Source: Malacoraja senta (Eukaryota). Taken from it: a DNA stretch of 64,000 nucleotides. The stretch is taken from the NCBI GenBank assembly GCA_038087875.1, contig CM075992.1, forward strand, positions 8,062,001-8,126,000, written 5' to 3'. The notes under the pieces are model-generated. The model made no database searches, was not told the DNA's origin, and saw nothing but the letters and a program-made list of their open reading frames with translations. Within the stretch, counting starts at the first letter, position 1, and each line of letters begins with the position of its first letter. The position numbers were made by a program, and so were the translations under genes. Below are positions 1 through 64,000 of this stretch, piece by piece.

Positions 1-19
1 GCTGGTGGTGGTCACTCAC

Positions 20-176
20 CTGTTATCACCAGCGGGTTGATGTTGAAGGTGTCGTTCGCAGGGATGATGTGGCCCTTCTTGTAAAAACGCTGGCAGAGGT
101 GGAGGCCGGTCTGATTGGCGTCATTCTCAAACACGTAGGCGTAACGTCCCAGAGACATATTTTGCAGAGCCAGGTA
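20..176 (-). CDS. MCOLN1: Mucolipin-1 coding exon 4 (gene continues beyond the left edge)
   Basis: atatag| acceptor, ACAG|gtgagt donor; [52 protein letters not shown], luminal polycystin-mucolipin domain. Confidence 0.95.
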
Positions 177-1106
177 CTATATATTGGTAGGGGTTGAGTG
201 TAAATAATGGGGTAACAATTTAATATGCAATGGAGTCACCAGTAAGGAAAGAAGCATTCAATAAGTTGCAGAATCTTACCAGGGAGGGATACTAAAATAA
301 AAAGATTTGTATCTCCATGGAATTCTTCATATAACACGACCAAAGATTTTTTCCGACCAACACAGTAGGATATACAGCAGCCATCTTGGACTTGCATGCA
401 ACAAGACTTTTGCGATTTTGGTCCAGAATTTAAAAATACCCGGTATGTCAGTTGGAAAACTAATTTTTTTCACACTTCCTTTCTTGTGTGTCTAACCATG
501 AGGCCAATGAGATCTCACTTTAAGCGAGCATCTTCCAGATTTGTAGCATCAGCCAATATTGGGAAGGTCTCAGTAATGAAGCAATCCATTTAGAGGGGAA
601 CACACTGATGTGTCACACACTGACCTTTCTCAGTCTTCCCCAGGCTAGGCTTGTATTCCTTTATTGATGTTGGTTCCTTTTTCAATTCCTCCAATTGAAA
701 AAGGAACCAACATGTTTTGTTTTAGTTCAGAGGTACAGCGCGAAAACAGGCCCTTCGGCCCACCAAGGCCGCGCCGACCAATGGCACACACCCGGCATTT
801 TAACAAAGCCAATTAACCCAACAGGCCTGCATGTCTTTGGAGTGTGGGAGGAAACCAGAGCAGCTGGAGAAAACCCACGCAGGTCATGGGAAAACGTACA
901 AACTCCATACAGACAGCACCAGTGGTCTGGATCAAACCTGTGTCTCTGGCGCTGTAAGGCAGCAACTCTACCGCTGGTGTGTGCAGGTTTGTAGGTTAAT
1001 TGACTTCTGTAAATTGTCCCTAGTGTGTAGGATAGTGCTGGTGTACAGGATCGCAGGTCGGCACGGTCTCAGTGGGCTGAAGGACCTGTTTCTGCACTGT
1101 ATCTCT

Positions 1107-1259
1107 TCTTCTTCTTCTTCTTCTTCTTCTTTCGTGTGGCATGCACAGCCTAAAGTTGTTGGACAACTTGTTCTATTTGATTTTCCGTTTGTGCACGTCG
1201 AGTTGATTGCATTAGTCGAAACAGGGCGGACCACGTGAAGGTTGCAATCTTCCACCCCC
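1107..1259 (-). mobile_element. Short ribozyme-headed retroposon, copy 1, (AAG)n tail
   Basis: 13-bp TSD gcactg(t/c)atctct at 1094-1106 and 1260-1272; homologous to 9731-9872; inserted in the tail of a tRNA SINE. Confidence 0.85.
1205..1258 (-). ncRNA. Minimal HDV/CPEB3-like self-cleaving ribozyme (54 nt), predicted
   Basis: GGGGUGG-AA-GAUUGCA-ACC-UUCACGU-GGU-CCGCCCU-GU-UUCGA-CUAA-UGCAAUC: P1 7 bp with G1.U, P2 7 bp, P3 3 bp, L3 UUCACGU, J4/2 CUAA. Confidence 0.85.
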
Positions 1260-1539
1260 GCACTGCATCTCTAAAATGTTTCACTGGATAAACACAAGAA
1301 ATAACTGCAGGCCTCTGCTGTTCTCCAGAGTTTTCCATCCGGCCTGAAACATTCATTGTTTGTCTTCCCACAGATGCTGCCTGACCTGCTAAACACTCCC
1401 AAATTGTCTTGTCAGAGACTGCCGGGTGGGACTAACATAAAAAAAACACACCGGGATAAAATGATCTTTTTGGTGCAGTACAGACCAGGGAGAAAATGAG
1501 TCATCTCCACGAAACACAATGGATAGGGAGACTCAAGAA

Positions 1540-2405
1540 CATCATAGAATCATAGAAAGTAGGTGCGAGAGCAGACCACCAGGTCCATCGAGCCCGCACC
1601 GCCATTCGCTCATGGCTGAACACCAAACAAACACCCCTACCCACAAACAGTAGACACAAGACACAGAACACAAGACACTACCATCCCCTTTATACCGCTA
1701 TCACCCCTCTCCACCCCAAGAACCGCGTGATCTCCTGGGGGAGGCAAAAAAACGGATAAAAACCCAGGTCCAATTCGGGAAAAAAATCCGGGAAATTCCT
1801 CTCCGACCCCAATCCAGGCGATCGACACTTGTCCAGGAGATCACTCAGGTCTTACTATACTAACCCTACCTAGGTCCATATCCCTGCCCTCTCCCCGTAG
1901 CCCCTTATCCCCTTGGCAGCTAAAAAACCATCTATTTTAGACTTAAATATATTTAATGTTTCTGCTTCCACTGCTCCCTGGGGCAGTGAATTCCATAAAT
2001 TAACCACCCTCTGGGTGAAGAAGTTCTTCCTCATCTCAGTTTTAAAAGAGCCCCCCCTTATTCTGTAACTATGTCCCCTAGTTCTAGTTTCCCCGATCAT
2101 TGGGAACATCCTTGGTGCATCCACCCGATCAAGGCCCCTCACGATCTTATATGTTTCAATGAGATCGCCTCTCATTCTTCTAAACTCCAAAGAGTAGAGT
2201 TCCAGCCTACTTAACCTTTCCTCATATGTCAATCCCCTCATTGCAGGAATTAATCTTGTAAACCTTCGCTGCACTGCCTCCAGGGCCAGTACATCCTTTC
2301 TTAAGTATGGACCCCAGAACTGTACACAGTATTCCAAATGTGGTCTCACTAATGCTGTGTACAGCTGCAGCAAGACCTCCGTGTTTTTATACTCAATCCC
2401 CCTAA
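1540..2405 (-). mobile_element. CR1-clade LINE 3' fragment with 3' UTR
   Basis: ORF 1870-2373 LYTALVRPHLEYCVQFW...TRGH...FFTQRVVNLWNSLP, typical CR1 ORF2 C-terminus. Confidence 0.9.
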
Positions 2406-2764
2406 CATGGGGATAGAAGCAATGGGTGATGTTTCGTGTCGAGACCCTTCTGCAGATGTTTCGACCCGAAACGCCACCCGTTCCTTCTCTCCAATGCTGC
2501 CTGTCTCGCTGAGTTACTCCAGCTTTTTGTGTCTATCTTCGGTGCAAACCAGCATCTGCAGTTCCTTCCGAAACACTGGCTCTCCCCCTACACCCTCCAA
2601 TGTGGCCACTCCAGCGTGTGACCCGTAGCCCTCTCAACTTCTCCTTGCACCTATCTAAACGACTTCCAATGGCGTTTCCTATGAATGCAAAGCTTCCCTC
2701 GGTCCTACAACAAAATGGCGAAAACCATGGTGTTGTGATCAACTTTTATCATTGACATGTTTTC

Positions 2765-3120
2765 TGGTGGAGATGTGCCAGGACAGCGGCTGTAAGACAT
2801 ACTATGAGCCCATAGAGGTGGGCTGTAGAGGCTTTGCAGGACGCTCACTCTGCAAAGTCCTCAATCAGTTGGGCATTACAGGGCTGGCAAATCAGAGGGC
2901 CATTCAATCCTCAAGCGAAGCCGCAGAGAAAGCCACTAGGTGGCTTTGGATTAAGATGGCTGATCCGTGGGCGGTTGCTGCTGGGAGACAAGTCGGGGCC
3001 TGGTCAACCCCGGCTGGGTCGCCTGGGCGAGGGTGTCTGATGTTGTGAGACCCGAAACACCCGATGACCCCAGATCACATCACTGAGGATGCGTCCCAGC
3101 GCATCTAGAAGATGGATCCT
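2765..3120 (+). mobile_element. 3' end of a restriction-like-endonuclease non-LTR retrotransposon (HERO-like)
   Basis: PIEVGCRGFAGRSL...LGITG...AI...EAAEKATRWLWIK motif followed by a self-complementary 3' UTR. Confidence 0.65.
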
Positions 3121-3548
3121 TCACACTAACATCGTCAGGTGCTGCCAGACATAAGCTGGCTGCTGTACATCCTACATTAGAACTGCATCACCACCTGTTA
3201 AGTACATTGCAGGGCACCACATAACAATACAAGTTTATTTAATCTGGCACAGGAATGCAAAATAATAGTTATTCATATTAGCATACAAGCTAACAAAGCA
3301 AACTATAAATAATAATAACCCTGTGTGGTTACCTCACACTGCAATTTGGAGTGTGAGAAAAGGGATTTGGGCTCCTGCCAATTCCCTGACAGTTTAGAGA
3401 TCCAGCGCGGAAACAGGCCCTTCGGCCCACCGGGTCCGAGCCAAGCAGCGATCCCCGCACACTAACACCATCCTACACCCTCTAGGGACAATTTTTACAT
3501 TTACCAAGCCAATTAACCTACAAACCGGTAGACAGGAAGAAACTAATG

Positions 3549-3881
3549 TTTCTCTGTCCTGGGTCTCCTCCATGGCCAGAGCGAGCAACACCGGAAATTG
3601 GAGGAAATGCACCTCATATTCCGCTTGGGTAGTCTGCATCCTGGGGGCATGAACATTGAATTCTCCCAATTTTGCTAGCCCTTGCTGTCCCCTCCCCTTC
3701 CTCAGCCCTCGGTCTGTCTCTTCCCATCCCTCAGCCCTCGGGCTCCTCCTCCGTCTTTTTCCTTTCTTCTCCCCACTCCCCATCAGTCTGAAGAAGGGTT
3801 TCGGCCCGAAACGTTGCCTATTTCCTTCACTCCATAGATGCTGCTGCACCCGCTGGGTTTCTCCAGCATTTTTGTGTACCT
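3549..3881 (+). mobile_element. Penelope-like element 3' fragment (GIY-YIG C-terminus plus pLTR)
   Basis: LEEMHLIFRLGSLHPGGMNIEFS; 15-bp TSD aggaagaaactaatg at 3534-3548 and 3882-3896. Confidence 0.85.
3786..3817 (+). ncRNA. Minimal type I hammerhead ribozyme core in Penelope pLTR (representative copy)
   Basis: CUGAAGA-A-GGGU(UUCG)GCCC-GAAAC-GUU; palindromic ACGU helix III; helix I only about 2 bp. Confidence 0.65.
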
Positions 3882-3912
3882 AGGAAGAAACTAATGCAGT
3901 GGAGCAACCGAC

Positions 3913-4080
3913 CTGGTTAACTGCGTAGAAAATAGAGTCATAAACATCCCTCTGCTTGTACACGGCATAGTAACCGTCCGATTCCACCGTGTAATCCTTC
4001 AAGAATAGGTGTTTAAATGTCATTGTGTTTTCTTCTGTAAAATCCACCACCATCTGGTTACTCAAGCCGAACAGGATTAA
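3913..4080 (-). CDS. MCOLN1: Mucolipin-1 coding exon 3
   Basis: 168 nt, ttccaacag| acceptor and CAG|gtcggt donor; LILFGLSNQMVVDFTEENTMTFKHLFLKDY...YDSIFYAVNQ. Confidence 0.95.
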
Positions 4081-5863
4081 CTGTTGGAAACAGGAAGAGG
4101 CAGCAGTTTCAAAACATGAGTGTATTGCCCCAGTAACAGGAATTCCCCATCTCTGTGTACATGAAGGATACTGCTGATGGAGCTACGAGGCATCAGGCCC
4201 TTTCGGCCCACCAAGTCCGCACCGACCAGCGATCTCCGTACACTAACATGGGGGGGGGGGGGGGGGGGAGGGGAGGGGGGGGAAGAGAGAGAGAGATAGA
4301 GGTACACTGAGGTGTCAGCTAAGGAAAAGGGGAGATTTATCAACGATGATTGCATCATGCCTATCTGGAGGTAACGAAAGTACTGTGAATGCAATATACT
4401 TTCAAAGAGATTGAGAAATATGGCCCCTTTGTTTGTATGCAATAAACTCCTTCCGAGAAAGCTTGGGAAATAAACCGTTGTGAGAAGAAGGGTTCCGACC
4501 CAAAACGTCACCTATTCCTTCGCTCCACAGATGCGGCTTCACCCGCTGAGTATCTCCAGCAATTTTGTCCACCTTCGATTGTTCCAGCATCTGCAGTTCC
4601 TTCTTAAACAATCTGAATAAGGGTTTTGGCCCAAAACGTTGCCTATTTACTTCGCTCCATAGATGCTGCTGCACCCGCTGAGTTTCTCCAGCACTTTTGT
4701 CTACCTTCTTAAACAATGATCAGGGCTGACTCTGGGCCGAGCAGCCCATTTCCACACTGTATCTCGAAAATAAACAGAATTTTGGAAGATGATAGCCTGT
4801 GCATCTATCACCACCTCCTCCCCCAAGACTTAGAGAATGCATGTCATCAGGCCCCGAGGTTTCATCAGCTTTCCGCACCATTAATTTCTCCAACACTGTT
4901 CCATTTATGAAATGCTGATATATTTAGTTCCTCATTCTCTCCTGCAAATTATGTTGCACACTGGAGACTTTTGCAGATCCGCATGACATACGAGTACAAA
5001 CCATTTAAACTACCGCATTCCCACAGAGGCGTCAATTTGTGCGATAGCTAACACAACGGATTTAATCAATAATGTTTTATTATTAATGTTGAATGTTTTA
5101 TGTGTCATTCCTAACTGTCACTGTATGTCGTTGACACTTGCGGGCGGAGCACCAAGGCGAATTCCTTGTATGTGAATAGTTGGCCAATAAACAAATTCAT
5201 TCATTCAACTGTTGCTGATACAAGTTCATAAGCGACAGGAACAGAATTAGCCCATTCGGCCCATTAAGTCTACTTCGCATTCAATCATGGCTGATCTATC
5301 TCTCCCTCCTAACCCCATTCTCCTGCCTTCTCCCCATAACCTCTGACACCCGTATTAATCAAGAATCTATCTATCTCAGCCTTAAAGATATCCATTCACG
5401 TGGCCTCTGCAGCCTTCTGTGGCAATCAATACCTCAGATTCACCACCTCCCGACTTAAGAAATTCCTCCTCATCTCCTTCCGAAAGGAACGTCCTTTAAT
5501 TCTGTGGCTATGGCCTCTGGTCTTCGACTCTCCCACACAAATATGGCACACAGATGCCTCCAGTTTGTGCAGACTTGACTCACCTCTGCAGGTATTGTTG
5601 CAGAGGTACATCTGATGACAACAAGCACGCCCGAAACGTCGACTGCCCATTCCCCTTCACAGATGCTGCCTGGCCGCTGAGTTCCTCCAGCTGCTCTCTG
5701 TTATATTGCTGCAGAGTGCAGCACCTTTAGGAGGCAACTCTATAGGACTTTGGTAAGGCCACATTTGGGGTATTGCATGCATATTGTGGATGCCCTAATA
5801 CACAAAGGTTGTGGAGGGTTTGGAGAGGGTGCAGATGAGGTTTCCAGAATTATGCCTAGATTA

Positions 5864-6188
5864 GGGTGGCCACGGTGGCGCAGCGGTAGAGTTGCTGCCT
5901 CACAGCAAATGCAGCGCCGGAGACCCGGGTTCGATCCCGACTACGGGTGCTGTCTGTACGGAGTTTGTACGTTCTCCCCGTGACCTGCGTGCGTTTTCTC
6001 CGAGATCTTCGGTGTCCACCCACACTCCAAAGACGTACATGTTTGTAGGTTAATCGGCTTGGTAACATAAAAATTGTCCCTAGTGGGTGTAGGATAGTGT
6101 TAATGTGCGGGGATCGCTGGTCGGCGCGGACTCGGTGGGCCGAAGGGCCTGTTTCCGCGCTGTAACTCTAAACTAAACTAAACTAAAA
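5864..6188 (+). mobile_element. Full-length tRNA-derived SINE (HE1 / V-SINE-like), representative of many copies
   Basis: A box TGGCGCAGCGG, B box GGTTCGATCCC, CR1-like tail ending (TAAAC)n; relatives near 716, 8460, 8990, 9910, 16430, 28600, 30480, 30845, 35885, 43930, 47725, 51820, 58095, 59630, 60875. Confidence 0.9.
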
Positions 6189-6610
6189 ATGTAAGGTATT
6201 AGCTACAGGTTGGACAGACTTGGATTGTTTTCCCTGGAGCACCATAGATTGAGGGGAGACCTGATAGAAGATTATACAACTATGAGAAGGATAGATTAGG
6301 TATACGGTCAGTACCTTTTTCACAGGATGGAATTAGAGGGCATAAGTTTAAGGTGAGAGGGGCAAAATTTAAAGATGATGTGTGGGACAATTTTCTTTAT
6401 TTTTTTACACAGAGGAAGGTGGGTGCTTGGAACGCACTGCCTGAGGTGGTGGTGGTGGCGGCAGATGTGATAGTGGCATCTAAGAGGTTTTTGGATAGGC
6501 ACATGGATATGCAGGGAATGGAGGGATATGGATCATGTATTGGCAGATAAGAGTTTGTCTTGGCATCATGTTCAGCACAGACACTGTAGGCCAAGGGGCC
6601 TGTTCCTATG

Positions 6611-7095
6611 TGTAAGAAAGAGCTGCAGCTGCTGGTTTAAATCGAAAGTAGACACAAAATGCTGGAGTAATTCAGCGGGGCAGGCAGTATCCCTGGAGAG
6701 AAGGAATGGGCGACGTTTCGGGTCGAGACCTTTCTTCAGACAGATGTCAGGGGAGGGGGAGGGACAAAGATAGAATGTAGTCGGAGACGGTAAGACTAGC
6801 GGGAGAACTGGGAAGGGGATGGAGAGAGAAAGCAAAGACTATCTGAAGTTAGAGAAGCCAATGTTCATACCGCTGGGGTGTAAACTACCCAAGCGAAATA
6901 TGAGGTGCTGTTCCTCCAATTTGTGCTGGGCCTCACTCTGACAATGGAGGAGGCCCAGGACAGAAAGATCAGATTGGGAATGGGAGGGGGAGTTGAAGTG
7001 CTGAGCCACCGGGAGATCAGGTAGGTTAAGACGGACTGAGCGGAGGTGTTCAGCGAAACGATCGCCGAGCCTGCGCTTGGTCTCGCCGATGTAGA
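6611..7095 (-). mobile_element. Penelope-like element 3' fragment
   Basis: Reverse strand encodes HFNSPSHSQSDLSVLGLL...LEEQHLIFRLGSL followed by pLTR with hammerhead core. Confidence 0.85.
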
Positions 7096-7260
7096 GAAGA
7101 CATCTTCTCTACATTGGGCCTGTCCCTATGCTGTATTGTTCTATCTTGTGCCTCCAGTCTACTATTTGTGTTGTACCGTCGCTGTGATTCCAGGTTCGGC
7201 CCTGTGCTTTCACCTACGTCCACGCCAGTGGAGCAGATGGCTGCAGACGCCACTCCTTAC

Positions 7261-7496
7261 CTGCACTGTGACTGAGATGAGCTTTACGATCTGCACCACC
7301 AGTTTGAAAGGCTTCCGGCCTTTCGCTCGGTACTTGTCACAAGGACTCATGAAGTAGTACTTCAGTTTCCTCTTCATTTCTTCCTCTTGTATGTCCAACG
7401 CAGCTCCAGAAGACACACAGGAGTGCGGAGACACGATGTGGACATGGTCCTGAGAGCCATAGCTGTTGACCGGAGTGAACAGCTTCTCCCGTTCAA
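7261..7496 (-). CDS. MCOLN1: Mucolipin-1 coding exon 2
   Basis: tcttctcttgtcag| acceptor, CAG|gtaagg donor; encodes EREKLFTP...EEEMKRKLKYYFMSPCDKYRAKGRKPFKLVVQIVKLISVTVQ, matching the TRPML1 N-terminus, polybasic region and S1. Confidence 0.95.
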
Positions 7497-9730
7497 CTGA
7501 CAAGAGAAGAGTACAAGAACACACTTTTACAATACAATCAATACAATACAAACAGTTTTATTCGTCACTTGCACATAAAGTCCAAGTGAAATGAATTTGC
7601 CAGCAGCGGTACAATGAAAAAGAACGCACAAAAACACAATCAAAATTTAACACAAACATCCACCACAGCATTCATCACTGTGGTGGAAGGCACACCATTT
7701 CGTTCTTTTAATAAAGCAGCTCACGTCACGCTTAGTTTAGTTTAGAGATACAGCACGGAAACAGGCCCTTCAGCCCACAGTGTCGGCACCAACCTGCCAT
7801 CGCCACACATTAAGACGTGTTGTTACTTGCGAGCAAAGCACCAAGGCCAATTCCTAGTACGTGTACATATTTGGCTAATAAAATGTATTCACATTCAAAT
7901 TTAACAGTGTTCTACATGAGAGCGAGCTAATTGTCAAATCTAAATTGGAGTCGTTCTTCTACAAAACATGATCTAATAGAACAAAAGAATGGCTCGGTGG
8001 TAAGTCTGAATGACATTGTAAATTATATGGAACACAATATGGAGGACAGGTTGTCTTTTTAATAAAGAAATGAAGATGGAATCCTGCAGTAATAACATGT
8101 GCTCTTTCAAGGCCATAAAGAAGTCATGATTGAAAAAATAGTTGACGCTCCAGAGATAAGTTATTGTTATTGGATGAGCTTGATTTGGACCCAGCTTTTC
8201 CTATATTCTGAAAGGCGATAGAATCTTTCAGTCATGCCATATTCAGACTTGGTAGGAGTGTTTTACTGATAAGAAAAATGTATAATTGCGCTACCTTTCC
8301 TTTGTTCTGTGAGTGGGAGCCCGAGAAGCACTGAGCAACGTTTGTGCTCATTGTAGATCTTGCCACTCCCGTCTGACGAATCAATTAAAGATTGCCATGA
8401 TTTACCTTTAACAATTTTGTTGCTATCTGCTTTTTAAGAAACAAACTTTGACAGGGACAATCTTTACATTTATACCAAGCCAATTAACCTACAAACCTGT
8501 ATATTCTTTGAGGTGTGGGTGTTAACTAAAGTTCTCGGAGAAAACCCACATGGTGACGGTGATGTACAAACTCCGTGCAGACAGCACCCATAGCCAGGAT
8601 GGGACCCGGGTCTCTGGCGCTGCTAGTGCTGTAAGGCAGCAACTCTACCGCTGCGCCACCGTGCCGCCCATTGTCCCAAAACACCATCCGGCCTTCACTG
8701 CTAGGGAGCAACCTGACTCTACCAAACCTTTTGTCTCCTTTTCACCTCGAGCCTTTGTCACTATCACCACTCTCCTGCTAATCACCCCTCTCATCTGAAT
8801 CCATAGATCACTTGCCAGGCTTTCTCCACCCCCAAACTCTCTTTGCCAGCCTTCTCCCACTTACTCCATCAGTCTGAGGAAGGGTCTCGACCTGAAAATT
8901 TGCACGACCTTTTATCGCTGGATGCAACCAGACCTGCTGAGACCCTCCAGCACTTTGTTCAGATTCCGTCTGCAGTCTCGTGTCTCGGCACAGCGGTAGA
9001 GTTGCTGCCTCGCAGCGCCAGAGACCTGGATTCGATCCTGACTATGGGCGCTGTCTGTACGGAGTTTGTACATTTGCCCTGTGACCATGTGGGCTTTCTC
9101 CGGGTGCCGAGGTTTTCCCCCTCACTCCAAAGTCGTGCAGGTTTGTAGGTAGACTGGCTTCAGTCACATTGGAAACTCTCCCAGGTGTGGCGATGGTGCT
9201 GGAGTACTGGGGGGGATCGCTGGTCGGCACGGACTCGGTGGGCAGAAGGGCCTCTTTCCACGCTCTAAAGTCGCCATCAGACTTCTGAACTCGAGTCAAA
9301 GCGCCAGAAACAAGCCTTTCAGGCAACAAAGATGCATGACAAGGTTGAATTTGCCCCCTGTGGTCGGGGCTCTTGAACTCTGGCCGACTTTGTGGGCCAA
9401 TATCAATGCCCCCCCACCCCCTAAAAGGCCGTCCTCTGTTGGTCCGGCAAAACGGATAATCCAGAAAGGTTCTGGAACAAAGGGTGCCAGAATATCAGTG
9501 GTGGACCTGCACCTGAAATTACAATCTGCTGATTATCTGAAAGAAAAATATTGGACATGTGAAATTATCTAAAACTTTGGAAATCAGTGTCAAGTCTGGA
9601 AGATTGTAAAGTACTTCATTGCAAGGCGACAGGCTGCAAGTCAGTGATAGTGAACTGCATCTCCTGCTGGGCAGTAGTTCTGTAACTACCCTCTGCAAAC
9701 AGAACTCTTTGCCAACCAGGATCAAGTGCT

Positions 9731-9872
9731 TCTTCTTCTTCTTGAGTATGGCGTGCACAGCCTAAAGTTGTAGGACAACTTGTTCTATTTGATCTTATTT
9801 GATTGTACACACCAGGTTGATTGCATTAGTCAAAACAGAGCAGACCCCGTGAAGGTTGCAATCTTCCACCCC
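9731..9872 (-). mobile_element. Short ribozyme-headed retroposon, copy 2
   Basis: Perfect 11-bp TSD gatcaagtgct at 9720-9730 and 9873-9883; (AAG)n tail. Confidence 0.85.
9819..9872 (-). ncRNA. HDV-like ribozyme, more decayed copy
   Basis: GGGGUGG-AA-GAUUGCA-ACC-UUCACGG-GGU-CUGCUCU-GU-UUUGA-CUAA-UGCAAUC; P1 retained through G.U wobbles. Confidence 0.7.
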
Positions 9873-10239
9873 GATCAAGTGCTGAAAATATAGATATTAA
9901 GAAATAAGAAATGGTGGCACAGTGGAGCAGCGGGTAGAGCTGCTGCCTCGCAGCATAGAGGCCCGGGTTCGATCTTGACCTTGGGTGCTATCTGTGTGGA
10001 GTTTACCCGTTCTCCCTGTGACCGCGTGGGTTTCCCCCAGGTGCTCCTGTTTCCTCCTACGTCCCAAAGACGTAGGAGGAAACTGGTCCTCTGTAAATTA
10101 CTCCCAGTGTGTAGGGAGTGTAGGAGAAAGTAGAATAACATCAAACTCGTGTGAGCAGGTGACCGATGGTCGGCGTGGGCTTGGTGGGCCGAAGGGCCTG
10201 TTTCCATGCTGCATCTCTACTCTAATCACGCTGGGGAAC

Positions 10240-10760
10240 AGGTGCACAGTAGAGAGCATGCTGACCGGTTGCATCGTGGCTTGGTTCGGCAACTTGAGCG
10301 CCCAGGAGCGAAAAAGACTACAAAAAGTACTAAACACTGCCCAGTCCATCATCGGCTCTGACCTCCCTACCATCGAGGGGATCTACTCAGTCGCTGCCTC
10401 AAAAAGGCTGGCAGCATCATCAAGGACCCACATCATCCTGGCCACACACTCATCTCCCCGCTACCTACAGGTAGAAGGTACAGGAGCCTGAAGACTGCAA
10501 CGTCCAGGTTCAGAAACAGCTTCTTCCCCACAGCCATCAGACTATTGAACTCAACTCAAACAAAACTCTGAACATTAATAGCCCATTATCTGTTTATTTG
10601 CATTTTATCTGTTTTATTTATTGATGTGTGTTTATATTTATAGAATGGTATATGGACACACTGATCTGTTCTGTATTCATGCCTACTATATCCTGTTGTG
10701 TTGAAGCAAAGCAAGAATTTCATTGTCCTTTCTGGGACACATGACAATAAACTCTCTTGA
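10240..10760 (+). mobile_element. Rex1/Babar-like LINE 3' fragment
   Basis: ESMLTGCIVAWFGN...RLQKV..TAQSIIG motif; related copy at 15351-15740. Confidence 0.7.
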
Positions 10761-12292
10761 ATCTTGAATGTGTTTTACAGAGACTGTGCGACTGACACAC
10801 GTTGCAATGGACCAAACGCACTCCTTTGTGAGACACAAGCAACTGCAATTGGAAATGCAGCTTGAAGGGTCCAGACCCCAAGACGATGCCTGTCCACTCC
10901 TTCCAGAGATGCCGCCTGATCGCTGAGTTACTCCAGCAGCTTGTGTTTTACTCAAGCCTCCTTATCCTGTGCTACACAATGAAATATTTGGTAAAAGTGT
11001 TCCTGGCACCTGTTTGAACAGCAACACACTGCATGGTACGAGCAATCAGTAAAGCTGCGATCAATCAACTGAGAAATGGTATCAAACACAAGGATTACTG
11101 TGGTGGATGTTTATGTCAAAATGCATTTTGCATGTTCTGTTGCTTATAATTGGTATGACTGTACGGCAAATCAAATTCCTGATATGTTGAAAAACATACT
11201 TGGCTAATAAAGTATGATTATGAATATGATTATTAACAGGCTGCAGATATATCGAGACCTTTGCACCAGCTCGCCCATTGCAACCACTATATCTCTGGTT
11301 GCTCACAAGATGGACTCTGTTCAGATGATCACATCCTCCCCATGTCCGAATCTCTTCTGAATTCTCCCAACATCTCCCAGTTGCCCTGACCACCTCCCTC
11401 CGAACCCACTCCCTGCTATCACTTCCCCCCCCTCCCTCCTCCTCCTCCAAACCTTAATAACAAGCTAGAGCAGGGGTGGGCAACCTTGTTCTGTATAGGG
11501 GCCGTGACGCACGTCTGTGAGCGGATGGCGGGCCATATCTATCACATGTACACATGGATCCCGCCTCCATCCCGCCCCGGATGGTAGGCATCGTTACGTG
11601 TTCACATAGATCCCACTCCTTCGAGGACGACACACGGAGCACTGGCCCCTAGTTACGGGCGCTCACCAACATGGCGTCCCTAGTTACGAGCGCTCACCAA
11701 CATGGCGCAACTACGGACCATTGCCCTGGCTCTGTCCTGAAGGCGGTGGCTCAAATACTCACACTCACTCGTCCCCGGCCTATTGACAACCCTGATCCCG
11801 ACAGTGAAGCTCAGACACAGAAGGTGCGCGGCCGTGCCGGCGGCTTTGCGCAGGATGCGGTACAGCCAGAGCTCGGCGCTGCTCAGCTAGAGGAACTCAG
11901 CGGGTCAGGCAGCATAGCGAAGAATGTCTTCATAGTGGGCATAATCTGAGGTGATTTTGCAGTGGAGCAGCAGTGGAACATGTCCCTAGCGTGTAGTGCA
12001 AGTGTATGACCAGCCGAGTTCCTCCAGCAGCTTGGTTTTTTTAAGAGATGCAGCGCAGAAACAGGCCCTTCCACCCACTACATCCTCACCGACCATCGAT
12101 CACCCCGCACACTAGCACGGTCCTACAGACTACGGACATTTTGACATTTTTAATCAAAGCCATTTAACCTATCAAACTGTACGTCTCTGTAGTGTAGGAG
12201 GAAACCGGGACACCTGGAGAAAGCCCAAGCGCTCACAGGGAGAACGTACAAACTCCATAAGGCAGCATGCGTCACTGTGCCACCCAGTCTTA

Positions 12293-12492
12293 AGGGCCTG
12301 TCCCACTTTCATGACCTAATTCACGACCTTTTTTACTCGTGGACATTTTTCATCATGTTGAAAAAACCTACTTGATGCCTACGACTGGCATCACGGCCTA
12401 CCTACGACCTCGTGACGACCATGCTGCGAGTACGAGTCAAGGGCAAACTCGGCAGAGGTCGTGAATTAGGTCGTGAAAGTGGGACAGGCCCT
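12293..12492. mobile_element. PIF/Harbinger-type MITE
   Basis: TIR AGGGCCTGTCCCACTTTCA...TGAAAGTGGGACAGGCCCT, TSD TTA. Confidence 0.85.
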
Positions 12493-13207
12493 TTATTTCT
12501 TAATATCTATATTTTCTGCACTTGATCCTTTGGCAACCTCACAGTGGGAAACGTTGATTCCACTGCGGGGGATGTTCATGTTAAATCCTATTGTGTTCTT
12601 TTTATTGTATGGCTGTATGGTAACTCAAATTCTCACTGTACCAATTGGTGCATGTGACAATAAATGTAGCTTGAACGAACTTTATGCAGGGTGGTTAGTG
12701 AACATTTGCAGCCTGTCATCGTCCAAAGAAGCACTCTGCAATCTTCCAGGCTTGCCATGAGGCAAGATGGGAACATCTGCATTCTTGTGTCTCCTTCACT
12801 GTGCCCCCCCCCCCCCCACCTCTCTGGGCACACCCAGGCTCCAGTCACAAACTGACCCACACACCAAGCCGCACACTGGGACCCAGATCCAGTCACCAGC
12901 CCTGAAGTTCGGAAACGCGACAGCGAGGAGCAGCCACAGGTCCGCAATCTCGTTTCCCACATCGGAAGAGAAAATAAGCCAGAGACGTCAAATGTGTAAT
13001 TGAGTCCATTTTCAAGAATGGAGACAGATTGAACTGTGGTAACCACCGAATCTACCTTTCAACCACTTCCTGCTAGAGGTGGAAGAGCAACTTCCTTTAG
13101 TTTTAGTTCTAGAGATACAGCGCGGAAACAGGCCCTTCAGCCCATCGGGTCCGCGATCCCCGCACATTAACACTATCCTACACACACACAGGTGGGGGGG
13201 GCTGGAA

Positions 13208-13936
13208 CATGGTCGGAAATCCCAGGGGGGGGAGACGGGGGACACATCCCCTCCACGTTTTGAGAGGTGGGGGACAATCCCCTCCATGTTTTGTAATCCG
13301 GATTTTGAAATTTGGTGAAAAAAAAATCTATTAAAAATCTCCGCTTTCCGCGAGACAGTGGGGGTGGGACTGATGATCGAGGGCGCCGATTGGACGAGAG
13401 AGACGTCGGTCAGCAGGCAGTTGGGGGGGGGCGGAGGACATGATGATTCAGCGCGATGTTTGGAGGAGATGTCGGTAGAGGGGGGTGGGACTGAGAACTG
13501 AGCGCGGTAATTGGAAGAGGGAGACGTCCTGGTGGAGCAAAGATCATAGAGCGGAGCATGAATCGGCCCGTTCGCGGGGCCTTTCATCGCCCGGCGCAGC
13601 TTAAAATTGGCCGCGGTATCTTCCACCACCCTGCGGTCAAATTGCTGCGTCAAGGTTCCCGATGCTGATGCCCGCGCCGGGCGATGGAAGATCCCGCGGC
13701 TGGTTTTAAGCCGCGGCAGGCGATGAAAGACCCCGTGAACGGGCCGATTCAAGCCCTACGATTCGGGGCGGACAATGCTGCTGTTGCTGGAGTTCAGAGT
13801 CAGTCACCAACCAGGTCAGCTCCCGATGTTATCGTCCACAGGGCACACGGTCGAAGCCTCGCGCGTGTGTGTATGCGCGGGGCCACCAAGAAATTGTGTT
13901 CCCCCCCCATGTTTTGATAGCGATTTCCACCCCCTG
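13208..13936. mobile_element. hAT-type non-autonomous DNA transposon nested in a Penelope fragment inside a SINE
   Basis: Imperfect TIRs CATGGTCGGAAATC / GATTTCCACCCCCTG, 8-bp TSD ggctggaa / ggcgggaa. Confidence 0.65.
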
Positions 13937-15325
13937 GGCGGGAAGAAGAATGGAAGAGGCGGAGACAGTAGGCTGTGGGAGAGCTGGGAAGGGGAGGTAA
14001 CAGCTCCAGAGACCCGGGTTTTGTACGTTCTCCCCGTGATTGCATGATTTACCAAGATGGTACCAAAATTGTAGCATTTAGCTAGAAGGAAAGATTGGGT
14101 TATTTTCTTTGACACAAGAGGCTCAGTGGAAACTTAACTCAGATATATAAAACTAGAAAGTTTTATATATCTGAGTTCCCTCAGCTGCAGAGTCCAGTTC
14201 AAACATTTAGAAAATTAGGAAGTTTTTTTACCCAGAGGCGAAAGGAGGCAGAGACAGAGATGGTTATTAGATTAAAAAAGTACTTGGATGTTTACTGGAA
14301 GTGTTATAACCTGCAGGGCTGTTTTGTTGTTGCGTGCTTTCCAGTCAGCGGAAAGACAATAGAAACATAGAAAAATAGGTGCAGGTGTAGGCCATTCGGC
14401 CCCTCGAACCAGCACCGCCATTCAATATGATCATGGCTGATCATCCAAAATCAGTACCCCGTTCCTGCTTTTTCCCCCCATATCCTTTGATTCACTTAGC
14501 TCTAAGTGCTAAATCTAACTCTCTTGAAAACATCCAGTGAATTGGCCTCCACTGCCTTCTGTGACAGAGAATTCCATTGTATTCAATACCTCAACCAATT
14601 AATGTGTAGGAAGGAACTGCAGATGTGGTTTACACCGAAGATAGGCACAAAAAGCTCCAGAGATGCTGCCTGCCCCGCTGAGTTACTTCAGCTTTTTGTG
14701 TCTGTCCTCAACCAATTAAGGCAAGCATACCATACGCCTTTTCACTTAAGGCATAAGTGATGCCTTTATGCTATCTGCTTGTGTTGCCACTTTCACAGCA
14801 TTATAGATTTGGACCTCAAGATCCCTGTGCAGATCAAGGCTATTTTACTGCTCCAGCATCTTTTCCGATTCTAGACGCAAGTGCTGGAGTAACTCAGGAG
14901 TTCGGGCAGCATCTCAGGAGAAAAGGAATGAGTGACGTTTAGGGTCGGACCCTTCTTCAGACGGTCTGAAAGGTCCTGACCCGAAACGTCACCTATCCCT
15001 TTTCTCCAGAGATGCTGCCTGACCTGCTGGGTTTCTCCTGCACCATGTGTCTATCTTCAGTATATACCAGCATCTGCAGTTGCTTCTTAGGCAGCAGAGT
15101 GGTAGACTCAGCCTGGTCCATCAGGGCCTTCCCCACCATGGACAGAATCTACATGAGGCACTGCCTCAAGGCGGCGGAGTCGATTATCCAGGATCCCCAC
15201 CACGGGGGCCATGCCTTCTAAGCATCGCTGTCAATGGGCAGCAGCTACTGATGTCCCACACCACCAGCTTCAGGAACAGCGACTTTCCGACAACTGTCAG
15301 GTTCTTCAACTGACCCACGCAACAC

Positions 15326-16158
15326 TGTGGCGCCTTCACGCCCACGTTGGCTACAAAAAGTAGTAAACACTGCCCAGTCCACCATCAGCTCTGACCTTCC
15401 TTCCATCAAGGGGATCTATCACAGTCGTTGCCTCAAAAAGGCTGGCAGCATCATCAAAGACCCACACCATCCTGGCCACACACTCATCTCCCCACTATCT
15501 TCAGATAGAAGGTACAGGAGCCTGAAGACTGCAACAACCAGGTTCAGGAATAGCTACTTCCCCACAGTCATCAGGCTATTAAACTCGGCTCGGACAAAAC
15601 ACTGAACATTAATAGCCAATAATCTGTTTATTTGCACTTTATCAGTTTATTTATTCATGTGTGTATATATTTATACAATGGTATATGGACACACTGATCT
15701 GTTCAGTATTCGTGCCACATGACAATAAAACTCTCTTGAACGTTGGTCCAGTTGTAGGGTCTGTTGAATCCCACGACAGAAAGCAAAGAACAAACACCAC
15801 TGAGCTGAGCCAGACGCCGTGTGACACGTATATTCCACAAGCCCCTTTTACCTACATTCTCACCAATCATAACCCGTGTGCAGATAAGACCAATTAGTGC
15901 GTCTGACCTTGGAGTTGTTACTGAGCTCTTGTGTAAGAAAGAACTGCAGATGCTGGTTTAAATCGAAGGTAGACACAAAATGCTGGAGTAACTCAGCAGG
16001 ACAGGCAACATCTCTGGAGAGAAGGAACGGGTGACGTTTCGGGTTGACACCCTTCTTCAGACTGAGCTCTTGTGGCTGGACCTTGTCGTGAGGCTGCTGG
16101 CGAGTCGCCAGCGGTGACAGGCTCTATGCAAAACCAACATGGGCGTGAAGGCGCCACA
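15326..16158. mobile_element. Unclassified TG...CA element with 25-bp terminal inverted repeats, carrying two younger insertions
   Basis: TGTGGCGCCTTCACGCCCACGTTGG (15326-15350) vs CCAACATGGGCGTGAAGGCGCCACA (16134-16158), one mismatch. Confidence 0.6.
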
Positions 16159-17309
16159 CCCTAATCCTACCCAGACAATGGAACAATAAACTGATTACCA
16201 TTCGCATTTTGATAGACTCGTTTTCTAATTGCGTTTTTACATCTTGGTGCATATCTTTTTTTAAATTATGAATTTAAATCTGAAGATAGGTCACGACCCG
16301 AAACGTCACCCATTCCTTCTCTCCAGAGATGCTGCCTGCCCCGCTGAGTTACTCCAGCATTTTGTGTCCATCTTTGGTTCAAACGAGCAACTGCAGTTCC
16401 TTCATACACTATTTTTCCCCCCATTGTTTTTAGTTTTTGACATACAGCGCGGAAACAGGCCCTTCGGCCCACCGAGTCCGCACCGACCAGCGATCCCCAC
16501 ACATTGACACAAGCGTTGACACACACTACAGTTAAATGACACAATGACACATTGACACACACTAGAGTTAATTTACATTTATACAAAGTATACAAACTCA
16601 AGCCAATTAACCTACAAACCTGGACGTCTTTTGAGTGTGGTGGGAAGCCCACGCGGTCACGGGGGGAACGTACAAACTCCATACAGACAGCACCCGTAGT
16701 CGGGATCGATTCCTTGTCTCTGATGCTGCAAGGCAGCAACTCTACCGCTGTGCCACTGTACCACCCTGTCTTGCAACATTTCATGCATAACTTATTTTAT
16801 GTTTTGTCGAAGGTAGATAAAAATGCTGGAGAAATTCAGCGGGTGAAGCAGCATCTATGGAGCGAAGGAATAGGTGACGTCTCGGGTCCACACCCTTCTT
16901 CAGACACTTTGTTTTGTCTAAATCCATGTGTTGAATAAATGCATTGTCCGAATCTTTTCACGTACCTCACTGTACTTATGCATTTCACAATAAACTCTAC
17001 TTGACTTCATGAAACAAGCTGCTAAGTTGCAGAGTTGTGTGGAGAAGGAATATCTGTAATAATGGGAATCAGATCAAAGGCTGAACAAGGAAACAGACAG
17101 TAACATCTTGGAGGGGAGGGGTGGGAGGGAAGACTTAGAGAAAAAGAAAGACAGAAGGGAGGTGGAGAGGATGAGACAGAGAGAGGGAGACGCACAGACA
17201 CGCACACAGAGAGGGGGGGCGGGGGAGATAGAATTGAAGTCTGAATCTGGGACTTCAATTCCCTCTCCCTCCCATTAGGTGCTTTGCTTAAGAACTTTAG
17301 CTGCTCTAA

Positions 17310-17526
17310 AGGGCCTGTCCCACTTTCACAACCTAATTCATGATCTTTTTTACTCGTGGACATTTTTCATCATGTTGAAAAAACGCCCCGAGCTACTTGA
17401 TGCCACGAATACATACGACTAGCATCACGACCTGCCTACGACCTCGTGACGACCATGCTGCGAGTACGAGTCAAGGGCAAACTCGGCAGAGGTCGTGAAT
17501 TAGGTCGTGAAAGTGGGACAGGCCCT
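17310..17526. mobile_element. PIF/Harbinger-type MITE
   Basis: Same TIRs as 12293-12492, TSD TAA. Confidence 0.85.
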
Positions 17527-18268
17527 TAATCCTGTGTGTTATTCTGTGGGAGATGCAAGACCTGCCCTTTCTGTTCCTCCAGCCCAGGGACACCAATATA
17601 TTTGCAGCTGAAGCAGCACTTCCGTCGTGCAATGCCATGCATCCAGTGATCTTGATGCAGTACACCCCACAGTGGAAAACACAATGCAGACTGCGTGACT
17701 GTGAGCGTTCAGTCTGGTTGGGCAATGCTGAGCTGCCAGTTTCAGTCACTACCCTCTCCCACATTCATCTCTCTGCCTTCAACCGCCTACATTGTTCCAA
17801 TGATACCCAATACAAATAACCTCAAAAAAACACCTCATCATCCACCCGTCCGCAGTGAAACCCTTGCGACCCAAAACTGAATCTAACCATTTCACAAAAC
17901 CACTATTTATTTTTAAAACCATCTCTCAGATGTGGCTGCCTCTTCCCGTTTTGGTTTCTATCTTCCTTTATTGTCAAACTTTTTTTAATAAACTAAATGA
18001 CTAAAAATTGCTACATTACTAAAAAAATATAATTACTAACTAAATGAACTTATTCAATAAAATAATTATTGAATTAGTGTTTTAAAAGTAATTCAATAGT
18101 TCTTTTATTGTCAAACTTATTTGCTCTGCACACTCTTAGACATTCACTGTTTTCCTCCTTTCTGTAATTCTGATCAACTTTGACTTGAAACATTTGACTG
18201 TTTTCTCTCCCACGGGTGCTGCATTACTGCTGACCATGCAGCGGTGCAGCAATAGAGTTGCTGCCTTA

Positions 18269-18793
18269 AGGGCCTGTCCCACTTGGACAACCTAATCCAC
18301 GAGTTTAGATGACCTTAGATGAGTTGAAAAAAATGTCAAGGTCGTGTTGACTCACAGTAGTAAAAGACTATGTCGACGACCTCCTATGACTATGACTACG
18401 ACCGCCTACGACCGCCCTCGACCTCAGTCTTCCACACCTAAGATCCAACTACGACTAGCTACGAGTGGAAATGATCACGATAAAATGATGTCATGTTTGC
18501 ATTTTTTTTCTCAGGCTAGTTACCGACCTACGACTACCTACGACTACCATCACGACCTACCTACTTGTCCATTTTTTCCATGCCAAGCTTGTTTTTACTC
18601 GTGGACATTTTTTTATCAGGCTGGAAAAAACGCCGCAACCTACTTGAGGCCACGAGTACGCGGAGACCACTCACGAACATGAGGAAGAGTTACGAAGACC
18701 TCCTACGACCTCGTGGCGACCATGCTGCGAGTACGAGTCATGGGCAAACTCGGCAGAGGTCGCCAATTACGTCGTGAAAGTGGGACAGGGGCT
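18269..18793. mobile_element. Longer PIF/Harbinger-type MITE inserted in a SINE head
   Basis: AGGGCCTGTCCCACTT...AAGTGGGACAGGGGCT, TSD TTA, internal ACGAC-rich repeats. Confidence 0.8.
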
Positions 18794-19680
18794 TTACAGT
18801 GGCAGAGACCCGGGTGGTATCTCTACACTAAACTAAGTGTGTCGGAAGGAGCTGCAAATGCTGGTTTCCAACTATGTTAGACACAAAACACTGGAGTATC
18901 TCAACAGGACAGGCAGCATCTCTAGAGAAAAGGAATGGGTGACCATTTGGGTGGAGACCCTTCTTCAGACTGAACAAAGGGACTAAGCTAAGTTCCTATT
19001 AGCCAAGATCATGGAAGATTGGAGAGAAATTATACAGAATTCCTTCTGTGGTAGCCATTTAGCTTAAGTAAGTAAGTAATTTGTATTTATATAGCACTTT
19101 TAAATCAAATCACGTTGAAGCCAAAGTGCTTTACAGAGAAGAAATCAGATTACCATACATCCATATAAAATAAAAAAATAAAAAAGACACAACACACTAT
19201 ACAATTTAACATGAACGGCCCCCCACAGCGGAATCAACATTTTCCACTGTGAGGAAAGGCACTAAAAAGTCCAGTCCCCCTCCTCTTAGTTCACCCAAGG
19301 TCGGGGCCTATTTGAGGCCTACGCAGTCGCCACAACGGTGGCCCGATGTCATAGGCCCTCTCGCCATGTTATAATTATAACCAGTTACCTTTAATTTTAT
19401 CTGCCTGTAATTGTGTGGGTGGGGTTTATACGTAGTCTAGGGTGTGCTCGTGGCAGACGCCCGGATGGTTTAGTTTAGTCCGGCAAAGTTCACTGTACAT
19501 CTTGTATGTGTATGTGACAAATAAAGTTGACGACTTGACTTGGGAAGATATAGTTTTCGACCATGAACACGAGTATGATTGAAAACGTATGAAAGCTGGA
19601 AGACGATGTACTTATACAAGAAGACGTTTTCAGAGTGATTTCACTGTTTTGTACTACTACAATAAAGAAGCTATTAATCA

Positions 19681-20174
19681 CCTGCACCTGCTCCAACCTC
19701 CTCTATTGCATCCGCTGCTCTAGATGTCAGCTGCTCTACATCGGTGAGACCAAGCTTCGTCGAACACCTCCGCTCGGTTCGCAATAACCAACCTGATCTC
19801 CCGCTGGCTCAGCACTTTAACTCCCCCTCCCATTCCGAATCCGACCTTTCTGTCCTGGGCCTCCTCCATGGCCAGAGTGAGTCACACAGTAAATTGGAGG
19901 AGCAGCACCTCATATTTCGCTTGGGCAGTTTGCACCCCAGCGGCATGAACATTGACTTCTCTAATTTCAGGTAGTCCTTACTTTCTCCCTCCCCTTCTCA
20001 GCTCTCCCTCAGCCCACTGGCCCCTCCTCTTCCTTTCTTCCTCCCGCATCCCCCCCCCCTCCCCCACCCTCACATCAGTCTGAAGAAGGGTTTTGGCTCG
20101 AAACGTTGCCTATTTCCTTCGCTCCATAGATGCTGCCTCACCCGCTGAGTTTCTCCAGCATTTTTGTCTACCTC
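19681..20174 (+). mobile_element. Penelope-like element 3' fragment
   Basis: NLLYCIRCSRC..LYIGET (GIY-YIG) and ORF 19744-19974; 10-bp TSD ctattaatca. Confidence 0.88.
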
Positions 20175-21310
20175 CTATTAATCAAGAGACTGTTTCAGGA
20201 ATATTCATCTTTCGACGGCATTGAATGTGTCGTGGAGCTCGTGGAATGCGGAAGATTACCATCTGAACCATAATCAGCACATTAATGACTCTCCAGGGCT
20301 AAATCCTTGAGACGCCGTAAAGACTGTCACCACACCTTCACATCCACCACACTATGTACAAACATCCCATCAAATCAGGCTGGTATTTTAAACTCTTGCC
20401 ATCTTTTCCAGATTAGGAACCAAAGGTGGGATAGAGTTTGCATATAGGGTTTTGCACAAGGTGTCATTGTGTGCAGGAAGAAACTGCAGATGCTGGTTTA
20501 CACCAAAGAAAGACACAAAACACTGGTATAACTCAGCGGGACAGGCAGCATCGCTGGACGGAAGGAATGGGTGATGTTTCGGGTCGAGACCCTTCTTCAG
20601 ACTGAGTCAGGGGAGAGGGAGACACAGAGAGTCAGGGGAGAGGGAGACAGAGATAGGGAAAGGTGTGAAAACGAGACATCAAAGGAGATGCAGATCAAGG
20701 AAAATGTAGAATAGATCATTGTTAGTGAGGAGAAGTGGACAACGAAGCATACAGAGATAAAATTTAATCAGGGGGACAGTCAGACTGGTCGGGGAACTAG
20801 GAAGGGGGTGGCATGGAGAGAGAGGGAAAGCAAGAGTTACTTGAAGTTAGAGACGTCAATATTCATACCTCTGGGGTATAAGCTGCCCAAAACGTCACCC
20901 CTTCTCTCCAGAGATGCTTCCTGTCCCGCTGAGTTACTCCAGCATTGTGTGACTATTTTCAGTGTTATTGCGTGGGACAGATTAGGTTTATGCAAGACAA
21001 AAGCTTACCATCACAGCAACTTCACTGCAGAAGGGAACGGGGGCCGCAGCAAAAACGGCTGAAGCGTCACTAAAACGGGTCACGTCAAGGACTCTTGTGA
21101 CTGTTGCACATCCCGTTTAAAAATCTGCAAACTTAGCTGGATTTGCATGCGGTTCTGCACATGCAGCGGTCAAAGCAGAAGCTGCAGCCTGGCACAGTTC
21201 CCTCCGCTCTGTGTGTAAGTCCATGTGCCAGGTCTCCCAGCCGCACACACCGCCACTGGCTCTCCCTCAGTGAACTCAGCACAGGACAGTCACTGTACCC
21301 TGGGGTTACA

Positions 21311-21715
21311 GGGGGGGGGGGTCAGATACACGGGGAAAGGGGGAGGGATGGGGGGAGGAGGAGGAGGGGAGGAGGAGGAGAGAGGGGGTGGGGAAGGGAG
21401 AGGAGGAGGGGGAGGGGGGTGGGGGAGGAGAGGACGGGGCAGAGAGGGAGGAAGGGGGGAGGGGGAGGGGGGGAGGGGAGGAGGAGGGGAGGAGGAGAGA
21501 GGGGGGAGGGGAGGGGAGGATGAGGGGGGTAACCTTTAACTAAGGGAGAGGAGGGACCCCATGATGGGAGAGGGTGGGGAGAAAAGAGAAGCGACCCCAT
21601 GACAGGGAGAAGGCTGGGCTGGTGGAAGGAAACAGTGTCACTGTGGGGTGGGGGAAGGGGAGGGACCCCATCACTATGGTGGGGGGGGGGGTGGGGGGGG
21701 GGAAGGAGAGAAAAG
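21311..21715. repeat. G/A-rich low-complexity tract with G-quadruplex potential
   Basis: Near-continuous GGGGAGGAGG-type runs. Confidence 0.8.
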
Positions 21716-21787
21716 GGCCCCGTCATTGTTTGGGATCAGCTGATAGCGAGAGAAGGGACCCCATGATTGAGTGGGATCAAGAGTGTT

Positions 21788-22690
21788 TCATTGTTATATG
21801 TGCCAAATGCGAGGATTTTGTTTGTGGATTTTAGCTCTGCATTCAACACCATTGTGCCAGAGCTACTACACTCCAAACTCTCCCAGTTGACTGTGCCTGA
21901 ACCCCTCTGTCAGTGGATCACCAACTTCCTGACAGACAGGAAGCAGCCTGTGAGGCTGGGAAAGCACATCTCGGACCCACAGACCCTCAGCATAGGAGCA
22001 CCGCAAGGCAGCGTACTCTCCCCTCTCCACTGACCCCTCTGTCAAGCTTCTCAAGTTTGCAGATGACACAACCCTGATTGGACTGATCCAGGATGGGGAG
22101 GAATCTGCCTACAGACAGGAAGTGTCACAGCTGGCATCCTGGTGCCTTCGTAACAATCTGGAGCTCAATGCTCTTAAGACGGTGGAATTGATTGTAGACT
22201 TTTGGAGAGCTCCCTCTCCCTTCCCCCATTCACCATCAACAACACCAGTCACATCTTTGGAGTCATTTAAGTTCCTTGGAACCTGAAATGGGAGGCCACC
22301 ATCAACTCCACAGTCAAAAAGGCCCAACAGAGGATGTATTTCCTGTGGCAGCTGAGGAAGCACAATCTACCCCAGGCAATGATAGGCCAATTCTACACGG
22401 CCATCATAGAGTCTGTCCTCACCTTCTCCATCATGGTCTGGTTTGGCTCAGCCACCAAGCACGACATCCCGAGACTGCAGCGATCAGCCAAGAAGTTTGT
22501 TGGCTGCAACCTTTCCCCCATCGACGAACTGTACACTGCAAGGGCCAGGATGCGAGCGGGTAAGATCATCTTTGACCCCTCTCACTCTTTAAAGCACTTC
22601 CCTCCGGAAAGCGACTTCGGACTGTCAAAGCCGCCATAGCCAGATATAAAAACAGCTTTTTTTCCCCGAGCAGTAGCTCTGCTCAACAGC
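21788..22690 (+). mobile_element. Decayed Rex1/Babar-clade LINE reverse transcriptase fragment
   Basis: RILFVDFSSAFNTIVP...WITNFLTDRKQ...GAPQG..LSP, KFADDT, frameshifted. Confidence 0.85.
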
Positions 22691-22701
22691 CAAAAGTCTG
22701 T

Positions 22702-22906
22702 GTTAAAGAAGGAACTGCAGATGCTGGAAAATCAAAGGTACACAAAAATGCTGGAGAAACTCAGCGGGTGCAGCAGCATCTATGGAGCGAAGGAAATAGG
22801 CAACGTTTCGGGCCTGAAGAAGGGTTTCGGCCCGAAACGTTGCCTATTTCCTTCGCTCCATAGATGCTGCTGCACCCGCTGAGTTTCTCCAGCATTTTTG
22901 TGTACC
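22702..22906. mobile_element. Inverted (palindromic) Penelope pLTR insertion
   Basis: Two pLTR halves in opposite orientation; 14-bp TSD agccaaaa(g/a)tctgt. Confidence 0.85.
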
Positions 22907-24012
22907 AGCCAAAAATCTGTAGCCTCCTTGTGCTCTGGTATTTTATTTCATTCTTCACATGTTTAAATTATAATGTTTTATTTTTAATTGTCTACTGTAT
23001 ATCATGTTGTTACTTGAGAGCAACGCACCAAGGCATATTCCTTGTATGTATGTATACATACCTGCCTAATAAAATTTATTCAATTCAATATTTATTCAAA
23101 TTGGATATTCAACTCGAATTGGAACAATGAAATTCTTAATTACAGCAGCACCACAGATATGTAAATGCAGTGCTCCGTGAACACCAGAATAAACAAAAAG
23201 ATCAAAAGATAAAGACAAAACCAAAGCCCCAAGGGTGAGGGTAGAAGATACCCCGTCACCGAAGGGATGGGGGGGGGGGGGGGAGAGATAAGCAGGAAAG
23301 AAGGGACACCAATATCAAAGGGATCATCAAGTCTGCTCCACCATTCAATCATGGCTGATCTATCTCTCCCTCCTAACCCCATTCTCCTGCCTTCTCTGCC
23401 TAAATAGGCAACGTTTAGGGTCGAAACCCTCCTGGTTTCTTCGGACCATTTCATGAATCTATGAAATTCATACTTGCAGCAACACAACAGATTATGTAAA
23501 CACAGTACTCGGTGAACACCATAATAAACAAGATCAATGTATAAAAAGACAACAGACAATACAGGGCTAGGTGAATGCCAGTGCCCCAAGCAAGAGAGAA
23601 GGGACCCCCTCTCACTGAAGGGGAAGTAGGGGGAGAGAAGGGACCCCCTTCATTGAGGGGGAGAGAAGGGACCCCCTTCATTGAGGGGATCAAGTGTTTT
23701 ATTCGAATCTCCCAAAATGAAACGATGAAATTCATACTTGCAGCAGCCTAACAGATAACGTAAATACAGTGTGTAAAAAAGAACTGCAGATGCTGGAAAA
23801 ATCGACGGCAGACAAAAATGCTGGAGAAACTCAACGGGTGAAGCAGCATCTATGGAGCGAAGGAATAGGCGACGTTTCGGGTCGAGACCATTTAAACACA
23901 GTACTCAGTAAAACCCATAATAAACAAGATTAAAGCATAAGGGGACAGAGAACACAGGGCAGAGCCCCCAAAGAATACCAGAGCCCCAGGATGGAGAGAA
24001 GAGACCCCCTTA

Positions 24013-24128
24013 CAGCCTCTACGATGCAGCCACGACCCTCACAGTCCCTACGATGCCGCCACGACCCTCACAGCCCCTACGATGCCGCCACGACCCTCAC
24101 AGCCCCTACGATGCCGCCACGACCCTCA
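24013..24128. repeat. 29-bp minisatellite x4 at the start of MCOLN1 intron 1
   Basis: Unit CAGCCCCTACGATGCCGCCACGACCCTCA starting at 24013, 24042, 24071, 24100. Confidence 0.95.
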
Positions 24129-24129
24129 C

Positions 24130-24154
24130 CTGCGTCGCAGCCGCTCACGGCCAT
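24130..24154 (-). CDS. MCOLN1: Mucolipin-1 (TRPML1) coding exon 1, MAVSGCDA+G
   Basis: Minus strand aacATGGCC...GCAG|gtgagg, 25 nt ending in phase 1, which joins the phase-1 start of the 7261-7496 exon (G+TT=Val); lies in a CpG island with E-boxes and GC boxes. Confidence 0.8.
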
Positions 24155-24224
24155 GTTGTTGCTATCGCTGCCGCCCGGGACAGCTCTCGCCGATGCCGCA
24201 GGCCCTGCCCAGCGTCGCCATGGT

Positions 24225-24450
24225 CCCGTGACCCGGGCCCGTCAATCACACCTCCCTGGGCCCGCCCACATCGACCTGGCGAAGCCGCCGGCACGTGACA
24301 CTGACACGTCAATCATCACAGGCCCCCCCCGCCCCTCACTGACGCCCGGACACGTGACACGGACACGTCAATCATCCCGCGGTCCTGCCCACATTCACCG
24401 ACGACGTCAGGTCGGGGGCGGGGCCATGAGGTGGGGGCGGAGCCATTGGT
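24225..24450 (-). promoter_or_regulatory. MCOLN1 CpG-island promoter with CLEAR-type E-boxes, GC boxes and a CCAAT box
   Basis: CACGTGAC at 24292-24299 and 24351-24358, GGGGCGG at about 24415 and 24434, ATTGG at 24445, GACGTCA at 24403; immediately upstream of exon 1. Confidence 0.75.
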
Positions 24451-24885
24451 CCATCACTACAACAAATAAGATCTGAACCACATACAATATACAATATTTA
24501 TTCATTGTCATTTGAACCTCAAATGAGGCTCAAACGAAACTCTGTTTCTGCAGCCATACAAAAAGAAACAATTTCTACAAGACACACAAACAATTCAATT
24601 TACACAAACATCCATCACAGTGAATCTCCTCCTCACTGTGATGGAAGGCAAAGTCTTTTTCTCTCCCCTGTGTTCCATTTTTTCTCCCGGTGTTAAAGTC
24701 CCAGGCGGGCGATGGTAAGTCCACATAGACAGGTTTGGAGGGATATCAAGTTCAAGTTCAAGTGAGTTTATTGTCATGTGTCCCTGATAGGACAATGAAA
24801 TTCTTGCTTTGCTGCTCGACTCTACATCCCACCCCAGGCAGACGTCCGCCTGGCACTGGAGGAGCTGCACGCCGTGGATATGGTT

Positions 24886-25110
24886 GTTCAAGAAGGAACT
24901 GCAGATGCTGGAAAATAGAAGGTAGATAAAAAGTGCTGGAGAAACTCAGCGGGTGAGGCAGCATCTATGGAGCGAAGGAAATAGGCAACGTTTCGGGCCG
25001 AAACCGGGTCCTGGGGTCTGAAGAAGGGTTTCGGCCCGAAACGTTGCCTATTTCCTTCGCTTCATAGATGCTGCCGCACCCGCTGAGTCTCTCCAGCACT
25101 TTTGTCTACC
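24886..25110. mobile_element. Inverted Penelope pLTR insertion between the two promoters
   Basis: Opposed pLTR halves with hammerhead core at about 25018. Confidence 0.8.
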
Positions 25111-25229
25111 TTGGAGGGATATGGACCAAGTGCACGCAAGGGGGACTGGTGTAGCTGGGACATTGTTGGCCGGTGTGGGCAAGTTGCGTCGAAGGGCCAG
25201 TTTCCACACTGTATCACTCTTTGAGTCTA

Positions 25230-25662
25230 TATCCCTTGATTCCTCTAGCCCGAAGAGCTAAATCTAACTCTCTTGAAAACATCCAGTGAATCGGCCTCCA
25301 CTGTTCTGTGGCAGAGAATTCCACAGATTCACAACTCTCAGGGTGAAGACGTTTTTCCTTATCTCAGTCCTAAATGGTCAACCCCTTATTCTTAAACTGT
25401 GACCCCTGGCTCTGCACTCCCCCAACGTCGGGAACATTTTTCCTGCATCTAACCTGTCCAATCCTTTAATAATTTTATATGTTTCTGTAAGATCCCCTCG
25501 CATCCTTCTAAATGCCAGTGAATACAAGCCCAGTCGACCCATTCTTTCATCGTATGTCAGTCCCGCCATCCCGGGAATTAACCTGGTGAACCTATGCTGC
25601 ACTCCCCCAATAGCAATAATGCCCATCCTCAAATTAGGAGACCAAAATTGCATACAATACTC
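25230..25662 (-). mobile_element. CR1 LINE 3' fragment
   Basis: EYCMQFWSPNLR...RFTRLIPGMAGL...RGHSLRIRG. Confidence 0.85.
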
Positions 25663-25979
25663 CTGATTTGTCGTCTCATTGCATGCAGTACACAGTAGGA
25701 GGGATGTGATCACACTGGAGAGGGTGCAGAGGAGATTCACCAGGATGTCCCCTGGGGTGGAGGAGCTCAGTGAAAAGTGACCGGGTCCTGGGGGATGAGT
25801 GGAGTACAGGGTCCCGGAGGAGATGCTAACCGGAACGGGTCCCAGGGGCAAAAGATGAAAGGGGGTCCAGAGTCCGGTGGAAGATGCGATTGGGAGGAGG
25901 TGGTCAGGGGTCTGGAGCCCTGCCCCCTGACCAAAGCCCAGCCCCATGTGACCCTGGCCACAATAGGAGTCTCGCCCCC

Positions 25980-26312
25980 TAGCAGGGACCTGCCACATGA
26001 CCCACTCCGCCTAGCCCAATGGCCCCGCCCCCTAAAGCTCCTCCCACAACCCGAGGCCACGCCCCGGGTCTCACGTAACCCCACTCGCCCCGCCTCATGG
26101 CCCCGCCCCTGTCCCTACTCCGCCCCGCCTCTTGGCCCCGCCCCTGGCCTCATGACCCCGGCTCCCTGAGCTCCTCCCACAACCGGAGGTCCCACCCCTT
26201 CTCCTCCCCCTCCCCCTCCAGTGCGCACGCGCGAGCCTGCTGATTAAAGACGCCGCTGTCAGAGCCGAGGCCTAAAGCCGCCAGCGCCAGCCCGTGGACA
26301 AGACAGCTCCAG
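25980..26312 (+). promoter_or_regulatory. Probable promoter and non-coding first exon of the LRRC8 gene
   Basis: GC-rich island with multiple CCGCCC boxes, CCAAT, NRF1-like GTGCGCACGCGC (26221-26232), candidate donors CCAG|gtagag (26312) and CCG|gtgagc (about 26450); the downstream LRRC8 exon begins with an acceptor and so needs an upstream exon. Confidence 0.55.
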
Positions 26313-29300
26313 GTAGAGAGGGGGTGGTTTGCAATGGAGGCCTGGCCTGGCCTGGCCTGGCCTGATCTGCTGAGGGAAGGTGCAGGCAGCGTGATCATTG
26401 AGGAGCCGGAGCCGGGACTGGGCTTGGCCAGGGGGTGCAAGCATCGCCCGGTGAGCAGATATACTGTCAGCCCCTGTCACTGAAGAAAGGTGTCGACCCG
26501 AAACGTCGCCCATTCCTTCTCTCCAGAGTTGCTGCCCGTCCCGCTGAGTTACTCCAGCATTTTGTGTCTTTATCTTCGGTGTGAACCAGCGCCTGCAGCT
26601 CCTTCTTACACGGTGCCTTTGTGCCGCCGCAGGCTGGAGTAGCGACCAGTTGCAGGGGGTTTGTGCAGGAAGGAACGGCAGATGCTGCATTATACCCAAG
26701 ACAGACACAAAAAGCCGGAGTAACTCAGCGGGTCAGGCAGCATCTCTGGAGAGAAGGAATGGGTGACGTTTCCGATCGAGACCCTTCAGACTTGTATCAC
26801 GTTCTGAAAGTAAAACGACATTCCTCTCTGCTGGTGTCACGCTTGTTTATAAATTCTAAGTCGGGGTTGGAGTCATTAAAAATATGGATGTGACTAACGC
26901 AATACACTTCCACTGATGAATAATGTGAGATACCGTAGTGTGATTGGTAATACAGCTCCACTTCCTTGCTTGTTCCCAAAACCACACAACTCCCTCACTG
27001 ATCAACAGTTATCCCTCTCAGCCAAAAATATATTCTTTGTTCCAATCCCTGCAACTCTGTGTGAGAAAATCGCAAGGAGTTGCGACCCCCCCTGAGAAGA
27101 AATGCCTCCATTATTTTCAGTCTACTTGTTTTAGATTCTCTCACAAGGAAAACATCCTCTCAACATCTACCTTTGATTCCTCCTGTATGTTTCAATAAAA
27201 TATATTTTCTTCTTCTAAACACAATGACCCATTTGCTCATTTTTCCTTGTTACCAGTCTACCCCACCCCGCCTTACAATCAGTCTGAAGAAGGGTCCTGA
27301 CCAGAAACGTCACTTACAGTATCATGTTCTGCAGAGATGCTGCCTGACCCATTGAGTTACTCCTGCATTTTATGTCTATCTTTATTACAAACTAGCATCT
27401 GCAGTTTTTTAAAATTACACTATTGCTCATCTTTCCCTTGGGTTAACCCCTCTATTCTGGGAATCACCCCTGTGAATCTTCTATATACTGCTATCCTTCA
27501 TTATGACCAAACCTGGTTGCAACGTTCCACTTATGTACTGTGTAGTTGCAGCAAGTCAGAAATGCAGCTGCCTGGCAGCAATCAGGCCAACCAAGGGAAA
27601 TGTGCAGTTAAACCAGGGTGTTTAACTCAACCGTTCAGGTAACTCTAACCATACGGCAGAGGAAGCCTGCAGCAACCGGTAAACCCATCCCGCCAGTCTC
27701 CGAAAGGCATTGTTTACTCCGTACGTTCTGAACATAAATTGGGTGTTCATAACATGAGGTGAGCCCATACTGGAAATCCACTGACAGGACATCTTCCCTT
27801 TATCCCTGCTCATTATATCTTCAAACAACTCCCATCAATCTGGCAACCGCTATTATTCTTTAATAAGATCAGTTTTTCTTTACTTGGTGATATTATGAGT
27901 TCCCAAAAGTCTTGCTGCTGCTTGCTTAACCTTTGGTAGTCCCCAAATCAGCTCACATTTATCAGGATTCCATCTGCCGATACTGATGGAACTGCAGATG
28001 CCGGTTCACACCGAAGATTGGACGCAAAATGCTGAAGTAACTCTGCGGATCAGTGGAGTAACTCAGTGGACAGGCAGCATCTCTGGAGAAAAGGATTGGG
28101 TGACTTTTCGGGTCGAGACCCTACTTCACATTGAGAGTCAGGGGAGGGGGAGATGAGATAAGGAAGTGTAAGATGTGAGAATGAGACATCAAAGGATAGA
28201 TGTGCTGTTTAAATTGGCATCATGGTTTGCACAGACATGGTGGGCTGAAAGTCTATTGCTGCCCATTATAAATCTTTGTTGAGCTCTTTGCTCTATCCAG
28301 TGCAAATTTGATGGGCTTGACTTTGAAAGAATTAAAGATGAGTTTGTTCCATTAATAGTAGCTCTTGCTCCCACAGGTATGTTTGTGGACACGTGATTGT
28401 AACTAGGGTTACCACTGGACTGGAGCTTTAACCGGCAAATTTCCATCAGTTTGGGACTACTGCACAAAGCCCACTCCAATTTTTATGTGAGTATTTGGCT
28501 TTTTGTTCACTTTATCATACATTCTTTAGGAATATTTGATTGATTTGGAATAACATCAAAATCAAGGAATCTGATTATTCCTGAAAGTTGAGTGTAGTTT
28601 CGAGATACAGCATGGAAATAGGCCCTTCGGCTCAGATTCCTGCAGGTTAAAACACTATCCTACACAGACAGGGGACAATTTGCAATATTACCAAGCCAGT
28701 TAACCTACAAACCTGTACATGTTTGGAGTGTGGGAAGAAACCGGAGCACCTGGGGAAAACCCACGCGGATCACTCATTACAAACTCCATACAGATGGCAC
28801 CCGTAGTCAGCATCGAACCCGGGTCTCTGGCGCTATAAGGCAGCAGCTCAACCGCTGTGCCACCGTGCAGCCCCTGATGCTGAAGCATTTGTCTCCTCGC
28901 TAGGTACTTCTGTCCGCGTAATCCCTCCCCACTGCCCTGCCAGGCACCCTTCCGGGGGACCCGAGCACCAGCTTGGTTCCAGAGACCCGGGTTCGATCCT
29001 GACCTCTGGTGCTGTCTGTGTAGAGTTTGTGTGTGACTCTAAGGGTTTGTTCTGGGTGCTTTGGTTTCCTCCTACATTCCAAAGATGTGCGGATGGGTGG
29101 GTTAATTGGTTGCTGTAAATGTACGTTCAGTTCTTATCTCTGCCCACACCCCTCCTCTTAGTCAGATACATTCGGTCATTATCCCTCACTGCATGAAAAA
29201 GTTCATCCCCAAATCATTCCTGAATCTCTTGCATGAGACTTATATCTGTGTCCATCATCCTTGCATTGTTGGCTAAAGGGTATAACGTGTAAACCATCCC

Positions 29301-29404
29301 CAGTGTTCACCTCTCAAATCTCCTCATCCTACCCGCAGTAAAGGAGGATAAACTCAGTAAACGTACAGTAGGTAGGCCCCCTTCGGTCATGACTGATCCT
29401 AGTT

Positions 29405-29910
29405 TGCAGGTGATGTGTGGTCGGATGCAAGCCTGGGCAATGTCATATGGAGGACAGGCTGTTGCCCATGCAGCACGTCCCCCCTCCCCATGTCGCTGAT
29501 CGATCCAAAGGAACAGCAGGGCCGTTACAGTTTGGCACCAGCGCCGTCACAGGAGCTGCCAGAGCGAGGTTGTAGACGACAAACTGCCTTAGGGGCTCCG
29601 GATTTTCTTGAGGTTTACTCCTGGAGCCTTTTCTATGACTGGATATGGCCACAAGGCAGTGGACGTTTTAGATCTGAGTTTTCCCTCTCCTGGATGGACT
29701 GCCTTCCCAGGCTGATGAGCCCCATCTGCCCGAGACTCGTGGGGGCGGGAGCGTCTACCTTCCCGTGCAGGTCTATAGCACCTGCCCACTGCCCAAGTAA
29801 ACGTACGATGCTCAGAGAAAAGCATTCTCCCACACGGAGGCCCTTCCACCCCAAGAATCTAGGGACTACTCCAAAGGTGCAGTGCTCCAAAGACCTGTAC
29901 ATTGCCCTCC
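29405..29910 (-). mobile_element. Probable RTE-related non-coding element
   Basis: GC-rich non-coding block containing GGCAGTCCATCCAGGAGAGGGAAAACTC, resembling RTE 5' UTR motifs; ends uncertain. Confidence 0.35.
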
Positions 29911-30103
29911 ATACCCGAGTAACCCCACCTTCCTTCCCACAACCTTCCAGCCAGGAACCTGCTCTGATACAGACACCCTAACTTTCTCTCAATCATCAAA
30001 CCTGTAATTTTTGTAGAGAAACTGGTGGGTTATGAGAGGTGATTTAGGGTCAAATGTTCCTGGCTGGGTCAGGAGCCGTGGGTTTGTGGCCTGATGATAG
30101 TAA

Positions 30104-30328
30104 AGGGCTTGTCCCACTTTCATGACCTAATTCATGACCTTTTTTACTCGTGGACATTTTTCATCAGGCTAGAAAAACGCCTGGACCTACTTGATGCCAC
30201 GAGTACCTACGACTAGCATCACAACCTGCTACGACCTACCTACGACCTTGTGACGACCATGCTGCGAGTATGTCAAGGGCAAACTCGGCAGAGGTCGTGA
30301 ATTAGGTTGTGAAAGTGAGACAGGCTCT
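30104..30328. mobile_element. PIF/Harbinger-type MITE
   Basis: Same family as 12293-12492, TSD TAA. Confidence 0.85.
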
Positions 30329-31157
30329 TAACCAGGTTTGCACTTGGGAGGTGGGTGGAGAGCTGCAATGGTGAGTATTGTTTCTGGGCTATGAGGTGTT
30401 ATCTTCAATGGTTAGTGTCCTGCATTAGATGACAGGGGTAGGGCTGTTCTAAAGGTTTAATTCTGCTTTGACTTTGGACCTCAGAGTCACAGCACAGAAA
30501 TAGGCCCTTCAGCCCAACAAGTCTGCGCAGACCAGCGTTCACCTCACACACTAACACTATCCTACACACTAGGGACAATTTACAATTTTACCTAAACCGA
30601 TTAACCTACAAACTTGCACGTCTTTGGAATGTGGGAGGAAACCAGAGCACCCGGAGAAAACCCACACGGTCACAGGGAGAACGTATAAACTCCGTGCAGA
30701 CAACACCCGTAGTCCGGATCGAACCCGGGTCTCTGGCGCTGTAAAGCAGCAACTCCATTGCTGCGCCACTGTGCCACCTTTTGAGCTTGTTTGCACCTTC
30801 ATTGGTGAATATACTGGGTTACATTGGTGGCATTCAAGGAGTTTAGTAGAGATGCAGCGTGAAAACAGGCCCTTCAGCCCACCGAATCCACAATGACCAA
30901 CGATCACCCGTACACTAGTTCTATCCTATGCATTAGCGACAATTTACAGAGGCCAATTAACCTGCAAACCCACACGACTTTGGAGTGTGGGAGGAAACCG
31001 GAGCAAATGTACAAACTCCGTATAGACAGCATCTGTAGTCAGGATCGATCCTGGTCTCTGGCGCTGTAAGGCAGTAACTCTACCGCTGTGCCACTGTGGG
31101 GAGTGGAGGGAAAAAGTGTTTCTTCCTGCTAAATGTTCCCACTTTTGTTTTGCAGAC

Positions 31158-33665
31158 ATGATCACTCTGACAGAGCTTGCCACTCTCTCGGAGAGTCAGC
31201 CCACTCATCGACTACTCAAACCCTGGTGGGATGTTCTGATGGACTACTTTGTGGTGATTATGTTGATGGTGTCCCTCTTGTCAGCCACCTTGCTCATTTC
31301 CAACGACAAAGTTGCGTGTTTACCTTGCAACAACGTGCACAGTCTGAACACCTCGTCGAGGTGCGACCCACCTAAAACAGCATCACTGCCTCGCAAGCCG
31401 CAATCTTCCACAGAGAGGGCGCAAGTCGACCAAATCAGTCCCAGTTCCTCAGGAAGAGCTGGAGAACCTTTAGGTGACAACCAAGTGAAACCATTGTCTC
31501 CAGCCCAGGAACGAAGAGTAGGAGGTCATAAAACAAACTTGGATTACCAGCAGTATGTTTACATCAGTCAGGTTTGTTACCAGAAGGCCTTGCCGTGGTA
31601 TTCCAAGTACTTTCCTTATGTGGCCCTAGTCCACTCCATTATCCTGATGATCAGTGGTAATTTCTGGTTCAAGTTCCCAAAAACCTCCTCCAAGGTGGAA
31701 CATTTTGTCTCCATTCTGGGCAAGTGTTTTGAGTCGCCTTGGACCACCAAAGCAGTTTCTGAGACCGCCAACGAAGACTCCGAAAACAGCCAGCATCGGA
31801 CTAAAATGTTCAAGTCGGTGACCCTGGAGCCCAGTGAGAACTCTGATACCTGCTCCTCACTCACCTCCTGCCCCGAAGTGACCTTTGAGCCTCCTGTCAC
31901 CGGATCGCCGTCGATGAACATCCTGGATAAGCAGGATGGCGAGCAGGCCAAGGCTCTCTTTGAGAAGGTCCGCAGGTTCCGGGCCCACACCGAGGATGGA
32001 GACCTGATCTACAAGTTCTACGTTGGTCAGACAGTTGTAAAGGCTATAAAATTCATGATCATCCTGAGCTACACATTTACCTTTGTCGACTCCATCAATT
32101 TCGAACATATCTGCAAGCCCAAGATAAAAAACGTGACTGGCTATGCTGTTTTCTTCTGCACTCATAGTATGGCCTACATGCTGCAGAAGCTCCTCATCAC
32201 CTACATTGTTCTCATTGCGCTCTACGGATTGGTTTGTCTCTACACACTGTTCTGGCTGTTCCGAGGCTCTCTGAAAGAATATTCCTTTGAGAAGGTTCGT
32301 GAGGAGAGCAACTTCAGTGACATTCCCGATGTGAAGAACGACTTTGCCTTTTTGTTGCACATGGTGGACCAATATGACCAGCTCTACTCCAAGAGGTTCG
32401 CCATTTTCCTGTCCGAAGGTTGCGAGAACAAACTGCTGGAGATGAACCTGAACCACGAGTGGACCTATGAGAAGCTGAGGCAGCATGTGTCCAAAAACAG
32501 CCAAGGGAAGCTCGAACTGCAGCTCTTCATGTTGTCTGGAATCCCAAAGGCCGTCTTTGACATGAGCGACCTGGAGGTGCTGAAGCTGGAGCTGGTTCCT
32601 GATGTCAAGCTGCCAGCTAAAATGTCCCAGATGGCAGCACTGAAGGAGCTCTATCTTTACCATTGCCCTGCAAAGGTCGATCAGATTGCCTTCAACTTCC
32701 TCAGAGATCACCTTCACATCTTGCATGTCAAATTCACCGATATTGGCGAGATCCCTCTGTGGGTGTACTCCCTCAAAAACCTGGTGGAGTTGCACCTTTC
32801 TGGCAATCTGAATTCCGAAACCAACAAGGCCATTGGACTGGAGTCCCTGAAGGAGCTCAGGCATCTCAAAATACTTATCCTGAAGAGCAATCTCTCGAAA
32901 ATCCCCTCCAATGTCATGGAACTTGCCACTCACTTGTCCAGGTTGGTCATTCAGAATGACGGCACAAAGTTACTGGTGCTCAATAATCTGAAGAAGTTAG
33001 CCACTCTCTCCGAGCTGGAGCTGCAGAACTGTGAGCTTGAGAGAATCCCACATGCAATATTCAGCCTTGCAAACCTACAGAAAATAGACCTGAAGTCCAA
33101 CAACATTCAAACCATTGAGGAGATTGTCAGTTTCCAGCACCTCAAGAGGCTGTCATGCCTCAAACTTTGGCACAACTCCATTCTTTCCATCCCAACGACC
33201 ATCAGTCTTATCAAAAACCTTGAGCAGCTTTTCTTAAACAACAACAAACTGGAGTCCTTGCCCAGTGCTTTGTTCACCCTTAGAAAGCTGAGGCACTTGG
33301 ACTTAAGCCACAATCTGCTCACAATTGTCCCGCCAGACTTTCAGTTACTCCAGAACCTGCAGCATTTCTCCATCACCAAAAACAAGGTGGAGATCTTGTC
33401 TGTTCAACTCTTCCAGTGCCTAAAGCTGAAGACTTTACATCTGGGGCAAAACTGCATCACTTGCATCCCCCCTGAGATTGGACAGTTGACACAACTCACT
33501 TACCTGGAGCTGAAAGGGAACCACTTGGAGAGACTTCCCGCTGAGATTGGCCACTGCTTGCTACTGAAGAAGGCCAATCTCATTGTTGAGGATATCTTGT
33601 TTGATCGTCTCCCCCTGGATGTGAAAGATAATCTCGCCGAACAAGACTTTATATCTGTTGTTTAA
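31158..33665 (+). CDS. LRRC8D: Volume-regulated anion channel subunit, LRRC8D-like (835 aa, single coding exon); probably a paralogue rather than the strict orthologue
   Basis: LKPWWD motif, four TM segments, KTNLDYQQY, YSKYFPY, DIPDVKNDFAFLLHMVDQYDQLYSKRF, C-terminal LRR array; acceptor ttttgcag|AC ATG places the start at 31158, not the GTG at 31116. Confidence 0.93.
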   Translation: MITLTELATLSESQPTHRLLKPWWDVLMDYFVVIMLMVSLLSATLLISNDKVACLPCNNVHSLNTSSRCDPPKTASLPRKPQSSTERAQVDQISPSSSGRAGEPLGDNQVKPLSPAQERRVGGHKTNLDYQQYVYISQVCYQKALPWYSKYFPYVALVHSIILMISGNFWFKFPKTSSKVEHFVSILGKCFESPWTTKAVSETANEDSENSQHRTKMFKSVTLEPSENSDTCSSLTSCPEVTFEPPVTGSPSMNILDKQDGEQAKALFEKVRRFRAHTEDGDLIYKFYVGQTVVKAIKFMIILSYTFTFVDSINFEHICKPKIKNVTGYAVFFCTHSMAYMLQKLLITYIVLIALYGLVCLYTLFWLFRGSLKEYSFEKVREESNFSDIPDVKNDFAFLLHMVDQYDQLYSKRFAIFLSEGCENKLLEMNLNHEWTYEKLRQHVSKNSQGKLELQLFMLSGIPKAVFDMSDLEVLKLELVPDVKLPAKMSQMAALKELYLYHCPAKVDQIAFNFLRDHLHILHVKFTDIGEIPLWVYSLKNLVELHLSGNLNSETNKAIGLESLKELRHLKILILKSNLSKIPSNVMELATHLSRLVIQNDGTKLLVLNNLKKLATLSELELQNCELERIPHAIFSLANLQKIDLKSNNIQTIEEIVSFQHLKRLSCLKLWHNSILSIPTTISLIKNLEQLFLNNNKLESLPSALFTLRKLRHLDLSHNLLTIVPPDFQLLQNLQHFSITKNKVEILSVQLFQCLKLKTLHLGQNCITCIPPEIGQLTQLTYLELKGNHLERLPAEIGHCLLLKKANLIVEDILFDRLPLDVKDNLAEQDFISVV

Positions 33666-36600
33666 TTTGTCTCCACTTCGTTGTTGTGGGGGAATTTCTA
33701 TACTTGAATCAATTACCAAGTGCTGCGAATCTTGGAAGATTTTGTAACTTGTTTAAAATTCACTAGAAAGAGTGTCCCAGAGTAAAAAAGCTCCACTGGT
33801 TTGGAAAAGAAACCTTGCAAATTCCAGGGACCAAAATATATTACAGATGCTGGAAATCTGAAATAAAACGCTGGAAATAGACTGGAACCCAGGATCATTG
33901 ACATTGTTTCTCTCTCCTCAGTTGCTCTCTGATCTGATATGTCCTTTTGGCATTTTCTGGGTTATTATTCATTCTGTTATTTAAATGTTTCAAAGCTAAA
34001 ACTTTGTAAAGGCCACTGGTTATGTGCAACAGGCAGTACTAACTGAGGTCTGGGGTGATGTATACCATAGGTACAGGGCCAACAGTGTGTGTTTGACCTC
34101 AAGAAGCACATATCTGGGGGAGGAAGAAGGGGGGGGGGTTGCGGGGTGGGAAGAGGGGTTCTGATTTATTCACCAGAGTAAGGGAAAATCTAGTTGCCTC
34201 CGTTCAAAGTGGCAATAGAGAGAAAGGCACAATGTACAAGTAAGAAATCTATAACACAGGGAATAGTCTCTCCTCACAGGATGACTGCAATTGATTAAAG
34301 CGTTTCAAAAAGCAAAGGACTATAGATCAGGAAATAAAAATAGAAAATGCTAGAAATGTGCACACATGTACTTATAGTCACACACACGTGTGCAAGCATA
34401 GCTATGTCTTAATGTGAGTGGCATTTGTGGAGAGGGAAACACAGAATTACTGTTCCAGGTTGATGGCTCCCAAGAGGTCATCCTTACAAATTCTTAATCA
34501 TTTCTATCTCTGCAGATCATCCTTGACTTAATATTTCCAGCATTTTGTTTTAATTTCCGGTTTCCAATATCTGTGGTATTTCCTTTTCTGAACCATGCTG
34601 TCTGCTTCTCCATTATGTGCACCTTCTCTCTGTTTTGCTCTCACGTTTTCCACATCCTCTGTTCTGCATGGTGTGTCTTGCTTTCCCTGGTCTACACTCT
34701 TATACGTACACTGTTCTTTCACTCCTGTACTCCCTTTCGCACTCTCACCATTTTGTGACCTGTAACCTTCAGAAAAGTATTTAGTATTGAAAACCAGAAA
34801 CTGCTGACAAGACCCTACTTGCAGGGAAAGAATGAGCAAACTGTTGTGTATTGGCGTAATCCTCTTATCAGAACTGGAAGGTATTTGAAGGGTAATAGAC
34901 CACTCTAAAGAACAATAATGTACAAATTGAACCTGCCTTGTTTCAACTTGCAGTAGTTTGTTTAATGTCTCCCTTCAGGGTCAGGGGAGCTGTTTCATTG
35001 CTGCAGAACACACATGATTTCTGATTCATCCAGAGGGGAATGGTTGTTGTATTGCACCCTCAGTTTCATTGTTTCAAAATAGTTTTTCGGTGAACATTTT
35101 CATGAAGATGTGTAGGAAGGAACTGCAGATGCTGGTTTAAACCGAAGATTGATCTAAAAAGCTGGAGTACCTTTCTCTCCAGCATCTCTGGACAGAAGGA
35201 ATGGGTGTTTTGGATCGAGAAGGGGCTCGACCCAAAACCTACCCGCTGAGTTACTCCAGCTTTTTGTGTCTACTTTCATGATGAAAACGATCCTTTAAGT
35301 TTGAAAGAGTCATTGGCAGATGAGTATTGTACAGTTACTATTTGAATGAAATAATTGAGATTGGCCATCTAATTATAATGGTCTGTCTGCGACAAAACTC
35401 TGATTAAACTAATTAAGCAAAAAATCATCAATGGAATGGAACAAATGTACAACAAATAGTCCAGGGCAGGACGAGCTATTCTAATTATGTTCTAGGGTAA
35501 CATGAAATCAATGATGATGGAGGCAATCTTTCTATAATTTCAAGCAGTGTTTAGCATTGAGAGATTCTCAGAATCAGTTTGAGATTGAAGACCAAATGAA
35601 GTTATCTGGATTTCAATCTTTTTATTTGCAACTAATCACACTGAGACCTACCATAAACAAAGATAAGGGGAAGAATCTGTTTCACCAGCAGACCTGCTGT
35701 GGCCAGGGTATTTGTCTCATCATCGGTAGATTTTTAAATGCTCATCATCTGTATGTGATTTTTATCTGGAAATAAATTTGAAGTAGAATTTAGCCTTGAT
35801 TTTGTGTTCAGAAAGAGCATTATTTTGTGTGTTTAACTGCGACCAGGGTTAGAGGGCCATGGAGGGTTAAACACAGAATACTTAGTTTAGAGATACAGTG
35901 TGGAAACAGGCCCTTCAGCCCACCATGTCCACGTTGACCAGCGATCCCTGTACACTAGATCTATCCTACACCATGGGGACAATTAATAATTTTTTTTACT
36001 GGAGCCAATTAATCTATAAACTTGTATGTCTTTGGCATGTGGGAGGAAAGCGGAGCAGCCGGAGAAAACCCCTGCAGTCACAGGGAGAACGTATGAACTC
36101 CATAGACAGCACCCATGGTCAGGATCGAAGCCAGGTCTCTGGCGCTGTAAGGCAGCAACTCTACCACTGTGCTGCCAGAATGTTCATGCAGTTGGAAGAA
36201 GGAATGGGTTCAGGAAAGGCAAAAGGATGCTGAGAGCATGGGAAAGAATATGTGAATTATAAACAATGTCCAACATTTAAGAGTGTAGCAGCGAGCAAGG
36301 TTAAAGTACAAAAAGTAGAAGTCTAAAGGAAAGCCACTTATCTGAATGCATCAAGGACTGGTAACTTAGATGGTTACTACTTGTGAGATGGATGGTACGG
36401 ATAGAGATAAATGGGTATCATCTGCTCGCCATTGCAGACATAATTGCACGGTGATGAAGACTGGGAATATTATTATTCCACACATTTCAGGAGTGTAAAC
36501 AAAATAGAAAAGGCAGGGTATCTCTAATAATGAAAATATTAAGACTAAATGAAAACTTAGTGTAATTGTACAAAGGACATGTTTGATGGTTGTCCACGGC

Positions 36601-39180
36601 CTCCTGACTGACTACCATTGGATGATGTTTATATCAAGAAATAAAATAGATCTTTAACACAAGTAAAGTATGGCTCACCCACAAATATTCATGTTTAAGA
36701 AAGAACTGCAGATGCTGGAAAGTCTAACCACAAATAATCATGGATGACTAATCATCAGATTAGATAAATCATGTTAGCAAAGTTATCCCTGGACAGTTGA
36801 AACATTGATGAGATGACACATAGGCCCAACAATGGAAAAGAATGGTAAAATCATACTGGAGACCACAGCTTTAACGTGAGAGGGTCAATGCTTAAAGATG
36901 TGCAGGGCAAGTTTTTTAATGCAAAGATGGTGGTGAGTGCCTGGAATGCCCTGCTGATGTTGGTGGTTGGGGCAGATGTGATAGTGGTGTTTAAGAGACA
37001 TTTGGATAGGTATATGGATATGCAGGGAATGGAGGGATCTAGATTATGTGCAGGCAGATAAGAGTTGGTCTTGGCATCATGTCCAGCAGAGATTGTGGCC
37101 CAAAGGGCTTGATCAGGTGCTGTACTTCCAAGTTATTTCAAATCTGGTCATGTATAATGAGAAAGGTTTCATGGATAATTTCAAAAAGGGAATCTTAAGA
37201 GTAGTACAGTGGTTAGTTCCAGTGATCCAGGTTAGATCCTGTGGTAAGACCTGTCAATGTGGAGTTTGCATATGTTACTATTTCTATGATTCTATTTAAC
37301 ATGGTAGACCTTCACATTCAGTTTTGGGAGCACCAACTTTGGGTTGAAATCAACTAAGACTTTAAATAGTCACTATTATCAAGGTGAGGTTGAGTGAATT
37401 GGTGAAAGTGAACTTGGAAATTAGATTAAAAGATGTGTTGTGACGGACGTTCAATGATGGAATAGAGTAGTTTTTTCTGACCTGGCTGGATTGGGTAGAA
37501 TAACTTGGTTTGGCCTGGCTTTTGCATTAAATATTGTGTGGGTTGGCCTAACCTGGAAGTGTAGTATGGAGTGCATTTGATCTGAGCTCAACTGGGAGGG
37601 TAAAACAGGATGTATCTTTTCTGGCATGGGTGTGTGGAGTGGGATAGGTTTGGCCTGAATGGGGGGAACTGCACCCAGGGTTCTGAGTTAGCTGTTGATA
37701 TTATGGAGGCATTAATAGTGATCTTTCAGAAATCACTAGTCAGGAGTGGTCCCAGAGGACTGGAAAATGGCAAATGTTACTCCGCTGTTCAAGAAGGGAG
37801 TGAAGCAAAAGGAAAACAATAGGCTGGTTAGCCCGACTTCAGTGGTCGGTAAGATTTTAGAGTCCATTGAACAACATCAGCTGTTCTCACAAAGGCCTTG
37901 CATGATATCGGACAAATGAATGTAAGATATGCAAAAAGGTAACAATGATAAAGGAAACAGGCCATTAGCTGTTTGCTAGGTGAGAACTAGAAGCTGGTGT
38001 GACTTGGGTGGGGGGGGGGGGGTGGAATGTGACTGATGATCAACAGGAGGGAGATTGTGGAACCAATCTTGACATTTATCAATGTCTAACTTATTTTGCC
38101 GACATCCATATTATCTACATCATGTGGGATCCTCTTTACATTCTGGTCGCTGCTCACATTCCTCCCCAGATTTGTCATTCGCAAACTTAGAAACATTAAA
38201 TCAGTCAGCTCATCCAAATTAATATGAATAGCTGGAGTCCAAAAGATGATCTCTGGTTTCTCACTCTTAATTGCCTGTTACCTCAAAAAAATCCATTTAA
38301 CCAGTTTTCTATCTGTCCAGCACTTCTGAATCCATTCTAATGTAAGATCCCACTGCTTTAATTTTTCTCAGTGCCATCTATTGAAGTTTGGATTGAGTGA
38401 AGGGGGCCGAGACATGCCCAAGTTGGGTTGGGCCAGTGTTGTGACACTGTTCCAGTGTCTGGGTTGTTCTGGGCCAAAGTTGTGGTGGGGGCTAGGTCAA
38501 GTGGCAGGGGCCTGTGATGTGATGTGCCGGGTGGAAGGGGGCCGAGTCTGGGCCAATATTGTGATGGGCTGGGCAGGACCTGGGTTGGTTTGGGCCAGGT
38601 CAGATGCTGGGGTTGCCAGATATGTTGTTCTTGGCTGGGCTGGATAGAGGGGTTTGGGTTTGTCTGGGCCTGAGTTATTTTGGGTTGGTCTGGTTTGGAC
38701 TTGGTCTGAATTGTTCTGGATTGAGTGCAGGGAGCCGGGACTGGATTGGGCTGAGCCTATCTGGGTTGGGTTGTGGGCCGGGTCTGGATTGTTGTGGGTC
38801 AGGCTGTAGTGGGCCGGGTCTGGGTTTGGGCGGGTTGTGGTGGGCTTGGTTGCTATGGGTGGGTGTGGGCTGGGTCTAGGTAGTAGTGGGCTGGGTCTGG
38901 GTTGTAGTGGTCTGGGTTGTTGTGGGCCAAGTCTGGGTTGTTGTGGGCCAGGTCTGGGTTATAGTGGGCCAGGTTGTTGTTATGGGCCGGGCTGTTGTTG
39001 TTATGGGCCAGGTCTGGGTTGTTGTGGGCTGGGTTGTTGTTGTTGTTGTTGTGGGACAGGTTGTTGTTGTGGGTCAGGTCTGGGTTGTTGTGGGTTGGGT
39101 CATGGTTGCTGTGGGCCAGGTTGTTGTTGTAGTGGTGGGCCAGGTTGTTGTTGTTGGGGGCCAGGTCTGGGTTGTGTGCC

Positions 39181-39474
39181 GGGCTGTTGTTGATGTTGTG
39201 GGCCGGGCTGTTGTTGATGTTGTGGGCCGGGCTGTTGTTGATGTTGTGGGCCGGGCTGTTGTTGATGTTGTGGGCCGGGCTGTTGTTGATGTTGTGGGCC
39301 GGGCTGTTGTTGATGTTGTGGGCCGGGCTGTTGTTGATGTTGTGGGCCGGGCTGTTGTTGATGTTGTGGGCCGGGCTGTTGTTGATGTTGTGGGCCGGGC
39401 TGTTGTTGATGTTGTGGGCCGGGCTGTTGTTGATGTTGTGGGCCGGGCTGTTGTTGATGTTGTGGGCCGGGCTG
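39181..39474. repeat. Perfect 24-bp tandem repeat x12 upstream of MAP2K7
   Basis: Unit GGGCTGTTGTTGATGTTGTGGGCC, 12 identical copies 39181-39468 plus a partial unit; degenerate relatives extend left to about 38400. Confidence 0.97.
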
Positions 39475-40260
39475 ACCCGGGCCGTTCCACGCTGCGCCGC
39501 GCGGGGGCGGGGCGGTTGCCGGGCTGCCCGCGCCTGCGCGCTCCCTCTGCATCCCGCGCTAAGATGGCGGCCTTCTCCTTGGAGCAGAAGTTGTCGCGCC
39601 TGGAAGCCAAGCTGAAACAGGAGAACCGCGAGGCGCGGCGCCGGATCGACCTCTCCCTCGACATGAGCTCGCCTTCCAGCCCGAGGAGACCCCGACCAAG
39701 TAAGCGAGCGGCGCCGGGCTGCGGCGAGGGGGGAGGGGGGTGTGTGGGCCCAGTGCCCGCGGGCACCATCAGCCCCTCACTGCCCTGACAACGGAAACCC
39801 GGCCGCGTCACCGCTGTGGGCTGGACCCGCCCTGACGGACAGCCGCCCCGACCAATCACAGCGGCTGCCGGCCGGCGGGACCCCCGTACTTCCGCCTCCC
39901 GGGCCAATCACAGCGGCCCGTGGGCGGGACGTCCTTCCGACCGGCGCTGGGACGAGCCAGGGGTGGAAAAGTTGTTCAATTTCCCCTCTTACCGCCCTCT
40001 GCGGCGGATAATGGGGGCAGAAGCCACCGTTAGCTCCCTTCGCCACGGTCTTTGGTGGTCTGGGGGGTGGGCGGGCCGTAGTTGAGGGATGTGTCCCTGA
40101 CTGACAGCGGCGGCGGCCAATGGGATCAACCGGCCGCCTGTCACCAAGGAGACGTGGCCAATGGTTTGCCGCGTGCGGCGTTTCCGGTGGGCGGGACCAT
40201 GGCGGCCCCGCACTGCCCGGGCCTTGTGGCCTGTTTATTTATAAACACCCACCGCCGGGC
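39475..40260 (+). promoter_or_regulatory. MAP2K7 CpG island / promoter
   Basis: Dense CpG, GC box GGGGCGGGGC at about 39504, YY1-type AAGATGGCGG over the ATG (39561-39570), CCAAT boxes in intron 1. Confidence 0.75.
39564..39699 (+). CDS. MAP2K7: MKK7 coding exon 1
   Basis: MAAFSLEQKLSRLEAKLKQENREARRRIDLSLDMSSPSSPRRPRP, donor A|gtaagc (phase 1). Confidence 0.96.
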
Positions 40261-43200
40261 CACATCCAAGTAACTCAGCGGGACTCGGGTCGAGACCCTT
40301 CTTCGACATCCATATGAGGCTGTCAGATGCGTGGAAGATAGACACAAAATCCTTTATCTTTGCACTGTATTCTTGCATAGTCTTTGCTTTGACTGGATAG
40401 CACGCAGACAAAAGCTCTTTTCATTCTTGAATCTTGGTACACGTGACAATAATAAACCAAACATCATTTCCAAAGATGGACACAAAATGCTGGAGTAACT
40501 CAGCGCAACAGGCAGCATCTCCAGAGAAATGGAATGGGTGACATTTCGGGTCGAGACCCTTCTTTCGACTGACAGATGTGTGGGGTCTGCAGTCTCCCGC
40601 TTCCTGACTGGGGAGGGTTGTAGGTGCTTTCTCGTGAGCAATTGGTCATCGAAGTTGCAGTAAGCAGTGTTGTGGGGTAGGATGGCAGCATTGGGTTTCA
40701 GAGTTACATGGGCTGGCCTTTCTATTCTCAAAAGAAAAACACAAAGCACTGGAGTAACTCAGCGGGACAGGCAGCATCTCCAGTAAGAAGGAATGGGTGA
40801 CATTTTGGGTCAAGACCCTATGTCTATTCTCAGAGTGTTGTCTATTTGCCCTTTCACAAAATAATAGATCACTTGCATCACCGCACACAACATTAGCATA
40901 GATTAAAAAACAATCAGTTTAAAGTAAACAAGCACCTCAAACTGGAAACTTCCTGAGCAAGAATGGTTTATAAACTAGAAATACTTAGATTGGGCAGCAT
41001 CTGCTGTGACACACTCTCAGTTTGCTTGGAAAGGCCATTTATCTACCAGGAAAGTTAACTGCTGAAGAATTTGGAAATCTGAACTGAAGAAAAACTAAGT
41101 TCTGGAAGCACTCAGCAGATCGGGTGGCATTTGTGGGAAGAGAAACAAAGTTAACGTTTCTCATCAAAGACTGCTCATCATAATTGTGAAAAGAGAAGAT
41201 GAGTTAGTTTTAAGTTGTGGAGTGGAGATAGTGGTTTATAGAATAAAAGGATTATTTTTGAACTTGCAGGGCTTGGATTGTAGTGGTTATAAACTGCTGA
41301 CAAAGCTATCTGATTGTCGGTTGGTAAGCAAAAGTGAACAAGCGACATGTAATAGCTAAGAAATGCAGGCCAAGGGTGTAAGAAATGTCCAGCAGACCGG
41401 GCAGTTTCAGTGGAGAAAGAAAAACGGAGTTAATTTAGCAGATGAATAACAATTGCAGTCTGAAGAAGGTTTCCGACCCAAAATGTCTTTCTCCAGAGAT
41501 GCTGTCTGATCTGCTGAGTTATTCCAGCATTTTGTGGCTATCTTAGGTATAAACTAGAATCTGCAATTCCTTTTTATTACATGCAACTGAATTAGTCAGT
41601 TTCGATAAAAAGAGAAATCTCAAAATGTTGAATGCAATATTGAGTCCAGAAATTGCAAGGTGCCCAAATGGAAGATGAGCTGCTGTTCCTCAAGCTTCTT
41701 TTTGAAGGTGCTGGAAATTGAGGGTGAAAGTCAGTCGAATATGTCGGCTCGTGAGGACCAAGGGGAACTTTCTCCTTGTTCTGAAGATAGACACAAAAAG
41801 CTGGGGTAACTCAGCGGGACAGGCAGCATCTCTGGATAGCAGGAACGGCGAAGTTTCAAGTCCATACTTGTCCATACTTTGTTTTATCTGGGAAGAGAGT
41901 GGCTGCCCAAAGAGGAAGCATTAGTTTAAAAGAAAAAGGAAGGTACCTCTGTGGACAATCTTGTCATTGGAGCAGATGCAGTGGACACAGTGGAATGGAG
42001 AGAAAGCTTATCACAACCCACTCACCTTTGTACTGTCCATCAATTTTCCAAGAATGCTGCTGAACCTGCTGAGTGTTCCCAGTATTTTCAGATTTTACTC
42101 CATTTTTTTCATTTCTCAATTAAAGGAATTAATATGACGGCTGGAAAAGTGGAACTTAAGGAAAGCCTTAATGGCAGAGTTAAGATAGAAGTTCAACTCT
42201 GTTGACTTTGTATATAATTCAGTATAATATAATATAATACTGCAAGGAGCGCGGAAGGGAAGAAGTATCTGGTGTATTCACTCAAAGTCATAGTGCCTGA
42301 GAATTGTGTAGCACAAAACAGGCCCTTTGGCCCTCCTTGTCCATGCTGAACTCAGTCCCTTCATTTATCTATTAAAGAGGTAAACAAGTAAAATCCCATT
42401 CCACAGATTGTATATTAATCATATGTAAATGATCGAATTAAATATTGGGTTAAACTTATCTAGAAGTATATGTTGTGATAGGATGATGCTCCTTTTATTT
42501 AGTAAATTATTGAGAACTGAAGATACAAAAAATCAAAATGAATCAGTACTTCGTCAGGTCCTGATGCAGGGTCTCGGTACAAAACAATCTGCCTACACAG
42601 ATGCTGCCTGACCCCCTGGTTTTTTTTTTTTGCATTAGGAACTGAATGTTGAATCAAACATTCCTCCAAAAGATGTGCATGTTTTGATGGAAATTCCTTA
42701 GTCCCTAATATTCCTTGTACCTAAGATTTCTTGTGGTGCATTAGCTAACCTAGCTAAAAACACTGTTGTCAAGCTAACCAACGTTCAAAATGTGTTCATT
42801 TCAGATTGTTTTTGTTCATGTCAGCACTTAGTTTAGTGTATTGTCGCGTGTACCGAGGTACAGTGAAAAGCTCTTGTTGCGTGCTGCCCAGTCAGTGGAA
42901 AGACAATACATGATTACAATAGAGCCGTTTACAGTGTATAGATAGAGTTAAGAGCGTGGAGCGATTGGATTAGGAGTTTGTAGATCTGCTTCTGTGGCAC
43001 GCACGCAAATAGTCGCCTGGGTTGGGGGCCACCTGGCTCTGGTATATTTTTTCTTAAGGGTGGCATATGGGCTTTTGGGTATTTCGATGTGTACCTAACC
43101 CCAAAAAACCTCGGAACACATGACGATAATGTACCATTGAAATGACTGCCAATTAAAACGTAAAAGCACAACAGATCTGACCTCAATGACTTCGGGAATC

Positions 43201-43275
43201 CTAACACAGCGATAAACATGGTTTTACTCTATGTAACAAGTGCAGTAAACATTTAAGGATGGTGTAAATACACCT

Positions 43276-43809
43276 GGTACACAAAAATGCTGGAGAAACT
43301 CAGCGGGTGCAGCAGCATCTATGGAGCGAAGGAAATGGGCAACGTTTCGGGCTGAAACCCTTCTTCAGACTGATAGGGGGTGGGGAGAAGAAAGGAAAAA
43401 GACGGAGGAGGAGCCCGAGGGCTGAGGGATGGGAAGAGACAGACCGAGGGCTGATGAAGGGGAGGGGACAGCAAGGGCTAGCAGAATTGGGAGAATTCAA
43501 TGTTCATGCCCCCAGAATGTAGACTGCCCAAGCGGAAAATGAGGTGCATTTCCTCCAATTTCCGGTGTTGCTCGCTGTGGCCATGGAGGAGACCCAGGAC
43601 AGATGTGTCAGATGCGGAATGGGAGGGGGAGTTGAAGTGCTGAGCCACCGGGAGGTCAGGTTGGTTATTGCGGACCGACCGGAGGTGTTCGGCGAAACGA
43701 TCGCCAAGCCTCCGCTTGGTCTCACCGATGTAGATCAGCTGACATCTAGAGCAGCGGATGCAATGGATGAGGTTGGAGGAGATGCAGGTGAACCTCTGTC
43801 ACACCTGGA
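43276..43809 (-). mobile_element. Penelope-like element 3' fragment
   Basis: GIY-YIG remnant plus pLTR; 12-bp TSD gtaaatacacct at 43264-43275 and 43810-43821. Confidence 0.88.
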
Positions 43810-44759
43810 GTAAATACACCTAGTGTGTTTCCTCAAAGCCATGGCGTCCTAGAATTGTACTGCATGAAACAGGCCCTTCTCTCCACCTTGTCCATGCCAA
43901 ACTCAGTCCTTTCATTCAGAGCCTTCCATAGACCCGGGTTCGATCCCGACTACAGGTGATGTCTGTACGGAGTTTGTACGTTCTCGCCACCTGCCTGGGT
44001 TGTCTCCGAAATCTTCGGTTTCCTCCCACACTCCAAAGGCGTATTGGTTTGTAGGTTAATTGGCTTGGTAAATGTAAAAATTGTCCCTCGTGCGTGTAGG
44101 ATAGTGTTGGTGTGCGGGGATCGCTGGTCAGCGCGGACCCGGTGGGCCGAAGAGCCTGTTTCCGCGCTGTATCTCTAAACTAAAGTAAACTGTTCAGACC
44201 TGAAACTTTCATGCCAGTCCATTTCTCTCCACAGATGCTGCCTGACCTGCTGAGTTCCCTCGTGTGTGTAGGGTTGTGTTAGTGTGCGGGGGTTGCTGGT
44301 TGGTGTGGACTCGGTCGGCCGAAGGGCCTAATTCCATGCTGTATTTCTAAACTAAACTAAAATTTATCAATTTAAGCAGTAAACAAGTAAAATCACATTC
44401 CAAAGTTATCCATACGAAGGCTGTACAAAATCTTGTAAAGTGGAAAGTCTTGTAAAGTGGAAACTAGAGAATGCCAAACTGCTATTGAAACATCAAAACA
44501 GTATTGTGAATTGCGGAATGAATTGCCATATTTTCTTGTGCAGTGCTGGCTGTCAGTGCAGTGTTAAGTGGATAACGGAGTGAAGTATACAATAGCACCA
44601 CTGTACTTTAAGTTTATTAATGCCACATGTACCGAGGTACAGGGAAAGCATTTGTTGCGTGCTATCCAGTCAGCGAAAAGACAATACATCAAGCCATCCA
44701 CAGTGTACAGACACAGGATAAAGGTTATAACATTTAGTGCAAGATAACGTCCAGTAAAC

Positions 44760-45152
44760 GCCCCCTCCCATTCCCAAACTGACCTTTCTGTCCTGGACCT
44801 CCTCCATTGTCAGAGTGAGGCCCAGCACAAATTGGAGGAACAGCAACTCATATTTCGCTTGGGTAGCTTGCACCCCAGCAGTATGAATATTGACTTCTCT
44901 AACTTCAAATAGCCCTTGCTTTCCCTTTCTATCCATCCTCTCCCCTTTCCCAGTTCTCTTACCTGTCTTGCTGTCTCCGACTACATTTTATCTCTGTCCC
45001 GTCCACTCCCCTGACATCAGTCTGAAGAAGGGTCTCGACCCTGAAACGTCACCCGTTCCTTCTCTCCAGAGATGCTGCCTGTCCCGCTGAGTTACTCCAG
45101 CATTGTGTTGTCTATCTTCGGTTTAAACCAGCATCTGCAGTTCTTTCCTACA
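44760..45152 (+). mobile_element. Penelope-like element 3' fragment
   Basis: KLEEQQLIFRLGSLHPSSMNIDFSNFK* then pLTR. Confidence 0.8.
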
Positions 45153-45262
45153 CATTTTGTCTGCTCCACTGTGAAAAGTCCGATTAAAGATTGTTCGAAT
45201 GGGGAGAGCTCAGAAATTTAGCATGGCTCTTGGTTGGGGGCAGCCAGCCTATTCACTTTACT

Positions 45263-45870
45263 TAGAAACATAGAAAATAGGTGCAGGAGGAGGCCATTCG
45301 GCCCTTTGAGCCAGCACCACCATTCATTGTGATCATGGCTGATCGTCCCCTATCAATAACCCGTGCCTGCCTTCTCCCCATATCCCTTGACTCCACTAGC
45401 CCCTAGAGCTCTATCTAACTCTCTCTTAAATCCATCCAGTGACTTGGCCTCCACTGCCCTCTGTGGCAGGGAATTCCACAAATTCACAACTCTCTGGGCG
45501 AAAACATTTTTTCTCAGCTCAGTCTTAAATGACCTCCCCTTTATTCTAAGACTGTGGCCCCTGGTTCTGGACTCGCCCAACATTGGGAACATTTTTCCTG
45601 CATCTAGCTTGTCCAGTCCTTTTATAATTTTATATGTTTCTATAAGATCCCCCCTCATCCTTCTAAACTCCAGTGAATACAAGCCTAGTCTTTTCAATCT
45701 TTTCTCATATGACAGTCCCGCCATCCCAGGGATCAATCTCGTGAACCTACGCTGCACTGTCTCAATCACAAGGATGTCCTTCCTCAAATTAGGAGACCAA
45801 AACTGTACGAAATACTCCAGATGTGGTCTCACCAGAGCCCTATACAACTGCAGAAGAACCCTATACAACT
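45263..45870 (-). mobile_element. CR1 (HER1-like) LINE 3' fragment
   Basis: ORF 45353-45901 CR1 ORF2 C-terminus and TTTCTA-type tail. Confidence 0.9.
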
Positions 45871-46651
45871 GCACTTGCTCTGTGTGATAATGCATTGGCA
45901 AAGGAGAGAAATATGTTAGTAAGATAATATGTTATAAAAGACATTGAATGGGACTCATCCTCAGATGTTGAAGTGAAAGTTTTGGGTTTGACTGTAATTA
46001 TAATTTATAATAATCAAAGTGGTGTACTTTCTAACTATTTGAAACTTTAATTGTTCAAACTGATTTTGTGAATGGTGACCCGAAACATCACCCATTCCTT
46101 CTCTCCAGAGATGCTGCCTGTCCCGCTGAGTTACTCCAGCATTTTGTGTCTATCTTCGGTTTAAACCAGTATCTGCAGTTCCTTCCAACACAGTTATATT
46201 GTTTGTTTTGCTTCGGATTCTGACAAACCTTTCGGTAAATCATCTCTTTATCCAAACTAAATCTAGCTCTTGGTCTCGGAATGGAATTGTAAGCTCAGGA
46301 TCTCTTTGTTCTGAATTATCATTCTTTGTTTAAGAAGAACAATTGGTATTTATGCATATCTTGTCTCTTATAAATTTCTGTCAGATGTTAATTTGAGTTC
46401 TAATGGCAATAATAAACGTATTTCAAATGCCCCATTGTGTTATCAGTCTCCCTTGCCAAGAAAAATATATTTGAGGTCTTAAGCAAAGCAGTAAATGCTG
46501 GAGGAACTCAGTGGGTCAGGCAACATCTGTGGATGGAATGGACAGATGACGTTTTGAGTTGGAACCAAACACAGAATCTGAAGAAGGATCCCAACCTGAA
46601 ACATCATCTGTCCTTTCTCTCCACAAGACATGCCTGACCCCTTGAGTTCGC

Positions 46652-47071
46652 TAGAATTTAGAAATTGAGGGGGGATCTTATAGAAACGTACAAAATTCTT
46701 AAGGGGTTGGACAGGCTAGATGCAGGAAGATTGTTCCTGATGTTGGGGAAGTCCAGAACAAGGGGTCACAGTTTAAGGATAAGCGGGAAGTCTTTTAGGA
46801 CCGAGGTGAGAAAAACATTTTTCACGCAGAGAGTGGTGAATCTGTGGAATTCTCTGCCACAGAAAGTAGTTGAGGCCAGTTCATTGGCTATATTTAAGAG
46901 TGAGTTAGATGTGGCCCTTGTGGCTAAAGGGACCAGGGGGTATGGAGAGAAGGCAGGTACAGGATACTGAGTTGGATGATCAGCCATGATCATATTGAAT
47001 GGCGGTGCAGGCTCGAAGGGCCGAATGGCCTACTCCTGCACCTATTTTCTATGTTTTCTATGTTTCTATGT
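46652..47071 (+). mobile_element. CR1 LINE 3' fragment
   Basis: RGDLIETYKIL...GYGEKAGTGY* and (TTTCTATG)n tail. Confidence 0.9.
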
Positions 47072-50000
47072 TCCTCCAACACTTTGCGTTTTGTTCCAGA
47101 TTCCAGCATCTGTAGTTTCTTGTGGCTCTATATTCAATTCCTCAATTGATAATTTAAGGTTGGCCAAAAGGCCTTGTGGGTTTTAGATTTTGGTAGGCTT
47201 GCTTTGTTCGCCACCATGAAAAAGATGGGCCCACAAAAGGGCGATGTGAACTGGTTATGATTATAGAATCAAAAAATTGTACATCACAGAAATGGTTCCT
47301 GTTTGCCTACCTCGTCCATTGTGTTTGAGAAGTCTGTCTACTTCTTATGTGCTTGCATTCGGCCCATATCCGTCTTCTTGTCCCTGTCCAAATGATTCTA
47401 ATATTGTAATTGTATCTACCTCTGTGGCAGCTTTTTCCAGATAACCTCCATCCTCTGTGTGGAGATGGCTGTGGTGCTCAAACTTTGTTATGCCCACTAA
47501 TACATTCTTAATTTTTCTTTCCAAAAAAATGTATATGAACAAACTGGGCAAAAAAAGAAACTGCTGGAGCAAATCAGTGGGTCAGGCAGCATCCATAGAG
47601 GGAAATGGACAGATTGTGCCTTGTTACCTGGGTCCACCTATCACTTGCCAGCTCTTGTTCCACCCCTTTCCCTCCCCACTTTCTATCAGATAACTCACAC
47701 CTATCCAATCAATTGTAAGAACAGTGACGGTGGCGCAGCGGTAGACTTGCTGCCTTACAGTAAATGCAGCGCTGGAGAACCTGGTTCGATCCCGACTACG
47801 GGTGCTGTCTGTATGTAGTTTGTACGTTCTCCCCGTGACCTGCGTGGGTTTTTTCCGAGATCTTCGGTTTCCTCCCACACTCCAAAGGCGTATTGGTTTG
47901 TAGGTTAATTGGCTTGGTAAATGTAAAAATTGTCCCTCGTGCGTGTAGGATAGTGTTGGTGTGCGGGGATCGCTGGTCAGCGCGGACCCGGTGGGCCGAA
48001 GAGCCTGTTTCCGCGCTGTATCTCTAAACTAAAGTAAACTGTTCAGACCTGAAACTTTCATGCCAGTCCATTTCTCTCCACAGATGCTGCCTGACCTGCT
48101 GAGTTCCCCAGTAGTTTTGTCTTTTGCTCTTGATTCCGGCATCAGCGGTCTGTTGTGTCTCCATTTGTATGAACATTGCCTTTGATGTTAGTCTTTGTTC
48201 AGGTGAACTTAAAAAGAGCATTGGAACAGGCTCCAATAAGTTTCCAAGGAGCGTGGAAACCAAGCTCCATTAACTTCAAACTGACCCTTGCGAATATCAC
48301 CCACTGTGACTAGTGGGCTAGTCCCATTTATCTGCAATAGACACAAAATGCTGGAGTAACTCAGCGGGACAGGCAGCACCTCTGGAGAGTGCAGTTCCTT
48401 CTTACCCATTTACCTGCATTTGTCCTATTGTCCTCTCAGCTCCTCCTATTCATATATCTGACCAAATGTCATAATCATATCTGCTTCTATAGCAGATACT
48501 CCTATCTCTGGCGGCTCATTCCAGGGAAAGTCACAATGTTTATTTTCCCATGTATTTCAAGGCGGTGCGATCAAGTTAAATGTGATTTGTTGTGCCTATT
48601 ACTTGGCTTGCATGCTGTTTCTGAAATCAAGCAGCTTTTTGATTTGACAACAATAAAAGCAGAAAATACTAGAAACACTCAGCAGGCATCTATGTGAAAA
48701 AGATGCCTCTGAGATCCCTCTTACATCTCTCGGCTTTCATCTTAAGCCTACGTCCTCTAGTTTTTGAATGCTCTCCCCTGGGTAGTATCAGTTTCAGTTC
48801 AGTTTAGTTTATTGTCACGTGTACAATACAATACAATAATAATTTATCAGCCAAGTATGTTTTGCAACATACAAGGGATTTCATTTGCCATACAGTCATA
48901 CAAATAAAAAGCAGCAAGACACACAAAATACATTTTAACATAAACATCCACCACAGTGACTCCCCCACATTCCTTACTGTGATGGAAGGCGAAAAAAAGT
49001 TCAATCTCTTCCCTTCTTTGTCCCCCTGTGGTCGGGGGCCTCGAGCCTTCCGTTGACGGGAAGATCTTACTCCCGTAGCCGGCGGCATTCAGGCCCTCCA
49101 CGTCGGGGCGATCACTTCTGCATGGGGGGGGGGGGAATCTCAGCTCCCCCGCGGCGAGCGATCGGTCATGGCTGGTCAAACCTGCGACGTTGGAGCTCCC
49201 GACATCCACGGTCTCTCCCGAGACTACGAGCTCTCGATGGTAAAGTCCACAGGCCGTGGTTGGAGCATCGATCCCAGGCAAGGGATCGGCTCCGATGGTA
49301 AGTCCACGCCCCGCGGTGGGGCTCAAAGTCAGTCCCGATGGGGCCTCCAGCTCCAAGATGTTAGGTTGCAGAGCGACCGGAGATACGACCCGGAAAGTAA
49401 TCGCATCTCCGGCAGGGTAAGAGGAAAAAAAAGTTTCCCCCTCCCCCACATAAAACAAACCAGCGAACATTAAAACAAACTGTGGCGTGCTAACTAGCCA
49501 GCGGGAAAACAATACATGATTACAATCGAGCCATTCACAGTGTACAGTTACACGAGGAGGGAATAACGTTTAGTGCAAGGCAAACCTAGTAAAGTTCGAT
49601 GAAAGATAGTCCGAGGGTCACCAATGAGGTAGATAGATTGGAGTCGGGAGCGCTCTCTGGTTGCGGTAGGATGGTTCAGTTGCCTGATAACAACTGGGAA
49701 GAACCTGTTCACTGTATGCGTGTTCCTCATGATCTTGTACCCCTCAGTAAGGTCACTCCTCAGCCTACTGTGTACGCTCCAAATGTCCTACTTTATCCAA
49801 CTCCCCTTTACCCAAACCTGTGGGTCCAGGTAACATTTGGATGAATCTTTTCTGCAGCCTTTCTGACAATGACACCCTTCCCAGTGCTCCAAATGTCACC
49901 AAAAATTGTGCTCAATACCATTCCCAACGAGTAAGAAGGAGCTGCAGATGCTGGTTTAAACTGGAGATAGACACAAAAAACTGGAGTAACTCAACGGGAC

Positions 50001-50964
50001 AGGTAGCATCTCTGGAGAGAAGGAATAGGTGACGTTTCGGGTCGAGATCCTACGTCTTGACCCAAAACGTCACCCATTCCTTCTCTCCAGAGATGCCTGT
50101 ACCGCTGAGTTACTCCAGCTGTTTGTGTCTTATCTACCATTCACAATGAAGCAAGCACCACCCTGTCTACCTGACTTGCCACTTTCAAGGAACTATGCAT
50201 TCAAACCATGTTACAGTGAGAATCAGTTGTTTCATTCCACAGGATCATCAGCAGGAGGAAGCGATATCCGATTTTGTTTCTAACGATCATCAAATATTAA
50301 TGCACATTGCAGAGAAGGTCATAAACATTGTGGTGAACTTCTGGAAATGTCCATAAGGTCAGGCAAAATCAATAGAGAAATATTTCAGATCGATGTCCAT
50401 AGATGCTCGGAATGCAAAGTGCTGGAAGTGGAATAACTCTGTGGCTCAGACAATATATCTCTGGAGGACATGGATCGGTGACGTTTCAGGTTGGACCCCT
50501 TCAGACAGACAAGAAGGGTCCCGACACGAAACATCGCCCATCCATGTCCTCCAGAGATGCTGCCTAACTCGCTGAGTTATTCCAGCACTTTGTGTTTTAT
50601 GTAAGATCCTAGCATCTGCAGTTCCATGTGTCTAGACCAGAGATACTCACTCCGTTTATCCTTCTCAACTGATGCTACCTGACCGACTAAATATTTACTG
50701 TTTTACTGCAAACGCTGCAATTCTGGATTATTTTAGTTTTGTTTTATGGTACAGATTATTCTTTTTATAAGGACACAGAATGAGGTGAATGGAGAATTTA
50801 GGCCTGGATTATGGAAACAGCTGGTTGGTTTTGTTGAGATTTGCTGTTTCTTAAGAAAGTGTCATAATCATTACTCTCTGGTGTCATTGTTAATCCAGAA
50901 AGAGGGAAAAGCCTTCGCCGAACAATCAGATGCAAAAAAGTCCATGATCCAGAGCAGAAGTCAG

Positions 50965-51322
50965 CAAAGATCCTATAGCAAGCAAGATAGATCACTCGAC
51001 GAAAAAGACATAATACGGTCATGGGCAGATTCATGGGTAATTTTCGGCCTCATTTCCGTAACCGGCTTCCGTCTCCGCACCATAGCGGAGCAAAGATAAC
51101 TAGTGCGGAGACGGAAGCCGGTTACGGAAACATCCTCGTAAAAATAAAAGTTCTTTGGTAAAAATCTTCTCATTTTCAGAATAATAATTTATTAACACAA
51201 ACTGTTCCCCGGCAACGTTGATTACACTGCGAGTCGGGTCGGGTTACTGAAATGGATGAAAAAAAGGCCCACATCAGCCCATTGCATTTAGAAGGAGTGG
51301 TCTATCTTGGATAGGATCTTTG
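50965..51322. mobile_element. hAT-type non-autonomous DNA transposon
   Basis: TIR CAAAGATCCTAT...ATAGGATCTTTG, perfect 8-bp TSD gaagtcag (50957-50964, 51323-51330). Confidence 0.85.
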
Positions 51323-52849
51323 GAAGTCAGCGTTTGCAGTTAGCCTCAGGGGAAAAGTCACAATGTTTATTTTCCCCCTGTTATTCAAGGAGTGGTGTGA
51401 TCAAGTTAAGTGTGATTTGTAGTGCCTATTAACTTGGCTTGCATGCTGTCTCTGGAATCAAGCAGCTTATTGATTTGCGAAACACTCAGCAGGCCCGACC
51501 TTGTCTGTGGAAAGAAAAACAGTTGATGTTTCAGGTTGAAGGTTTAACGATTTGAGGAGTCCGCATCTCTCCAAATTTTCTCCTTTTGAAAAGATTTGAG
51601 ATGTACTGGTCAAAAAAAGATTTCTTCTCTCTTTCAGGTAGTGCTTTCCCCTCATCATTTAATGCATAAATTAATTCTCTCAATCTCAACTCTGGCTCTT
51701 TGCCAATTACCAATAATCCTGTTCTCTGATTTACTCTGATTTCTGTTTATTAATTTAATTCTTAATTAAATCTGCTCTTGAATTTCTAAATGCAAAAAAC
51801 TGCAGATGTTGGAAATTTAGTTTAGTTTAGTTTTAGTTTAGAGATACAGCTCGGAAACAGGCCCTTCGGCCCACCGAGTCCGCACCAACCAGCGATCACC
51901 ACACATTAATACTATCCTAGACACACTAGGACAATTTACATTTACACCAAGCCAATTAACCTACAAACCTGTACGTCTTTGGAGAGTGGGAGGAAACCAA
52001 AGATCTCGGAGGAAATCCACGCAGGTCACAGAGAGAATGTACAAACTCTGTACAGACAGCACCCATAGTCAGGATCGAACCTGGGTCTCTGGCACTGTAA
52101 ATGCTGTGAGGCAGCAACTCTACCGCTGCGCCACGTGCCGCCCATCTGAAATAAAAATGGAAAATGCATGAACTAGTCTGCAGGGCAGGCAGCATCTGTG
52201 GAGAGAGAAACAGAGTTAATGTTTCAGGTCATCGATCTTCGCCTTTTGGGCAGCTAAGTAGATAGAGAAAGTTCAGATGGATATTGGCGTAGTGGAGGTA
52301 TTGCAGTGTTCAGGTGCTGGTCCCCACATTACTTGGGGCGTCAGAAATGGACATTAATGAAGCAGGTTGAACCATTTGCACAACTCACTTTTGCTTTTAA
52401 AATGTTGTGCATGGCAACCTCAACTGGGGGCAGCACAGTAGCACATTTACTGGTACTGCGCCCCCAGGTTAAATCCTGACCGGTGGTGTCTGCATGAGGT
52501 TTACAAATTCTTTGTGCGGTGGCGTGGGTTTCCTCCGGGTGCTCTGGTTTCCTATCGCATCCCATGAGGGTTAGAGGATAACTGGCTATTGCAAATTGGC
52601 CCTTGTGTGTAGACGAGTGGTTGAATCCAGGAATATGAGATGTATTTTTTAACAGTGGGAATAAAGTAGAGAAATTAAACAGTGGAGAGAAGTATATAAT
52701 GAATGGAAGGGACCCCAAGGTGCATGATGTACATAACTAAACCCACAGTTCTCTGAAAGTGTCGACATGGTTGGATAGAGTGGTCAAGAATGCATCCAAG
52801 AGCATAAAAGTCGGGAAGTCATGTGACAACATTATCAAACTTGGTTATA

Positions 52850-53330
52850 CATAGACAATAGGTGCAGGAGGAGGCCATTCAGCCCTTCGAGCCACCACCC
52901 CCATTCAATGTTATCATGGCTGATCATCCATAATCAGTACCCCGTTCCTGCCTTCTCCCCATATTCCTTGATTCTGCTAGCCCTAAGAGCTCTCGCTAAC
53001 TACTTTTGAATGCATCTAGTGAATCGGCCTCCACTGCCTTCTGAGGCAGAGAATTCCACAAATTCACAACTCTCGGTGTGAAAAAGTTTTTCCTCACCTC
53101 AGTTCTAAGTGGCCTGCCCTTTATTCTTAAACTGTGGCCCCTGGTTCTGGACTCTGGACATTGGGAACATGTTTTCCTGCCTCTAGCGTGTCCAATCCCT
53201 TAATAATTTTATTTGTTTCTATATGATCCCCTCCCTTCTAAATTCCAGTGAATACAAGCCCAGTCGCTCCATTCTTTCATCATATGACAGTCCCGCCATC
53301 CCGGGAATTAAGCTGGTGAACTTACGCTGC
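52850..53330 (-). mobile_element. CR1 LINE 3' fragment nested in an older plus-strand CR1
   Basis: QRKFTSLIPGMAGLSYDERMERLGLYSLEFR and CR1 3' UTR. Confidence 0.8.
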
Positions 53331-53763
53331 CATATTTGGAGTATTGTGTGCAATTCTGATTGCCACATTACAGGAAGGATTTGGAGAGGGTTTAGAAGAG
53401 GTTCGCCAGGATGTTGTTGGATTAGAGAGTACAAGGAGAGGTTGGACAAACTTAGATTGTTTTCTCTGGAGCATCAGAAGGGACAACCTGATAGAAGTAT
53501 TTAAAATTATGAGAGGCTTGGATAGTGTCGACAGTTAAAAGCTTTATCTCAGGTTTGAAATGTCAAAGACTAGAGAGCAGAGCTTTAAAGTGATAGGGGC
53601 AACCTTTAAAGGAGATGTGTATTATCAAATTATGAGAGGCATAAATATGGTAGACTGACACTATTCACGACCCTGGGTCCTTTCTGTGTGACGTTTGCAC
53701 ATTTTTCCTGTGACTACGTCTCCAGATGCACAGGTTTCCTCAGACATCTCAAAACATGCGGGT

Positions 53764-54150
53764 CGACAAAAATGCTGGAGAAACTCAGCGGGTGAGGCAG
53801 CATCTATGGAGCGAAGGAAATAGGCGGTGTTTCGGGTCGAGATGCTTCTTCAGACTGATGTGAGGGTGGGGGGTGGGAAGAAGAAAGGAAGAGGCGGAGA
53901 CAGTGGGCTGTAGGGAGAGCTGGGAAGGGGAGGGGAAAGAAGGAGAAAGCAGGGACTACCTGAAATTGGAGAAGTAAATATTCATACCACTGGGGTGTAA
54001 ACTACCCAAGCGAAATATGAGATGCTGCTCCTCCAATTTACAGTGGGCCTCACTCTGGCCATGGAGGAGGCCCAGGACAGAAAGGACGGATTCGGAATGG
54101 GAGGGGGAGTTGAAGCACTGAGCCACCGGGAGATCAGGTTGGTTATTGCG
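53764..54150 (-). mobile_element. Penelope-like element 3' fragment
   Basis: ORF 53956-54204 RNNQPDLPVAQCFNSPSH...SNFR. Confidence 0.85.
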
Positions 54151-55425
54151 GGTCATGCAGGTCGATAGGTTAATTATGTACTGTAAATTCCACAGGTTCA
54201 CCACTGTCTTGGAGAAGAAATTCCCCTCATCTCTGTCCTATGGCACACCACTTGTGCTTAGTCTTGTGGCCCCTGGTCCTGGACTCCGTGCCATCCGGAA
54301 CATCCTTCCTGCATCTGGTCTTTCTAGACCTGTTCGACTTTTGCAGAGTTGACCCTACTGTTTGTAGGCTGTGCCTGTGTTGACCAAAATCACTGAGGTG
54401 GTATCTGGGCCTTTATCGCTCATTACAGGAGGTTAACAAGTGTGCAGCTTTCTCCCTGCAGTGAAAGGAAATTTGTGGTAGAATTCATTTAAGATTTTCA
54501 AGTAGGAATTTTATAATTGAAACTGAAACATGTAGATCGCAAATTATAAGAGTAGAATTAGGCCATTCGGCCCATTGACTCTGCTCCGCCATTCGATCAT
54601 GGCTAATCTCTGCCTCCTAATCCCATTTTACTGCCTTCTCCCCATAACCCGTGACACCCGTTCTAATCAAGAATTTGTCTATCTCTGCCTTAAAAATATC
54701 CACTGACTTGGCCTCCACAGCCTTCTGTGGCAATGAGTTCCACAGATTAACTACTCTCTGACTAAAGAAATTCCTCCTCACCTCCTTTCTAAAAGAGCGC
54801 CCTTTAATTCCGATCCATAAATGTTGCGTTATGCGTGACAATTTGTAAGGCATAATTTTGTTAAGAACAACAAATTAGGACAGACATTTATTGATAATCA
54901 AGGACGAGTCACACCCTGGTCACTCCCTCTTCTCCCCTCTCCCATCGGGCAAAAGGTATAGAAGTGTGAAAACGCACACCTCCAGATTCAGAGACAGTTT
55001 ATTCCAAACTGTTATAAGACAACCGAACCATCCCACCACAACCAGAGAGCAGTGCTGAACTATCCACCTCATCTGGAGACCCTCGAACTATCTTTGATCG
55101 GATTTTACTGGCTTTATCTTGCACTAAACATTATTCCCTTATCATGTACCTGTGCACTGTGAATGGCTCGATTGTGTGTGTGTGTGTGTGATATAATGGA
55201 GAGATCTGTTTACTGGACGCAAGTCATAATGAGTGGTCCTCGTAAGTCCAGCTAACCTGATCCATTCTTTCTCTTTCTTACTCTTCTATGCTTAAATACA
55301 TGCAAATTTAGAACAGCATGCAGAAATGTCTATTTGTACTCAATGAAGTAATAAGGTTTTAAAGAAATCACGTGATATTTAATTCTGAATGGCTTCATGT
55401 TCTAAACCAGCACAATAAATAAGCA

Positions 55426-55751
55426 CAAAAAGCTGGAGTAACTCAGTGGGACAGGCAGCATCTCTGGAGAGAAGGAATGGGTGATGGAGTAGCTCAGCGG
55501 GACAGGCAGCATCTCTGGAGAGAAGGAATGGGTGATGGAGTAACTCAGCGGGACAGGCAGCATCTCTGGAGAGAAGGAATGGGTGACGTTTCGGGTCGAG
55601 ACCCTTCAGACTGATTCAGTCTGAAGAAGGGTCTCGACCTGAAACGTCACCCAGTCTGAAGAAGGGTCTCGTCCCGAAACGTCACCCGCTGAGTTATTCC
55701 AGCATTTTGTGTCTACCTTCGATTTTACCAGCATCTGCAGTTCTTTCTACT
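55426..55751. mobile_element. Rearranged Penelope pLTR insertion with internal tandem repeats and two tandem hammerhead cores
   Basis: 14-bp TSD acaataaataagca (55412-55425, 55752-55765); about 51-nt unit x3 then inverted half with 35-nt unit x2. Confidence 0.85.
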
Positions 55752-56264
55752 ACAATAAATAAGCATCTGGATGAATGTTTTGTGCCTAATCTTAACGAAA
55801 TGAAGAGAAAATACTAGGTTTATTAAAGAAATGGGTGTATTGTCAAATTGTATTTAAAATGCCTGATATTTTATAGTTAACACAATTGAGCAGCAGTTCT
55901 GGGATTGCTTTTCAGAATGTGAGCATTAGCCTTGAGATACGGTATCTTGTTTGGAGATCTTTAGCATGTTGGGTTGAGCAGGTTGTTCATCCATGTGGTG
56001 TTTGGTTACTGGGACCTGATCTCCCCACAATGGGGTGTCCACACTACCAGAGTCCTGCTATGAAATGCAATGCAGTTTTGCTCAGGGACGTACGTCAGTG
56101 CTGCGAATCCACCCCATCACCTTCTGCCGTCACTCTGTTCTTGTGTTTCTTTGTTGAATTCATTCCTGTACAAATTTAATTTACCCGTTTTATAATGGTT
56201 TTGTGTTTTATGCCAGAGTTTTTGATACATTATGATTTATCCGCTTTTCCTTTTCCTGATCCAG

Positions 56265-56312
56265 TTATAGTGATCACTCTAAGCCCTGCTCCTGCCCCGT
56301 CCCAACGAGCAG
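56265..56312 (+). CDS. MAP2K7: MKK7 48-nt cassette exon 2 (gamma isoform)
   Basis: ttttcctgatccag| acceptor, GCAG|gtacc donor, 48 nt, symmetric phase 1, encodes (I)IVITLSPAPAPSQRA. Confidence 0.92.
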
Positions 56313-59052
56313 GTACCAAATCTCTTATTTATCATATGCACCTACCTAACTTCCTCTCCTCCTTCTTGCCACTTGCTGATCTATATTCCTGGTCTCCATG
56401 TCGTTGTGCTTTCCCTGCTGCTCTTAAATTCTTTCTTCTCCCTGCAGCTTTTCCAACATGTGTTCTTCCATTTCTTTTTGTTTTCATCTTCACATCCGTT
56501 CGCTGTTATTATTTTTTTGCCACCTCTCTTGTTTTCCTTCTGCTCAGTGCTTACTTTTGTCTCTTTTGCTGTCGTAACTTTTTGCCTTCCAGTTCACCCG
56601 AACCTTTTACTCATTACTCTCTCCGTTTTTTTCCCCTTTGTAACTCACCACTTAAGCAGACACTGGGAGACCGATCCCTGTGGCTGATGCATGTAACCTG
56701 TAGTTCTTATTGAAATGGCTGCTTTTGTGCATGACCACGGCATGCAGTCCTGGAATTTATCCTGTTAGCATGACAGAGATAGAATGGCACTGTTATACTT
56801 CCGTCTTCACAATGCAAAGAAATGTTTATGTGTCCAAATTTATGAATGTACGTTCTATTTTCTAGGCGCAATGTCTTGAGGGATATGCAGTGGAAAGTTT
56901 GCATCAGTGGAGTGCCACACTTTCTCAACCATGTTTACCTTATTATAATTTTCTCCCACATATTTCTACATAAAGTCACCTTAATATTTCTGTATCATGC
57001 ATTGGTTATCAACGTAGCCTGCCCCCTTTCCCTGCGAAAAACAGTCTATATTTAGATGGACTTCCTGCGTCGGCATAAGCCGTGACTCAGCTGCAGCATC
57101 TTTGAGTCACAGGACTGTGGGTTTATTCAGCTGCGTAGATATGAACAGAGAAATCAAGGCTGGTACTCCAAAGCGTGTGTGTGTGTGTTGCATTGTCTTT
57201 AGTCAGAGGGTGGTGAATCTGGAATTCTTTGCCACAGAAGGATGTGGATGCCTGCTAAATGGATATTTCTAAGGCATAGATAGATATATTCTTGATTAGT
57301 ACGGGCGTCAGGGGTTATGGGGAGAAGGCAGGAGGATGGGGTTAGGAGGGAGAGATAGATCGGCCATGATTGAATGACAGAGTAGATTTGATGGGCCAAA
57401 TGGCCTAATTCTGCTCTTATCACTTATGACCTTAAGACTCAGTATAAATGAAGGGTGTTCCTTCAGTAATATTTCCATGAAAATCTTGGACCATCTCCTG
57501 TACAGCTGCCATCTCTTTAAACTACGAAATTCTCTCAGCCTCCTCCAAAGACTGGCTCTGGGTTTCCGACCGAATCAAAAGATATTTGTGCATTTTGCCT
57601 GTGCGATCCCTAGTCATGTTGACGAGCACTAGAAAATAGAAAATAAATCATAAATTTGTGCGGATTTATTCACATTCAGAACAATTTTCTTTTCAGCATT
57701 TACATTACAGAGGATGTTGGTGAAGACTTATCCTGGTTTGTATGTGTGTGTGTATATTGTGAAATTATAAACCTGCAAGACTTTGTGATATCATTTCCCC
57801 TACTGCTCTGGTCACCCCCATCCCAGGCATTATAACGCTCATGAATATCTGTGAACCTGTCCAAATAAACAGATTGGTTTTCCAAAACTTGCTTGTGCCT
57901 TGGTGAGAGGGACTGAGAAAAGGGTCCCCTATAGAAAATGGTTTGCAGATGCAGTAATAATCAAATGAGTTTGTAGAGCCTAATATTTTCACACATCAGT
58001 AATATTAGATGTGGATGCTTCAAATGTCACAATCTTGACCTATTTGCATCATTATTTTATGTCATGGGCTTCCTTCCCCTCTCACTGTTCAATGTTTAGT
58101 TTAGAGTTTCGAGATACAGCATGGAAACAGGCCCTCTGGCCCACCGAGTCCGCACCGACCAGCAATCCCCGCACACTAACACTATCCTACACACACATGA
58201 GGGACAATTAAAATTAACCTACAAACCTGTACGTCTTTGGAGTGTGGGAGGAAACTGGAGATCCCGGAGAAAACCCACGCAGGTCACAGGGAGGTAGCCA
58301 AAAGTGCTGGAGAAACTCAGCGGGTGCAGCAGCATCTATGGAGCAAAGGAAATGGGCAACGTTTCGGGCCGAAACCCTTCTTCAGACTGATGTAGGGGGG
58401 GAGGGGGGGGGAGAAGAAAGGAAAAAGGAAGAGGAGGAGCCCGAGGGCTGAGGGAGAGCTGAGAAGGGGAGGAGACAGCAAGGGCTACTGAAAATTGGAG
58501 AAGTCACAGAAATTGGAGAGGTCACAGGGAGAACGTACAAACTCGGTACAGACAGCACCCGTGGTCAGGATGGATCCCGGGTCCCTGGCGCTGTGAGGCA
58601 GCAACTCTTCCGCTGCGCCACCTTGTGATCCCCCATTATTGAGCCCAGGACCTCCTAACCATGGACCGCACCTGAGAGTTACTCCAGCACTTTGCATCTT
58701 TTTTGTAAACCAGCATCTGCAGTTCTTTGTTTCTATTGGCTGCTTCTTCCAATTAGTCACGTTTATTGTGAGAATATCACAATTTTCTGTTGTTTCTTCA
58801 CCCCTTTCTCTCCATTGATAATGTCTGTGCTCACAGGCTTTTGTTCCCAATGCTGCTGGTTCAGGCCCTGACTCTTGCCTTATAATCACTGGCTATGGTT
58901 GCTTGTGCTAAAATCCTGGGTAGCTAGGGTTTTTGTCCACCAGCCAGGTAGGGCCACGGAGGTGACTCGGCAGTAGGGGTTTCACAGTCAGCAGGGTTTG
59001 TATTGGGAAAGTGTTTGTGTTCAATGTAATAGTGGCCTTTCCTTGTTTTCAG

Positions 59053-59191
59053 CTCTTCAGCTTCCATTAGCAAATGATGCTGGCAGCCGATCATCTTCAT
59101 CAGAAACCTCGCCTCAGCATCACCCGCCCCCTTCACGTCCTCGGCACATGCTCAGCCTCCCACAACCGCTGCTGCAGAAAAGCATGGAAAG
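59053..59191 (+). CDS. MAP2K7: MKK7 coding exon 3
   Basis: ttgttttcag| acceptor, AG|gtaag donor; LQLPLANDAGSRSSSSETSPQHHPPPSRPRHMLSLPQPLLQKSME. Confidence 0.95.
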
Positions 59192-59358
59192 GTAAGAAAA
59201 GGGGGTATGGAGAGAAGGCAGGTACGGGACACTGAGTTGGATGATCAACCATGATCATATTGAATGGCGGTGCAGGCTCGAAGGGCCGAATGGCCTACTC
59301 CTGCACCTATTTTCTATGTTTCTATGTATGTAAAAGGCTACACCTTATACTTGAGTGT

Positions 59359-59574
59359 GTAAGAAAGAATTGCAGATGCTGGTTAAAATCAAAGGTAGGC
59401 ACAAAATGCTGGAGTAACTCAGCGGGACAGGCAGCATCTCTGGAGGGAAGGAATGGGCGACGTTTCAGGTCGAGACCAATCAGTCTGAAGAAGGGTCTCG
59501 ACCCGAAACATTGCCCATTCCTTCCCCCCAGAGATGCTGCCTGTCCCGCTGAGTTACTCCAGCATTTTGTGTCA
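59359..59574. mobile_element. Inverted Penelope pLTR insertion
   Basis: 17-bp perfect TSD accttatacttgagtgt (59342-59358, 59575-59591). Confidence 0.88.
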
Positions 59575-61807
59575 ACCTTATACTTGAGTGTCAGGCCCCG
59601 CACTACTATTAACATTTACATCTCATAATGTAGTTTAGTTTAGAGATACGGCGCGGAAACACTGAGTCCGCACCGACCAGCGATCCCCGCACACTGACAC
59701 AAGCCTACAGACACTAGAGGCAATTTACACTTATACCCAGTATGCAAACCCAAGCCAATTAACCTACAAACCTGTACGTCTTTGGAGTGTGGGAGGAAAC
59801 CCGAAGATCTCGGAGAAAACCCACGCAGGTCACGGGGAGAACTTACAGACAAGACAGCACCCGGAGTCCGAACCCTGTCTCTAGCACTGCAAGCGCTGTA
59901 AGGCAGCAACTCTACCGCTGTGCCACCGTGCCGCCCGATTGAAGGTGAAGCTCAATTTTAGTGCCTCTTTAAAAGCCAACGCAGGGAGTTTGACATTTGG
60001 GATATTTCACACCAGTCGTTCAATAGCTGAAGAGAGAGTACTCAGCCTTGATACCTGGTCGTGAGTTGAGAGGGGCTCTTTAGCCAATGTAGCTATAAGA
60101 ATATAGGGACAGTGGCGCAGCGGTAGAGTTCCTGCTTTACAATGCCAGAGACCCTGGTTTGACCCTGACCATGGGTGTTGTCTGTATGGAGTTTGTGCGT
60201 TCTCTCTAAGACCGTCTGGGTTTTCTCCAGGTGCTCCGATTTCCTCCCACACTCCAAGGTTTGTTGGTTAATTCTTGTGTGAGAAGCACTAATGCCCCTC
60301 GTGGTGGGAAGTGTTCAGTCAAGTTTCTGGAGTGGCAAAACAACGCAAAAAAATAGTTGTTATTGCAATTCCTTCCATCTAAAGTGTACTTCTAGTTGTG
60401 CAGTGTTGAAATAAACAGGAGATGGTCGAAGCAAAGAACTGCAGGTGCTGGTTTATAAACAAAAAGACTCAAAGTGCTGGAGTAACTGCAGGTCCGGCAG
60501 CATCCATGGAGAACGTGGATAGGTAACATTTCGAGTTGGGTCCCTTCATCAGACTGATAACATTGGATTTGTTAATGGTCATATACAAGACAGAATAGTG
60601 CGGCAGCAGGTGGAGCTGCTGTCTCACAGCGCCAGAGATTCGGACTTTGGTTGCCGTCTATGTGGAGTTTGCACGAGTTTGGATTTTCCTCCGGGTGCTC
60701 CAGTTTCCTCCCACACTACGAAGACGTGCGGGTTTGTAGATTATCTGGCCTCTGTAAATTGTACACCAGTGTGTTGGGATTGGATGGGAAAGTGGGATAA
60801 CATAGAACTAGTGTGAACAGGTGATTGATGGCTGAAGGGCCTGTATCCCTGCTGTATCTCTGAACATAAGGGAGGGGCACAGTGGCGTAGTGGTAAAGCT
60901 GCTGCCTCACAGCGCCAGAGACCCGGGTTCGATCCTGACTATGGGTGCTGTCCGTACGGAGTTTGTACGTGCTCCCCGTGACCGAGTGTGTTTTCTCCAG
61001 GTGCTCCGGTTTCCTCCACACTCTAAAGACGTGCAGGTTTGTAGATGAATTGGCTTCTGTAAATTGTCCCTTATTATGTACCTACATAATTGTGGGTAAC
61101 ATATGATTAGTGTGAACAGGTGATCGACGGTCAGCATGGACTCCGTGGGCCGAAGGGCCCGCTTCCATGCTCCACCTCTGAACATATACACCAGGATGCA
61201 ATGAAATTCCTCCTTTGCATGGAATTCACAGTTTATACACGATATATATGATGATGATGATAAATACAACAATAAATACAAAGAGTGCAAACTGCAGAAT
61301 GGTGCAAGATGCTGCAAGTAAGAATTTAATTGTTCTGTCTGGGACATATGACAATAAAACTCTCTTGACTCATGATTGTAGTGCAATCCGAAGTAGTACG
61401 GAAATATTAACGTGTAACAGCGGAACAACCAAATGACATGAGGAATATGAAGTGCAGTGATTGTTAGAATGTCTCACAAGCTAGCGTGGCAAGACATTCT
61501 AAAAGATAAGAGAAAGCGATTTAGCTCTTGGGGCTAAAGGAATCAATTAATATGGGGAAAAAGCAAGGAACGGGATACTGATTTTGGATGATCAGCCATG
61601 ATCATATTGAATGGCGGTGCTGGCTCGAAAGGCCGAATGGCCTACTCCTGCACCTATTTTTCTATGTTTCTATCAATGAGACAATGTGGTTTGTGTTCGG
61701 AGGAATGGATTATTTTGGGCTTTCTGGGCAAAAAGGTCGTGGCTTTCGTTCTAATTTCATGACTTGTTGGAGGTCTGCCATAACCAATGTTTTGTTTATT
61801 TTTACAG

Positions 61808-61874
61808 CATGGAGATTGAGCAGAAGCTGCAAGAGATTATGAAACAAACTGGGTACCTGACAATAGGAGGCCAG
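61808..61874 (+). CDS. MAP2K7: MKK7 coding exon 4 (gene continues beyond the right edge)
   Basis: 67 nt, tttttacag| acceptor, CAG|gtaag donor; MEIEQKLQEIMKQTGYLTIGGQ. Confidence 0.95.
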
Positions 61875-62431
61875 GTAAGAGATATGATAGTTGCTCCTTA
61901 TGCTTCATCGACCTCTTGGTTGAAGCGTGTTGGAACTGCGAAAGCCAGACACAAAGTGCTGGAGTAACTTAGTGGGTCAGGCAGCACCTCTGGAGAAAAA
62001 GAATGGGTGACGTATCTGGTTGGGACCCTTCAGAGGTGAACGTCGGTCCCGACCCAAAACGTCACCCATCCTTTTTCTCCAGAGATGCTGCCTGACCCGC
62101 TGAGTTACTCCAGCACTGTGTGTCCATCTTCGGTATAAACCAGCATCTGCATACTGTTAGAAAAGCCCCAGATGTGGAAAACTATGAGGAACATAGGGAC
62201 AGCTGTAGATCATTCAGCTCCTCAAGAATACTTTGCCATTGAGTTAAATTATTGTCTTGGTTCCACCTGCCGGTCCAGTGTCCTCATCCCTCACCCAGTA
62301 ACAGTTACTGCCGTGAAGTTTTAAGTTGACCGCCGGCCTCGGCAGGTTTTGAAGGTGAGTCGTATATCACAACCATCCTTGACATGAAGTTGTAGCGCCT
62401 GACATTCCCCGCTGAACAGCATACACCTTTT

Positions 62432-63069
62432 TCAAGTTGTGTTTTTCTTGATCTGTACCCTATCACTGAAGGAAATCAAACGCCTTGATTCAGCATCAGA
62501 AGCTTCAACTTCAGTAATGTTATTTGCAGCAAAAAACATCTCTAAACGTTCGATGTACGCACTGAACCTTTCCCGGCTCTGCTGGAACTCACCCAATCGT
62601 CCGACATACCTGCTGGGCACCGCCATTTTGGATTTCTAACAGTCTCACATAATTCAAACTTTGTGACCAGATTTTCAGCTTTGCCTGGCACCAAACCTTC
62701 GCGGTGCCTCTGTAGAATTCCCAATTAAAGGTTCAAAGGCTCATTTATTGTCACATACACCAATTGGTGTTGTGAAATTCAAGTTGCCATTGCAGCACAT
62801 TAATAAGAATACAACATAACATTATAAAGAAATTTAACATAAAACATAAAAACATCCCCCCACAATGGTTCCCACTGTGAGGGAAGGCACAAAGTCCAGT
62901 CCCTTAAAGCTGGGGAATCTGCGATCCCATCCTCGTCGCCATTTTGTGATATCTTAAGCTCAGACACGGAGTACCAGTTGATTCACTGGTGACCAGAACT
63001 TCTCTGCGCATCTGTATTGTGGTTTATTCAATCATTTCCGACCCTCCAACCAAAGGTGGCGCTTTTACA
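62432..63069 (-). mobile_element. Gypsy-type LTR retrotransposon remnant (candidate 5' LTR, tRNA-Ser PBS, gag N-terminus)
   Basis: Minus strand ...ATATCACA aaa TGGCGACGAGGATGGGAT (PBS 62924-62941); ORF 62432-62626 VGRLGEF...FSAYIERLEMFFAANNI; LTR outer end tentative. Confidence 0.7.
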
Positions 63070-63649
63070 ATAGTTTCTTTAGATTAGCCGTTAATTTTTT
63101 TAAACACCTCCCAATTATTCTGCCATGTAACTGTATTCAGGGGAACCCCAATTATTCTACGATACGATATGTCATCCCTGGAGTGAAATTCCAGTGACTT
63201 TAGTCATCCCTGGAGTGAAATTTGTCTGCCATTTAACTGTCTGTAATCAGTGGAATACATGGCTAGTCTAAAGAACCTGGCCATATTGCCTAATCCTTTT
63301 CGCCCCTGGAGTATTCAGGTGAATCTGTACTGCATCGCAGTGACAATGTATCTCCCTGAGGTGCTTTCCCCTTAATTTATTTTGTTAATTCGGATGGAGT
63401 CTGACCAGAAGTCTAAAAATCTTCGCTACTTCTAACCTTATTGTGTTAAATGCCGTAGTCACATTAGCTTTTGTGATTTTGTACATATGAAATGGAATTT
63501 AGATTTTCCCATTCTTGAATCCAAAAAACTTTTATCAACAATTTTGTGTTTTTTTCATTTTGAAAAATCTTTGATCTGTCTTGCTTCACAAACCTACCCA
63601 TTCATTTCACACCTCTCCTCTCGCTTTGCCCCACCTACTATAATCAGTC

Positions 63650-63955
63650 TGAGAACCAGGGGCCACAGTCTTAGAATAAAGGGGAAGCCATTTAAGGCTG
63701 AGGTAAGAAAAAACTTTTTCACCCAGAGAGTTGTGAATTTGTGGAATTCCCTGCCACAGAGGGCAGTGGAGGCCAAGTCACTGGATGGATTTAAGAGAGA
63801 GTTAGATCGAGCTCTCAGGGCTGGTGGAATCAAGGGATATGAGGAGAAGGCAGGCACGGGTTATTGATTGGGGACGATCAGCCATGATCACAATGAATGG
63901 CGGTGCTGGCTCGAAGGGCCGAATGGCCTCCTGCACCTATTTTCTATGTTTCTAT
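63650..63955 (+). mobile_element. CR1 LINE 3' fragment
   Basis: RTRGHSLRIKG...FFTQRVVNLWNSLP...GTGY* and tail. Confidence 0.88.
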
Positions 63956-64000
63956 TTACGAAGGGTGCCTGTTCCTCCACAGATTCTGCCTGACCCTCTG

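What the first reader, a model, noticed from the sequence alone, without database searches (positions are those of the whole stretch)
1107..1259. A ~150-nt retroposon headed by a minimal HDV/CPEB3-like ribozyme
Seen: on the minus strand 1258-1205 reads GGGGUGG AA GAUUGCA ACC UUCACGU GGU CCGCCCU GU UUCGA CUAA UGCAAUC, which pairs into the nested double pseudoknot order P1-P2-P3-L3-P3'-P1'-P1.1-(P4)-J4/2-P2', with a G1.U wobble, a perfect 7-bp P2 and a C-N-A-A J4/2. P4 is reduced to about 5 nt. The rest of the element is a 3' stem domain (GUGCACA...UGUGCAY, AAGUUGU/ACAACUU hairpin) and an (AAG)n tail; it has a TSD and no Pol III A/B boxes or credible ORF. Established: L3 UUCACGU followed by P1'-GU is the arrangement in the mammalian CPEB3 ribozyme, and HDV-like ribozymes process the 5' ends of R2, RTE and L1Tc/ingi retrotransposons and their short derivatives. 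Inference: this is a promoterless SINE-like family that excises its 5' end from host transcripts and borrows a LINE reverse transcriptase; I do not know of a description in cartilaginous fish.
Basis: partly seen in the sequence, partly recalled or inferred. Interest (0 to 1): 0.92.

Follow-up and report, generated by a model that had tools for sequence, protein, structure and literature searches.

The report
Ribozyme-headed short retroposon, P4-less HDV type
A 125-base jumping element present in over 4,000 copies starts exactly at a stripped-down hepatitis-delta-type self-cutting RNA fold that it shares with a family of full-length LINE elements, a known trick of such elements seen here in an unusually minimal form.

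Summary
The element is a family: a 29-nt head core has 4,050 exact genomic matches. All 61 copies examined begin at the same G1. Contigs from four other coded organisms break at the same base.

The fold is supported by covariation. The same genome holds a ~3.2 kb LINE (endonuclease plus reverse transcriptase) with an (AAG)n tail. This LINE starts with an HDV-like fold of identical architecture but different helix sequences. Nine of 18 pairs change on both sides and none break. Relatives of that LINE in metagenome contigs carry the same head, with L3 UUCACGU, at the expected 5' position. Their best Rfam match is the CPEB3 ribozyme, below its cut-off.

The short element is a P4-deleted version of this head joined to the clade's 3' terminus, ACACGAAAG(AAG)n. 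It has no tRNA, 7SL or 5S similarity.

Self-cleavage and expression were not shown, because the runs available were contigs and probably DNA. The principle is known from R2, RTE, Baggins and L1Tc/NARTc. What looks new is a P4-less head on a high-copy retroposon in a large eukaryotic genome, and the CPEB3-like LINE clade.

The parts
1260..1272 (-). 5' copy of the target-site duplication, (AG)AGATGCAGTGC. The target is another interspersed repeat.
   Evidence: It matches 1094-1104(1106) with one G/A difference.
1259..1259 (-). One extra G between the target-site duplication and G1. It is not part of the family consensus.
   Evidence: Other copies have unrelated bases at this position.
1205..1258 (-). 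54-nt P4-less HDV/CPEB3-like ribozyme fold: P1 1258-1252 with 1229-1223; J1/2 1251-1250; P2 1249-1243 with 1211-1205; P3 1242-1240 with 1232-1230; L3 1239-1233; P1.1 C at 1237 with G at 1222; linker 1220-1216; J4/2 CUAA 1215-1212, with the putative catalytic C at 1215.
   Evidence: Between subfamily consensuses only 1 of 54 positions differs, and it is the N of J4/2.
1183..1204 (-). Variable linker between the head and the 3' domain.
   Evidence: One search shows most of the 12 differences between the A and B consensuses lie here. One search shows many variant letters at 1182-1202.
1140..1197 (-). 3' stem domain: long-range stem 1197-1190 with 1147-1140 enclosing the hairpin 1169-1163 with 1159-1153.
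   Evidence: minimum-energy and centroid folds; z -1.3 here, -3.0 in the copy at 9744-9818. It is conserved between subfamilies.
1132..1139 (-). 3' terminal motif CCACACGA, read with the first AAG of the tail as CACACGAAAG. It is shared with the LINE clade.
   Evidence: The shark-genome LINE ends GACACACGACAG(AAG)n, and the metagenome relative L119 ends ACACGAAAG(AAG)n.
1105..1131 (-). (AAG)9 tail.
1094..1104 (-). 3' copy of the target-site duplication, AGATACAGTGC.
9729..9872 (-). Second, older copy of subfamily B: head 9872-9819, (AAG)5 tail 9743-9729, target-site duplication GCACTTGATC at 9882-9873 and 9729/9728-9720. P1' has decayed to CUGCUCU, which still pairs by G.U.

Best explanation
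The element is a ~125-nt non-coding, non-autonomous non-LTR retroposon made of two functional modules joined by a variable linker.

The 5' module is a minimal hepatitis-delta-type self-cleaving ribozyme, with the P4 hairpin replaced by 5 nt. When a copy is read through by a host or neighbouring transcript, the ribozyme is inferred to cut 5' of G1. This releases an RNA whose first base is the element's first base.

The 3' module is a stem domain, the terminus CACACGAAAG and an (AAG)n tail. It is inferred to be recognised by the reverse transcriptase of a compact single-ORF LINE clade present in the same genome, which copies the RNA into a nicked target by target-primed reverse transcription. 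That process would produce the 8-13 bp target-site duplications.

That LINE uses the same device. Its 85-nt head has the same architecture plus a P4 domain, and its AUG lies in J4/2-P2'.

Shown here: anatomy, copy number, precise 5' ends, covariation, the LINE and its head, and the shared 3' terminus. Inferred: cleavage, read-through transcription, and which LINE supplies the enzyme.
For: Family and ends
- 40 of 40 scored matches (of 2,217 first-look candidates) are 97-100% identical and start at query base 1-2.
- All 61 fetched copies start at GGGGU, with differing flanks. Target-site duplications abutting G1 were read by eye in, for example, L004, L005, L010, L011, L013 and L026. They were not tallied for all copies.
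- The head core has 4,050 exact matches and the reversed control has 0.
- In four other coded organisms, contigs break at 1258 in 49, 28, 13 and 7 contigs.

Selection on the head
- The subfamily A and B consensuses differ at 1 of 54 head positions, against 12 of 81 body columns.
- That one head position is the N of C-N-A-A, seen as U, G or A.
- In one search only nt 45 and nt 32 (U.G to U-A) vary above 10% in the head.

The LINE
- It has an (AAG)n tail and a 5'-truncation ladder.
- RVT_1 scores E=4e-32 and Exo_endo_phos_2 scores E=4e-9.
- 28 of 39 long matches begin at query 39-44, which marks a common 5' end. The other 11 begin at query 48-56.
- Seven 5' junctions with unrelated flanks were read.

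Covariation
- In alignment A1 (26 distinct SINE heads plus 7 LINE heads), 98.8% of 594 cells pair, against 38-46% when partners are slid. Nine of 18 pairs change on both sides.
- With metagenome relatives added (A4, 24 rows), 94.6% of 390 cells pair, against 38-53% slid, and 11 of 18 pairs change on both sides.

Relatives elsewhere
- Model R1 found 9 heads at E<0.05 in 80 metagenome loci that encode RT relatives.
- In L175 the head lies 1,362 nt upstream of the RT match. The distance expected from the genome's own LINE is 1,367 nt.
- These heads hit Rfam CPEB3_ribozyme at 26.1, 25.2 and 22.1 bits.

P4 is dispensable
- PMC10879173 and PMC6326823 (passages) report active minimal HDV-like ribozymes that lack P4.
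Against: - No cleavage assay was done and no RNA evidence was obtained. All 24 runs offered were contigs, and the four laid were flagged as RNA by guess only, X1 as probably DNA.
- The head itself scores only 16 bits against RF02682, whose cut-off is 44 (E=1.5). It gave no hit to RF00622 or RF00094 at E<=10.
- P1.1 has one Watson-Crick pair rather than two.
- No LINE with the SINE's own head sequence exists in this genome. One search found only a deleted SINE copy, and one search found only a SINE variant.
- The genome's LINE has L3 UUUACGC and shares only the last ~12 nt plus the tail with the SINE. The partner could therefore be another or an extinct lineage.
- My strict descriptor found none of the metagenome heads (0 plus-strand hits in 80 loci). 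They were found only by the covariance model, and several are decayed.
- P2 and P3 in alignment A4 were fitted to model R2, which leans the counts towards pairing. P1 and P1.1 were not in that model.
- The covariation rests on a few lineages, not on many independent events.
Confidence: 0.72

Rival explanations
1. The head is a real descendant of a LINE ribozyme but no longer cleaves after losing P4. It is kept because it acts as a 5' binding site for the LINE protein or as an internal promoter at the DNA level, as Pr77 of L1Tc does. The 5' end at G1 would then be a transcription start.
For: - In L1Tc/NARTc the same 77 nt are both promoter and ribozyme (PMC3383444, abstract).
- The R2 protein binds the 5' pseudoknot (PMC6765202, passage).
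- P1.1 is weak, and the Rfam score of the head is far below its cut-off.
- No RNA data were obtained.
Against: - Every catalytic-core feature is retained in the consensus of both subfamilies, and the only drifting position is the one the fold tolerates.
- C44 is kept in 60 of 61 copies.
- P4-less HDV-like ribozymes are reported active.
- A promoter role would not require P1/P2 complementarity, yet that complementarity is what covaries.
Confidence: 0.17
2. It is an ordinary Pol III SINE (tRNA-, 7SL- or 5S-derived) whose 5' end is the Pol III start site, and the HDV-like fold is a chance reading.
For: - The size, the high copy number and the LINE-like tail fit a SINE.
- By eye, nt 37-43 GUUUCGA resembles the B-box core at 6 of 7 positions (consensus recalled, not tested).
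- A descriptor hit alone occurs about once per 60 random windows.
Against: - ARAGORN found no tRNA, and Rfam gave no tRNA, 7SL or 5S match at E<=10.
- The same architecture heads a 3.2-kb protein-coding LINE and its relatives in other organisms, with compensatory changes in all helices.
- The B-box-like stretch decays freely in copies.
Confidence: 0.03
3. The short element is not mobilised by the LINE found here. Its partner is a different or extinct LINE of the same clade, and the resemblance of the 3' termini reflects clade-wide conservation.
For: - The SINE head is closer to the metagenome LINE heads than to the genome's own LINE head. By eye it matches L175 at 30 of 38 positions in nt 1-38, with the same L3 and the same GU.
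- The metagenome relative L119 ends in exactly ACACGAAAG(AAG)n.
- Beyond the last ~12 nt the 3' ends differ.
Against: - Subfamily A copies are 98-100% alike, so amplification was recent and needs an active enzyme.
- The LINE found has copies 93-97% alike and at least 1,312 first-look candidates.
- No other (AAG)n-tailed family turned up in about 250 kb of flanks: of the 3 hits that lacked the SINE's 3' end, 2 belonged to this LINE and 1 was not examined.
Confidence: 0.3

Closest known systems
HDV-like ribozymes at the 5' ends of non-LTR retrotransposons (R2, RTE, Baggins, L1Tc)
   Same: A nested double-pseudoknot ribozyme forms the first bases of the element. It is thought to free a promoterless element from a co-transcript, and in the LINE here the start codon lies inside the ribozyme's 3' part (PMC6765202 passages).
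   Different: - Here the host element is a 125-nt non-coding retroposon and P4 is absent.
- The LINE clade has an Exo_endo_phos_2-type endonuclease and a C-terminal CX1CX8HX4C motif. From memory, that fits the Jockey/I/CR1 assemblage better than RTE. The clade was not determined here.
- Ruminski et al. 2011 was not held, so overlap with their list cannot be excluded.
NARTc (short partner of L1Tc) and R2 SIDEs (internally deleted R2 derivatives)
   Same: They are short non-autonomous elements that keep the LINE's 5' ribozyme and its 3' end (PMC3383444 and PMC3414825, abstracts).
   Different: Those share near-identical heads with their living LINE. Here no LINE with the same head sequence is present, the ribozyme has lost P4, and there are at least 4,050 copies.
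Mammalian CPEB3 ribozyme (Rfam RF00622)
   Same: - The helix lengths are the same: P1 7 bp, J1/2 2 nt, P2 7 bp, P3 3 bp, L3 7 nt.
- L3 UUCACGU is identical and sits at nt 20-26, and GU follows P1'.
- It is the best Rfam hit for the LINE relatives' heads.
   Different: - CPEB3 is a single-copy intronic sequence conserved in mammals and has a P4 hairpin.
- Scores here are below the gathering cut-off (22-26 bits against 35). The SINE head itself gave no RF00622 hit.
Minimal P4-less HDV-like ribozymes (metagenomic drz, theta ribozymes of gut phages)
   Same: P4 is absent and the size is about 50-55 nt. They are reported active (PMC10879173, PMC6326823 passages).
   Different: Those come from metagenomes and phages, lie next to tRNAs, and are of unknown origin. 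This one heads a retroposon in a large eukaryotic genome and is visibly a P4 deletion of a LINE head (alignment A1).
Hammerhead-bearing short retroelements (schistosome SINE-like Sm-alpha, retrozymes)
   Same: They are short non-autonomous repeats that carry a self-cleaving ribozyme (PMC6765202 passage; PMC4918200 abstract).
   Different: They use a different ribozyme class, and retrozymes have a different life cycle through circular RNA.

Membership tests
HDV-like (delta-like) self-cleaving ribozymes | Strand order P1-P2-P3-L3-P3'-P1'-P1.1-(P4)-J4/2-P2', forming a nested double pseudoknot | tested here: met
   by reading. Searches give 98.8% and 94.6% of cells paired, against 38-53% for slid controls, with 9 and 11 of 18 pairs changing on both sides.
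HDV-like (delta-like) self-cleaving ribozymes | Cleavage site 5' of G1, with G1.U closing P1 | tested here: met
   G1.U36 is present. All 61 copies begin at G1. The cleavage itself was not tested.
HDV-like (delta-like) self-cleaving ribozymes | Catalytic C at the start of J4/2 (C-N-A-A) | tested here: met
   C44 is kept in 60 of 61 copies and N varies as U, G or A. The LINE has CCAA and the metagenome relatives have CUAA or CCAA.
HDV-like (delta-like) self-cleaving ribozymes | P1.1 mini-helix between L3 and the bases after P1' | tested here: inconclusive
   Only one Watson-Crick pair forms (C22-G37). It covaries with U22-A37 in the LINE. The second position is U.U.
HDV-like (delta-like) self-cleaving ribozymes | P4 helix | tested here: not met
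   Five nt (UUCGA) stand in its place. P4 is reported dispensable, so this places the head in the minimal subgroup.
HDV-like (delta-like) self-cleaving ribozymes | Score at or above an Rfam gathering cut-off | tested here: not met
   RF02682 scores 16 bits against a cut-off of 44. LINE heads score 18.8-19.3 bits.
HDV-like (delta-like) self-cleaving ribozymes | Divalent-ion-dependent self-scission | not testable with these tools
   This needs an in vitro assay.
CPEB3 ribozyme (RF00622) | Rfam model score at or above 35 bits, and location in the CPEB3 intron of mammals | tested here: not met
   The SINE head gave no hit at E<=10. Relatives' LINE heads score 22.1-26.1 bits. The context is a dispersed repeat.
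Pol III SINE (tRNA-, 7SL- or 5S-derived) | Head related to a Pol III gene, with an internal promoter | tested here: not met
   ARAGORN found none. Rfam gave no such hit at E<=10. No dedicated A/B-box scan was run.
Non-autonomous LINE derivative (NARTc or SIDE type) | 5' head and 3' end shared with an autonomous LINE of the same genome | tested here: inconclusive
   The head architecture and the terminal ~12 nt plus tail are shared. The head sequence is not found on any LINE in this genome.
Non-LTR retroposon made by target-primed reverse transcription | Target-site duplications, a 3' repeat tail, dispersed copies | tested here: met

The most novel reading that the evidence does not exclude
The single-ORF LINE clade found here is widespread in animals and ends in AYACGANAG(AAG)n. 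It carries a CPEB3-type ribozyme as its 5' head. The mammalian CPEB3 intronic ribozyme would then be an exapted 5' end of such an element. The 'minimal' P4-less HDV-like ribozymes of unknown origin would include, or parallel, retroposon heads like this one. That would give both orphan ribozyme groups a concrete ancestry.
Probability: 0.3. Interest if true: 0.8.

Novelty: new variant of a known kind. Interest (0 to 1): 0.62.

Why it matters
It extends ribozyme-processed retrotransposition to a high-copy, very short, non-coding element in a large eukaryotic genome. It also shows that about 54 nt without P4 appear to be enough for that role in nature.

It supplies a natural covariation series for the HDV-like fold: the SINE, the genome's own LINE, and LINE relatives in other organisms.

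It points to a specific LINE clade whose heads are the closest known non-mammalian look-alikes of the CPEB3 ribozyme. That makes the origin of the CPEB3 ribozyme testable by phylogeny.

On the practical side, thousands of potential self-cleavage sites scattered in introns could affect host transcripts.

Tried and rejected
- **RNA evidence.** The look-up of sequencing runs offered only Logan contigs. The four laid are flagged as RNA by guess only (X1 as probably DNA), so nothing can be said about expression or RNA 5' ends.
- **LINE with the SINE's head.** A search for the head followed by non-SINE sequence gave only L061, a SINE copy with a deletion. A search for a GCC/GGC version of P3 gave one SINE variant copy.
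- **Strict descriptor on the 80 metagenome loci.** It gave 0 plus-strand hits and 13 minus-strand hits at 6 sites. These are antisense to RT coding sequence, have weak P1, and were judged chance.
- **MAFFT alignment A3 across all three groups.** It misaligned J4/2 and P2' and was not used for counting.
- **An internally deleted LINE derivative sharing the LINE head.** This was suspected from the short matches. The one example fetched (L180) is a LINE 5' fragment lacking P1, interrupted by another repeat and lying next to a satellite. The idea was dropped for that group. The group matching query 41-277 was not examined.
- **LINE clade assignment.** Source names are automatic ('X-element'), and no reference set was available.
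- **Earlier findings of this scan.** There was nothing for this genome or sequence, and the word search returned unrelated cases.
- **Literature.** Searches and the passages read found no description of this element. Ruminski et al. 2011 was not held. Dfam and Repbase were not available.

Full report
**What is there**

P1 (nt 1-7 with 30-36) has 7 pairs, including G1.U36. P2 (nt 10-16 with 48-54) has 7 perfect pairs. P3 has 3 pairs around the 7-nt loop UUCACGU. J4/2 reads CUAA. Only UUCGA stands where P4 would be.

The element runs from G1 (1258) to an (AAG)9 tail (1131-1105). It is bracketed by AGATGCAGTGC (1270-1260) and AGATACAGTGC (1104-1094). One extra G (1259) lies between the duplication and G1. 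A second, older copy lies at 9872-9729 on the same strand, with its own duplication GCACTTGATC.

**It is a large family with a fixed 5' end**

Searching the window's own genome (1.94 Gb held) gave 2,217 first-look candidates. The 40 that were scored were 97-100% identical and began at query base 1 or 2. The second copy defined an older subfamily at 93-95% identity.

All 61 fetched copies begin at GGGGU after unrelated flanks and end in (AAG)n. In many of them the duplication can be read directly against G1. I did not tally this for every copy.

A 29-nt degenerate head core has 4,050 exact matches, against 0 for the reversed control.

Contigs of four runs under four other organism codes hold the element at high depth. 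In those runs, 49, 28, 13 and 7 contigs run into unrelated sequence exactly at 1258. These runs are flagged as RNA by guess only (one as probably DNA), so they say nothing about RNA.

**Is the fold more than chance?**

A descriptor of my own hit only this site in the window and hit once in 60 simulated windows. A descriptor hit is therefore only mildly unusual by itself. The decisive evidence is comparative.

**The LINE**

In the flanks of the fetched loci I found another (AAG)n-tailed repeat. Its features are:
- at least 1,312 first-look candidates;
- a 5'-truncation ladder;
- an RVT_1 domain (E=4e-32) and an Exo_endo_phos_2 endonuclease (E=4e-9);
- a C-terminal CX1CX8HX4C motif, read in the sequence printed and the frames;
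- a length of about 3.2 kb, worked out from the coordinates;
- a 3' end GACACACGACAG(AAG)n, against the short element's GCCACACGAAAG(AAG)n.

Twenty-eight of 39 long matches to its 5' region begin at query 39-44, and the other 11 begin at query 48-56. Seven 5' junctions have unrelated flanks.

The base before the BLAST boundary is g in 4 junctions, a (following c, as CpG decay would give) in 2, and c in 1. The element most likely starts GGAGGAG.

From there it reads GGAGGAG AC AAAGACA GCC UUUACGC GGC CUCCUCU AC, then 36 nt, then CCAA UGUCUUU. The AUG spans J4/2 and P2'. This is the same architecture as the short element, position for position up to nt 38. MAFFT aligns the two with a single 31-column gap where the LINE has P4.

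**Covariation**

On alignment A1 (33 distinct sequences), 98.8% of 594 cells pair, against 38-46% when partners are slid. Nine of 18 pairs differ on both sides and none are broken at the consensus level. The changes include G-C to A-U in P1, four pairs of P2, A-U to G-C in P3, and C22-G37 to U22-A37 in P1.1.

This is essentially one comparison between two lineages, so I looked further.

RT relatives (38-62% identical) in 80 metagenome loci were searched with a covariance model built from A1. Nine heads scored E<0.05. They read GGGGAGG AA GACAGAU GCC UUCACGU GGC CCUCCCU GU, then a 6-8 bp hairpin, then CUAA AUCUGUC, with variants.

In L175 the head lies 1,362 nt before the RT match, and 1,367 nt is expected. 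In L110 and L134 the distances are 1,409 and 1,437 nt.

With these added (A4, 24 rows), 94.6% of 390 cells pair, against 38-53% slid. Eleven of 18 pairs change on both sides, with up to four pair types at one position.

Two spurious rows (L143, L109) and three partly misaligned rows (L175, L134, L110) were left in A4. P2 and P3 in A4 were fitted to model R2, so those counts lean towards pairing. P1 and P1.1 were not in that model.

My strict descriptor had missed all of these heads.

**Selection on the short element**

The A and B consensuses differ at 1 of 54 head positions, the N of C-N-A-A. They differ at 12 of 81 body columns, mostly in the linker at nt 55-76. Individual copies decay freely, with mean non-consensus 0.030 in the head against 0.015 in the body, as dead copies should.

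The 3' terminus matches the clade: relative L119 ends in ACACGAAAG(AAG)n.

**Comparison with what is known**

A review (PMC6765202, passages) states that HDV-like ribozymes head R2, L1Tc, Baggins and RTE elements that lack promoters. [quoted passage not shown] NARTc and the R2 SIDEs are short derivatives that keep the head (abstracts). The principle is therefore known.

Minimal HDV-like ribozymes without P4 are known from metagenomes and phages, with origin and function called open (PMC10879173, passage). They are reported to behave like full-length ones (PMC6326823, passage).

The CPEB3 link is checked in three ways:
- A mouse primer starting 18 nt from the cleavage site reads G-UUCACGU-CGC (PMC10919898, passage).
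- RF00622 is the best Rfam hit for the relatives' heads (26.1, 25.2 and 22.1 bits, cut-off 35).
- By my eye-count of the alignment, 33 of 51 consensus positions outside P4 are identical.

L3 of this type also occurs in the bacterial RF02682 consensus. L3 identity alone is therefore weak evidence of descent.

**What remains open**

- Cleavage and transcription remain untested.
- Which LINE supplies the enzyme is open. No LINE with the short element's own head sequence is in this genome.
- The LINE clade's name is undetermined.
- The host taxon was not checked.
- I cannot say whether Ruminski et al. 2011 (not held) or the repeat databases already list this clade.
- My literature searches and the passages read found no description.

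**Verdict**

It is a new variant of a known kind. Interest is moderate to high, mainly for the natural P4-less head and the CPEB3-like LINE clade.

Noticed in passing
window 1000-1106 and 1260-1300: The copy at 1107-1258 is inserted into another interspersed repeat (..ATACAGTGCAGAAACAGGTCCTTCAGCCCACTGAGACC..). Several other copies sit in a second abundant repeat (..GATCAGCCATGATC..TTGAATGGCGG..), for example L013, L018, L025 and L054.
   Followed up: no
G000:C954:188354-188382: One copy of the short element carries P3 as GCC/GGC instead of ACC/GGU. This is a change on both sides that keeps the pair. L044 likewise has G6-C31 changed to A6-U31.
   Followed up: no
L180 (G000:C5104:95640-96199): This is a LINE 5' fragment that lacks P1. 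It is cut off after about 215 nt by another repeat and is followed by a ~20-nt tandem satellite (ACCCTCACCCACCCGAAACC-like). The same head variant (CTCTACGC) makes up most of the 67 exact LINE-head matches, many of them on small unplaced contigs. This suggests amplification by segmental or satellite duplication rather than by retrotransposition.
   Followed up: partly
L134:3564-3662: The head of this metagenome LINE relative has an internal duplication of the P4-J4/2-P2' segment, giving two candidate P2' strands.
   Followed up: no
L119:260-395: An intact 1,026-aa relative has a possible HDV-like head upstream of its AUG. It has a perfect 8-bp P4 and CUAA, but a short L3 and a 6-bp P1. The covariance model did not find it, and it was read by eye only.
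   Followed up: no
L006/L007, L023/L024, L075/L076: These are pairs of loci with identical flanks on the same contig, which indicates recent segmental duplications that carry the elements.
   Followed up: no
matches to query 41-277: About six copies share the LINE's full 5' end but stop matching near nt 237 of the element, at 95-96% identity. They could be an internally deleted derivative or a shared interruption.
   Followed up: no
Close protein relatives (~1,000 aa, PF00078+PF14529+PF03372) sit on contigs of about 3.1-3.6 kb from many animals, including teleosts, a tunicate, a pseudoscorpion and insects. That size is what full-length element transcripts would have. Their 5' ends could not be fetched.
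   Followed up: no

Follow-up and report, generated by a model that had tools for sequence, protein, structure and literature searches.

It is generally accepted that VRAC sheds both salts and organic solutes when cells swell, and that LRRC8 subunits other than LRRC8A require LRRC8A. The VRAC literature takes LRRC8A–E as the full set (including PMC6363415 and PMC12182595; additional family sources are PMC5064130 and PMC6679542). Mammals are described with five LRRC8 genes, and finch and chicken with four, without LRRC8E. In the human genome, LRRC8B, LRRC8C, and LRRC8D lie on Chromosome 1 and LRRC8E on Chromosome 19 (PMC12182595, Table 1). LRRC8D makes the channel permeable to taurine, inositol, and GABA (PMC6363415), and F143 at its constriction widens the pore (PMC7229184). 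Teleosts carry two D-type genes per genome, lrrc8da and lrrc8db (PMC6994961).

Here we describe a gene that, judged from its sequence, is a sixth jawed-vertebrate LRRC8 paralogue, which we call D2. It was found in a 64-kb window (the whole stretch of DNA analyzed) from the skate Malacoraja senta. Of the described systems, LRRC8D (PDB 6m04, 9dx7) is the most similar, sharing the domain layout, ∼64% identity, a long first extracellular loop, and an aromatic filter residue; given this identity to a solved protein, the fold of D2 is clear. However, LRRC8D belongs to a separate clade and lies on a separate chromosome, and relative to bat LRRC8D the N terminus plus TM1 of D2 is 54% identical and the intracellular loop only 27%. 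A cysteine at position 57 and an N64 sequon also distinguish D2 from LRRC8D. LRRC8E shares with D2 its neighborhood, is its tandem partner in caecilian and rattlesnake gene models, and is on one chromosome with it in sharks and lungfish, yet it is only ∼49% identical (48%–49% to shark LRRC8E over the whole length) and has a leucine filter and a short loop. The teleost pair resembles LRRC8D plus D2 in number; unlike D2, both of its members fall inside canonical LRRC8D.

An intact D-type gene between MCOLN1 and MAP2K7

The D2 gene occupies positions 31158..33665 on the plus strand as a single coding exon of 835 aa, identified by its ORF, by Pfam and PDB matches, and by phylogenetic trees. The reading frame is uninterrupted throughout, whereas 50 shufflings of the window's bases gave no stop-free run above 276 aa. 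Pfam PF12534 (Pannexin_like) covers residues 1–364 with its full profile (E 6e-138), LRR families were also matched, and full-length PDB alignments agree with the family layout of a four-TM pannexin-like pore domain and, C-terminal to it, an LRR domain. The top PDB structure is LRRC8D (1189 bits), ahead of LRRC8A (957) and LRRC8C (908). The 46 PDB matches did not include an LRRC8E chain, so identity with LRRC8E was assessed by trees. Among the matches listed, the closest relatives are skate proteins (96%–97% identity), and RefSeq gene models of the D2-type protein are present in related skates.

A polypyrimidine tract and AG splice acceptor (31140..31155, plus strand) abut the coding sequence, the AG ending two bases 5′ of the ATG, which implies that the coding part is one exon preceded by one or more noncoding exons. 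A candidate promoter and first noncoding exon (26016..26312, plus strand) can be proposed from a CCAAT motif, four GC boxes, and a splice donor after 26312; it includes a palindrome that we take to be NRF1-like. The first AATAAA 3′ of the stop (33862..33867, plus strand) is a candidate polyadenylation signal, one of nine AATAAA/ATTAAA hexamers between the stop and MAP2K7.

On the 3′ side, MAP2K7 is recognized on the plus strand by its exon 3 (61808..61874), which matches MKK7 (PDB 6yg1, E 6e-8), and by exon 2 (59053..59191) and exon 1 (39564..39699), which were placed by reading frame; the three share one open frame. Exon 1 lies in a CpG island 5.9 kb 3′ of the D2 stop. By itself it gave no MKK7 match in PDB and Atlas searches, and it is presumptively assigned to MAP2K7 from the shared frame. 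A GT-rich minisatellite (38773–39474; final 24-bp unit, 12.7 copies, 99% match) abuts this exon upstream and yields spurious repetitive ORFs in several frames.

On the 5′ side, MCOLN1 runs on the minus strand, head to head with D2. Its exon 2 (7261..7496) scores 62.9 bits against Mucolipin-1 versus 52.4 for Mucolipin-3 and 46.5 for Mucolipin-2, and exon 3 (3913..4080) matches Pfam MCLN_ECD (E 1.8e-15). A candidate coding exon 1 of 25 nt (24154..24130, i.e., 24130..24154 in forward coordinates; phase 1) keeps the frame of exon 2, and exons 1–3 are open in a single frame. A probable exon 4 (20..176, minus strand), its ends judged by eye, is presumed to belong to the same gene. The region at candidate exon 1 is CpG-rich (24001–24500), and a candidate promoter/5′ UTR (24155..24450, minus strand) has GC boxes and two E-boxes, which we presume to resemble TFEB CLEAR sites. 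The candidate MCOLN1 and D2 promoters, as read from the sequence, are head to head and ∼1.6 kb apart (24155–26312); with the TFEB-like E-boxes on the MCOLN1 side, co-regulation of the two genes is possible.

The exon matches and the ORF thus confirm what had been claimed at the outset, namely an intact 835-aa frame on the same strand as, and directly upstream of, MAP2K7, next to MCOLN1. D2 is not placed in a B-C-D tandem: it is flanked by MCOLN1 and MAP2K7, and tblastn with eight queries plus an E/C profile found no further LRRC8 sequence in the 64 kb (best E-values outside the ORF, 0.08 and 0.83). The remainder of the window includes many short interspersed repeats, among which ORFs at 1870–2241, 25378–25998, 45353–45895, and 63487–63867 are alike and are presumably decayed LINE reverse-transcriptase ends.

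An old sister clade of canonical LRRC8D

Three trees were built: a FastTree analysis of 81 rows, an IQ-TREE mixture-model analysis of 47 chosen rows, and a bootstrapped tree of 20 rows. Outgroups were few (one coelacanth LRRC8B, a partial carp LRRC8A, an unnamed A-like protein, and hagfish or lamprey rows). All three trees agree in placing the window protein in a clade, D2, that is sister to canonical LRRC8D. Shark, ray, chimaera, coelacanth, and amphibian members are present in every tree; the two larger ones add lungfish, perch, and bowfin, the latter two on long branches. The canonical clade includes a second shark/ray copy. Support in the 20-row tree is 100/99 for D2, 100/100 for canonical LRRC8D, and 100/100 for the two together to the exclusion of LRRC8A, LRRC8B, LRRC8C, and LRRC8E; the corresponding SH-aLRT values in the 47-row tree are 95, 99, and 99. 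The proposal that the gene is an extra D-type paralogue is borne out by these trees and by AU tests. Teleost lrrc8da and lrrc8db, suggested as a comparison, turned out not to be its counterparts, as both nest in canonical LRRC8D in the FastTree and IQ-TREE analyses.

The AU tests, of groupings picked after the first trees were known, reject a duplication confined to cartilaginous fishes (p 7e-46) and one confined to bony vertebrates (p 3e-5). Based on the sequences at hand, the D2 paralogue almost certainly predates the shark/bony-fish split. A rattlesnake fragment joins D2 with moderate support (94/91) on a long branch, and its grouping with LRRC8D is rejected (p 0.001). Overall, D2 is fast-evolving in ray-finned fishes and the snake, and branches are long in frog, perch, bowfin, and gar.

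At least 13 of the 120 listed matches (of 1132) are nearer to D2-type references than to canonical LRRC8D: nine cartilaginous-fish clusters (79%–97% identical), coelacanth, axolotl, caecilian, and one unnamed protein. Mammals and birds are not represented among these 13, drawn from the best 120 of 1132 matches, and D2 was apparently lost in mammals. Both LRRC8D and D2 are present in at least 11 species (Heterodontus, Mustelus, Heptranchias, Callorhinchus, Rhinoraja, Pristis, two Mobula, Latimeria, Ambystoma, and Lepisosteus). The lineage specificity implied by the original prediction does not hold, given that D2 also occurs in coelacanth, lungfish, amphibians, ray-finned fishes, and a snake.

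When a shark LRRC8E was used as the query, at least seven of the 120 listed matches (of 1145) were shark-type LRRC8E, all from sharks, and the four batoid rows and the one chimaera row were LRRC8C. No batoid or chimaera LRRC8E was among these matches, which are cluster representatives (120 of 1145) in which a fast-evolving copy could rank lower. Because a batoid LRRC8E would be expected near the top of this list, it is fairly likely, from the sequences compared, that LRRC8E has been lost in batoids. The reciprocal loss that had been proposed therefore needs to be narrowed: sharks retain LRRC8E, so cartilaginous fishes as a whole and mammals did not lose opposite members of the pair, and only batoids seem to be without it among the matches listed.

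Two further groups of sequences deserve mention. Carpet sharks carry a third D-type gene (P0127, P0399–P0404) on chromosomes of 42–67 Mb; it is 44% identical to the window protein, has isoleucine at the filter position, and falls on a long branch as sister to LRRC8D plus D2 in the 81-row and 47-row trees. It may date from the first genome duplication. Divergent newt and frog LRRC8 proteins (P0131, P0133) fall outside LRRC8A–E in the FastTree analysis, which could mean either an additional lineage or an artifact of long branches; the divergent Discoglossus protein and the LRRC8D of that species (P0068) are on sequences of equal size.

Protein features and likely function

The residue at the pore constriction, Y130 (codon at 31545..31547, plus strand; placed by alignments, with numbering after PMC12182595, Table 1), aligns with F143 of human LRRC8D, R103 of LRRC8A, and a leucine of LRRC8C and LRRC8E. 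Of the 18 full-length D2 rows, 16 have Y or F at this position, or 17 of 19 once the snake fragment is included. All seven LRRC8D rows also have Y or F, LRRC8C/E rows have L, and LRRC8A/B rows have R. The chimaera Callorhinchus protein (P0011) has proline there. Tyrosine is not a D2 novelty: 5 of 7 canonical LRRC8D rows also have it, including most non-mammalian ones. The first extracellular loop spans 77 residues between markers in D2, within the range of LRRC8D (62–93) and above that of LRRC8C/E (42–53), so that D2 has both D-type hallmarks, the aromatic constriction residue and the long loop. The original prediction had read the motifs of this protein as those of LRRC8D rather than LRRC8C/E; they do mark the D-type group, but they do not separate LRRC8D from D2.

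Four extracellular cysteines (C54, C140, C319, and C334) align across LRRC8A–E rows and presumably pair as disulfides. The additional cysteine 57 is present in all 11 cartilaginous-fish D2 proteins checked besides the query, in none of three LRRC8D rows, and also in LRRC8A and LRRC8B rows. Batoid D2 proteins have a further cysteine near position 69, and the N64 sequon is conserved in D2. The variable intracellular loop is 82%–97% identical among elasmobranch D2 proteins and only 25%–35% identical to canonical LRRC8D; in chimeras, this loop affected assembly, permeability, and rectification (PMC6028502). Across the N terminus and TM1, identity to LRRC8D is ∼50%.

By analogy with the family, D2 would serve VRAC as an accessory subunit and would require LRRC8A. 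Its aromatic filter would make the pore wide, as in LRRC8D, and admit taurine, inositol, and related osmolytes in regulatory volume decrease, and its own N terminus and intracellular loop may tune gating. With Y130 at the filter, A/D2 channels should pass organic osmolytes, a prediction from alignment that we consider probable. The divergence of the loop and of the N terminus/TM1, together with the extra extracellular cysteine, may be signs of a distinct role. It could be argued instead that D2 is redundant or silent and adds nothing of its own to the channel, as its decay elsewhere might suggest (the rattlesnake fragment and the long-branched frog, perch, bowfin, and gar sequences). However, D2 is intact here, is well conserved across the nine cartilaginous-fish clusters among the matches listed, and has an intracellular loop that is conserved within elasmobranchs while being far from that of LRRC8D, and we think such redundancy improbable.

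The E-D2 tandem and its probable origin

Beyond the window, synteny was read from fused gene models and from sequence records of equal size rather than from DNA, and equal size can at most point to a common chromosome and says nothing of adjacency. A fused Microcaecilia model (P0439) comprises LRRC8E (residues 1–802) followed by D2 (866–1674), and a Crotalus model (P0013) comprises LRRC8E followed by a D2 fragment. A Caranx model (P0271) joins LRRC8C to LRRC8D in that order. In an Acipenser (sturgeon) model (P0314), LRRC8E is preceded by a RabGAP-TBC gene and a zinc-finger piece, which we take to be EVI5L and GFI1-like. In all four sharks for which both genes have chromosome-scale records (Heterodontus, Cetorhinus, Heptranchias, and Mustelus), LRRC8E and D2 are on sequences of equal size, and so they are in lungfish; in Rhinatrema they are on different sequences, LRRC8E on one of 131 kb and D2 on one of 45 Mb. 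LRRC8C and LRRC8D are on equal-sized sequences in two Mobula, axolotl, bichir, and coelacanth.

The E-D2 tandem mirrors C-D, and E-D2 is thus most likely a whole-genome-duplication copy of C-D. We propose that LRRC8C and LRRC8D, already in tandem in an ancestor, were duplicated together, giving rise to C-D and to E-D2, the latter beside MAP2K7. The copying event would most likely be the second vertebrate whole-genome duplication, and both the trees and the AU tests place the duplication before the shark/bony-fish split, the age required of a 2R ohnologue. Afterward, sharks, lungfish, and caecilians would have kept both LRRC8E and D2, mammals LRRC8E only, and the skate D2 without LRRC8E at this locus. 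From the sequence comparisons, we consider it probable that D2 is a whole-genome-duplication copy within the E-D2 block. No matching entry was found in the supplementary data searched for two ohnologue studies (PMC13450315, PMC4504502), whose full tables may list these pairs.

One observation fits less well. Coelacanth D2 (P0017) is on a sequence of the same size (172,207,807) as coelacanth LRRC8B, LRRC8C, and LRRC8D (P0020, P0397, and P0457), which conflicts with simple duplication onto another chromosome. It would agree with an ancient but small segmental duplication of C-D on the same chromosome, with D2 moved beside MAP2K7 later and no whole-genome duplication involved, and tandem copies arise readily among LRRC8 genes (PMC12182595). 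Against this, D2 or LRRC8E is on a different sequence from LRRC8C and LRRC8D in sharks, rays, axolotl, lungfish, and bichir, and a chromosome fusion in coelacanth would account for the shared sequence. In addition, the human neighbors are MAP2K7 and EVI5L on the LRRC8E side and EVI5 and MCOLN2/3 on the B-C-D side, so that MCOLN1 and EVI5L-type neighbors have paralogues near human LRRC8B-C-D. A small duplication therefore seems distinctly improbable to us. For the idea of an ohnologue derived from an ancestral cluster of LRRC8C/E plus LRRC8D, as originally put forward, the mirrored tandems speak in favor of the cluster; the duplication mechanism is inferred, and the coelacanth placement still stands apart.

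Duplication of the block also accounts for the locus better than a translocation of the true LRRC8D in cartilaginous fishes, which the top PDB match and the RefSeq name “LRRC8D-like” might suggest. The trees already refute this, and among the AU-tested groupings, orthology with bony LRRC8D is rejected (p 5e-6). Moreover, rays and sharks have a second D-type gene, a canonical LRRC8D on the LRRC8C chromosome; it is 73%–92% identical to bat LRRC8D in four conserved regions, compared with 52%–85% for their D2. We regard translocation as very improbable. There is practically no chance that the gene is a skate LRRC8E converged on or converted by LRRC8D, even though it is the sole LRRC8 in the window and sits directly upstream of MAP2K7 (the human LRRC8E site), because grouping with LRRC8E is rejected (AU p 2e-38), identity to shark LRRC8E is low, the leucine filter of LRRC8E is lacking, and sharks carry D2 and a proper LRRC8E on one chromosome. 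The two outcomes that would have overturned the initial identification, grouping as the true, translocated LRRC8D and grouping with LRRC8E, were both rejected by the AU tests.

Implications for the LRRC8 family

D2 belongs to a known family and is already labeled in databases. UniRef applies the name “si:ch211-106h11.1” to chimaera and coelacanth members, and RefSeq uses “LRRC8D-like”; the UniRef name indicates that automated pipelines already separate D2 from LRRC8D. Literature searches, the broadest of which covered the top-ranked results, listed no paper on the D2 clade. A 2012 family phylogeny by Abascal and Zardoya, outside that coverage, reportedly named an “LRRC8F” of ray-finned fishes, which may be the D2 clade. 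Retention of an ohnologue in sharks and its loss in mammals is a common pattern, which limits the surprise. Automatic labels can nevertheless mislead: “LRRC8D-like” spans three clades, and the shark, lungfish, and bichir proteins that carry the name LRRC8C-like (P0344, P0351, P0442–P0446, P0290, and P0294) are orthologues of LRRC8E.

VRAC of skate hepatocytes is reported to be unusually cation-permeable, with a Pcholine/PCl of 0.55 versus 0.02–0.04 for cations in most cells (PMC6363415). That D2 is behind this permeability is a guess on our part. A broader scenario is that the cartilaginous VRAC kit is larger than the mammalian one (LRRC8D, D2, and the third D-type gene of carpet sharks), that D2 is specialized for organic-osmolyte release in urea- and methylamine-rich animals and so explains the cation and choline permeability of skate hepatocytes, and that batoids and mammals resolved the E-D2 pair in opposite ways; taken as a whole, we think this unlikely. 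D2 is a concrete candidate for the skate hepatocyte phenotype. More generally, a sixth jawed-vertebrate paralogue alters the history of the LRRC8 family, and if C-D was duplicated to give E-D2, the ancestor would have had two wide-pore subunits.
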